Source: Ginglymostoma cirratum
Lineage: Eukaryota
DNA: 64,000 bases
NCBI GenBank assembly: GCA_024137785.1
Contig: JAHRHZ010000022.1
Location: 32,096,511-32,160,510 of the forward strand
Reading direction: 5' to 3'
A model generated the notes under the pieces. The model was given only the letters and a program-made list of their open reading frames with translations, ran no database searches and was not told where the DNA came from. The translations under genes and the position numbers were made by a program. Position 1 is the first letter of the stretch. Each line of letters opens with the position of its first letter. Positions 1 through 64,000 of the stretch are shown here, piece after piece.

Positions 1-653
1 ATGCATGCAGATTTCTAACATAATTGTATTTATTATGTTAATCTTTTTTATATTCATCTTTATTTTCGATTTTTGTGAGGTTCTTACTATTTTTGCTACC
101 TTCCTTTCATTTTATATTCCTTCTAGTCTTTTGGATTCACACCCTGTTTTACAGCTCTGTTAGCTCTTTCTATTAGCTTTACATTATTTTGCATGTCTTT
201 TGCTGACTTTGGTTGCTCAATTTGATAAGTAGTGCTCTTACCTTTGGGAGCATACATCACCCCTGTATTGAACTTAACATCTTTTGAACGCTTCCCATTT
301 TTTAACCTGCAGTGACTAGCTTCATTTCACCTGTGTCTGTGTCATCCCTTTGAGGTTAGCCAGGCCAAAATCTAAACTCTGATTAACTGTGTACTGCTGA
401 TTTCTACAAGTTCCTGGGCCAGGATTTCAACCACTAGGACTCAGGAACATGACACAAGTGAGAAATGAGCAGGAAATGGCTGTAGAGCTCTGGAAAACTC
501 ACTTGCCAGTTGGTACTTGGAAAGTTTTGAGATTGGGTTAGCAGGTCCTAACATCAGAGATGGGATTGGGCATAACAAGGCCTTAGATTTATTTACAGAG
601 CCAGAGGAAAACTAAGTTAGGACCTGCTTGCTTCATGAGGATGACTTAGTCAC

Positions 654-722
654 TTCGCCGAGCTGGGAGCTTTGAAAGCATCTAACTTTGATAGATACTG
701 TCAAACCTCCCAGCTCAGCGAA
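654..722. repeat. Inverted repeat / fold-back hairpin, probably inverted Penelope-like element terminus
   Basis: TTCGCCGAGCTGGGAGCTTTGAAAGCATCTA ... TAGATACTGTCAAACCTCCCAGCTCAGCGAA: ~31-bp arms, ~4 mismatches, 7-nt loop. The PLE origin is inferred. Confidence 0.65.
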
Positions 723-964
723 CACGCCAACATCTACAATCAGCACCCGAGCTACAAATTTTCACTCAAACCCTGAATGTCTTAGTCACATTGTCCAGGT
801 GTATCTGTTATAATCAGAAGCAGGTGACTTGCTGGCGAGATGTAATCTGTCCGATTTCCATCAGGTTTTCACGAGGTTTGGAAAGTATATGATGCATTTG
901 GTGAAGTCTGCTATCCTTAAGGGTGATACTGGTAATCGCCAGTTTCCTTCAGCAGAGAAAACTT

Positions 965-1470
965 AATAGATTTGAAGTCATAGGCTCATACAGCACAGAA
1001 ACAGACCCTTCGGTCCAACTTGTCCATGCTGACCAGATTTCCCAAACTGAAACTCGTTCCATTTGCCTGCATTTGACCCATATCCCTCTAAACCTTTTCG
1101 ATTCATGTACCTGTCCAAATATCTTTTAAATGCAACTGTACCTGCACTTCCTCTGGCAGTTCATTCCATATATACACAACCCCTCTGTGCAAAAGAGTTG
1201 CCACTCAGGTCCCTTTTAAATCTTTCCCCTCTCACCTTAAACCTATTCCCTCTAGTTTTGAATTCCCCTACCCTAGGGAAAAAAACCTTTGCCAATTACC
1301 TTATTTGTGGCCATCATGATTTTATAAACCTCTACAAGGTCACCCCTCAACCTCCTACACTCCGGTAGAAAAAGTCCCAGCTTATCCAGTCTGTCCCTCT
1401 ACCTCAAACCCTCCAGTCCCAGTAACAACCTTATAAAGCTTTTCTGCACCCTCTCCAATTTAATAATATC
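965..1470 (-). mobile_element. CR1 LINE 3' fragment (ORF2 C-terminus + 3' UTR)
   Basis: Minus strand translates FPRVGEFKTRGNRFKVRGERFKRDLSG...RVVYIWNELPEEV, typical of the CR1 ORF2 end. Confidence 0.85.
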
Positions 1471-2897
1471 CTTACTTTTCATTATTGGGAAACACCGAAT
1501 GGAAAGAAGCACATAACTTGCTGGGAAGTTTTATACATTATGGTGACGTGTCACTTAAGCAAATGGGAAAAATAAAAGTAAATGGTAAATTAAAAATGTA
1601 GTTAAAAGGGAACTATTTCTCTTGTCATTTTCCAATCCATTCTTTACCATTCTTTCGTTGGTGCAATATTTCCTCGATGAATAGACGACACTAATTAAAA
1701 CATTCCGCCTTAGGTGAAATGCTTATAATTAGGAGCAATTTTTCTGTAAGGCGCAATGGGTATTCAGCATGATAAATTAACTAATAGAGGCTGCAGCAAT
1801 TACATAGCTAATTATTAAATTTTAAAAAATTATCTTAAGTCTTTAATATTGCAGCATTGTCTCATGGTTAATGGAGAAATTAATGTGTAATGGCTCCAAT
1901 AGCTGTAGGCATACCTCAAAACATACAGTAAAATCAATACCACTTAAATTTATATATTCAAAATGTTTAAAAATATTAATTATTTCATACCTGCTGCACA
2001 TGTAAATGCTTTATGAAAAACTGTTTACCAGGAAGATTCACAGCCTCAAAACTCAAGGAGAGCAATTTAGAACAGAGATTTTTTTCAAAATCATTTACAA
2101 ATAATGATGCTTAACTCAGAAGGCCTCTCGTTTTGCTTATCCACATCTGTTTTCTGATTAATCATTGCTCCTGACAATATTACCAGGAGTATTGGCTTAG
2201 AAAAGTTACTGAGCCCAACAGTGTTGGCGAGCTAAATCAACATGTAGGATTGATGCTGAGGTCTCTTAGGTTAATTACTCGATCTCTGTTAATGTTATTT
2301 TAGCTCTCTCACAATGTCAGCCTCAGTAATTCACTCAAGTCTAAAATGAACAAACTGCTTTTTGTTACATTCTATCAACTTCTAATGTTAATCAATTTTT
2401 TTTCTTCTTTTTGTTTATAAAAAGAATCCTGTTGGTAAAATGTCCTCTTCAAGATAAAATAAAGTCCTGCTGCAAATCTGAAGTAAGAAACAGAAAGAGC
2501 TGCATCTTGACATAAGGATGATGGTGAGGCTATGAGGACTCACCGTCATAACTGGACAAATGCGCAATAGCATTCACAGTTGTACAGCTAAATGAGGAAG
2601 TCTGAAAGCTGTCACTAGAACTACTCTGCTCCTCCACATGGAGTGTTGCTAGAACCCTTAATGATAGACTTAGTGCTGAATTAAATACTTGCCTGCTAGT
2701 TCACGGCTAGTGCATTGAGAAGTAAACAAATCTTCAATGTCATGATGAATAATAATTACTGCTGAATAATCTCTTTAGCCCTTTGAAATAACTCCAAGGA
2801 GGCAGATATCCTGTCACCAACTCACCTTTTATTTTGCAGTGCGCAGTGTGTGGACTCTGACTAGCTTGCTCAGGGCCAGTCACTGGAATAAGGAGAC

Positions 2898-3402
2898 TTT
2901 CTGAANNNNNNNNNNNNNNNNNNNNNNNNNNNNNNNNNNNNNNNNNNNNNNNNNNNNNNNNNNNNNNNNNNNNNNNNNNNNNNNNNNNNNNNNNNNNNNN
3001 NNNNNNNNNNNNNNNNNNNNNNNNNNNNNNNNNNNNNNNNNNNNNNNNNNNNNNNNNNNNNNNNNNNNNNNNNNNNNNNNNNNNNNNNNNNNNNNNNNNN
3101 NNNNNNNNNNNNNNNNNNNNNNNNNNNNNNNNNNNNNNNNNNNNNNNNNNNNNNNNNNNNNNNNNNNNNNNNNNNNNNNNNNNNNNNNNNNNNNNNNNNN
3201 NNNNNNNNNNNNNNNNNNNNNNNNNNNNNNNNNNNNNNNNNNNNNNNNNNNNNNNNNNNNNNNNNNNNNNNNNNNNNNNNNNNNNNNNNNNNNNNNNNNN
3301 NNNNNGACTTTCCTGCTCCTCTGATGCTGCCTGGCCTGCTGAGTTCCTCCAGCTCCACAATGTGTTATCTCTGACTCCAGCATCGGCAGTTCTTACTATC
3401 TC
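2898..3402 (+). mobile_element. PLE-terminus-derived short element interrupted by an assembly gap
   Basis: TTTCTGAA|gap|GACTTTCCTGCTCCTCTGATGCTGCCTGGCCTGCTGAGTTCCTCCAGCTCCAC...ACTATCTC. Same family as 28293-28522; the gap covers the hammerhead motif position. Confidence 0.75.
2906..3305. other. Assembly gap (400 N)
   Basis: Run of exactly 400 N. Confidence 0.99.
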
Positions 3403-4804
3403 TTGTGGTCAATGAGACATTTTACCCATGTGTGAAGTACCATTCTGTTAATGTACTTGTATTGGAGTTTTTTACCAAAACAAAAGTTTTTTTTTAATTC
3501 TGTATGTCACTTTAGCTGTTTCTGTTAATCCTTTCTGCATTCCTTTATGCAACATTCTACCCATGATTTAAATCCCATTTATATTTTCTGTTTCATACTT
3601 CCTGCTTTGAGCTCTGATGACTACATTTTACTTCCAGACTGAGATCCACACTCGGGACTCAGAAGTGGATGTGGCAGGACCAAGAGGAGATTCTTGAGGA
3701 GATGGCTGATTAAATGACAGCATCTCAGACCACTTTCCAATTCAGGACAGTGGGCAGACACCATAGCTGCGAGGGCCAATGGGAGTGCGCAACATTCTGG
3801 GCATGTATTGGCTCCAACCACATGGTGGGGCTGTAGCAGGGGGTGGGGTGGTGTGGAAAGGCAGCATCTGCCATCTGGAAAACCCAGACATCCTGTAAAC
3901 AATGGCATTTTGATTTTCCCAATAGGCTGCTCATTACCGGTGGACAGGTAGCTATCATTGCCCAGAAGCAGATTCTCTGAAAAGAAGCGATGCAAGCAGA
4001 CTTGCATGCAGTGAGGAATTGCCGACTCACCTGCCTCAAATCCCAACCGGGCCTCAGGATGAAAATTCTGCTCAGTAAGAATTCTTCAATCCCAGATGCC
4101 CAGTAGTTCACTGATTTTTTTTTTCCCTACTCATATAGAGCCCAGAACCCTTGGAGAGATTGCCACTCTGGATCAGATGTTGGATTTCTTCCAACTTTGC
4201 ACTCAAAAACTCGTAAAATCTTGGGAGCAGTTGTCAGCGAGGTGAACAACAGCTACTGTTCTTTTTCTGTTGCTTACAATGTCCAGGCCATTGCATTGGA
4301 TATGTAACAGACTTCCCAGTATCTGAAAAAAAAGATATTTAACTTTTGAGTGTTTCTGCATGGGATTTTCCCGTGAAACTTGAAACTCCTTATTTTGTTC
4401 AATTGCAAATCAGACAGCTTTGTATTTACAGCTTTTTAATATAAAAGTATTAAGATGTTGAGAAATTGTATTATTACATGTCACTTTAAACCGTGGCACA
4501 GGTCTGTTGGCGAATTTATGACTATAAGCAGCACTGCGAGTTATTGCTTGCATTGTAAATTTAGCATCAACTCAAACCATTCTTGGCTCTGCACCAGTGT
4601 TAAACTTGTGCTGTATAAATCAGGTGTTGCGGCTTTTACAGTGTCTTACCCTGCTTTTCTCTGGATTTATACTGTACAGCTGCAGTATTTTTTAGGCATT
4701 TCTAGGGCAGGCTTTGCAGAGTCACCTGCTTCACTCAGAGACTGGCGACCCTTTGGAATTCTCTTCTCCAAAGGACTGTGGAGGCTGAGTCGCCAGATCT
4801 GTTG

Positions 4805-4965
4805 AAGCGAGAGATTGATAGATTTTTAGCTCCTAGAGAAATCAAGGAATATGATGATATACGGCAGGAAAATAATATTGAGGTAGAAAATTGTACATGA
4901 TCTCGTTGAATGATGGAGCAGGCTGAAGGGTTCAAACGGTCTAATCCGAGTCCTATGTTCATGTA
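4805..4965 (+). mobile_element. CR1 3' tail fragment
   Basis: GAGATTGATAGATTTTT...TGAATGATGGAGCAGGCTGAAGGG...CCTATGTTC resembles the tail at 37510-37705. Confidence 0.6.
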
Positions 4966-5464
4966 TTCAAAACCCACCCCTCATTTCCCATTTGTCAATG
5001 CCTAACAGTGGAACCTGTTGTATCTAATTGCTGCCACTGAATGGTTTTCCACACATTGTTGCTTTGAATTACTGGATGCTCAATCAGCTCAGACTTTCTA
5101 CAGGAGTTCTCACTGGTTGGAGTTCCAAAATATATTTTGTCTATAAGGCACAAGATCACAAAGACTGCTGTTGTTCCGTCTGGGGAGCAGACACCATAGC
5201 AAAGTTTTCTCAAGCAAGGGCAGATGGACTTGGCCACAGAACTGGATCCCCTAAAAGTGACTTTCGACTGGGAATCTAACAGCATCTTGCCCTGTTCAGG
5301 GTTTTACCCAGGCCTCTGCAAAATTGTCACATAAGTTTTTTGTTTAAATATTCAAAAAGCACAATAAGTAATTTTTAAGCAAGGATCCTGACATGAACAG
5401 CCAAGGGGCCTATTTCCCAAGTTATTTGGAATTCACCAAGGTCCTCAAAGTAATTATCAAGGGA

Positions 5465-5555
5465 AGAGATAACGCAGTGTGGAGCTGGAGGAACACAGCA
5501 GGCCAGGCAGCATCAGAGGAACAGGAAAGCTGATGTTTCGGGTCGGGACCCCTCT
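5465..5555 (-). mobile_element. Single truncated arm of the PLE-terminus short element
   Basis: GAGATAACGCAGTGTGGAGCTGGAGGAACACAGCAGGCCAGGCAGCATCAGAGG...TTTCGGGTCGGGACCC. The minus strand gives stem II GGGT-CCCG-ACCC followed by GAAAC-ATC. Confidence 0.75.
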
Positions 5556-5819
5556 ACCATGTGAAGAACTTCTTCAATGATATTTACCCGCTAGGAAGCC
5601 TTTGATGTGTGAAGCTGAAGAGCAGGCCAGGTGAGGGACAGCTGCTCATTGCATTTTTTTTCCTCAATGTGTGGTTTCAGTTTTTCCCCAGTGATTGCTA
5701 ACTTCATCTATTTCGCACTTCCCTAACCTTCTATTTCACTTCCCTATTGCCAGCCTTCAGCACCACATGGGAGCAGCTTATGCAACGCCATCTTGGTGAA
5801 AATCAAGAGAAGCTGCAAA

Positions 5820-6595
5820 TGCTTAGTCCCAGCGACAGCACTGGATGTCTTTCATCACCTGCAAGCTGCCCCTTTGCATAAATGGGATGGACATAAAGTT
5901 CCAGTTCTGCGGAGGCAAGACCCTCAACACAACGTCCTCAGGCAGACAAATTGCTCTGCCAACATGAATTAGTACCAGTACCTCAGGAAGGTCAGGTTGG
6001 CCTGGCAGACCTCCTGGAGTGGTTATCACGATGCCTGTGACTGGCGAGCCAGTGCACAATGCCCTCCTCTTTGCCACTCCTTCTACTTGGTCGTTACATC
6101 TCCTGAAAGTTAAGCCCCCTCTTTTCTCCTGCAAGGAGAGAAAGTCGAGTTATAGGTGCTAGCAATGCAGTGCCTGGCAATGATGACATTTGTGGAAAGT
6201 GACAATGAGGCCTGGGTATGAAAGGGGAATAGTACGTGGGTGAGTGGAAATGCTGGCTGCTCAGAAGGACATGTAATTTGCCTGCAGGGGGAGGGGTGAG
6301 TGCAGCCGCAGTGTGTGTTGACCTAAGGAGTGCTGTGCAGGAGAGTGGGAGGCCTGGTATCATGCCACTCATATGTCATGCCCACTTGAGGTCTGAGATC
6401 CATTTGGTTCAAAATCCCGGGATTGGAAGAGGTAACACTGCCTCAGCCTCTTCCAGGCATATCTGCTTGATTGGAGATGCATTCTCTTCCTCCAGTTTTG
6501 GGAGAGTTCGCCTCACTGCAGCGCCTCAACTCCACGTCATATTCTCCATGTGAGAGGGACCAGGGGAGCACAGTCCCCAGATTTCCTCTCCATTT
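5820..6595 (-). pseudogene. Highly decayed Harbinger-type Myb/SANT gene remnant
   Basis: GC-richer block with acceptor ctttctctccttgcag|GAGAAAAG (EKR..) at ~6128, similar to the exon-2 start at 13938. Protein similarity is weak. Confidence 0.35.
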
Positions 6596-6664
6596 CACAG
6601 CTGCTGCAGCCTTGTGAAAGGACACTGCAGCTGAGCCACGATGAGCCATGCCAGGGTCCCTTTA

Positions 6665-7460
6665 ATTAGAAATCCTTCCTTTTCCAGATTCCACATGTCA
6701 TCTCCCACCCCTGCCCACCCTTGAGAAAGCAGTGGTGAGCTACATTTGTGTGCTGTTGCATTTCGTCTGGTATAGAGACACCCACAATGCTATCAGGAAG
6801 GAAGTTCCAGGATTTTAACCTAACAGTATTGAAGGAACCCTGAAATAGTTTCACATTCGGATGCATTTAGTCTTGGAAGGGGACTTATGGGCGGTGGTGT
6901 TCTCATGCATCTGCTGCCCTTGTTCTTCGAGGTGGTAGAGGCAACTGGTTTGGAACGTGTCACCTCTGAGCTGTAACAGTGCATCTTGTCACTGGTACAG
7001 CCTGCTGCCCACAGGCATTAAAAGTGGAGGAAGTGAATATTTAAGTGGTGAATGTTGTATTATCACCTTTGAAGTGAAGTGTCTTTAAGAGCTCGACAAG
7101 CAAATGGCTATGTGCCTGGATGTTAACACATGAACCCAAAAGAGCTCTTCAAGTAATAGAAATTCACTTGTGCCCTTTGTGTTACAATTCGATAACAACA
7201 ATACTGCTATAGAGAATGGGGTGCAGAATAAGCAGGTTGCTTCTGTCTGAATGGTGGCGGTGAGTTTGTTGAAATGTTTCTGGGGTTGCATTAATCTAGT
7301 CATGTGGACAGAATTCCATCATACTGTCGCCTTGTGCTTTGTAAATTGTGGACAGCTTTTGGAGAGTCTGGGGGTGATTTACTCAACACAAAATTCCCAG
7401 CCTCTGACCCACACTGAACCATCGTTTTTACAGGGCTCGTGGTCATGCCCAGGACGTAGA
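6665..7460 (-). mobile_element. 3' part of a CR1/L2-group LINE (same family as 47455-49520)
   Basis: Reverse complement matches the 48700-49450 region; minus-strand frame KLTATIQTEATCLFCTP corresponds to KKLDTVQDKTTHLI. Confidence 0.65.
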
Positions 7461-7469
7461 TAGTGGAGG

Positions 7470-8120
7470 TTTGATTTGATTTGACTTATTATTGTCAGAC
7501 GTACCTAGGTACGGTGAAAAATTTTGGTATGTGTGCAGAACAGGGAGATCATATCATGCACAGTGCATAGGGTAATAGAAAGAGCAAAGAATACAATCTT
7601 ATGGCTACAGACAAGGTGCACAAAGAGCGAGAACAACATTTAAATTTAAAATTTGAGAGGTCCATTCAGAAGTCTAATAACAGCTGAGAATAAGTTGTTC
7701 TTGAATCTTTTGGCATATGTCTTTAAACTTTTGTATCTTCTACCTGACGGAAGAGGTTGGAAGAGATTATAACTGGGGTGGGAGGGGTCTTTGATTACAT
7801 TGGCTGCCTTCCTGAGGCAGTGAGAATTATAGGTGGAGTCAATGGATGGAAGGTTGGCTTGTGTGATGGACTCTCTATAATTTCTTGTGGTTCTGGGCAG
7901 AACGGTTGCTATATCAAACTGTGATGCATCGGGATAGAATGGTTTCCATGGTGCATCTATAAAAATTGGTAAGAGTCTTTACAGAGATGCCAAATTCCCT
8001 TAGCCTTCTGAGGAAGTAGAGGTGTTGTTGTGCTTTCTTGACATCAGTGTCAACAATGGATCGACCAGGACAGACTGTTAGTGATCATCATTCCTGGGAA
8101 CTTGAAGCTTTTGACCATCA
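7470..8120 (-). mobile_element. Rex1/Babar-clade LINE 3' fragment
   Basis: Minus translation KKAQQHLYFLRRLREFGISVKTLTNFYRCTMETILSRCITV*YSN, the typical Rex/Babar post-RT region. Confidence 0.8.
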
Positions 8121-10257
8121 AGTAACATGTTTGTAAGTAGCATTGAGGATTCCTCTACTTAAACAACCCTGAGTCCCCAAGTCCTATGCCTCCAAAACAT
8201 TCTCAGCTCTTCAGAAAGGTGAAAAGCCTGGGCCACAAATCTCAAGTATTATCATCTACAAACAGGATGAATCTCAGTGTCAGAACAAGCACTGAACAAA
8301 AAAAGAGATTACTGCCTGGAACTCAATCTGATATGCTCATGGAAACCACAAAGTTGTTAAACAGTTTTATTTTGTTATTACTCTTCTTCTATAGCTAGTG
8401 ATAGGTATCATTCCAGTCGTCAACAAACAAGATGCTCCATTCAATTGATGTACTATAATGTGCTCCCCGAAGGATAAATGGTTGTGATAAAAATTTATCA
8501 GTTCATTGAATGACAGCCTCCAGTTGAAAACAAGAAAGTGATAGACAGTACATATACGCATCTGGATTCATTTCTCACTGAAATGTATATGGGCTAAATA
8601 CAATATTCAGCAAGTTACATAACCATCAGTCTGACCTTGGGCTATTGTTACAACATTGGATCTCCACAGCTTGATTATTATATTTGGAAATATTCACGTT
8701 TTGCAATGAATAATCTAGGGAGGAATTTTCCCATTGTTTTGTTAAGTGAGGGGGTGATTGTGTTAAATAATTGCTAGCACACCAACTGCTCCACAGAGAA
8801 AAAGACTGTCTCACTGGCTTCCAAACAGCTCAGCAACAGCTGATTAGTGAACTTAATTTCTCAACAAGTCATGGGCCTCATCATTGCTACTGGCCAATTT
8901 GAGTCTGGCAGCCTCTGGGTCCGAAACTATACTTATCTGAAGAGCCAGAGCACATATAGTGGGCTAGTGGGTTTTCTTCTGCACCATAAAAATTCTGTGA
9001 TTCCACCAGTCAAGGCCAACTCCTCAGGGGATCAAGAAGTGTGAAGGTAAGCACTCTGTGTCCTCTTCATGTAGGGGGGAGTTATGGGAGGGATGGTTGT
9101 GGTTGTAGCAAGGGCAGGGGGGTGGTTTTCTGAAGCTTTTGCACTTGATGCAACTTCTGTACCTCTGAATGTCCTCAGATTGGGGCATTTGGAAACCCAA
9201 CCCTCTAACCTGACAAGCAAGCCATCCAAGCTTCCCTGGTGGAAATCTAGCGACCTTTCTAAACTATCAGGGAAGCAGAAGGTGGGAAATTGAAGTCCTT
9301 AAGTTGCTATTAAATCACCACAAATAAGGGCCTCAACTGGTGGCGAGTTGAGAAATTCAGCCTTCTCATCCAGTAGTCAATTATTGAGGTGTCGAGATGA
9401 ATTTGAGTTTCATTTTCAGGCCAGCTCATCCCATTATTTTCCCTCTTGCTACCTCTCCTGCCATCTTCAGGAAGGAGAAAATCAGGCCCGCAGAAATGAG
9501 CCATGGATCTTCCTAAAATTCTGATTCTGGACTATGAATCTTTATCAAAGCCTTAGCTCTCTTCATACATGGAATATGTTTAATATGGAGATTACGGTCT
9601 GTATTGCAATGGACCAGCATTAAATAAACACAAGTAATTGAATCAGTATTAGGTAGAAAATCTGAGTTCAAACCTTGAGGGGACGTTTTTAACTTAAGCA
9701 CCTGATGGAAGTTGACCCAGCTAAAATGGTTCTCTGTTGCAAACCCCACCTTATGTGTATTTAATTGAAGTAAATGGGGTGTAAAAGTAGGTAGTGTGCA
9801 AAATGGAGAGCTGCACTGATTGATTCGGTTTCCCACTACATGCTATGTTTGAAATTACCCGCAAAGTCACGGTGAAAATATCATCAAAACAATTTTATGA
9901 TTTTTTTATGTGAAAGTAGTCTAAATCTATCAATTCACTTATGATATCACACAAGCACAGATGCTCAATTAGTTCAGTGTAGTGACACAATTCTCCTTTA
10001 ATGAAAACATTCTTCTGGAATTTTGATTTATATTGCTAATATACTAATTAACTTAACATTGAAATCAATATCTGCTATATTGTGAGGTGTTGCAAAAGGC
10101 TACTTAACAGATTCTAACACACATTTACAGGCTATTAAAATACATTTAAGATTGTGTGAAATGTACAATTTACTCTGATAGCTATGTAGCAGGCAAATTC
10201 ATAAAACACATTTCACTTCAGTGTGTAATTTTGTTTTATCCATATTTTCAGTGGCTG

Positions 10258-10299
10258 AAAGGTTGATCTCTAAAGGTTGATCTCTAAAGGTTGATCTCC
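10258..10299. repeat. Tandem repeat, 14-bp unit x3
   Basis: AAAGGTTGATCTCT AAAGGTTGATCTCT AAAGGTTGATCTCC. Confidence 0.95.
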
Positions 10300-13200
10300 A
10301 ATGATTCCATACGGCTCCTATTGGTTTACTGATGTAACTTAAAGTTTTCCACATGGGACATTCTTCTGATGGTCTCGCTGCAGTTGTGGGAATAAAGCAT
10401 CCATGGAATTTGAGAGCCACTGTATCAAATGTTTACCTTAGGATTACCCTAACACATTGAACACCCTAACGTATTGGGTCTCTTTAGTATACATTTTTAA
10501 ACAAAAATTTAAATGAATCACCCAACCTGTACCCTAATGTTTTTGGCCAACTATGGAATGTGTACAGTGTTATTTTCTCGTCTCTCATATCTAGTAAGGG
10601 AAGAGAAAAGATGTGAGGTATCAGGAAAAGATTGGGTAGTATGACCAACTGAGTCATTCTTACAGAGAGTTGATACAGACACAATTGACAAAATGGCCTG
10701 TTGTTGTGTTGTAAGCTCTCTGTGATTCCAGTGTTCATTGCACTCAATCTACTCACCTACACAATCAATTTATTAAAACATGACACTGGCAAGTTTTTGC
10801 AAACAGAGTAGGAGGGAGGTGGGAGAGAAAAGATTATGTGGAAAATAATGAGTCACCACTCATCCAATTTCAGATGATATTTGCATCTTGAATTTATGGT
10901 TTCCTGTTGATCATCTGTTACAAATTGTTTCCACATATACGATTGAAAGGTTTGAGGCAACTAGATAATTAACTGAAGCAAGTAAATATGTTTAAGAACT
11001 TAGAGTGAGATCATTAAAATTTGATGACAGTGTTTTTTTCATGGTCTGTTATATGTGTTATTTAAGAATTCTGATGATTTGGGCAAAATGTGTAAGAATG
11101 GCTTGTTAACAGAGATCAATGGTATACTGGTAGAGTCCGTGATCATTGAGGTTTTATATTGTAAATGGAAATAACAGGCTTAATGGGGTAATGAGCCTAC
11201 TCATGATTCCCATTTTCTGTGCTCCCAACTTAATAGAAAGTTAAAATGTACTGACTTAACATTTCTAAGATGATTTGTATATGGTCACATGATCAAATGC
11301 AAGCCATAAATAAAAAAATCCCAGAAATGTTTTATGTTCTAAGATGTTTGACCATTTTCCACTCAAAACATTTGGAGTACAGTTGTATTTGAATGTTCAG
11401 GTTGTGAAGCAAAGTGTATTCTCAAAAGTCCCACATAAGTGATTAAGGTGGTTAAAGTGCTAGCATTAGTTGTTGAAAATGTTTCTTCAAAATTGGAATA
11501 AATAAACTTGTCACTAGGCCTTCTCAGTCATTAGTACACATCTCACACCCATTGCATCAGTCCTGAGCACTCAACAGATCTTTTCTCTGCTAGGCCCATG
11601 CATTTGTTGTGAATACAGGGAAATAAGAATAAGGAAATAATATTAAGTGTGAAGTTGGATTTGGTAGTGTCTGTTGTTCAGATGCTTTGAGTGTTGTTTG
11701 GGGATCAGAGCTGCAACCATTACATGTACGCATATTTCTGCCAATGGAATGTGCAGGACTATATTAAAGTAGTCAGCATGTGAGCAAAACTAGTACATAC
11801 CAAAAATATACGCACTAACCAGCACATGACCTTAATTAATGTGCAACTGCTTTGGAACTCAATCTTTCAGCTCTTGTCCACTCTTAACACGTGGCTGCAC
11901 TTGTGATAAGCAGCCAGAAATTCCACCCAAGATTGCTATGTAAAGAGGTCATAAACTATTTCCAGATTAGTGACTGGTTAATTTCTTTGCTTTTGCTAAA
12001 TTCTAGAAGAATTTGGGAGCTTTCCATGGTGTTTTCAAGTTGCATTGTCTACAGGGAGTGATAATAGCAAGTCCTAAAGACTTTTCCTGACTCCAAGGCT
12101 CCTGCAAAAATCAATAGTTACATACTTGGGCTTTCTTCTGAAATAGAGCATGAGTCTGAGAATGAGAAGAGGTCATGCACAGCAGGACAAAGTTCAAGAA
12201 GATATAGAAGGAGAAGACAGAGAAAGAAGAGGAAGAAAATATTACATCTCCTTTCTATTTCTTACTTTTTCTGTCATTGAACATCAGACCTTGACCACAA
12301 TGCAAAACTAAAAGCCACAACAAAACTGAACATTCCAAAACATGTTTTATGTAAATGAAATCGTGTGATATTGTGCATAATATAATCAGTTAGGTGTATT
12401 TTTCCAGTGTCTGTCGTCCAATTACTTTGTCTATCAGATGCTTGTACTCAGTGTGTGCAACATGGCTCTCAAAAGGCTGCTGAATTTCAGTCTAATAGAC
12501 TTTGAAAGGCCTTGGAGGGTGACCCTGAGTAATTGTATGCCAAAGAGCCCAGTTTCATACTGCACCACCTCTGTCTGGTACCCGAAGTCTGGACTAGCTG
12601 GTTGACAGACCAGGAAAGGGTATTGGCTGAGTGGCTGGGGTGCGATCTTGAATGCTGTCATACTGAAAAAGGACAGCAGATTTGACGCTTCATGGAATCA
12701 CTATCATTCCTCAGGGTGGTGCCTCAGTAGTCCCAATCATCTAAATAGGGAAGAAATTACTTAACTGTTGCAAGCCCCTTTGATTATCAGTATTCAGAAG
12801 GCAGCAGTATGTACTTGCACATTGTCAGCCTGAGTTTCTACTGTCACACCCAGACCTTTGGTGGAAGCTGTTGGCGCTGCATTGGAAGCTGAAGTGTAGG
12901 TCGTCAGATGCTGCATCATGGCTGCCCACACGTGTTCTCATGAAATTGGCCGTTACATCCAGGAGCCTGGGCTTCAAACCTTTATGTCAATTTGATGATG
13001 GGCACCTCCAGGTTCCTTAACATTGCAGCTATTCTTGGCAACTTCCTAAAACACTGAGAACTTCTGTGTGCATTCCCATCATTTTTCTTAATACTTAACC
13101 CCATTCTGGTCTTGAGTCCTTAGAAGAATACATGATGGACTGTACCCACCAGTGAGATGGTCCCTGCATTACCCTTTCTTTCTTCCTTGGCTACAAGCCA

Positions 13201-13369
13201 CTACCTCATCACATGCATGTGCCCTCTTTGCTGTCCTCTAAATGAAGTGCAGTTTCCATTTCTGAATTGGTAGCTGTATGTAATCATTTCAGAGGATTTT
13301 TTATCATTTTTATCCTCCAGTGCCTATTCAGTTTGAATTATTTAAGTATCTGAAAAGAGCATGTTTGTT

Positions 13370-13712
13370 TTTTAAATTCATTCATGTAACTGTCACAGGG
13401 GAGGCCAGCATTTATTGACCGTAACACAGATGGCAGTTAAGTGTCAGCCACATTACTGTGGGCTTGGAGTCACATGTAGATCAGACCAGGTAACGATAGC
13501 ATATTTCTGTCCCTCAGGAACCTTAATGAACCAGATGGGTTTTTAGTAACAATCAACAGTGGTTACTTGGTCACCATTATCCCAGCTCCCTATTCCAGAT
13601 TTTTATTGAATTCAAATTTCAACAACTGTGATGGTGGGATTTTAACCCATATCCCCAGAGCATTAGCCCATGGTTCGGGATTGCTAGTCTAGTAACATTA
13701 TCAGTCCACCAT
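13370..13712 (-). mobile_element. tRNA-derived SINE (bipartite family)
   Basis: B-box-like GGGTTAAAATCCC on the minus strand; body and 3' ATGAATGAA tail similar to 28560-28830 and 29600-29952. Confidence 0.75.
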
Positions 13713-14039
13713 CTGCAGTTTTTCATTCAGAGGTTAGTGCGGGATAAAGAGGAAGTGCGATAGGAGAAGGAGGATTGGGTATGAGAATTCTCTCATCCTC
13801 AGTTCACTCAGTGCCCTGTTGGCCGAAAGCTCAGTGGTTGTCTTTACAACAATGGCTAGCACCGTCTCCATCATGAGAGTTACCACTCTTCGGGTAGCTC
13901 TCTCACTCTGGCTGGTTCTTGTTGTGTAAACCCTTGTCCTTCAAGACAGCGAGAAGGAAGGATGTGTGAGTGTCATACAGATATTTGGCAGTGATTGTGA
14001 ACTGTGAGTGTGAGATGCTTGCAGTAGTTCTAAGTGTGT

Positions 14040-14640
14040 GCACGTGGAATACAAAGATATAGACATATGATTGAGGGAGTAGAAGCGCTAAGCCATTTGA
14101 CCCCTCCAAATTGCTCTGCCATTTAATAAGATCATTGCTGATTTAGTTATAATCTCAACTCAACATTCGTAACTATCTCCATTAACCATTCCTCCCCTTA
14201 TTACTAAGAATCTGTCCACCTTGGCCTCAAAAATATTCAAAGGTTCTGCTTCCATGTCTCAAAGAAAACATTTCACCTCATCTCTGCTATTAATAAGCAA
14301 TCCCTCATCCTTAAACACTGACCTGTTTTCGAGATTTTCATACGAGAGGAAATATTCTCTCCACACCCAGCCTGGCATGATCTTACGTTTCGTTCAAGTC
14401 TTACCCTTACTTTTCTAAACTCCAGTAAACACAAACCCAGGAAGACCAATCTTTCCTCGGAAGACAACCCATCTATTCTGGGAATTAGTCTGATAAACTT
14501 TCTCTGAACTGCTTCTAATGTATTTACATCCTTCGTTCAATAAGGAACTTAATACGATTAACAATATTCAGGATGTGGTCTCATGATGTGCCTTGTATAT
14601 CTGAAGCATAACCTTTCTATTTTTCCGTTCAATTCCCCTC
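14040..14640 (-). mobile_element. CR1 LINE 3' fragment
   Basis: Minus frame SSEERLVFLGLCLLEFRKVR (cf. CR1 YEERL..LGL.SLE.RR.RG) plus 3' UTR. Confidence 0.7.
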
Positions 14641-15409
14641 ATGAAAAATTAGTTGAATTTTAGGTTTGAATTATGATTAATAAAAAAGGTGATTGATGAG
14701 GATGAGATGCATTAAGGAGCTTCCAAGACTAATCATGCACTTGGTTGCATTTTATCATTTTGTCGTGCTGTTTCCCAGTCCTCAGGGCTGCACTGCTTGC
14801 ATTGACTTCAATATTTGCTCGCATGGTCTTTTAGGCAAATGTACTTGGGGGTGCCTTAATCCCTTGCAGCTGCCTTATGTTCCATTTCCTTCAGCATGGC
14901 CTCCAGTGCTACATCCAGAGAGCTGGGTGTCCATTGGCTCCCATGTTGTGGAATTCATTAATGTTTCAGATCCATGTCCTTCCTGTCACTCCTCAATCCA
15001 CATTCCCAGGGCTTCAGGTTGGCTTTAAACAGTGCAGGCTGGTTCTAAGAAGTGCCGGGAGGTTATGATTTTCGTCCACAGTCAATACATCCAGTTAGTA
15101 AATAGCACTGCACACAGCAATCATTCTAATGAGAAAGCAGCATGAGGTCAGCATTCTTCTTGAATTTTAATCAAGTGGCATAGGTTATTTGTACATCACA
15201 GTCTCCAAGTGCATTTTTACAAGCTATTCAATTTAGCCCCCATATTCTTTTTAACAGGAATCTATGAGGTCTTTCATGACTTTTATTAAACCATATGTAG
15301 CTTAACATATAGGTAGGTAGTTGGATTTATTTTGTTAACATCAACCGAGGTGTGGGAAAGATGAATTTTATAATTTGGTATCATTATACAAGCTGAGCGC
15401 GATTGAATC

Positions 15410-15442
15410 TGATCGTAACTGATGTTGCTCCTGATACGATCA
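15410..15442 (+). other. Hairpin with box C/D-type K-turn geometry
   Basis: TGATCGTA-ACT-GATG-TTGCTC-CTGA-TACGATCA: 8-bp stem, 3-nt bulge, tandem GA/AG, U-U, G-C. Function unproven. Confidence 0.35.
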
Positions 15443-18334
15443 CAGACCAGAGCATCAAATTTATATTATGATCTGGCTGGGGATCAGTAACTTTTAGTTT
15501 TAAATTGGACAAAATGTGAGATACAGGTTACTTACAAAGAGAATAAAGCCACAAGATTCCATAGTTTTAAATGAACAATAAACTTTACCATACAATATTA
15601 GAACAGCAATACACTGTAATATACATGCACTTAATATGTGATATATATATAAGCAAAGACTATGATTGAATCCACCCCCACTGTACATAAAATAGTAAAT
15701 GAGATTAAGATCAATTTCATGGATTTCTCAGTAATTTACCCCTAGATGTTAATGCCACGATGGGGTACTAAATCTCATTAAAACATCACCAAAGAATTAT
15801 AATTCTTCACTTCTGCTGATCTGGACTTGAAGCTCTGTCCGCTAACTCATGAACTACTTCAACAACTGATCCCATTCTGGTCAATTACTTCCTTTTCCTG
15901 GATCTATGCTCCCCTGAATTATGAAAATTATATTTCCACATAGACACAACTCCACTTTTCATAAATGTTGAGCTTCATCAAGTCACTACTGTTCCTGAAT
16001 TTTCTGACCTCTAATCTTGCTCAGTTGCATCCAACAAATACTTATTATGGGCTTTCACTCCTCACTCTCAGCTGTACCGAGGTATTAATATTTGCACGCT
16101 TCTTCGAAGCTTCTCCTGGCTTTTCCTAGCACAGAGACAGCAGACTTGTACATTCCTGGCTCCCCAGGACTGATACTAAGCCCAGATCTCATCATTTATC
16201 TGCCCACTAATTCCTAGATCCTCCTCCTGTAATCTGACAGCACAGAGCCAACTGATTTCAGTTGACTTCTCACTGAGTCGCCTGCACAGAACCCATGTAG
16301 CTCAGTTGCCTTTGAAGCAGTATATCTGAAAGAACAGTCATAGCATAAAGTCTACTCTCTGTCTCCTTTTGTGGCCTTTAATCACCTCTCCAGTGACACC
16401 GAACAGGTATGAATAAACTATCAAACTTTTTGCACTAAGACCCTCCAATTTTGCTGGGCAGAACTGAATATTGCTGCCTAGCAATGCTTGAATCTCAGGG
16501 TGCTCTGAATGTTACAATTCTCAGACTTCTGGCTTACCCAGTACAAAAAAGGAATTACAAAATGAAAGATTTATCACTTTCTACATAATCACTTGCTGTG
16601 AAATAAAACTGCTTAATGGCCAGATCAAGTCTTGTTTTACCAGGTATTTTTGTAATCCACCTTTGAAAAATGTTGAAGTACACACAGAAGAAGCATTTGC
16701 AAACAACACATAAATCCAGCTCAGATGACGATGGAATAGTTGCTACACGGTTGTTATATAGTTGTTATACCCTTGAGCTATGCTATCTTATTGTTGAATC
16801 GTGAACACACCTTTAAGATACCGAGATTGAGGAGCAAGTATTGAAAAGGCTATCAGCGACACAACCTAAACTTGTGCATAGGTTGATTGGCAAGAGATGA
16901 AAAAAAATTATATCCTCAACATTGCTTTTACCAGTAATGATAGACAGAAGTTTAATAGTTTATATGGGATTAATCTAGCTAATATCTAAATGGAAACACC
17001 AGGCTACTTAATATAAACAGGTTCATGCCCACATTAAACTAATGGACACAATCAATGGAAATCAATGGAGATGAAAATGGAGTTGTTTCTATAGCAGACA
17101 GTTAGTGCACAAGGCAGTTTTGCGCTCGGGTGACAAGAGTGAAATCTATCTGAACATCTCTAGGGATGATCGGATGTTGACTAAAATGTGTTGTGTCTGA
17201 AAGTTTATTCTTAATGTATGCGCCCTTGCATATTTTGCTTTAGGATTCACTTCAGTGAGGTTGGTTTCTTCATAGACAATCAATTCACATTTAACTTCAA
17301 AAGCCAAAGAAAAATGCAAAAAGTTAAAGAGTGCACCTTTTAAATGTTCCTTAAGTATATAGGTGCATCTCAAAACATAACTTCACTGCAGTCATTTGGT
17401 TCTAGACTTGTATGTCACACTTTGACACAAAACTGGAATGCAGAAAAGCTGCATAAACGTAACTAAGTTTCAAAAACAGCTCACTTCTAATATATTGGGA
17501 AAACATGAATTATGTATGAAAATGCAAAATAAAAATTTTCTTCAGTGAAAATTTCTAATTAGTTTATTATTTTACAGATTGTTGAACATAATGCATCTTT
17601 CCCAAATAATATTAAGGAGTTGTGCTTTTTTTTTTAACTTCAGCTCTATTTATGCACCCTTTTCATGTTCTTCAATATTTTAGCTATTGTTGCACTTCAA
17701 AAAAATGCAAGAATATAAATTACATCATCCAATTTTTATCTTTTACACTGCCACGTACATTGTGGTGTGAAGTATTGTTGCATCCGTATGTTACACTTTG
17801 AAGAGCTGGCTCACAGACTTTTCACTGCATCTGCACACCAACTGCTCAAAATCAAAAAATACGTTGGGATGATCAAATATATAAGGGGAAGATATAATCA
17901 GTTAATCCATGTGCTCTTACTAGGTAGGCATGAGCAGTTGTTAGTTCTGGAGAAGTACAGAAAACATGGATACAACATTACATCACTAAAACAAAACAAG
18001 GTAGACAATTTTAACTTTTGGTCAATTTGTACGATCAACCATCCATTTTGTCTTCAAAAACCCACTTGTGAAAGTAAAACCCTATTCAGACATAAAGCTG
18101 GGAGGTAAGCTGCTGGGTTTTGCCGCAACTTTTCAGATTTAGATCTCAAGGTTTGACTGAGGGAGACTGTCAGCAAAGTTCTTTGCAGGCAGAGAAGTTG
18201 TGGTCACAAGGGGTAGAAATCCTACATGGCATGGTTTTGTTACTCATCAAAATAATTTGACACTTTCCTTTGAGGTCTTCAATTCCATTGCCTTTGAAAC
18301 CTCAATATGCCATTAATATCATTGGGTGCTAGTT

Positions 18335-18598
18335 TCATACAATCACGGAATCCTTACAGTGCAAATGGAGGCCATTTGGCCCATCATGATTGCACCAACC
18401 CTCCACAGAGCATCCTACTCATACTTACACTATCCCCATACCTTTGCATTTCCCACGGCTAACCATCTAGCTTGCACGTCCCTGGACATCACGTGGCAAT
18501 TTAGCATCGCCAATCCACCCAATCTGCATATCTGTGAATTGTGGGAGGAAACCGGAGCACCTGGAGAAAACCCACACTGACACGGGGAGAACAGACAG
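18335..18598 (-). mobile_element. HE1-like V-SINE, 5' truncated
   Basis: Reverse complement of TTCTCCCCGTGTCAGTGTGGGTTTTCTCCAGGTGCTCCGGTTTCCTCCCAC (V-domain) plus CR1-like tail. Confidence 0.8.
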
Positions 18599-20194
18599 TA
18601 TATTAAGGGGGGACTAACCTCTCTTTAACTCCTTGTATTCTTGGTTGGACTTCATAGCTAGTGCTAACACAGAATTTAGGACTGATAGCCTTACGAGTGA
18701 TTGTTAGTATCCCATGACATCAGAAAAGGACAAGAAAAACACTCCAAGGATTACTATGCAAATAATCAAGATCCAGGAACATAAATACATTAAAAACAGA
18801 AAATGCTGCAGGTTCTTGCAGGCCTGCCAGTATCTGTGGAGAGAGAAACAGACTTAACAAGCAGAATTTCCTAGGCAAACATGGGCTACGGTGAAAGATT
18901 TGTGAGAATGTCATGAGAAATGGAGTGAGACCTTTCCGGACTCGAGTACAACAAGTGGCACGCATTTTCCAACTAAGTTCTAGAACATGGAGGTGAGATT
19001 TTTGCCAGTGAGTGGCAAGAGATCAATTGACTGGGATTATTACTCATTACACTTAAAATGCAGATTCCCATTTTACCATCTGCAGGACAGAAACTAGGTG
19101 CTGAGAATCCCCCACATGAATGTCGGTGTGTGGACTCCAGCTTACTGCTTGCTCTTTGTGACATCCAGCTTGCACACCTGGCACCAATGTCTCAGGGCGT
19201 GCTTCAGATTAGCGGCTGTGCTCAGCCCATCTCCATATGCACTGCCGTCCATCTGCCCCTTTCATTGTAATGCTTCTGCAAAACACTGCGCATTCAGGGA
19301 TAGGCACCCAACTCAATGATTGGACCAGTCTGCACCCTAGGGCTACTTGCTTGCCTTTTTAGTGATCACTGACTGAGTGCCTACCAAAATGCTAACAGCG
19401 TCCCTGCCTTGTCAGTCAGTGCTGCCCACCGCCTCCCCCGCCCCCAATCCACAACCCTCCTCCCACCTCAGCCAGAGCTAACAGATACTCAGTACTTCTG
19501 ACTTCATTTGCCTTGCATTGTAGACACAAAGCTAGGAAGTTTGTCATGGATGTCAACAGTCGTCAGTCAGGGAGATGGACAAGTTGCCGACCTGCGTCAT
19601 GCTCTGTCAATCTCGCATCTGTATCATGTGACAGTAGCACAAGAGCCAAACATGTACTGTGTGTGTTTCAAGCAAAAGATCATACCTCAGGGTCTAAGGG
19701 GAGTGGTCCTCAGTCATAACCAGAGGGACATCAATCAATCAGGGGTCCAGGCACTGTAAGTCAAGGACAACCTCTAATTTCAGTCCAGGAGCTTGGGCAC
19801 AGTCATTCACCCTGCTGGTGTGGTCAGGATCACAATCTGTTCCTCGCAGAAAGTGAGAAACTTAGAGTTGGGCAGCCCAGCACCCACCTTGTCTCATTCT
19901 GTTTATCACAGCCTGTTCTTTCTTGATGTAAGAGAAAAGAAGGGACTGAATGAGATGTAAATCAGCTGTTTGTGCTAGTGCAGGTGGGAGAAAGGTGGTG
20001 AAGTGTCCCGAGACAATGAGTGGCAAGTGCAGCGGCCAGAACAGGTTAGTTTTGTGGTTAAATTGGGTGGATAAGAGTAAATGAAGGAAGATATTGCAGG
20101 GAATAGAGAGAGAGTGGTAAAGCATGTGCCCTGGTGGGAAATGTGTTCAGTAGCAGAGAAACTGTGTGTGAGGTATTAGAGAGAAGGTGGTGAC

Positions 20195-20403
20195 ACATAA
20201 ATCTGCCTGAGCAAAGAAGGTCCTTGACCTTTCTGCTATATTTCCAGGCATTTCTGGGACAGCTAAGACTGAACTGGCCTGGCTGTCAGTCTTGGAGCAG
20301 GCTGCTAAGGACAGGACATAGCCTCCTCTATGGGTTTTGTGGGACATTGCTTCTCCGGGTTCCTGTCTGAGAGATGGCGTGCCAATCTCCTCTTCCCTGC
20401 CAT
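20195..20403 (-). pseudogene. Harbinger-type Myb/SANT exon-1 remnant
   Basis: ATG at 20403: MAGKRRLARHLSDRNPE...RNAWKYSRKVKDLLCSGR (cf. APRFSD.DLE...R...QCRKK.NDL). Confidence 0.6.
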
Positions 20404-23400
20404 GTGCAGGAAAATTGTCACAAACCATGCAAGGCAGCTTCAGACTGGAAGTTCTTCACCTGGTTCATAATTGCATTTTAAAATGGCACCATTGTCAGGG
20501 ATCGCAGAATGTCTCTCCAGTGGTGAATATTTCTGGCTGAAGTGAGACAGAGAATTGGGCTAGCAACAGACAAAGATGGGGCACCAAAGGGGTGCAGTAG
20601 GCAGTTAATGTAGCAAGTATGGGATGACGGCACAAGAGATCTCACATGTTCTCTTAGAGAAAACTCTCCACGAAACTTGATGAAAATGACACTTTGCCAA
20701 AATGTGGTAAGATTGAGCCAAGTGTTTCTGATAATGACATTTCTCACGTACCAAGAACATATACTCAGTGCACAAAAAGAAGAAATTTTGTTGAAACTAA
20801 AATCTCTTTAAAAGTCAGTCATAAGGGCCTTAATCTTACAATTGATGGAAAGTGGATGAAATGTTGTTCTGTAAAGCTGGTTGCCTCATTCAAAGGCAAT
20901 GTTATGTTGGTCGGACATGTTAACCTTTCTCAGTTTCTGGTTTAGACAGATGAGGTCGTAAGGCATGAACTTTCTATCAAAACTTTTTCACATGCATTCA
21001 TTTATTCAGTGGAGTGCACTGATCCATTCGGGCCAATAGCAGGTTGAATTCAGTGAATGCCTTAAGGGAAGGAGATCGTGATTCTGTTACAAAGGTCGAA
21101 GATCTTTCTTTCTTTGGTAAAATTCTCATACAGTGCACTTTTTTTTAAAATCATTGTTTCCTATTCATTGGCTTCAAATCTGAACTCTTAAATTTGGATG
21201 GCATCTGGAAGTGTTAATTAGCAATCAGGTTTGAGCAAATCATTATTGGAATTTTTTTTATTATTTCAAAAGTGTTTACCCAATGTCCAGTATGAGTGGA
21301 TATTTGAAGTTGATCCCAGTTATGTTTTGGATATGAATTGTATTTCTTTCATGTAACTAACAATCATGATTCAGGCCCTGTGCAGACCTCTAGCCTTCAG
21401 CCTCTAAAATTCAAGTCTAATTTTGAAATGCTTTGAAGTTGCTGTGTGAAAGAAGATCCTAATTACTACTGCTCCACCACAACAGAAAGAAGTTGTAACA
21501 TATAGTGAATACATTTTACAGCAAGGTGGTGTAAGAAAGGATTAGGCGCTAATCAAATTGACTGAAAGACTGGGCCTTTTATCTAGAATATGGTGGGAAA
21601 GCAACATTTATAATCACATGCAAATCCACATATTGAGCATCTGCCACATCTTGATTACATGACAAAATATTCTGTGGCTTTGCGCCACACAAACCCTGCA
21701 TACTGACACTAACATGGGCAGAAGTAGTCCCATTACTGTAGGTTAATAGAAGGAGACCCACTTGATCATTTTTCGAAACAGCGATCCAATAGTGGCCTTA
21801 TTCATTGTAGAACATCTCTCATCCATATGGAGAACATGCAAATTGGTTGTCAGGTGAGAATTGGCTCAAGCACTGGGCAGCAAATGTACACTTATTGTGG
21901 AACACCATATGGTATATTATTAAGTGAATTCATAGAGCAAACTAACTTGCAGAGCAAGTGTAATGCAATTACACCATTCCATCTGAGAATTAGAGCAGGA
22001 TGAGTGAATCAAAAAGCTGTCTTGGCTGGCGTCAAATGGAAATAAATAAATTTGTTTATTATGCATGTTTACTGGGAAAACAGATAACAGTTTAAGCTTT
22101 GCAAGGTAAATTTACTGACTGCACTAAAACTGAAATTCATGGAACTAACTTAGAATTTCAAAGGTGGTTAAAAGATTAAAAGCTGCAAAATTGGCTCGTA
22201 GCATATGGAATCAATCAGAATTAAAGTTGATTCCATAAATAACAGCTTTGCATTGGCAGCAGTTTGATTTATAAGGCCTCTTTGGCACAGACAGCCTTCA
22301 GTAAAGTAAACAAGTTAGCTGATTCGATCATTCGATGTGCCCTTAACGAACTAGGCACATGCTTCAGCTGAGTGAGATTAAAGACCTGAAATGTGAAAAT
22401 ATAGTGCAGTGCTGTGATTTGGATTCAAAAAAATGCAGCCACTTTTGAAAGGGATGTGAAATTGAGTGTTCATGATATACCTTCATACAATCAGTCATAT
22501 GTTAGTGTGAGACATTGCAAATATCGCAAACATAAAAGTGAATTTTGGTCTCGATTAGTTTCTGGGCACGGACTTGACATTATGAGACTGGTATGAGGCC
22601 AATTCAAGGGCAGGACTTTCCTGTGGATTTCTGAACCCCACAGCCAGGTTAAAATGAGGGTTAGAAGGATGCGTTGTGTGGGAAACAATCATTCATTGTG
22701 ATTTTCCCAAGAGCGATAAATTAATGAGAAAGGATTGGGCTCATAGCCACTTGGAGCGAGAGGATCAATCAAAAGCCTTCCACCCTGAAAGCAGCAGCTG
22801 TGGAAGATACATGAGGGAAAGGGGGTGTCAATATAGCAGAACTTTTTTCTGTCTTTTTAAAGTTCAAACAAAACATGGTTTTTGCAGCCAGGCCACGACT
22901 TGGAGCAGTGTGTGTTGGGGTGGGCCCTCGATGGGACAGCCTGCTGCAACATTCGGGCTCCTATGAATTAGGTACTTAACATGGCTCTGTGCTCATTAAG
23001 TAGGTTTCCTAATGTTTAGTGACAGACTTTAGCAGCTGTTTGTGATAGAGGGCTGTATCATGCCATTATATATAAATTCACAGATCTTTAAAAAAATGTA
23101 TCACAAGTTAACTCTGTTGTAGTATCCAGACTTCTCTTTGCCTTTCAAAATGTGGGACATTTTATATTTGCCAATTTTTAAATTTTAACATACAAAGCCA
23201 CAGAAATGGCTGCAGAAATAAGTGAGGGAAGTGGGAGGGTTGCTTTATGAGTCAACGCACTCCATTTCTGCATTCTTGCTGATTGGATAGCAGATCCATC
23301 GTATCAACGGATAACTCGCTGACATGGTGAAAAAAAGCAACCGATTCCTGCTTCGCATCAGGATATGGTTTGCAACCCAGGGTCATTCCCACCCTCCTGG

Positions 23401-25039
23401 CTCCACTCTTGACTCTCGAGCTATGGAGAATCATAAAATGGCCCAATCTCTTGCACAAGTTCCTCTTGTTTATAATAGTTAACCCATACAACAAACATAA
23501 GGACAGATGGTGATTCTGAAACTGTAAGTGTTGGACTGCTGCAGTTCAAGAAGGTGGCTCACTGTTGCCTTCTCAAGTACAATTAGGAATGGACACCAAA
23601 ATAAACAGTGACTGGGCCATCAAGCTCACACCCTACAAAACCTTTCTTCTCACTAAAGGAAGTGTCTGTCGGTTCAGCTTGTGCTTTTGTATCCAGTCAT
23701 AAATAAACCTTTCTAATTAACCTGTACACGTTAATTGTTTTTAAAATTATTTTTCTTGTCTTTTGTTACTTCGACATACAGTACTTTGGAGAAGTGTCGA
23801 ATGACTACTTGTTTTGAAAAAGGGAAAAACCCTCAATAACTCTACCGCTTACTAGCCAACAGTATTTTCATAAACCTTTCTTTTCCTGTATTATTCAATG
23901 TTCATGGTTGCAAATGCAAAAATACCTTCTTCCCACCAACAATTGAATTCTCAGTTTTTAATTTGGAAATAGGTTGCATATTGTAGATATTGATCAATAA
24001 CATAAAGATTATCAAATTTAGCTGTTTGTACAGCTGGAACAGGAGAAGAAAATGACTGTTTTGCAGTGGTATAGTAAAAGCTGATGTAATTCTGAGTTGT
24101 ATAATTCAAGATGTGTTGTTGAAGCACTGCAGGAAGGACTCCTGATTGTTCTAGGATTGTTCCTTTTGGCCTTGGAAAGTTCCATTCTAATATTGTATAC
24201 AAAGAACTCACCTTTTCTGTTTGACACAATATTCAGTCACCTTGACAATGTAAAACAAAATGTTCTCACCATGCACAAGAAACTCACCTCTGGAGCAACC
24301 CATCTTATCCTCCCTCCCCAAGTGGTTACAGATAACTATGACGGTATTGCTGAGTCTGTGGCAGGTCACTTTAGTTGCCACCCTTTTGTTAAGAAGGGAA
24401 TGCATCAATGTCCAAAGAGTGTGTGTAAACCCACGAAGTACCATTATCATCACATCACTTAGCCCAACCAACTGGTGCAAAACCAGGATGCCAAACTTAG
24501 GCCATGCGGATCTAGGCAACATGATCATACTTCAGCATGCCAACAGCATCATGAAGCTACAATATGGACCCAGTGTTAATATTCCTTCTGTTCTAGTAAA
24601 CCCTTTTCAAAAAGGCAAGTGGCAATGATTCCAGCATTGTCAAACACTTTTTGGATGCCAGATAGCAAAAAAAGCCAAGGCTGGAATGACGGAAGACCAG
24701 GTGGGCTAGGAAACAAGAGATCCACAGTAACACTATCAGTAGCTTGTTCATCACACCAGAAAGAAATAGGAAAGTGTGTTGCAAGTTAATAAAGGGACAG
24801 AAGGCAGGAACCTACTGTCATCCTCAGAATGTCAATGATTCTGTCATCTTGTGTTTGTCAGATAGCTGCTGATATATGAATGTGTTGAGGGATATTGGTA
24901 GAATTTTGAGAGTCGGATGGAATATTTAGATGTTTGGCATGAGTCCTGACTGCTAGGGAGTACTGATGAATGAATGATGGGTCATGTGGTGCATTAAGTG
25001 TTGTGACAGATTTGACATGGTTAGGTAGGAGATGCAATC

Positions 25040-25251
25040 ATTGACTTTGACCACCCAGATGAGGTCATTTGACTTTCTGTACCACTATTTCTACATCCTC
25101 ATGGATTGAGCTTCCTGGCTATCTGCTCCCATTCCTTTTGAGGTGGGCCTTCATAGCCTCGTGAAACAATGGTGACTCTCCAGCTGTTCATCACCAGTAA
25201 TACCTCCAGAACTGGATCAGTCACTCTGGAACCCTCTCTTTGTCTTGGCAT
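25040..25251 (-). pseudogene. Harbinger-type Myb/SANT exon-1 remnant
   Basis: MPRQREGSRVTDPVLEVLL...KEWEQIARKLNP*...RKSNDLIWVVK. Confidence 0.65.
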
Positions 25252-26314
25252 TACAATTGCCATCATTTAAATTCCAGAAACTTTATTCAGCACAGCTTGC
25301 CATTAATAGGAGACCCTACCTTAATAAAAAGAGTGTTGGCTGTCCATATGTTTCCAATACAACACTGATCAGCCCCTTTCTGAGTGCAAAGGAAGCCACC
25401 AGCTAGGAACCTGCTCCATGCCACACAACAATCAGGGGGATAAAAAGGAAGGATCAAGTTTACATCTTGCCTGACTCCACTAAAACCAGCACAGGGATGT
25501 TGTAAATCAAGAACGCCGCATCAACAAAACAAGGCAAATAAATTTTTAACTCCAAATATTTTTTAAAAATTTCTTCAATTATTTAGTAAGCTGGCAGAGA
25601 GTCATAGGTAATTACAGTCAATATATGCCAGTATTATCATAAAAGCAATGCTTAATTATGAGGACTTATGGCAATTGAGGCACAGATGGTTTCTGTTTCA
25701 AGCCAACCCTTTGGCACAATTGTGCTGTCCCATGACACTGCCAGTGGGACCACAACACATCATGCACGTAGCTTTGCATCATTTCTGGAGGACAGCTCAT
25801 TGTAACAGGCTTCCTGCACATCTGAAGGTGCTAGCAGTAAAACCGTGCAGGAAACAAACTGGATCTCAGCACAGAACGTCAAGCAAATCAGTGAGTTTTA
25901 TGAATTTTCTGGTCCACTTCTGACTGCCTTTGGCTTGCCACCAACTTTTACTGACAGCTTTGGGGATTTACTGCTACAATCAGCAGCTAAAATCCACAAA
26001 TATCTGCCAGTATTTCAATTGCGGTTTCTGAGATTTTGAAAGGAATTGCTAGAATCAATAGTGGGGAGTATTTTGTTGCTGGCTGGGGAGTCTAGGAGAT
26101 GAGAACATAACCTTAAAGCCCAAGCCTGACCATCCAAGAGAAAAACTTAGAAATATGACTTCATGCTGTATGTAGTATGAGTGTGAAATCCTATCAAGTA
26201 AGAACTTAAAATTGAAGATTAATGCATTTTTTCTAGCCAGAAGTATTTGGAACCAAGTCAGGGAAATGATGTCAATACAATAGGTTGAATGATGGTGGAA
26301 CTAACACAAAATGT

Positions 26315-26440
26315 CACAGGAGTTGAAACGTTAAACTCTGCTTTCTTCCCAGAGATGCTGCCAGAGCTGCTGAGTTTCATCAGCAATTTCTGTTTTTGTT
26401 TCAGATCTCCAGCATCCGCAGTTCTTTGTTTTATTTTAGG
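26315..26440 (+). mobile_element. PLE-terminus fragment (older subfamily)
   Basis: GAAACGTTAAACTCTGCTTTC...AGATGCTGCCAGAGCTGCTGAGTTT...CAGATCTCCAGCATCCGCAGT; similar to the reverse complement of 55795-55930. Confidence 0.65.
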
Positions 26441-27459
26441 TTCTTGGACTTGCTGGGAGCTGCACAATAGGATTACCATGATTGATAGAAGTGTTTGTCA
26501 GAGCAACACCACACCTGTCCCACGCAGGAAACATTTAAATATTTCACAGTATGTTGGAAGAAGCACACGCTGGCCACCAAAGCCAAATACAACATTTGCA
26601 CCTTCTACTCAGAAATCACGCACTATATTTTGGCAAAGAGGCAGAACTGAGGTAAAACACAAAGATCATGCATACCTTACATGGCGTTAGATAAAATAAA
26701 ATAGATAGGTTTGATTTAAACTGTATCTTGACAGCTCACTTGGGATGTGGGTTCAATAAAAACACAAGAGTATCCATTGCAAATTGATATTCATGGCAGT
26801 TGATTTTGAACGAGGAAAATGGTGGAGATAGTGCAGTAGTCCATTTCATTAGGGCACATTGATTGGAGCCTGCCTTTCACCTGTTACTTCCCTCAGATGT
26901 AGTTTCATGTTTGGTCTTTTACCATCTTTTTTCCAAACAGTGTTTGGATGTGTCGAAATGAACAAACCATGAGGGTGCCGTCCCACTGGTGGTCTAGCTT
27001 CTGTCAAAATTCTCAATTTGCAACAAGTAAGTTAATGACTGAAACATTATTTCTGAATGGGAAGTGCAAATGTTATAATTAGTTTTGGCTGTTATGAGTT
27101 CTTCTTAGGACATGGTCCAGCACACCATGAGTCATTTTATGCCAATGCTGGGTGGAAGGTTGTATTGGAAGCGCATAGATACTTGGCTGGTTACATAAGT
27201 ATCAGTTACTCCTATAAGAATTCCAATATCCTTATTTTAGGAATTAACCCAATTTGCACTTCATCTGCTTCTTTGATGGCATTACTTTTGAGAACAAAAC
27301 CTAAAATCCGAGCCTTTTGTATGTCGACTTCTTCAATATCTCTCAAGGCAGACTGAGCAAATGTTTGGCAAGGCAAAATTTGATCTGAAATATTGAACTG
27401 CTTCATTTCACAGGGAGTGAGCGCGCAGAGCAACGATTATTATCAGATTCAAACATGCA

Positions 27460-27825
27460 TTGCCTTCCAGTCCCTCAATTTCTCTAATTTCAGCTTCTCT
27501 CTTATCTTTGTATTTAAATTGCTCATGGTTTTACTCCTTATTATCTTTGTAACCTCTTCTAGTGCAACCCTTCACCCCAGGACTGTCATTTAGCTTGGCA
27601 CTGATCTCTTGAACATCCCCTGAACTTTTATCCAACCATTGTTGTCTTGCCATCAACCATCTACTCGGTGCTTGTTTCATAGTCTGGAATTCCTTAATTA
27701 ATCCTTTCATTTCTCTACCATCTCTTCTCCTTTATAAGCTATATTAAATACTGTCTCTTTGCTTTCCAGCTATGAAGTGACTTGGACTATTTTTCTATCT
27801 TGAGATTACAAACAATGCAAGTTAT
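27460..27825 (+). mobile_element. L2-like LINE 3' end, decayed
   Basis: Pyrimidine-rich CTCTTATCTTTGTATTTAAATTGCTCATGG...TCTGGAATTCCTT...AATGCAAGTT, resembling vertebrate L2 3' ends. Confidence 0.5.
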
Positions 27826-28350
27826 TCCTGTGCTGCACACACTTAGATAAATCAATATACCATTTTTTTGTTGCATAACAACAGGCAATAAAGAACACGC
27901 CAGGCTTTCTCACATAAATTGGTCATGTAACTTGATTTAAACAAAAGGGGGTAAATGGAAATGAAACTGGATCGATTCTACTGTGACCAAGTGATACAAT
28001 CTGCCAGATTAGAATCAAAGTTATGTTCACCCAAGCATTTCTGAAGAATGGATAAGCCCCAAAGGCAACAAATCTGGTTTGAAATTCTAAACCACCTTAT
28101 TTGGAATTGGATTCAGCAGTCATATCTTATGGTTGGGTTTCAGTGCTTAACCCTCTGACAAAGATTGCATTACAACCTCCTCTTCCTGCTGCTCCTCCTC
28201 AAGAATGCCTCATTCTAAAGTTGTATCATAGACAATAGATTACACTAAACAATTTGAACTTACCAAGGTTATATGGTGACCAGTACCCTGCAAAGTATAG
28301 TGTAGAGCTGGATGAACACAGCAGGCCAAGCAGCATCAGAGGAGCAGGAA

Positions 28351-28384
28351 AGCTGACGTTTCGGTCGAGACCCTTCTTCAGAAA
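28351..28384 (-). ncRNA. Minimal type I hammerhead ribozyme motif (stem II one base short)
   Basis: Minus strand: CTGAAGA-AG-GGT-CTCG-ACC-GAAAC-GTC-AGCT. Confidence 0.55.
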
Positions 28385-28393
28385 TTTTTTTTT

Positions 28394-28428
28394 TTTCTGA
28401 AGAAGGGTCTAGGCCCGAAACGTCAGGT
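28394..28428 (+). ncRNA. Minimal type I hammerhead ribozyme motif
   Basis: CTGAAGA (28397-28403)-A-GGGT-CTAG-GCCC-GAAAC-GTC; predicted cleavage after 28424. Helix III is the palindromic ACGT with no loop, as in PLE hammerheads. Stem I is weak (UUU/AGG). Confidence 0.65.
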
Positions 28429-28559
28429 TTTCCTGCTCCTATGATGCTCCTTGACCTGCTGTGTTCATCCAGCCCCATGCTTGTTATCTCGGATTCTCCA
28501 GCATCTGCAGTACCTTTATCTCTACTACTGAAAATATCCCTGCTTCCTGAGGAGCTTTT

Positions 28560-28830
28560 TCTAAAATTTATTCACAGGATGAAGGCATCACTGGCTAGGC
28601 ATAAGAATGGCAGATTCCATTCCCTAAAGGATATTAGTGAACCTGATGGGTTTTTCCCAAACATTGGCAATTGTTTTTGGTCATCATTTGAGCCTTAATT
28701 CCAGATTTTTAAAAATTCATTGAATTCAAATTCCGCCATCTGCTGTGGCAGGATTTGAACCTGGGTCCCACAGAACATTCCCTGGATGACTGGATTAACA
28801 GTCCAGCGATAACACTAGGCCATTGCTACT
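28560..28830 (-). mobile_element. tRNA-derived SINE (bipartite family)
   Basis: Minus-strand B box GGTTCAAATCC; 3' tail GCCAGTGATGCCTTCATCCTGTGAATAA. Confidence 0.75.
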
Positions 28831-29599
28831 TGCCTGAGCAAATACTAGTGCATAACTGCCGTAAAGTGAGGGTGTCAAAACTAGTGTCAAGGTAGCAGAC
28901 AATCACATAAATAAGCTTTACATTGTGTTCAGCTGCATTCTAATGGAAAGTTATTTCATTCTACTTATGAAAACTTGAAATGGGCGTAGGTGCCCATATA
29001 GCCTAATGTACTAACAATAATTCCTGAAACATTGGACAAAGTTGTAACATCAAAAGTTGTCACATCAAAAGCGTGCAATACTTAATATTTATTGACATAT
29101 TGATGAAAGAAATAGTCTAGTAAATAAATCATTTATGACCTTCTCGATGCTCCGGTAGACTTTTGGATGCCAAATTAATATTTATCCCTATTGCTGTTTG
29201 AAAAGATCAAATAGTTTAAAAGTGTTTATGATCGTCTTGGTATTGACATTTGCAGATGTATCCCCATTGTAGAATTTACTTGAAAATCTGACTTAAAGAG
29301 TCAACATATTTCCCAATGGCAAGTTGGTAACCAAGTCAGTTTTCCTCATACCCAATTAGTTCTGCTTTAGTTTGTAAAGTTAGGTGGTTAAGTAAGTGTG
29401 GCTGTACTTCCTGAGCTGTAAATATATCTCTCTCAAGTCTCCACAGGTATTGTATTTCCTAAAACCCAGCAAATAAAAAGAAAATAAAAGTGCAATCTAC
29501 TATGGAATAGCCACAGAATATTATATCTACTATAATTTGCAATAGATCCTTACACCCAGCTGTGCTTAAGCCAGACAATAAAACGAAAAAATTGATATA

Positions 29600-29952
29600 C
29601 ATTTTCTTTATGGGATGTGGTCATCACTGGCAAGCCCAGCATTTGTTCTCCATCCCAAGCTGGCCTTGAACTGAATGACTTGCCAGACCATTTGAGAGGG
29701 CAGTTTGGCGTCAACCACAGAGCTGTAGGTCTGAAGGCCAGACAAGGATGGCAGAACATTTTTTCTCCAGAAGACATTTGTGAATCAAATGCATTTTTGT
29801 GATAAATAATGGATGTTCAGTTACTTTTGCTGAAACTAGCTTTCAACTCCAGATTTATTCATTTAGGCTACTATGGGTGAACCCATGTCCCTGAGAATTA
29901 AGCTGGGTGCTAGCTTGTTAGTCCAGTAACATTACCACTGCATCACCATCTC
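29600..29952 (-). mobile_element. tRNA-derived SINE (bipartite family)
   Basis: Head GGAGATGGTGATGCAGTGGTAATGTTACTGGACTA; tail AAATGCTGGGCTTGCCAGTGATGACCACATCCCAT. Confidence 0.75.
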
Positions 29953-32900
29953 CCTTTGAGGGACACTTCATTTTCAAAATGTTTCTTCATTGATAAATAC
30001 TAAATTATACGTTCCGACAGCAGGAACAAAATCTGAGGTGGCAACATATGCAGAGTGTGTAGCTTTCTTCAATAGTATTATCCATGGCCGTTAATTAACT
30101 CTGAAAAATTAAAATAAAAGTTTATTGAATAATAATTCAGTAAAGGGCCTGAAGCTAGTTCTAGCTAGTTCATTGAAATATATTAGCGCACTCCCTGAAG
30201 TAATAAGAAAAAGGTTCACATTTAACACATCCCATTAAGGATCATTTACAGCCCTTTGTGTTTTTCTATGTCTTGTGATAACATTGGGAATAGGTTCCCT
30301 TGATGTACCATTACAGGTGGTTGATATTCTGAGTATTTACAATGTGAATGACAAACTGCACTTCAATAAGTGTGGGGAAAAAAGGGAGTGAGGTCCACCT
30401 TCCTGTTACTATTTGCAGATAGGAAGTGATGAAGGTGCAGATTGTAGCAATTGTCTCGGTCAGTAGGAAATACCAATCAGAAAGGTGAAATCAAAGTACC
30501 TACCCACTAATCTTTTCTAATTTTTGGAAGTATCATCTTTATCTAGTGGTCAGCAACTTTAAAAGTTATCTAGTTCTAAATCAGAGTCCCAGACTGTAGT
30601 CATGTCATCTGAGCCCTCTCTGAGTGATTTCAGTTACAACAATATTTGTAATACTAGTTGTTTACATTGGTCATGGGTAATGAAACCTCTAGATATAGTT
30701 CTTGGAGCTACAACTCAATTGACATTGTAATTTGAGACACTTGTTACAGCTGTGAGGTTGATAAACTTATTGTGTTTTGGTATTATATCTTTAAATGCTA
30801 GGAAAAAGCACAGTGATCATGTAACCTGTGCTAAAGACTCTTTAACAACAGGTCTGCTTGATGGTGTTGTTAGAAATTTAAGGAATATTTGGATTATTTT
30901 ACTGGGGAATAGGTACAACGTATTCATTGCTGATAATGGCTGAAGCAGTGATGATGCTGGTGGACAAACTATAAGTCTTTAAGTTCAAGTGAAGGGTTAA
31001 GAAGATCAGGTTGCTCATAAATATACTTTGAACTGTCCATTTTAGGATCAGAGAAAGTTGAAGCCTAAAGAATAGCCAATCTGCATTTCCACCTGGATAT
31101 AAGGCCCTTGTGATTCATGTGCTATAGGAAAGGATGCAGAGGAAACCACTGTAAAAGTTGTGTTATAGCATGCTCTGATCTTCTGTAGTGGCTGGGCTCC
31201 CTGAGGGAGGAGTAATGTGACCTGCTAGTCCAATCAGGGACTGAGTGGGGTATCTGCATGAGGCACATGAGGACTTGTCCAGCAGTTGAATTGGGGCATG
31301 GAGCATGTAAAAACTGTGTAATGCCCTTGGTAAGTAAATGTTCTTAGTTATATTAAATCATTGTGTTTTATCAGTTAAACAGCAGAACCAAGCTTTGAAG
31401 TTATTACATCATCTCACACACGGGTTGTTCAGCCAGGATGCAAGAGAAGGAAAGCAGATATAGGCAGCACAATGCCATGGTTCACTGTGCAGGAAGTTGA
31501 GTGGGAGCTTGCATTTGGATTAGGTAGAACAAATAGGGAGCAACAAGAAGGCTGGCAAATTGCCTAAGAGAGACATTTCCAGGAAAGCTCAGACCATGAA
31601 AGACAATTCTGGAATTAAATGTTTCCAGGCTCCTAAAAGAAAAAAATTACGGTAAATCCTCAAGAACTAAGAACCATTTTGGATGGATTTTGCAAGAATT
31701 GAATTTCTTATTAAAGAGCAGTTCAACAAGCCTAATGGTAAGTTTTTCAGTTGTGTTAAAAGTTATGTTCAAAGGATAGTTCCAGTAAACATCTTAAAAC
31801 ATTAAATCTTTTTGTATCCTTTCAGTTATTAACTGCAAGTTCAGATTTCTCTTTTTGTTATGAGGTTATTGGTCTCTCCAGGATCTTAACACGCTAAAAT
31901 AAAAATTGAAATTGTAAGAGCTGTGTGGCAGATTGATCAACATCAGAAAAGGACCTGACGGTTTACTGACTCTCAAAACATCAAAGTGAGGATTCTTTTA
32001 CAGCTGACAAGTGACCGACTTTGCATCATTAATGTATTCAATGTTGTTTTAAATTTTCAGCATTTTCAACATTGCTTTACATTGTAAAACTTTTCACAGA
32101 GTCAATAAATGTCTCTAAATACGTTCTCTAAGCAGATTCTTGAGAGCTTTACAGGATCTCTATGAACTTGCACCATGGTTTGATTCAACTGATCTTAGCG
32201 TCACTTTAATTTTTGAAGCTTTATGATGATTTTTCTTCCAACTGTGTTTGAATATTTCTCTCTAAGACCTGGAGAATACTTAAGCAAAGTTTTTTTTTCG
32301 GACTTTTTCACCAGAAATTATTTGAACTCTCCTGTCTAGCTCCTTTATTCAGAAGGAATAAGTGACTGGAAATGCCTTGATAATACATCTGTTTTCTCCA
32401 ATAATAGAAGAGATATAGCCAGGAAGAAACAGAGAGAATGAGGCACCAATGCAGAAAGGTTGATAATTAAATCATGAATACAGGAACGCAATGCTGGGAA
32501 ATTTCTGGGATCTGTTCCTCCTCCACTGTCATTATGCAAATAGAAACTTCAAGACATTTTCCAGTCTATGCCATTTACAGATGAAACCACATCAGTTAGG
32601 AATGTCAATTTCAGAAAATCTTTTTTTTAAATTTCTCAGATTTTAGCATTTTTTTGAGATTAGTTTGGATGCTGCTCAAATTGGAACTGTCACATTATTT
32701 GTGAAACAATTAGTGCAACTCTAACTAGTAATGGTCTTGCTGCCTTTTCAGTTGCAAGAAGAAATAAGAGGTCCAGCAGAAATACACTGCCATCTAGCAA
32801 GCCAGGTACCGGGGATCTTGGCAATCACAATTTTGACTGAGATTCACACATCCTTTCCCTCATTATGTGACATGGAACAAATACTGTTGCTGTGAAGCAT

Positions 32901-35900
32901 CAGGGTACTCTGTTCACACTTCATATGTGCAGGTTTCCTGAGTTTATAACCAAAGGTCCACTAAAACAGTATTAGAGATGCAGTGGATCTTTTCGGAGGG
33001 AAATAAACTTTTGTGTAAACAGCTTATAAAGTACTTTGCGTCTACAACATGACATAAACGGCAACAATCAATGATACTGCACTTGTTCTCATTTTACCCT
33101 AGTTCATGTAGCCTCGTGTTGAGACGATCCACAGGACATTTGCACAAGTTTACTATGAAAAAATTAAGCACAGAAATTGGTGTAAATTGGGGGATAATTT
33201 CCACATTAAAACCCTCCAGGGAGCAATATCATACTGATTGCTAGATTACAAGATTCAGCTTCATAGAATGCCATTTTGTAAGCCAAGTTTAAACCTAAAT
33301 ACATTTATTTTTGGTTTACTAGCTTCGTTAAAGTGCCTAAGAATCCTTCTTTAATTGTCATTTTTTAGCTGCCACAGATTAACATGTTTGGCACCCCATA
33401 TGGTAGTTGATACAATACATTTCAGAATAAATTTATCATGTGTGCTTATGTGTAACAATTATTTTTATTTTCAAATGTGCAGTTCCAGGCCACGTGCTGA
33501 TTGCTGACCTGAGATATGTTAAACTTTGTAGACAAGAACAGCAAATTGTCTGTCACAGATTTTCCGTATCAAAATATTTATCTGGAAACGTTAAATTGTC
33601 AGATATCATAAACGTTGAACGTATACACGTGCTGTGATTCTGCAGAAGATAGACATAATGCAATGGACATAATGGCTGACTTCAGCACAGGATGGAGACA
33701 GGGTGTCACAAAGGATTCCACTTAAGCTTACTGATATTAGAAGGGACTGTCATTTTGTCAGAATATGTTCAGATGGCTTTTGTCTAGTTTATCTGATGTT
33801 TTTAAAAAAAATCAATATGCTTTCGATTCATAACATGAGTAAGTTGGAAAATCTGATGCTATTTTCCACTTACAAGAAGTCTATTCAGTCTATTCATGTT
33901 GAAAATTAACAGACAAAATTATTCAACTCCTATTCTCGACAATGTTAGTGCTCTTCCTATGTCTTCAGAGAAGCAGAATATAAATGAAAATCTTAATTAT
34001 TCATAAAATTGCTCTAATCATTGCAGGTTATTAAATTCAATACTACAGTGTGCGAGAAAATCAACCATAATTCATGCATTATTCAGGCATAGTAGGATAG
34101 CTACAAAAATCAGACAAAGATCTCTTGCAATTGACTTGTTCGCAAATTGTGACTGCTGCCACTTTAGACCAAGTCAACCACTGGCCTATTGTCATCCACC
34201 TGGCCTTTCCTGACAAAAAAGTCCTCGAGCATTTTAACCTGTGTTCTGTCACCTGATTCAAGACTGTAATATCAAATTTGTCCCAAACTGAGCAGGTAAG
34301 TTTGATTTCGGTGCATCCGGGAGTGGCTTACTCAGTGATTGTCATTGGAGGATGCTGAAGAAGAGATACAAAGCTGGATTTTGCCACTGAGCTAGAGGTG
34401 AGTTAGAAGGTGACAATCACAAGGTGGAATGCAGTGTGCCACTTGCCCAGCAAGGCAGCATTTCAGAGAGAAACGTTAACTAGATCCAAGCCAGCTGACG
34501 ACAAAATAAGGCACAATTCTATACTATGAAGTAAAGAAAGAAGGACGCTTTATTCATAGAATGTAATTTTAATGGTCTCTACCTCCTAACAAGTCCCCCA
34601 GTGTCGCAGTTGATTCTATGTGATCCCAGTTCTTAATCAAACAATTACCATAACCTTGTATTTTTTTAAAATAATATAATTAACGAACCATTAACATGAT
34701 ATGCTTTCTGACAGGAAGTGGTAGGAGATCAATTAGCCTCAATATTAACTTATTACTATGGACTATTTCCTCACATCTGAGTTTTTGCTTCAAATGGCTG
34801 GTGCACAGGCCCTGCCTGAATTTGAAGCCTGAGCCTTTCCTGAAGGTGATTGTTCAGCAGTAGGCTGTCAGGAGTAGGGACAACCTCCTCCCACTGCCCA
34901 CAACCTTCTCAGAGTGTTTAGGAACAGCAGGTCACAGGCATACATTATCCACTGGAAGGTTCTGCCTCCGAGCTGTAGCCTCAGTGTGATGGCCTCACCA
35001 TTCCTTATACGTATCAGCAGTGACTATCTCACCTGATGGAGCTGCTAGTCACCTACACCCCTGGGCACTGCAACTGGCTATCTTGCCCGCACGTGCCATT
35101 CCTAATTGCACAGGGCTCCTTGCAGCAGCCAATTAGTGTGCTGCCTCCAAGAAAATGGGGCAGACCTCCAGCATTCAGCTCACCTTTTCTAAATCTTGCA
35201 TTGTTTGATCTGAAAGCAAGAAGTATTGCTGGCATATTGCATTCTAAAACCTAGTGGTAGGATTTAAAACCCATCAAAAGTGTATTGAGAGATGGTGGGG
35301 GTGCGTACAATGGATAGGAAGTCTGAGGATGGAGAGCCCATCACCATCCTCGCTCTTACCGCTACCCCGGTCCCAATTAAGTTCTGGGGTCTGATGGTTA
35401 AGGATGGCCTTCCCATCAATCAACCAATTCAGGCTCTTATATGGCTACTTCAGGGGCTCATCTCACCACAGCTAGGACACAATAGAGGGTATCTACAGCT
35501 CCTGCCCAGGTATATCCTTTCGCGACCATGAGAGCCCTGTTGAGGGGATCCTGTTGCCCAATAACGTTTCCCACCAGCAGCCACAGACATTCCATAGAAT
35601 AACACTCCCACCAAGTCCTTTTAAACAGCTGCTTCCTCCCCCTTGCTACACTGTCCAATGAGGCCACCCTTTTTTTTTTAATCCTCTTCCTGGGTCGACT
35701 GCAGTCTCTGCAATGGTCACTGCTTCTGGTAGTGGTCTTAGACACTGAAGAGCTGGCATCCTCTGATTGGCTGCCAGCTCTTAGAGGCGGGACCTCTGCC
35801 CTGCAGGGCCCAGGAAGCTCGACAAAGACCAGCCTGATAGACATTTAATCACATCCAAATTGACCCTAGTGGTGGGTTGTGACTAGCTGTACAGGCAGTG

Positions 35901-37509
35901 GACAAGCCTACAACCAAGACCAATAAATTCAATTCTTTGTTTCCCCTTCAGTGAGTATTTACAATAAAAACATTTTAAAATTTAAGATTTTTGTGAAAGG
36001 GATCTCTCTGACACCGAATATACTTCAACACAATACTCCAGGTCCAACAGAAAACTATCATGAACTCTATTACAATCACTTAGCATGCAAATTCCCTTCA
36101 TATAATCTAGAATTGTATTTGGGAAAGGGCTTCCCCAATGCGTCCTCAGTGAGTGGGTGTGATTGCACAGGTACATGTAAGCTCAAGCCTGAGAAAATAA
36201 AATCTGAAATCTACACAAACTGTCGAGGATTCATTTTACTTCCTAACAACTTTGCATTTCCTATCTATTATCCACAAAAGCAGCTGCCAGGCTTTTCATC
36301 TGGGGATTGTACAACCTCAAATGTTTGGTTCCAGGGCCTGGCTCTAAATATTAACTAGTCACTGTGGGTTTTCCTATTATTAACACTTCCATGTGTCTGC
36401 TTCTATCAACAAACAATGGAAGAGTGAAAAACCAGTAAAAGTGCATCTTGCCTCCGGCAGGATGACTTTCACATATACGCTTGTTCTCCTGTTGTTTCAG
36501 TGGAAGAGGAAATAAGTCATGCAAAACTGTTCCCTTACCCAATATCACTGCTTCAATTTAAACACGTAGTAGTTCCATTTATTTCATATGTGAATTTTAT
36601 ACTAAAACATTACCCTCACTGTAAGATATGAAAAGAATGTCTTACAAATACATTATTATACTGTAAAATGTTCTGAGACTTCAAGTGTATTATAGAACAA
36701 TTGAATGGAAGCTCATAGTCTGTTTCATACACTGAATAATAGTCAATTAATATTTCCGAGGTTTGAGGCAGATTTCAGAACCATGGACAGAGATTCGCCC
36801 TGCCTGCAACCTGTTAGCAACAAGGATTCTTCATTCTAATACAATTATTTGGTTGACATTTAGCAATTGTGGTGCTTTTGACCAGTTCTTCATAGATCCT
36901 TGATTTCATCATGCTGGAGGGATATTAAATGGTCCTTAAGTGCATTAAATTGTCTGCAAGAACTGGTCAGTTCAAATGCCTTGGCTTCTCTTTGATTGGT
37001 AATACTGGAAAAGCAAGACAGACCTCTTCAATTTTTTTGCCTTATTGCTCATAGTTGTCCTGAATCATTTTCTTTAATGTTTAAGGGCTTTTAATACAGT
37101 GTGTATATTGGTACCAATGAGGTGTCACAATCATAATTGTCATTTGTGTAATTATTTTGCTAGCTCAATATAATGTCCACTCATAATCATGAAAGGTTAA
37201 ATCAGAAAGATATAACAAACTGATTTATCTCAAAAATGTTTGTTTTCTTCATGCAAATTTGACAGTATGTTAAGATCTACAATATTGTTGCTTTTGTGAT
37301 TCAAATTAATGAAACTAATCAAACATAGAGTCAAAGAACTTCTAATTATTTTATTCTAAATTTTATTCACATTTCGGCCTTGAGATAATTCATGCGCCCA
37401 TTCATTCACACGTAGGAAATTGGTTATTTAAAACTAAATAAATGCCAAATTGTAATTTAACTACCTTTCAGCAGAAGGCAACTGAAGGTATTTTTTACAA
37501 GAAATTCAC

Positions 37510-37705
37510 GACTGACATGAGGCCAAAATATTGAATGCTTTCAAGAAGGAATTAGATATAGGCCTTGGGTCTAAAGGGATTAAAGTGTATAGGGAGAAAG
37601 TGGGAACAAGGTACTGAGTTGGATGATTTGCCAAGATCGTAATGAATGGCAGAGCAGCTTGAAGGACTGAATGGCTAACTGCTCCTATTTTCTATTTTTT
37701 CATGA
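37510..37705 (+). mobile_element. CR1 3' tail fragment
   Basis: TTGAATGCTTTCAAGAAGGAATTAGATATAG...GAATGGCAGAGCAGCTTGAAGGACTGAATGG...CTCCTATTTTCTAT. Confidence 0.7.
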
Positions 37706-38469
37706 CATTTGTAAAATAACCCAGGATTAAATTGTTCCCTGCTTTGCTGTAGTTATATGGTGAGATTCTATCACTAACAAAAAGTCAAAGCAGACGTAAC
37801 GTTTCACCCTACATGATAATGCACACCACAGGTATTCTGACGAGACTTCATCTGATGATACCTTAAACTATAAGAGACACCTAAGAAAAAATCTGTGATA
37901 GATTGGCTACAAAACCTTCAAAAGTGGTTTGTGAAATCACTAATAAATATTGCGGAGGATTTTTAAGTCGATTGGGGATTCACGCCTCAACACCTGATGA
38001 AGTATAACACAATCCATCCCTGCCAACCACAAGCCCCACAGTCATTTAGTATTTTAAGGAGAATGAATCAGTTAAAGACGGAACTTATGCCTCTCAATTC
38101 CACAACTTGTTATGCTGGAAGCTTTGTCATCCCCAGCAGCACTCATGGTAGCAATGGCCCAGACTGCAAACACAAGCAGTCCTCAGGTTCAAAGCCCCAG
38201 AATTCAGGGCGAGGTTGCGGTTAGTCGTGGGGCAACTTAAAACACTGAGAAGAGATGAGGGCCATCTCTTGGAATGAAGTGGTTTGGGGTGTTGATGGAG
38301 AGGTCATCAGTTAAGGGGTAAATGGGGAGTGGTATCAGACCTGGAAAAAGGATACCCAATGTGGAAATGGCACTGTTTGTTGAGCTTGCAAGTGTTGGTT
38401 TGTAGGCATGATGGCTGCCTGCTTATTAAAGGAATGGGATTTTCCCTCAGTTCATTGTGTCGTTGCAGG

Positions 38470-40200
38470 TTTAGGCTGCTTAAGACACACAAAAGCAATG
38501 TACTTTCACATCCTATGCTATCTATGATTGGTTCCACACAAAATGAACCGGCCAAATATTTGAGCACGTGGCTGCAACCTTTTTTGAATGAGTTTTCCAC
38601 ATAGACTGTGAAGGATTCTTTCACATTTGCAAAAAACAAACAAGACTTGCATCTTAAGAGCAGTATCGTGTCCATATGCTCTTTCAACATTGCTTGCCTA
38701 TACTTTCAAGGAAGTCATAGAATCATACACTCCACAGTGCAGAAGGAGGCCATTCAGCTCATCAAATCCTCACTGACCTACCCCATCCCCATATCTCTGC
38801 ATGGGGTTTTTACCCTGGCTCACCCAGCTAACCTGCACATCCTTGGACACTACAGGCAATTTTCAGCATAGCAAGTTCGCCTAATGTGCACATCTTTGGA
38901 GTGTGGGAGGAAATTGGAGCATCCAGTTCAAACACACGCAGACATGGGGAGAACGTGCAAACGTCACACAGACAGTCACCAAGGCTGTCAACCCAGGTCC
39001 CTGATGCTGTGAGGCAGCAGTGCTAACTACTGAGCCACTGCAAGTCATCGACATTTGCATTGGGTCACTATGTCATGACAATCTAGAAGTGCCACTGCTC
39101 TCTGAGTATATTTTTATAGAACTTATGAATTTAACAACTCATGCAAATGATTTCAGTTTTAATGCTACTATGTACAGCCAACTAAGTGGTGTTTTGATCC
39201 TCTATAGGCCCAACTCTTGCTAATATTTTCATTGGTTACCATGAGAACCATGTGTTCGATTCAGTGACCACTAACCTTCACCTGCTGGTCTATGTCTGGT
39301 ATATGGATGACATACTTATGATCTTTGAATCTGCAGTTGCATCAAAGAAACTATTTACACAGCTGAACAAACGCTAACCTTGCTCAAGTGACGGCTGCAC
39401 TAGAGCAATCAAATGATCTCCCTTTCCTCTAAGTGCTAGTTATTTGCCAGAGTCTGTGCCACTATTTCCTGAAACTTCCATTCACTGGTCAGTATACACA
39501 TTTGGATTTCTACAGTTCCACATGCTACAAGGTCAATCTTATTGGTAACCTTGTGAGTATAACCCTTGCCATCTGCTCACTGTGTAAGCTAGAGATAAAA
39601 TAGAGCATGTCAAAACTATCCTGCCTGACAGTAAGTTTCTGGATCAAATCATCGAGCAGTGCATATCACACAAACTCACGGAAGAGCATATGACCACCAT
39701 GATTGGTCCTGAAACTTGCCCAGTCTATCTCAGATTTTCATGAAATTTGAAGGTGTTTCAAAAATTTGAGCGACAGGTGAAGCAAACCATCTCATGCTAC
39801 TACATTGCAGTTAAAAACAAGAGTGGTATTTGTCACTAGAAGGTTGCTGCCATCAAGGCAAAAAGACATTCAGCCTGCCACAAAGTTGAGTAATGTGGTA
39901 TATGAGTTTCAGTGTCAGTGCAATACCAGGTATATAAGTTGTAAATCTCAGTGACTGGAGCATTGTATGAAACAGCACACCTATTTGACTGTCTGCAGCA
40001 GGCAACATGCTGACAGTGTTTGGCCAGTCTGTGCTTACAAAACTCAGAGCATTGTATCCAACACCATGTGAACCTACTACTGAACAGCATTTTCTAAATA
40101 ATCCAGACTGTGCTAAGAATTACACCAGAGACTAATTTAAGATTGAGTCAGGCTTACGGTGCGTGTAATTTGCATGTACTTGAAGTTACATATGTCCACA
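38470..40200 (+). mobile_element. Decayed Penelope-like retroelement: reverse transcriptase + GIY-YIG endonuclease
   Basis: KTHKSNVLSHPMLSMIGS..AKYL..LQP; VKDSFTF..CSFNIACLY; GPTLANIFIGYHE...YVWYMDDILMIF (~39291); SNVVYEFQCQCNTRYIS (~39890, GIY-YIG-like). Multiple stops and frameshifts. Confidence 0.85.
38719..39041 (-). mobile_element. HE1-like V-SINE inserted in the PLE RT
   Basis: tRNA head GCAGTGGCTCAGTAGTTAGCACTGCTGCCTCACAGC plus V-domain; flanked by AAGTCAT at 38712-38718 and 39042-39048. Confidence 0.9.
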
Positions 40201-40204
40201 CTGC

Positions 40205-40482
40205 TATTCTCATAGCTGGATGTAAAATGCCTAGGGAAGAAGAGCAGGAAATTATCCCATGGTTCCTGGCCAATATTTATCTCTCAACCTAGGTCAGTAA
40301 AGCTGATTATCTAATCATTGTCAAGTTGTTGGTTGGAGGAGTTGGCCATAGGCACATTAGTTACTATATTACCTACATTTCAAAGGTAACTACACTTCAA
40401 AAGTAATTAATTGAGCATAAAGTGTATTGGAACACCTGAACATCATGGAAAGTGCCATATAAATGCCATTCACATTCTTTCT
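40205..40482 (+). mobile_element. DeuSINE (SacSINE1/AmnSINE1-like) fragment
   Basis: GAAGAAGAGCAGG...CCTGGCCAATATTTATCTCTCAACC...CTACACTTCAAAAGTA...ATATAAATGC matches the Deu-domain and 3' consensus as I recall it. Confidence 0.75.
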
Positions 40483-43400
40483 GGTTTTAAGTTCAAATTT
40501 GCCTTGGAACAGTAGAATCTTACATTAGGTGATAGCATGATGTATTGTTTTCTATATTGGAGAAAACCGTTATATGTAGTATTGAGTTTAAGAAGAACCA
40601 AAATGTTAAAGTAAGTTTAAAAATTAAGAGCTTTGTAATATCCTTGCTGGGTGATATGTTACATTGCCTATTGATTTGTTTAGCACTTAACTAATATAAC
40701 GTGAAAGGAAAACATTAAACAAAAGGAAATCGGAACCTTTAGTAGCTTAGTTTTTCAGAAGAAAGTCTAACAATTTGAACAGAATCCCAGGGTTTCCCAT
40801 TCATTTCTTTAATAATGCAATTATATTTCATAGATTGAAATCATTTGGAACACATAAAGAGGCCATTCAGTGTATTGAGCTTGTGCTATCTCTTTGAAAG
40901 AGCAGACATGATTAGACAAATCTGTGTTTTTGTCTGTAACTCTAATTTGCTAAAGTACCCATATAGCTCTTAATTTTAAACAACCTAGCAATGAGCTTCC
41001 ACTAACCTTCTCAGTTGAAAATTTCCAAATCAGACAAATATTGCTGAAATAAAAGAATTTTCAAATAAAATTTTGCAATGAAAATGTCTGATAATGTCAG
41101 CTGTCAACCATTCCACTTTACTGGTGATCATTAAGGTTTACCTCTGGAGGAAGCTGAAAAGAACATAAGCCATAGCCTCAGTGAACTGTCATCATTTTAC
41201 CGGGACAATGTGGATTCTCACTGTCACTGTCTTGTCATAAAAGAAAATGCAGTTGAAACAGGTTTCCTGCAACTAAGACATAAAAGACTTTACTTTGTCG
41301 ACCCACTGTCCAATAAGGAATGGTCTAATCACGTTTTTCATGATGTTTAAAAACTGTGAATGTTCATAATTTAAACGCATGGGAGTTTAATTAAGTGCTG
41401 TGATTGTCTGTTCCCCGACACTTGGCCATCTTCAGAAATATTATATTTTGTGTATTTAGAAATCTACTGGAACAGTTTCTCCTTGCTAGAAAAGTATTCC
41501 TCTCATGACTTCATATAACAATGCAGCTGAACCACAAAAGCATTTTTATATGGTTATGTAAGGCAACATTGATTCTTGCATTGGATCACTTGGTTAATTA
41601 TATTGGGCTATACATTACAATTTAACTGACAAATCTATTTTTCCTTTGTGATGCATGCATAACACAGTAGCTTAAAGACAGATCCATATTTCGAGTTACA
41701 AATTTGCTTGGATATTCATACATATGTAAGACTACTTTTTTAAAACTTGGTGAAGGACAATAATCATCAAAAGCAAAATATTGTACAGCGGGAACAAAAA
41801 ACAGGATTGTTGAACAATTTTAATATTATTATGAACTTGAAATGTGGGATGATGCTTTATGTTAATTAAAGAAAGGATAAACTACCTTGTGCTGTTTGTA
41901 GGATCACATTATTTTTCAATTTTTGCAAGTAGATATTGCTGTAAAATTAATGTAGGGGCAACGCAACTGAAATTAGTTTTCCGAAAATTTGCTTCTGGAG
42001 CTTTTTGGTACCCTTGAGCATTTTCTAAGTTTGTGTTTAATCACAGAATCTCAGCCATGATTTCTGTGACAGGTAATTTCCTTAATGTTGCTGACAGTGA
42101 TGGATTACAAGAAAGGCTATTGGATCCTATGCTTTTGTCTGGAAGTGATAAGACTAGATTAGAGTTATCTTGGTAAGAGTGCTCAGAACGATATTGCTAT
42201 CTAATAAGTCCCTTGATAATACAGCAACTTGTACTGGGAGAAGAAATTCAGAACCAGATGGGATGTGCTAACCAGTTAAAAAATTTTGCGCATCACAACA
42301 CCTTGTGGTAACATCTGGTCTTTGCAAAAAAATGCAATATTCAAGTCATGGCTTACAGAGGGCTGGAAACTATTAAAAAATTATGTCTTTATCAATGCTT
42401 TTGCCTGGTGAAACATTTTCTGTATTGAATAATTAAGTTGTATTTTCACTTCAACCTAGGTATGGCTCCACTGTTTAAAATATTGTTTTCTACCCTGAGT
42501 ATTGAATAAATAGTCTATATGCATTGAAATTCAATATTTCAGTTCATTTCACGAACTAAATAAAACCCTAAAACAGCAATAAAAGCTCAGGTTCATTTCT
42601 TCATATCTTGAGATTGGTACCATTTTCCTTCTGTGTAGGTTCATGTATAGAGTACTCCTAAGAGTGCATTTCTGAACAAAAATGTTATACCTCAGGGGAC
42701 CTACCAGCTCTAACTGGTCTTTCAGACATGAAGTGTAGAATGTAGCTCCAGGGTTACAGAAATGTTAGGATTGTTCAAAGCCATAGGAAGGCATTATCGT
42801 GCAGAGAAAGTCAGACTTGTAATAAGACTTTTAAATTTAGAAGGTAAAATACAACCACATTCCACTTTAATATACATTTTATCCTTATCAGAGTAGAATT
42901 GAAAGGTTTATTATCTGGGTAGTTTGTAGTTGGATAGTAATAACATTTTAATTTTGTAACTGGTAGAGGAAATAGTGCAGAAAAGTTTAATTTAGGATAT
43001 CTTCTTACAAATCGTTCTGATCATGGGTAACTATTCAATCAAATCGACTCTAATTATCCAGAAAGGTCCATCCAATATTAGTGAGTCATACATAAAGCAA
43101 GGTCTAGTCTGATTTTAAAAAAGGTAGCAGAAAGATTTTGTCTTGACCAGCATTGTGATACTGAGCTAATAACTTATTGAAAGGAAATAACGATTTGCTT
43201 TAGCGGTTTAGATCTGGCTCCACATTTTGATAGGCTCGGCTGATTTCAGATTGAACCATACTGAATACCAAGGCACGTTTAGTCATGGCCTTGTCACTGA
43301 TTAAATTCCCAGCTGACATTCAAACACACCAGCCACGTGTGAGATCAGTTTCATGAATTCTCAGACAACTTGAAAAATATTCAACTCATACACATGTTCT

Positions 43401-46197
43401 GCTCATAACCTTGGGTCATTTTGCTACAGTCATGGTTGGTCGGAAATTAGATAAAACTAAATGTAAAAATAGCAATTTTATTCAACTACATTTTAGCTTG
43501 TACGGCAAACGACAGAATACCAAGGATGTTTGTGAAAAGGACAAATGTGATCCTTTCTCAAGCATATGGCAGCTGTGCATTTAAACCTAATAAAATAAAT
43601 GAATACTTGATCAATTTTTTTGGCATGACACAGTGGGAGGTTCTTTTATTTTGTTATGGCAAATTGAGTTTTGCTATGAAAAATTATTTTTAACAAGTGC
43701 AGGGAAGTAGATCAAGACATTAGAAACAAAACCAGTAGTGTAAAAAATGATAAAATGTAAAGTGACAGATTGCTGGCACTGTGTGCAGTGAGAATTAACT
43801 AGTTATTTATTTATGTTCCCTAACTCTCTTTGTTTGAAGAGCAAACATCTAAAAGTGTTATTTCTTTGATCTGGTTATTTTGCATTTTCTCTAGTATTTT
43901 ATTTAGCTCTTCCTTTAGGGTGAGAATAATTTAAAATAATTTTGAAGACAGAATATTAACACTTAATGTATTTTATTTGATAAATATGATGGGTAAAGAT
44001 TCATTACTGTAAGCAAAATATGTTGTACTGCAACAAATCTCCAGGTATTAAAAATATCAATGGTTAAGAACCCCAGTAAAAGATTAGATTCCTTATATGT
44101 TCCTTATCCATTGAGAAGGTTCTGATGCATTGGATGAAATTACTCAGTGAAATGTATCAGCTTTGTGGCTAATGAAAGTGGAAAGCTTAAAAAAGGACTT
44201 TAAAGTCCTGGAAATCTCACTAAAAAGAAATCATATCATAGAATCATAAAACAGAGAAGAATGCCATTCAGCCTACAGTGTCTGTGCCAACTTGTTGAAA
44301 GTACGATCCAATTAATCCCAGTCCCTGGTTTTTCCCTACAGCCATGCAATTTTTCTCTTTCAGCCGACATGATGTTTCCTATTGAACATCGCTACTAAAC
44401 GTATTTTCATCCTTCTTTCAGTTATTTGCATTCAGGTTTATAAGAAGTCAATTCCTGAAAAGATTCTCACCGTCCACTTGTTTCTTTACCCCAATTATCT
44501 CAATATCTGTTTTTTCTGTATATCAAGCTCCCTGCTGTAGAAGACAGTCTCTCCTTATCTACCCTAACAACATGTTGCATAATTTTGAACATCACCACTC
44601 AATCTCCCCATTGCCTTTGTTTCATATGTACAACATCAATATAATTCAGCATGAGGACTTTACTGAAGTGAAACCTAAGATGTCTGCCTTCAAAGAGTGT
44701 GCCTCATGGTAGTGGTCACATTAGCATGGCGAGCAAGGAAGGATATTTGCATATTATTGCATTTCAAACTGAACAACCTTCTGTGCTCCAAGTAGAGCAT
44801 GTGCACCTTCTTGAGTCTTTTCATGTAACCTTATTCTTCATTTTTTGTACCATTTTGCGAAATTTCAACACCACCTTCTTCAAGGCTTTAATATACTTTC
44901 CAAATGAGGGTAAGCTGATTAATCTGATGCTTTGCCTCAGGTTTAATCAATGCTTTGTATTATAAGTGCCTATTTACCAAGGGTTCATAATACACTTGTT
45001 CTGCGAAAATGGAAAATACACACTTATCCCTTGGCCACTCTACCCAACAAATTTAGGCTATGAATCAGTGTGGTATTAACCACATCTTGTTTCTTCTTTG
45101 TTTTATCAGAAAATCAAATTCTGGTAGCAAAAGTGCTGAATTATTTCATGCCCTAAAGCAAGAGCAATAGCAGCTGAGAATGTTCTTACATACTTGGCTA
45201 CTTGATTACATCTGAGCATTTGAGGTATGTGATGCGTGAACATGTGCTAAAATGGGATAGCTGCCAGGTACTGAAAAATTTGCACAGGCCGTGTACAATG
45301 AGAAAATGAATGAAGATTATTTTTAATAATTTATGCTTATGCTCAGAAAGGAGCGTGTCAAGCAATGTGGGCTAATGTATTTCTCAACATAATGGGCTTT
45401 CCAGTCGTTCGAAGGGAGGTGGTGAGAAGGCGAAATTGCGGCACTGGGCAGAAACTCAACGTGGTCTCAACAAAGCTGGATGAGAAGGTCCATAGGCAAC
45501 ATTCTCAAATTAAAAAAAGAAGCTAAGAAAAGAAAATTAAGATCCTCAATTGATGAATTAATGGTCACTTAAGGGCCTCAACCCACCACATCTACGATCA
45601 TCAGCCTTCCCATTGGGAGAGAAAGGTTTCTCGCTTCCAGCCAGGAAACCATGTAGACTCCACCTGCTGCGTCGAGTGGGGGGTGGGGGGGAGGATGTGT
45701 GAAGGTGGTTTGGAGGGCTTGCTGAACTTTTCTCAACCTGTGGAAAATTGGAGGCACAATAGTGAGCAAAAGGGTGATTTGTGAAAGCCTGTGTTCGCCT
45801 GCAAAACTCCACGAGAAAGAGTAAAGAAAACATACATTCTCGCTGTTGGATCATGTGAACAGTAGACTTCAACCAGCTGACATTAGGGCCCAGAAGCTAC
45901 TGGTCTCTGATTAGCCAGAAGCAGTGGCAAGGCCTGTGATAGGGTGGGATACTCTCACTTGTCTCATGGGTGAGTAATCACCAAATAAACAGCAATACTT
46001 GCCACTTAACACACTCGCCCCACACTTCAAAAGTGATTAGACAAATTCCACCCATTCTACAGTCATATTTCAAGCTCATTCTTTAATAATATTGACGTAT
46101 GATAATTAGACAGCAGCATTACACCTCCCAGTCTCCTAAACATTAACCTCTTACATGAGACTTTATAAATAACCTTCTGAAAAGTCAAATACTCCAC

Positions 46198-46814
46198 AAC
46201 AAGCATGGGGCTGGATGAACACAGCAGGTCAAGCAGCATCATAGGAGCAGGAAAACTTGACGTTTCGGGCCTAANNNNNNNNNNNNNNNNNNNNNNNNNN
46301 NNNNNNNNNNNNNNNNNNNNNNNNNNNNNNNNNNNNNNNNNNNNNNNNNNNNNNNNNNNNNNNNNNNNNNNNNNNNNNNNNNNNNNNNNNNNNNNNNNNN
46401 NNNNNNNNNNNNNNNNNNNNNNNNNNNNNNNNNNNNNNNNNNNNNNNNNNNNNNNNNNNNNNNNNNNNNNNNNNNNNNNNNNNNNNNNNNNNNNNNNNNN
46501 NNNNNNNNNNNNNNNNNNNNNNNNNNNNNNNNNNNNNNNNNNNNNNNNNNNNNNNNNNNNNNNNNNNNNNNNNNNNNNNNNNNNNNNNNNNNNNNNNNNN
46601 NNNNNNNNNNNNNNNNNNNNNNNNNNNNNNNNNNNNNNNNNNNNNNNNNNNNNNNNNNNNNNNNNNNNNNNNNNAACTTGACGTTTCGGGCCTAAACCCT
46701 TAGGCCCGAAACGTCAAGTTTTCCTGCTCCTATGATGCTGCTTGACCTGCTGTGTTCATCCAGCCCCATGCTTGTTATCTCGGATTCTCCAGCATCTGCA
46801 GTACCTTTTATCTC
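46198..46814. mobile_element. Perfect fold-back PLE-terminus short element with TSD
   Basis: Identical inverted arms meeting at GGGCCTAA-ACCC-TTAGGCCC; flanking direct repeat TCAAATACTCCACAAC at 46185-46200 and 46813-46828. Confidence 0.85.
46275..46674. other. Assembly gap (400 N); the flanks overlap
   Basis: AACTTGACGTTTCGGGCCTAA is present on both sides of the Ns. Confidence 0.97.
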
Positions 46815-47454
46815 AAATACTCCACAACCATTGTTTCTCCCTTATCTATTCTACTTGTTACATTCACAAAAAAAAACCAGTAGATTTGTCAAATATGATT
46901 CCCCTTTCGCATATCCACATTAACTTTGTCTAATCTTGTTGATATTTCCTAATGTCCTGTTATCGCACCTTCATAATATACTTCAAATTTCCCCTGTTAC
47001 TAATGTTAAGCTAACAAATCTGTAATTGCCAGTGTTTTCCCTCCATCTTTTTAAAAATAGTGGGGTTACACTTTCCACCTTCCAAGCTGGTGGAACTGTA
47101 CCAGAATTAAAAGAGTTTAGAAAGATGGCAGCCAAATCATTCTCTATCTCTGTGTCTATCTGCTTGAGTACCTTGGGATTTAGATTATCAGCCTCAGGAG
47201 ACTTATCAACTTTCAGTCCTATTAATTTCTCCAGCACACTTTTACGTATTCTAATTTCACTTAATTCCTCCTTTTGAATCCTTTCAGTCTCATTCCCTGA
47301 CATATGTTCAGATGAAATTAATTCTCCTTTGGAGCAATTTAGTTTTTGCATTTTTGAGCTATATCTGTGTGGATAACTAACTTTAATAGTAGGCAAATAC
47401 ATGCAATGGCATCAAGCTAAATGAAGCTCAAAAGTCTGTAGATTTCAGTTCTGG

Positions 47455-49520
47455 TAATTGGGGACATGATGACATAGAGGCATTGTCACTGGGCTTGTAA
47501 TTGCAAGACGTGAGCAATGTTCTGGGATTCACGGTTCAAATCCCAAAATATCTCATGGTGGGATTTGATTTTTGTAAAAGATCTGGAATGGGAAATCTAT
47601 TGCTGATCATAAGAAACATTGTCATAAAAACCGTTCGGTTCATTAATGCCCTGTCCTTATCTGGTCTGGCGTGCATGCTTACCTATGACTCCACACCTAC
47701 AATAATGTGATTGATTCTTACTGCCCTCTGAGATAGCCCAGAAAGTCATTCACTAGTATCGTTCCACTTAAACACCTCAGCAATGGAATGAAACCAGATA
47801 GACCAGCCATGATCGACTTAGACACCAGAAAAGAAAATGGCAAACTCAACCCTGTTGACCCTGGAAAATCCTCCTTATCAATATGTGGGGACTTTTTTTT
47901 CTAACAGACTTGTCAGTCATTCTCAGAAAATTGTGCCTTACACAATCTGTGTGGAGATAAAGTTCTGTCTTCACAATCAGGATAGCCTCCATGGTGCTGT
48001 GTGACAACATTACTGCGCTTTAAACAAATCTAGCTGCTCAAGGCTGGGCATACACGAGGTGCTATGGGCCATCAGCAACAGCAAAATTTTATTCAATCAC
48101 AATCCGCAACCTCATGGCCTGGCATATTCCCAACATTACTATGACAATCAAGCCTAGGGATCCACCTTGGTTCAATGAAGAGATGCAGGAGGGCATGCCA
48201 GGAATAGCACCAGGCATACCTGAAAATGAGGTATTAACGTGATGAAGCTACAAAGTAAGACAACTTGTGTGCCAAACAACATAAGCAGCAAGTGTTAGAT
48301 AGAGCTTGGCAATTCCACAACTAACAGATCAGATCTAAGCTCTACAATCCTGTCACATCTCATTGTGAATGGTGGAAGACAATTAACTAACTCGCTGGAA
48401 CATGAAGCTCCACAAATAACCCCATCTGCAATTTTGGGGGAGTCCAACACATTGATGCAAAAATTAAGGTTGAAATGTTTGCAACAATCTTCAGCCAGAA
48501 GTGCCAAGTGGATGATTGATCTCAGCCTCCTCCAGGGGACCCAGTGACAGAGATGCCAGTCTTCAGCCAGTTTGATTGTCTCTACATGATATCCAGATTA
48601 AGCTGAAAGCACTGCATACGACAAAGGCCAGCAATTGTGCTTAAGAGGCTCAGAGTCTAAAGGTATGTAACTTACCTTGTGATTCCCAAAGCCTTTCCGC
48701 CATCTACAAGGCAAAGTTATGAGTGTGATGGACTACTCCCCACTTGCCAGGAGGAGTACAGCTCCAACAACACTCAAGAAGCTTGACACTGTCCAGGATA
48801 AAACTACCCACTTGATTGACGCCACTTCCATTAATGTTCACTCCTTTCACTGTCGACCCTCAGCGGCAGCAGTGTGTATCATCTGCAATATGTAGTCCAG
48901 GAATTTGGGGGAGGCACGGTGGCTCAGCAGTTAGCACTGCTGCCTCACAGCACCAGGGACCTGGGTTCAATTCTTCCCTCAAGTGCTCCAGTTTCCTCCC
49001 GCAGTCCAAAGATGTGCAGGTTAGGGTGGATTGGCTATGCTAAATTGTCTATAGTATCCAGGGATTTGCAGGCTCGGTGGATTAGCCATGGGAAATGCAG
49101 GGTTAGGGTAGGGCCGTGGGTCTGGGTGAGATGCTGTTTGGAGGGTTGGTGTGGACACGATGAGCTGAATGGCCTGCTTCCTCACTGTAGGGATTCTATG
49201 AAATTCACCGACGCTACTTAGAAGGCAACTTCCAAACCCAAACCCCATCTAGAAAGACAAGAGCAGCAGTATATGAGAATGCCACCTTTTTAATGACCCC
49301 TGCAAGCCACTCACTATCATGACTGGGAAATATATCACTGTTCCTTCAGTGTCAATGCGTCAAAATCCTGGAACAGCCTCCTAATGGCATTCGAGGTTTT
49401 GGTACGTCACATGGATTGCAGTGATTCAAGAAGGCAGCTTACCACTACCATCTCCAGGGTAACTCAGAATGGGCGAGAAATGTTAGCCGTACCAGTGACC
49501 CATACATCCTATGAATAAAC
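47455..49520 (+). mobile_element. Internally deleted CR1/L2-group LINE with a tRNA-like 5' head
   Basis: B box GGTTCAAATCCC (47533-47544); ORF remnants KSSLSNMWG, TIKPRDPPWFNEE, FATIFSQKCQVDD, SVMDYSPLA..APTTLKKLDTVQDK; 3' tail CCAGTGACCCATACATCCTATGAATAAA. Confidence 0.7.
48910..49201 (+). mobile_element. HE1-like V-SINE
   Basis: GGCACGGTGGCTCAGCAGTTAGCACTGCTGCCTCACAGCACCAGGGACCTGGGTTCAATT...GGGATTCTATG; nested in the LINE. Confidence 0.9.
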
Positions 49521-50834
49521 AACAAAATATTGTGTGAACCAAGGTTTCTGTTGGAAGTTTTCTGTTCTAGATTCACCAAGGAAAAAATATCAGCCAAGAT
49601 TCCCTGTTCTCAACTTATTATCCAGTAATCCTGCTGGAAAATACGGTCTGAAAATCTGCAGTCATGGGGTGGATTCTTGCTCTAAGCCGAGGAGGAGATG
49701 GTTGGAATGATCACACACTCATCTACGTTAGCTCATAGATATGTGCTGACCTTTTTTTTTTGCGATGGCATTGAGGAAGCAGAGTCTTGTCTTCACCATC
49801 ATTAACATAAATAGGAGAGAAATATGTTTCCCTCGCCCTTATGAATGGTAGCTTCTGGATCCTCAGTCATAACCTTAATATTATTGGAATACTCGGCCAC
49901 AAGTGGCAGATCCTGAAATTCAAGTTTGGGTTCTGTGTGGAATTCAGAATTTTGTTTTGAGGGGAGAACTGAATTGCAGCAGTTCTCCTTTGGAAAGAAT
50001 CTACTTGTCGGATGGTTATTCATTAAAAGGTCCACCAGCTGAAACCTGTAAATTTCAAGTAGATCAGCGGTTCCTTTATACTTACATTTATCCAGCACTA
50101 ACATCCCATTTTATGGCATAGTTAAATCTCTAACTTTTGTTCCTTATTATCCTCAGGATAACAGGTATTTTCACATCCACTTTTAAAATAGCACGTGCTG
50201 ACTTTCAAAGAGACCTGATCATATTGAGGGTAGTGTGTAATTTAACAAATTTCAATTAAAGTGCGCACTCCTTGATTCAGTAACCTTCTTAAATATGAAC
50301 GCAAACTCTACTTCAATACATATGCAGTAAAGTTAATAACCAGCTGTTTTTGTCAAGTGTGCCCTTAAGGGGAAACATATTATGACTGATTGGCTTTGTA
50401 CAAAGAGGAAGACACAAAACATCTAACTGGATCTATGGCTGAACTCCTTTTCAGAATCACAATATCTTGTCTTTCTGATAATCTGTCACAAACTGATGGA
50501 TTTTACAGTTGCAATGTTTGAAGACCTGTATTAAGGAACTAAATAAATATTTACCTCTGTTATACATGTAGCACAGTAAAGATTATGGGCATCCAAGAAT
50601 TTACTGCTCAGCTCCATTTACTCCCAATTTTGTCATAATTTAAAAGTAAACAACAGAAAAGAAGACTTTGTGTTAAGGCCGTGATGCATCGTAAGATTCA
50701 GATGTCAAAAAACACTTAACTCTGTTTTGTGGCTTTATTGTCATTTGAACTATTCAATATTTTTTGGGCCTGCAAAAGTCTTCTAGCTACACATCTAGTA
50801 AATATTTGTTGGTTAGCTTGAGGTTTACAAGGAT

Positions 50835-52680
50835 AGAGCGACTCTTATCAAAGACAAAAAAATGCCATCAAACAATGCTAGGGGGAGCACTTAATAGACC
50901 TCCTCAACCTGCGATAGGGTTAGAGTTAACCAGGGCTCTGTTGTCGATCCGAGCATCTTTGAACGCATCCCGCAACATGCTACATGCCACGAGCGCAGCA
51001 ACACCCCAGTCCTGCACAAAGTATAGTCAGCCGTCTGCCAGCTTAACAACATCGAGGGAGCCGACAATATCCTCGCTGAGGCATTGAAGAGGCGAAGGAC
51101 TCCTGCCTGTCTGCCTTATTTGGAAGGTGGAGAGCATCCTAGGACAACTCCAAGATGCCTCAGTTGTGAACATTGTCAAACAAGGGAATAAGTCTGACTG
51201 TGGTAACGACAGGGGTATCTCCCTTCTGTCGACAATTGGAAAAGTCATTGCCAAGTTCCTCCTCACCCGCCCCCTCCCTGTGGCTGAGGAACTCCTCCAG
51301 GAGTCACAGAGTGGCTTCCTGCCACGGAGGGGCACAATGAACATGACATTCACAGCGCAACAGCTGCAGGAGAAATGCAGACAAAAGAACCTACCCTTGT
51401 ACATGACCTTCTTTGACCTTACAAAGGCGTTTGATGCCTTCAATCCAGAATCATTATGAAGCATCCTTCTCCGCTTTGGCTACAAAACAACGTTTGCCAC
51501 CATTCTTCACTGCTCCACAACGATGTGGGAGTCGTGGTAATGACAAACGGCTCCATCACTGACCCATTCCCCGTTCGGATCGGTGTCGAGCAGGGCTGTG
51601 TAATCACTCCAACACTGTTCTCGATCTACCTTGCTGCAATGCTTCACCTCACCGCCAACAAGCTCTCCACTGGAATGGAGCTAACTTACAGAACCAGCGG
51701 GAAACTATTCAACCGCTGCTGCTTTCGAGCCAAAACCAAAGTCACCCCAACCAGTGTCATCGAGCTGCTGTATGCAAATAATACTTGAGTACGTGCAAAC
51801 TCAGAGGACCAACTCCAGACCACCGTCAGCACCTTTATGGAAGCACATGAGAGCACGAGTCTCACCCTGAACATCCGCAAGATGAATGTCCTCCACCAAC
51901 CTGGCTCGGCACAGCGGAGTAAACCCCCATCATCAAGGTCCAGAGGGAGGCCTTGGAGAACGTTGACTATTTCCAATACCTCAGGAGTGTCCTGTCGACC
52001 AAAGCAGCTATTGATGAAGAGATCCAGCACCGCCTCCAGTGTGCTAGTGCAGCCTTTGACTATTTGAGGATTTCAAGAGCATCAGATTCTACACTGAGAT
52101 CATGGTTTACAGAGCGGTGACTGTTTCCGCTCTCCTTTTATGGCTCTGAGACATGGACTGTCTATAGCAGACACCTCAAGGCACTGGAGCAGTGCCACCA
52201 ATGCTGCCTGTGCAAGACCCTGCAAATAGGCCAACATCCCGAGCACCAAGGCGCTGACCAGCCTTGTTCAGCTACGATGGGCTGGGCACATCGTCCACAT
52301 GACTGACATGAGACTCCCCTGGTAGGTGCTCTATTCCCAATTCCAAAACAGCAGGCAAGCCCCAGGTGGACAAAGGGAGATGCTTCAATGATACCCCCCA
52401 GGCCTCACTGGCGAAGTGCAGCATTTCCACAGTCACCTGGGAGTCACTGGCTCAAGACCGTCCAGAGCAGAGGAGGACCATCCAGAAAGGTGTCAAGCAG
52501 CTCGAGACTTGCCGTCAGCTAAAAGCGCGCTGCTAGCCCAATGCCCCACCAACCCCTTCCCATGACCTTCTTCTGCCCCAAGTGTGGCAGATCCTGCAGA
52601 GACTGCACAGCCATCGACAGCCTCACCCTGAGAGTGGAAAAGGGTCATCCTTGTCTTTGAAGGGCCGCCAATGATAGTGA
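50835..52680 (+). mobile_element. RTE-clade LINE, 5' truncated and decayed (RT + C-terminal zinc-finger-like motif)
   Basis: EHLIDLLN; GNKSDCGNDRGISLLSTIGKV...QSGF...QLQEKCRQKNLPLYMTFFDLTKAFD; GVEQGCVITPTLF; LLYANN (decayed YADD); CPKCGRSC near the end. Confidence 0.9.
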
Positions 52681-53394
52681 TTACAAAAATCAATGAATAT
52701 AATTAATTCAAATTAAACCTTGATTGTCATCATGGTACCATCTCTCACAAAAGCATAATAAATACAATTTACAGTATAAAGATAGAGGATAGAAATGTGT
52801 TTTTAATTGATATATACTTTGAAATGATCAAGAAGTACTATATGGAAATTAATATGTCCATTAGGAAGAATATAAGTACTACTTCTCAGTTAACTATCCA
52901 AAATACACATTTTAAGAAGAGTAGAATGGCAATTAATTGAAGGGCAATAAATGAACAATTAAAATAAGATTTGAAGATGCTGGAAAACTCAATGGGTCTG
53001 GCAGCATTTATGGAGTATGAAGCAGAGCTAACATTTCAGACAATATCCTGGCTCAGAGGGGCTCTGATGAAATGTGATATTGCTATAAAAATGGTCTGTG
53101 GCCGATATCTGATCAAACATAAGCGGAAAATATGAGAGTGAGGATGAACAAGTCGAAGAATCATAGAAGTGTTACTTTGAGGAATGCTATTCGGACCATT
53201 GTGTCAGCACTAGCTCCTGAACTGAACATATCACCCAGTCCCTCTCTCCTGTTTTCTTCCCCATACCTTTGCAAATTATCCTTATCCATATAATCATCTC
53301 TCTTGATTCGGTATAAGATAAAAGCAGTGAAGAACAGAACTTCTTTAGAGTGAATACTCCTGGAAGAAAACTGACAGAGAATTTAGATAAATTC

Positions 53395-53725
53395 GAAAGC
53401 AAAATGCCACAGATGATGTAAATCTAAAAACAAAAAGCCAGAGCACACTGTAAATACTCACCAGTTCAGGCAGAATCTGTTCAGAAAGAAACATGTTTCA
53501 GGTCAATGACCTTTCATCAGAATTTCTAAAAGGGCTATAAGATCTAATTTAAAGATACAGGCAACTGAGAAATGGAAATGATAAAGTTCCACAGGATGTA
53601 TAATTACAACAGCAAGGAATTCTGATGAAAGGTCTTTGACCTAAAACATCAACTTTGATTTTTCTCTCCACACATGCTGCATGACGTGTTGAGTATTTTC
53701 TGTTTTTATTTCTAATTTCAGCAAG
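53395..53725. mobile_element. Older inverted pair of PLE termini with two decayed hammerhead motifs
   Basis: Minus 53520-53493: CTGATGA-A-AGGTC-ATT-GACCT-GAAAC. Plus 53622-53650: CTGATGA-A-AGGTC-TTT-GACCT-AAAAC-ATC. Confidence 0.7.
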
Positions 53726-55794
53726 TGTAAAATTAGAGTGGCTGTAGAACATGAAGTGCAGTCAATGACTAAATAATGCTTTTGAAGAATTCAAAGCTAA
53801 ATGCAACATATTAGGTGTTAGGCAGTTCCCTTCACTGAGGGCAGTAGTTTATATCCTTCCTTCATTGTGCTAATTCATTGATAGTTCACATGGTTTGATG
53901 GCCTATCAGAATTAGTTTAGCCTTTTGCACTGCATTTTAATATAGTTCATCATCCTAGTGATTTCAGAAGTTTATAGAAATGCCATGCATATATGTGCAT
54001 ATACACAGCCAAAAATAACAAATAGCAGAGACTCGAATAAGCTTATCAATCTCTTTGCCATGTTTGCTTTACCTGATCAAGAAGCCAATTGTAATTTACT
54101 CCTTATTATAGCCCCTTCATCACCTTTGTTACATGTTTGCCTATTTAAATGTATATTGCACCATCAAACAACATTGTATTATGGTCATCTTGGTCAAGCA
54201 GACTGAAAACTTTCATTTCAGTGTAGTCACAAATAAAAGCTTTCTTTTAATTGCGTGTACCATGAAGCATCACTATTTCCTTTATTAATTTCTGTGTACC
54301 TTTTCAACAATTAGGCTTTATAGTCCTCTGAGTTTGTAACTTACGCTACATTATCCATTCAAGACTGAAATCTTCTTTAGTGCAAAACAAAATACAATCT
54401 TTAGCAGATTGTACCAATGAATTGGTAAGAATACGTTATTTTTGTTAGCAACCCTGAAGCATAATGTAAAAACTGGCACTTCTTTTCTTTTATGTCCATT
54501 TGGAAACTTGTAACCAAGAGTAAAAGTTCTTGGCAAACAATAAAGAAGCATTTTTATTTCACTTACAAAAAGTTAATATTATGTCCCCTTCCTCATCCAA
54601 CTGATGTTAACTTATCTAAGATTCAGTATCACACCAAATATACTGATGAGCCCAATTAATCTAACATGGACTAATTATTGTCACGTAGACCAGCTCAGAT
54701 CATGTTGCAGATGGGAGGAATGGATGGTAACAAATTCCTATTTTCAATTTTCAAAATGGCAGGACTGGTCAGACCCTGGGACTGCTTACTGTTTCCCTTG
54801 TTTGCTTACCACAAAAGCATAAAATTGGTCAGTTAATGACTAACCACAATACGTTAAGTTAGTCAAATTTGCAATAGTTGCAAGTACTGACTCAGAGCTA
54901 ATGGTTTTGGCTTTGAACTTATCACAAAAAGAAATGAATATGTGTGTGTCTAATCCTAATTGGTGCTCAAATTGAAATTAGTTGGTCCATATTATTCACT
55001 TTATTAAGGTGAATGTAAGTGTGCAAACATTACATTATAACTGCTAATTCAATAATATTGAGGGAAAAAGACTAGGTACTGTTGCATGTCTCTTATAATT
55101 TTACATAAATGTTGGGATTTAGAAGCTGAGATTGCTAAATTTTGGGTCCAGTCATTTCATACAGTTAATACAGAAAAATTTTCCAGCAAAAATATGTTAC
55201 TGTGTATTTAATTAAATATTAAGGTGATAGTAGCCATAGCTTAAATCATAGAGGTTACTATGTTTTTTTCAGCTCAATAGGTTTCTGTGGCACAAACAGT
55301 TCAATTGCAATTATCTTCCCTTAATTCAGTTGCATGCCTTTATTTCTGGCCGAGGTTCCCATGAAGGAGCCTCCTTCTCAATTTGTGGTGAGGTGTGGTG
55401 ACCCTCAGGTTAAACCACCACCAGTTGTCTCTCGCTATTGAGAGAGCAGCCAACAGCGACAGTCCACGGCAACTTTACCTTCGCCTATTTTCAACAATGT
55501 TGTCGACTCTGCTTTAATAACTGTTAGTGGGAAAATATTCAATGCAGGGGGGAGAAAACCTCTCTCATTTCCCTTGATTCACCAACCAGTGAAAGCAATC
55601 TAATCCTGTTTACCTTCTCAAAACCAATCATTGTTTTGAAAACCTCCCTTGTAGCCATCTCGTAATCTTCCATATTAAAGACAGCACCTGCAGTTTGTGA
55701 GGCTTTGGAAATATAATGGAATTCTGTTATATTTGTGATAAATCAAATAATGTAGAATATATAAAAAAGATAATTGCAGAGATAGGATTTAAGA

Positions 55795-55930
55795 AGTAAA
55801 ACAAAGAACTGTGGATGCTGGAGATCGAAAACAAAAACAGTAATTGCTGGAGAAAACTTAGCAGGTCTGGCAGTGTCTGTGGGAAGAGAGAAGAGTTAAT
55901 GTTTTGAGTCTGGTGACCCTTCATCAGAAC
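55795..55930 (-). mobile_element. PLE terminus with decayed hammerhead motif
   Basis: Minus strand: GTT-CTGATGA-A-GGGTC-ACCA-GACTC-AAAAC-ATT-AAC (stem I GTT/AAC). Confidence 0.7.
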
Positions 55931-56384
55931 ACTCTGACAAAGGTGTGGGTGCAGGAAGGAAGGACTCAAATTCTTGGGATGCTGGAAGTGCTACAGGGCA
56001 AGATAGCATCTGAATGGAGCCTGGACTGAGTTTCTCAGGAAGCGTTTTGCTGGTGCTGTTGGGGACTCCTAAAATTAACTCTGCAGAGGTGTGACAACCA
56101 GGAGAGAATAGTGGAGGGAAATAACAATGGGGAATTTTGCATGGGGGAGCATGATCTTGTGCAGATGGCATTGGTCATTGTCCTCATGTGTTTGTGTGGC
56201 AATGATAGATAGATCCCACACAGGTTACCCGGGAAGGAGTTCGAAACGGCTGTTACCTTCACAGCCTCCAGGAAAGGATGGTCTATCACTCCGACAGCCC
56301 TCAGATCCCATTGCAGCAACCAACATAGTGTCCCAGGACAAACTGAGCTTGTTCTGGCACAGTGCCTCTCTCATCCCTCGGAAA

Positions 56385-57155
56385 TGGAGTCAAGGTATTG
56401 CATTTTGATAATACAAGCGAGAAGAGGACCGATACAGTTAATGGTGGGGCCCTGGCTAGTGTCATAAAATAGACAGACCTAGGAGTTCAGGTGCATAGTT
56501 CTTTGAAGTTTGCATCACACGTAGACAGGATGGTTAAGAAGGCATTTATCACACTTGCTTTCATTGGCCAGATCTTTGAGAATTGGAGTTGGAATGTCAT
56601 GTTGAGGTTGTACAGGACATCAATGAGATCTCTTTCGAAGTACTGTGCAGTTCTGGTTGCCCTTTTATAGGAATGATATTCTGAAACTGGAGAAAGTTCA
56701 GAAAAGATTTACTCGGATGTTGCCAGAATTGAGGGTTTGAGATATAAAAACAGACTGGAAAGACTGGGACTTTTCTCACTGGAGTGTAGGAGGTTAAGGG
56801 GTGACCTAATTGGGGTTTATAAAATCATGATGGGCATAGATAAGGTGTATGAAAAGCATCTTTTCCCTGGGGTGGGGGAGTTTAAACTAGGGGACATGTT
56901 TTTAAGGTGAGAGGATAAAGATTAAAAAAGGACATGAATGGCAACTTTTTTACAAAGAGAGTGGTTCATGTGTGGAATGAACTGCCAAAGAAAGTGATGG
57001 ATGCAGGTATGGTTACAATATTTAAAAGACATTGGGAAAAGTTTGGAGGGGCATGGGTTAAGTGCAGGGAGGAGGGATTAGTTTGGAAGCATGGTCGGTG
57101 CGTACTGGTTGGACTGAATGGTCTGTTTCCATGCTGTATGAATCTATGACTCTCT
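56385..57155 (+). mobile_element. CR1 LINE 3' fragment
   Basis: YCAVLV/LEKVQ remnants; MNGNFFTKRVVHVWNELPKKVMDAG; tail ending TCTATGACTCT. Confidence 0.85.
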
Positions 57156-57349
57156 AGTTATGAGGCCAAATGTCTCTGGGCCTCCTGTGATTCGCTGCAT
57201 CCTGTGGGCCCCTGCAGCTGTGACGTCTGCTCTGTCTTCTGCTGCAGTCTGATGCTGCTCCTTTGCTCGCCGTTGACCCCGGTCCACCTGCATCTCCCCT
57301 TGCTGTCTTCAGAAGACAGATGCCAGGCACAGGACTTGTAGAAATGAGC

Positions 57350-58748
57350 TATGTTGGGAATACAAGGAGATTTGTAGCTCCAAGAACAGTCAGTGGTGAC
57401 ATACACAGTTGATGAGGGATATACCCACTTCTCTGTAGAAGTGTCAGGTAAGAAGTACAATTGAGAACCGAGCTGATTATAAGATGTTCAGAAGGGAAGT
57501 AACGGAAGCAAAGAGAGAATATGAAAAAAGGCCTGGCAGCTAACATAACAGGATCTTCAAAGTCGTCTATGTGCATATAAATTGTAAAAGATTGGTAAAA
57601 GAAATAATAGGCCAATTAGGGACCAAAATGGTGATGCATGGAATAGATGTGATGGCTAAGGTAGTAATTGAATATTTGCCTCTATTGTTACCAAGGAAGC
57701 AGATATTTGAAGCTCACGATGACAGAGAAGGATACTCAATCAATAGAAGGGTTTCAAGTTGATAAGGCAGTAGTATTCAAGAAGCTATTGGTACTTAAAG
57801 TTGACCAGGCACTTGGGCCAGATGAAATGCATCCAAGGATATTGAAAGACGAAAATATGGAAACTGCAAAGGCACTGGTCATAATGTTTTAGTTTTTCCA
57901 GGACACAGAGAACTGGAAAATAACCAAACTAACCCCCTTGATGAAAAAAAAAGGTGTGTGGATAATTACAGTGATCATAGACCAGTCAGTTCAACCTTGC
58001 TAGTGGGAAAATTTCTAGAAACACTCAATCTGGATTGAATTAATAGTCACATGGATAAATTTAGGTTAAATGGGGAGAAGCAATATGGATTTCCTGAGGG
58101 AAATTCAGGTTCAATTAACTTGCTGGAGGTTTTTTGAAGAAATAACGGAGAGATTTGATGGACCTATTGCTGCTGATGCACATGGATTTCCAAAAGACAT
58201 TTGATACAGTGCCATTCAATACACTTGTGGGAAAAGTTATAGTTTGTAGAATAAGGGACAACATAAATGCAAAATTGGCTGAATGGTAGGAAACAGTGAA
58301 TAATGATTATTGCATATTTCCGAAGCTGGAAGAAGATTGATAGTTTGTTTTCCAGGGGTTGGTGTTGGGAACTTTGCATCACCTGATTTACATTTTATGG
58401 TTTAGATCTTCGTATGCAAGGGATAATTTTGAAGTTTCCAGATGACACAAAACCTCTTCTCATTTGGCCCATGTAATCTGAGAGGACAAGTGTAGGACTT
58501 CTAAAGGACTTTTGATGAGTTGGTGCATGTGTGGATAGGTGGCAGATAATGTTCAAGGTTCACAGTGTGAGGTGATACATTTTGGTAGCAAAACATGGAG
58601 AGACAGTGCAAAATAAAGGGGATTACTCTAAAGGGTGTGAAGGAGCAGAGAGATCTAGATTTCCATGTGCGAAAATCATCAACGGCGGCAGAGCAGGTAA
58701 AGAGAGTTGTTAATAAAGCATGCATTATCCTAAGAATAATTAATAGTG
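57350..58748 (+). mobile_element. CR1 LINE ORF2 (RT) fragment, decayed
   Basis: LKVDQALGPDEMHPRILK; RPVSSTLLVGK; QYGF; MDFQKTFDTVP; KFPDDTK. Confidence 0.8.
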
Positions 58749-59046
58749 ACATGGTGGCTCAGTGGTTAGCATTACTGCTTCACAGTGCCAGGGAACCGGG
58801 TTCAATTCCAGCCTTGGGTAGCTGTCTGTATGGAGTTTGCACTTCTCCCTGCGTCTGCATGGATTTCCTCCCACAGTCCAAAGATGTGCAGGTCAGGTGG
58901 ATTGGCCAAGCTGAATTGCCCATAGTGTCTATGGTGGGAAATGCAGGGATAGGGTAGGGGGTGGGTTAGGTTGGGATGCTTATCAGACAGTTGGTGTGGA
59001 CTCAATGGGCCAAATGGCCTGCGTCCACGCTGTGGGATTCTGTGAA
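58749..59046 (+). mobile_element. HE1-like V-SINE
   Basis: TGGTGGCTCAGTGGTTAGCA...CCGGGTTCAATTCC...GGAGTTTGCAC...GGGATTCTGTG. Confidence 0.9.
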
Positions 59047-59186
59047 CTTATTAGACCTGCAGTTGGATACAAAGGAGGGAGCAGATGTATCTCTCCGAGC
59101 CCCCTATCATCCAAGCAATTATGTCTGAGTAAGTGTAGTTGTATGTATTGCGATCATGCAATAAACCTTGTGATCTAAAAACGGTG

Positions 59187-59777
59187 ATAATAGGTACTGC
59201 AGATGCTGGAGAATCCGAGATAACAAGGTGTGGAGCTGGATGAACACAGCAGGCCAAGCAGCATCATAGGAGCAGGAAAGCTTGACGTTTTGGGCCTAGA
59301 CCCTTCTNNNNNNNNNNNNNNNNNNNNNNNNNNNNNNNNNNNNNNNNNNNNNNNNNNNNNNNNNNNNNNNNNNNNNNNNNNNNNNNNNNNNNNNNNNNNN
59401 NNNNNNNNNNNNNNNNNNNNNNNNNNNNNNNNNNNNNNNNNNNNNNNNNNNNNNNNNNNNNNNNNNNNNNNNNNNNNNNNNNNNNNNNNNNNNNNNNNNN
59501 NNNNNNNNNNNNNNNNNNNNNNNNNNNNNNNNNNNNNNNNNNNNNNNNNNNNNNNNNNNNNNNNNNNNNNNNNNNNNNNNNNNNNNNNNNNNNNNNNNNN
59601 NNNNNNNNNNNNNNNNNNNNNNNNNNNNNNNNNNNNNNNNNNNNNNNNNNNNNNNNNNNNNNNNNNNNNNNNNNNNNNNNNNNNNNNNNNNNNNNNNNNN
59701 NNNNNNNGCCCAAAACGTCAAGCTTTCCTGCTCCTATGATGCTGCTTGGCCTGCTGTGTTCATCCAGCTCCACACCT
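59187..59777. mobile_element. Fold-back PLE-terminus short element with TSD (gap in the centre)
   Basis: Identical inverted arms; flanks TGATCTAAAAACGGTG (59171-59186) and TGATCTGAAAACAGTG (59778-59793). Confidence 0.85.
59308..59707. other. Assembly gap (400 N)
   Basis: Run of exactly 400 N. Confidence 0.99.
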
Positions 59778-62700
59778 TGATCTGAAAACAGTGTGTTCTG
59801 TTGATATGCTACATTGGTGTATCTTTTGCAATTAATTGTTAGATACAGCCAAGACAAAGCAGAGACAAAAGCGGATTGCTAGCAGTGAATTACATCAAAA
59901 ACTCTGAACCAGGACCACAGACTGGTTCATACCACAAAGAACCAGAAGTGATCATTTGGAAAAGTACCACAAAGATAAATCCATACCAACGCAGTAATAG
60001 TGAACTTTTATGAAACATTAAAGTACTGTATGTAGTGTTAGGCTTCCCTGTGTAGGAAAGATATTGACACAGTAAAACACAGAGTATCTTGAAGGTTGTC
60101 TGAAATGAGGAAAGAAATGTGAAACTAGGTTTTCTTTGTTGGAATAGTGCAGATTACATGTCAATATGATAGAAGTGTTCAAAATTATGAAATGTTTGTT
60201 CAAGGTAGATACAAACGAAACTGTTTCCAGCCATTAAGGGATGTTAGGTATACACAAGATTAAACGTAAGACATTTCAAGCAGAGTAAGAGAAACATTCT
60301 TGGCACAGTGAGGTTGATGGTAATCCTAACTGCCTGGTGGAAACAGAGGGGCAAGCAGTTATGTACCTAGCAAAACTCACCCATTGGAAATCATATCTCA
60401 GTTAACATTAAGGCCAGAAGGTTAAGAAGGAGAGTTGTAACTCATCAAGGGTTAATATTTGAGGGAAAAACCATATCAGCATTCAAGATTAGATAAGGTA
60501 CATGATAAAGGCAAAATGCATGAATGGAAACTGTTTATATATGTTTGGAACTACATACGTTGTGATGTGGCAAGACTGGTGAGGATTTCCTGTATTTTAT
60601 ATGGTGAGGATTTCCTGTATAACGTCTATGTACATATTTCAATATCTGTATTAATTAACCACATTTTAAGGCTTTCTGAATAGCTGTAACCTTATTGTCC
60701 TGGCAGCTATTTAGTTAAATTTCACTGCATCTACGTTCTGTCTATAATATCCTTCTTACAAAGGGGTACCCAGATCTGTTCGCAATATTCCAATTGTTGC
60801 TAATTACAAATGTCTTGCAGAAATTCAGCACCACTCTGTTTTTATATTCAATATCCTTAAAATGCAGAATCTCCATTTGTTTTTTATGCCCTTTGCTAGT
60901 TACGCTTCCATCTCTAAATATCTATTCAGCTGAAGCGATAAATCCCTGTTCCTCCATTTTAAAAATAAATTCATTGTACTATTAGGTCTATCCCATTTTT
61001 GCTGGAATAGATAACATGTTGTAAAACTGTGAATTTCCAGAAGTGACCCTGGTAACTCTATCTTTAGAGAGCTGTCCTCCATCCAGAGGATCTGAAATTG
61101 AATCCCAGCCTTTAAAATGACATTCAAACCTGATTATCTTCATTGGACAAGTTTCACGAATGTTCGTCTGGATCACTAAATGAAGCACTTAACCATAGTG
61201 GAGCACACTGTGTCAGGAAAAGAAAGACAGGCAGGAACATTTCCATCCCTCAATGGAACAACTGAATAGTAGAGTGACACGGGTCGTCCCTGTGGAGATA
61301 TTCGTTGTCTGTACTGCCCTGCACATTATCTGTGTGTACGGCCACATAGGCAGCAGAGGAGATTTTGGGGGAAGGGGCAGCACAGTTAAGGGAAGTAACC
61401 ACATTTATCAGGCAATCAGAAACCTTTAAAAATATGTTATCCTATCAAATGTTCAGGGTAATATTGGAAAGAAACAGGTAGCATGAAGCATTGTGCAGGC
61501 TTTTTTTTTATGTTTTGAGCCTGTCCCTTGGAATATGTGTATCTTCTTAGATACAAATTTCCATCTCGTTTCATGTCAATATTTTCCACAGTTATGAAAT
61601 AATGGAAGATCTCGGCAGTAAAATTTTGAAATGTGTGAAAAAGAAGCTAATACCTAAGAAGATTCTTCTAGAATCAACAGTTTTGAATAACTTTGCTGTT
61701 CAGGGTTCATTTTTTTTTGTTTTAAGTCCCTACAATGCCAGTGTTGCTGATATTTCGTGTTAATTCTGAGGTCGAGGGATTGTTATTCTCTCAGCTGCAA
61801 TGAAGACATTTAGAGCCTTCTCTCTGGGCCTTTCAGTCTGCATCGACAAGCTTTGTGTAAAGACAGAAGAAAGAAAGGGCAGAGTTTACTGCACTACCAG
61901 TGGCGAGTGATTTGCTGGGAGGTGTTGTGATGAGTATCTGTAGATTGTCTGAAATGAGCTTTGGAGTTTCTCCATTTATTTAGGTCGCAGGTCACCCTTT
62001 TATCCTTTATTTGTCCCATAAAGTTATAGCGTTTCCAGATCCATTATCTACTTGTGTATGAGGATTTATCTACATCAAGTAGTAAGGTTGATCTTGTTTA
62101 CCTCTGGAGACTGGCAGTTTCCAATGAGCTAGGAAGAAAATTGGAGGTGGCATCTGCCAAAGATGCTCAATATAAATAAAATTCAGGCCACTGATAATCC
62201 TCACTATACATTTCACATCCACAGCAATGTGCTGGCACCATGTCAACTACGTTTTGAAACCTTGTTAATGTACCGGTAGGATAATGGAAATTTCACATGC
62301 ATTGACATAATTAATGAAGAGGCAGGCAGTGTGCTCAACCAATTAACACCACAGGGAAAAATAAAATTGGCCCCTTTTTTTATATGTTATGCCAGAGCTA
62401 AGGACTGTATCACACAGCAAATAAATGTAGAAGCTTTTAATGAGCTGCGGGATCAGGCTGCGTAACCCGGAAAGTATGTTGTGTAAACACTGCCAGCTAT
62501 TTAAACTGTTAGGCGTAATTGATGAGCTTGACTAAAATACTTGGGGAGAAGGAAAAAAAGATCGTTAGGTAGGGAGACATGCATTTGTTAAGCAGTACTC
62601 TTCTGGGGCGAGATGACACAAGAAAACATTGATTTTTTTTCTGACTTAACCTAAAATATAGGCTCTGCATTTAGCTTTGAAATAATTTAACACAAATTGT

Positions 62701-64000
62701 AGTTTATCTGTGACAGATTGAATTTGAAGCAGAACAGTTATCTTTGTAGAGGCATCCTCAGCGATATGAGTCACCAACTGTATATGAATCTATTGCATGC
62801 AGAACAAATTCTATGAATTATTTAATCATATGCAAAATCAAAAAGCAGCCTACACATTAATGAAGATGATATAAATTGTAAATGAAATTTGTTCTTTTAC
62901 AGCTTATATTGGATTATAGGAAAGTACCATTAGACAATGTAATCAAATTGTAAATCCCTTTCAGTTCAAATAGCATTTTTTTTTTTTTGGAAATAGATAG
63001 CCACAACCATAAATATCCAGCAGAATTCTGAGTGTTTGTACATTTCGATGAAAAAAAATACCAGAAATATAGTCCTTAACTGAAAATTGCTCAGATAATT
63101 AAAGACAACCTTGTCAGTTTGCTTTAGTTCTGTCTTTGTAGAGATTTTAATACCAGTCTTGATCACTGGTTGATCCATCAGCTTTGAGGGTGTCCTGCTT
63201 ATTTGTACTGAGCCATTACTTCAAGTGACAGGCAGTAGTTCTGTCAGAATGAATAGACTCCTTGAAAAGTTGGTAGCAAAGGGAAGTGACAAGTTAATGG
63301 AAGCTAAAGCACTCTAATGGCACTACCTGGTGTAAGCAAAGAAACTCATCTGAAGAACTTTCCCTCGCTTTGAAGATGTTCAATTGCATAGTTATCTAGG
63401 AGTAAGGAACAGTTTGACTGGGTAAACTCCTCCTGTTGATAATATTAATAAAAAGTTAATGTGAATGCAAAGTGGATTTCCCTGTTTTGTATTTTGTATT
63501 TTTGCTATACAAGATATTAATAGGAATGATTTCCTTCCTGAGGTATTACTGGAGCTCTGTAGAATAAAAGTATTTTAAAAGTATTTTTGAATTATTATGA
63601 ACATATATAGAGACACTCGCTCACATGAATTGACATCCCAATTCCTTTGAAACATTGAAGGAGTAAAAATAAACAGCACAGCTAAGAATTAAATTGACCA
63701 CACATTTATTTTTTCTCCGAAGAATTCCCCCAACATCATATTCATGAAAGTAAGTGACACTTCAGTATAACATTTTATTGGCTTGTTTCTATCCAGCAAT
63801 GTCAGTCACCAATCATAAAACCTCTTGTAGTTCAGGCATAGATTTTTGCATCACTATTGTCGGTGTTACCTGATGATTGCCATAAAAGAAGCATGGAAGT
63901 TGCCAAGTATATCTGTCGCAGTTTTTTTTTCACTCACTTAGAGATGCTGGAGCACTTGTAATAGAGAGAAGTGAACTGGAGTGACGAGCAGCTGTGGGGC

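Follow-up and report, generated by a model that had tools for sequence, protein, structure and literature searches.

What kind of element carries a hammerhead ribozyme motif on each strand, back to back, in about 220 bp of DNA that has no ORF? Such a feature lies near 28.3 kb in the window (by which we mean the whole 64-kb stretch of DNA that we analyzed). A first-pass annotation described it as a non-autonomous element of 230 bp, similar to a retrozyme or a SINE, that is mobilized by Penelope-like elements (PLEs) and whose RNA might switch between a ribozyme and a long hairpin. We consider it very probable that two pLTR 3' ends of an endonuclease-positive (EN+) PLE, both heavily 5'-truncated, stand head to head here as an inert pair, in a shark-type genome. 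The PLE origin is thus retained, and we infer it from the anatomy of the pair; the discrete non-autonomous unit is not. What is new here is a shark example of a PLE insertion pattern that was already described, as pairs of minimal hammerheads on opposite strands have been known since 2014. In the literature, we found no paper on this shark family itself; repeat libraries lay outside the search, and the family may well be catalogued in them.

Anatomy of the fold-back and its relatives

The locus has two inverted arms (about 28300-28385 and 28394-28479) on opposite strands around a run of 12 T (Table 1). The arms pair with each other in blocks: 28307-28351 with 28429-28473 (45 nt, 93% complementary), 28349-28364 with 28415-28430, and 28363-28384 with 28394-28415. 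For the + strand of 28285-28535, the predicted folding energy is -140.7 kcal/mol (z = -15.9), which was equalled by none of 200 shuffles. Arm pairing, folding, and the motif scan (see below) all confirm that this is a non-coding element with inverted arms, with CTGAAGA, stem II, GAAAC, and GTC on each strand.

The first-pass annotation placed the arms back to back across a T run, which holds (T12 at 28385-28396), but it set the start at 28293 and overlooked that the arms are unequal. Similarity to the rest of the family begins at 28299-28300, as judged by BLAST within the window, and loose read ends agree. On the other side, the right arm runs past its first TATCTC (28490) for another 32 nt, up to a second TATCTC (28522). 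The left arm lacks this tail, as do the short arms at 46.2, 59.7, and 5.5 kb. The fold-backs at 46.2 kb and 59.2 kb also have the tail on one arm only.

Table 1. Features of the 28.3-kb fold-back and related copies in the window
Feature	Coordinates	Strand	Description
Left arm	28300..28385	-	Short pLTR end that lacks the tail and is truncated 4 nt upstream of CUGA; of the older subfamily type
T12 junction	28385..28396	+	Three T beside CUGA are family-like; the remainder stands in for the family's upstream C-rich sequence
Right arm	28394..28490	+	5'-truncated pLTR end that reaches to the first TATCTC; of the younger subfamily type
Optional tail	28491..28522	+	32 nt, on one arm only, with the second TATCTC at its end
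Minimal hammerhead core	28397..28424	+	CUGAAGA 28397-28403, extra A, stem II 28405-28408/28413-28416, GAAA 28417-28420, palindrome ACGU 28420-28423, C17 at 28424
Minimal hammerhead core	28355..28381	-	CUGAAGA 28381-28375, stem II one base short, GAAA 28362-28359, C17 at 28355
Related fold-back	46200..46816		Fully complementary arms (77/77); target duplication of 16/16; each arm truncated within stem II, without CUGANGA
Related fold-back	59189..59779		Left arm has the tail; target duplication of 14/16; each arm has G12>A; central 400-N gap
Older related family	53411..53700 (end approximate)		Two decayed cores, one per strand, separated by about 100 nt
Solo tail-less arm	5466..5555	-	5'-truncated within the core
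Tail-bearing arm	3306..3403	+	Behind a 400-N gap; TTTCTGAA directly before the gap
Solo tail-bearing arm, older related family	26319..26440	+	Without CUGANGA
Solo tail-bearing arm, older related family	55796..55929	-	G12>A
Two weak old relatives	52964-53048 and 18793-18849	-	nhmmer E = 7e-6 and 4e-5; the first retains a spaced-out CTGATGA

Within the window, BLAST found 8 arms in 5 close loci. Using nhmmer with an HMM built from 12 arms, we found 15 matches (and 0 in a reversed-window control), which correspond to 8 clear loci, older relatives included, and 2 weak ones. Either count bears out the earlier estimate of at least 8 family members in 64 kb. Four of the 8 clear loci are fold-backs (28.3, 46.2, 53.4, and 59.2 kb), and the other four are solo or one-sided (3.3, 5.5, 26.3, and 55.8 kb). 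The inner ends vary: at 28.3 kb, they lie 3-4 nt upstream of CUGA; at 46.7 kb, they lie within stem II; and at 53.5 kb, they are separated by about 100 nt. The 5' ends vary among copies as well, and the sole A run of the 28.3-kb element is the central one. Simple patterns for the A and B boxes of pol III promoters had no match on either strand of the element. TRF reported 4 arrays in the window, none of which involves the family, and there are no tandem same-strand hammerheads.

All three of the window's assembly gaps, each of exactly 400 N, fall inside copies of the family (2906-3305, 46275-46674, and 59308-59707). The PLE insertion pattern explains the position of all three. At 46254-46720, the 21 nt before the gap recur exactly after it; this overlap makes it probable that the gap is spurious and that the real element is a hairpin whose loop, of about 4 nt, lies within stem II. 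We considered self-priming from stem II at this junction and rejected it on inspection, as the fit fails in the sequence that follows the loop. At 59189-59779, the arms are 72/72 identical and share G12>A, yet the two copies of the target duplication (TSD) differ at 2/16 positions (Fisher p = 0.03). This suggests either arm-to-arm homogenization in the palindrome or a collapse by the assembler.

Another abundant repeat (28555-28830) begins about 30 nt to the right of the 28.3-kb element. Relatives of it lie at 13.5 kb, and each of the four runs that we mapped (see below) covers it at high depth. Copies of one further repeat family are at 48915-49200, 58750-59036, 38860-39040, and 18340-18590; these look like a shark tRNA-derived SINE.

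A gene model from the whale shark starts with a 30-residue translation of the repeat (77% identity), which places the family in sharks. Close to the start of the tail (28480-28495, and also 26395-26405 in the 26-kb copy) is a stretch rich in pyrimidines, which terminates in AG both in the consensus of the family and in the 26-kb copy and resembles a splice acceptor. We speculate, from this acceptor-like tail start and the whale shark gene model, that exonization of the repeat may be common.

As for proteins, Pfam found no GIY-YIG domain in any of the window's 233 ORFs of at least 62 amino acids. The only Pfam matches to reverse transcriptase (RT) in the window were two RVT_1 pieces at 51.1-51.8 kb, apart from any copy of the family. 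These pieces (51088-51785, + strand; E = 1.5e-9 and 0.0023) belong to a decayed LINE-type element. There is also a broken ORF at 38440-38700 (+ strand) that has no Pfam match, corresponds to unnamed eukaryotic Atlas clusters at 0.93-0.96, and is not joined to any copy of the family. We take its translation to resemble the RT region of Penelope/Poseidon elements. A protein search with the translation of one arm (in one of its three frames) scored 0 of 7 candidates and gave no linked PLE protein. A profile-library search with an arm translation had 2 matches, one of which was a gene model without a PLE domain. We rejected a match of the arm translation to a bacterial-type repeat protein, which was aligned through 15 short stretches. 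Pattern scans of viral contigs, metagenome contigs, and prokaryote genomes found 0 loci.

Predicted hammerheads within the arms

The pattern CTGANGA-N8-38-GAAAC matches at 28397-28421 (+ strand) and 28381-28358 (- strand); there are 5 matches in the window, versus 1.25 expected by chance. Since both motifs are followed by GTC, we predict cuts after 28424 on the + strand, which is the same site that the first-pass annotation expected, and after 28355 on the - strand. The + strand core is complete (CUGANGA, GAAA, NUH, and a stem II with G10.1-C11.1). The - strand core is complete too, but its stem II has one base fewer than that of the closest relative, the 5.5-kb copy. There is hardly any helix I: on the + strand, the U run gives one U-A and two U-G pairs, and on the - strand, two pairs are followed by a mismatch. 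Judging from the mapped reads, a helix I of 4 pairs could form in the main subfamily of organism A (see below); the known length of 4-5 bp is not reached in the 28.3-kb copy. A check against Rfam's hammerhead models, which had been proposed for this locus, gave no match (E ≤ 1 over the window or E ≤ 10 for the + strand motif). The motif and stem II support the proposal of a minimal type I PLE hammerhead in which a palindromic ACGU replaces helix III.

Across 7 arms, stem II is paired in 34/34 cells. This includes one two-sided change, from G-C to A-U, in both arms of one locus. If the stem II partners are slid against each other, the overall pairing falls from 84.8% to 47.5% or less. The covariation is weak (its score was reached by 12/500 shuffles, and the 7 sequences are related), and a fifth stem II pair would close a loop that is too short to form in the 28.3-kb element. 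The pairing of stem II across the 7 arms indicates that the hammerhead motif is a real and structurally constrained part of the source elements.

The inserted copies tell another part of the story. A whole core with an NUH cleavage site is present in only 2 of 12 arms, and 3 more are hidden by gaps. (We read these counts by eye and dismissed the automatic flags on both 53-kb arms as false matches.) G12>A is found in 4 arms, and the CpG of helix III is broken in 4/7. Judging from these changes, the decay of the inserted copies looks neutral.

In equilibrium folding predictions, opening the core with stem II formed costs 38.6 kcal/mol (+ strand) or 40.9 kcal/mol (- strand) in the whole element, versus 5.9 or 4.9 kcal/mol in single arms. 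With the arms head to head, each strand's transcript carries one hammerhead, and the antisense of that hammerhead is transcribed first. The two hammerheads are never on one RNA, so a dimer in cis is impossible. The first-pass annotation rightly described a transcript from either strand as one hammerhead plus its antisense, but the proposed switch does not survive, given the opening costs and the early antisense. Instead, the folding model implies that the ribozyme motifs are almost certainly locked inactive within the hairpin, that is, in a lock rather than a switch. A read-through RNA of the fold-back would meet the antisense first and form a long hairpin, so the core would stay closed and the copy would decay neutrally.

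When we cofolded two copies of each core, we obtained alternative duplexes and no hammerhead dimer, which says little, as the model cannot represent the core. In the mapped reads, there is no pile-up of starts or ends at any place, including the cut sites; this is a weak test, as polyA libraries are fragmented. By analogy with Penelope in Drosophila (PMC3681739), a small-RNA or dsRNA role for the hairpin is plausible.

Two subfamilies in one fold-back

We mapped four of 24 runs to 27800-28900 at 86% likeness: raw polyA RNA and RNA-like contigs from organism A, and contigs from organisms B and C. In the raw polyA RNA, 57,655 of 12,895,792 records (about 0.45%) map to this 1.1-kb stretch, and nearly all of them are on the family arms. 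Neither of the organism A runs has any depth on the unique flanks (27800-28280 and 28836-28900); the raw run was read to about 24%. Thus, transcription of the 28.3-kb locus was not seen, though the family is very common in transcripts. According to loose read ends, the family continues upstream of 28394 into C-rich sequence, not into a T run, and is heterogeneous beyond the inner end. Among the 15 joints listed, of 1008, 12 link a left arm that breaks off at 28324-28364 with a right arm that begins at 28394-28402. One listed head-to-head joint (28350 to 28394) has 63 RNA reads with 47 starts. Because the sides of the joints are short (21-39 nt) and were mapped at 86% likeness, these joints are suggestive only, and some may be artefacts. 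A contig from another species spans 28316-28415 with 12 differences and has the same back-to-back junction. The variants give no evidence of RNA editing: A>G plus T>C make up 46/146 of the variant places in the raw RNA, versus 53/222 in the two contig runs from other species (Fisher p = 0.12).

The two arms at 28.3 kb differ at 13/88 aligned columns; in at least 9 of these, both arms have an allele that also occurs in another copy in the window. The right arm, including its tail, is identical to the copy at 46700-46818 at 112/117 columns. The left arm resembles the 5.5-kb copy and a type that is common in organisms B and C. The subfamily of the right arm is marked by an A at 28426 (the 28.3-kb element itself has G there). 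This A is found in 4847/6686 and 4918/6667 of organism A's reads (about 72%) and in under 1% of the contig depth in organisms B and C. Also, in a contig of single-copy depth from organism C (27863-28328), the outer 29 nt of the left arm are contiguous with the unique flank. Since this contig extends from the unique flank to 28328, within the left arm, with 24 other letters and without gaps, the left arm predates the species split with organism C.

To score TSDs, we used 3000 random flank pairs as the null. There is a TSD of 16/16 at the 46.2-kb copy (null fraction 0.0003) and of 14/16 at the 59.2-kb copy (0.0007). One other locus has a marginal TSD (10/13), and the remaining four loci that we tested have none. 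The 28.3-kb element has no significant TSD: the whole element gives 9/15 ungapped (0.49) or 12/16 gapped (0.09), and the candidate for the right arm alone, at 12/18, is not significant either (0.07). Arms from two subfamilies, without a bracketing TSD, imply that the 28.3-kb copy is a composite and was not made by folding back one template. Either of two events would give the simplest history: the end of a younger pLTR landed where an older copy has its AT-rich inner end, or two copies underwent deletion or conversion between them. PLEs are described as tending to insert into or beside earlier copies (PMC6765202), and the PLE enzyme from an anole prefers an ATT site near its own pLTR junction (PMC11167929).

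How would the arms themselves form? From published work on PLEs, we infer that the PLE protein of this family would nick AT-rich DNA. Reverse transcription would then start inside the PLE RNA, at one of two neighboring sites about 65-100 nt downstream of the hammerhead cut, and the choice of site would yield an arm with or without the 32-nt tail. Synthesis would often proceed for about 80-130 nt and halt at the hammerhead or close to it; another short copy would then be joined in inverted orientation. The hammerheads would be passengers of the pLTR.

The abundance of the family in polyA RNA, the joint with 63 reads, and the recurrence of the junction in another species would also fit a discrete, non-autonomous fold-back that is transcribed and re-mobilized as a unit by PLE proteins, with a hairpin/ribozyme switch; pLTRs can act in trans, as described for PMC3846280's elements. 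We consider such a mobile unit highly improbable. The junctions vary, solo arms exist, and the 28.3-kb arms belong to two subfamilies with no shared TSD; there is no tandem array of hammerheads and no A or B box, and opening the core costs about 40 kcal/mol. Nor do the organism A runs, the raw one read to about 24%, show depth on the unique flanks or a pile-up of starts or ends. On these grounds, we set aside the retrozyme-like or SINE-like reading. In general, the retrozyme, SINE, and MITE identities each fail on a defining feature: tandem same-strand repeats, pol III boxes or a fixed 5' end, and equal and fixed TIRs, respectively. The long inverted arms, and matches to Rfam's microRNA families such as mir-1303 (E = 2e-4), could point to a MITE or another TIR derivative of a DNA transposon, or to a microRNA precursor, but this is extremely improbable. 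The arms are unequal, some are solo, the outer ends vary, and the TSDs are 16 bp, which disfavors the DNA-transposon TIR that the first-pass annotation named as an alternative. All 4 of the Rfam microRNA matches are far under the gathering scores (40.6 versus 107 bits at best). PLE fold-back hairpins explain both the mimicry of microRNA precursors and the entry into gene models.

The mixture of subfamilies raises two other explanations for the 28.3-kb copy. It could be a single insertion from two templates, in which a PLE dimer primed both cut strands on different RNAs and the short cDNAs were joined head to head. The shared alleles at most of the differing columns would be expected, the PLE of the anole acts on both strands, which it cleaves and extends, and a dimer has been modelled for it (PMC11167929), and there is a 15-bp stretch in the position of a TSD. 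However, the match of this stretch is not significant, and it has decayed more than would fit arms that have about 2 private changes each. Also, the right-arm class is dominant in organism A and nearly absent from organisms B and C, while the left arm is common to organism C, which indicates two insertion times; and both of the TSD-bounded sister copies have identical arms. So a single two-template insertion at this locus is very unlikely. As a general source of head-to-head PLE ends, with mixed-subfamily pairs as its fingerprint, two-template priming by a dimer of the PLE protein is likewise very unlikely. Alternatively, the composite could be an assembly misjoin or a misfilled gap within a repeat hairpin, which would concern the 28.3-kb copy only and not the family. 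Other, gapped copies of the family did break the assembly; no read or contig shown spans the whole locus; and mismatched arms without a TSD are what a misjoin would leave. But the right arm has private letters (at 28449, 7879/7927 and 7774/7845 RNA reads carry another base), so it is not a collapsed consensus, and both unique flanks are present in organisms B and C. A misjoin is unlikely. We prefer a composite of two truncated PLE ends of different ages.

Comparison with known elements

The candidate sources of inverted pLTRs are self-priming, two-template priming, and repeat insertion, and the papers cited here leave this step open. With short and frequent copies (64 kb contain 4 fold-backs) that fall into subfamilies, this family lends itself to a census of arm pairs, junctions, and TSDs, which could discriminate between these sources. 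If two-template priming were true, then the many tiny, datable pairs in sharks would make the inverted-pLTR step testable by counting. The by-product would be a large pool of hairpin RNA, comparable to inverted Alus.

PLE insertions are described as strongly 5'-truncated, often with an adjacent inverted copy and a 30-40-bp tail at one end, and as hard for short-read assembly (PMC8557442). In rotifers, PLEs have head-to-head pLTRs with an optional 31-bp tail and a TSD of 8-10 bp (PMC3846280). Compared with these complex insertions of EN+ PLEs, our family has the same head-to-head arms, a tail on one arm, TSDs at the sister copies, assembly gaps at the hairpins, and a hammerhead inside the pLTR. 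It differs in that the 28.3-kb element is only about 220 bp, lacks an ORF, and combines arms of two subfamilies without a TSD around them; at the sister copies, the TSD measures 16 bp instead of the 8-10 bp of rotifers. PLEs have also expanded in the introns of the whale shark (10.1101/443036).

Minimal hammerheads were defined in a 2014 study (PMC4209133), which described dual motifs 100-700 bp apart on opposite strands in Schistosoma. In that account, most of the dispersed minimal motifs are probably truncated PLEs, monomers do not cleave, and dimers have low activity. Like the metazoan PLE hammerheads in that study, the motifs here have CUGANGA, one extra base, G10.1-C11.1, GAAA, and a loopless, palindromic helix III. 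Unlike them, the cores are 15 nt apart instead of about 100-700, stem II has 4 bp instead of 7-8, and helix I has just 2-3 weak pairs.

In Poseidon of Anolis carolinensis (PAc), two internal starts of reverse transcription define the tail, and both strands are cleaved and extended (PMC11167929). The same study describes the PAc hammerhead as protein-assisted and dispensable for insertion, and reports no RNA-seq reads ending at the cut. As in PAc, our arms end tens of nucleotides 3' of the cut (66 and 98 nt here; one PAc start is at 85-92 nt), two alternative ends define the tail, and reads do not pile up at the cut site. In contrast, the ORF of PAc starts at stem II, whereas here there is no ATG at that position and no ORF is linked.

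Inverted-repeat copies of Penelope in Drosophila yield siRNAs (PMC3681739). Read-through RNA from our fold-back would likewise form a long hairpin, although transcription of the 28.3-kb locus was not seen. (Further papers for comparison are PMC2377424, PMC6155905, and PMC8455134.)

Finally, the non-LTR retrozymes of animals are tandem direct repeats and are reported in one chondrichthyan (bioRxiv 10.64898/2026.07.22.740005). Our element is like the retrozymes described there in being non-coding, related to pLTRs, and equipped with a type I hammerhead. But those retrozymes have at least two same-strand hammerheads in tandem, while the shark element has an inverted pair, with one hammerhead on each strand.
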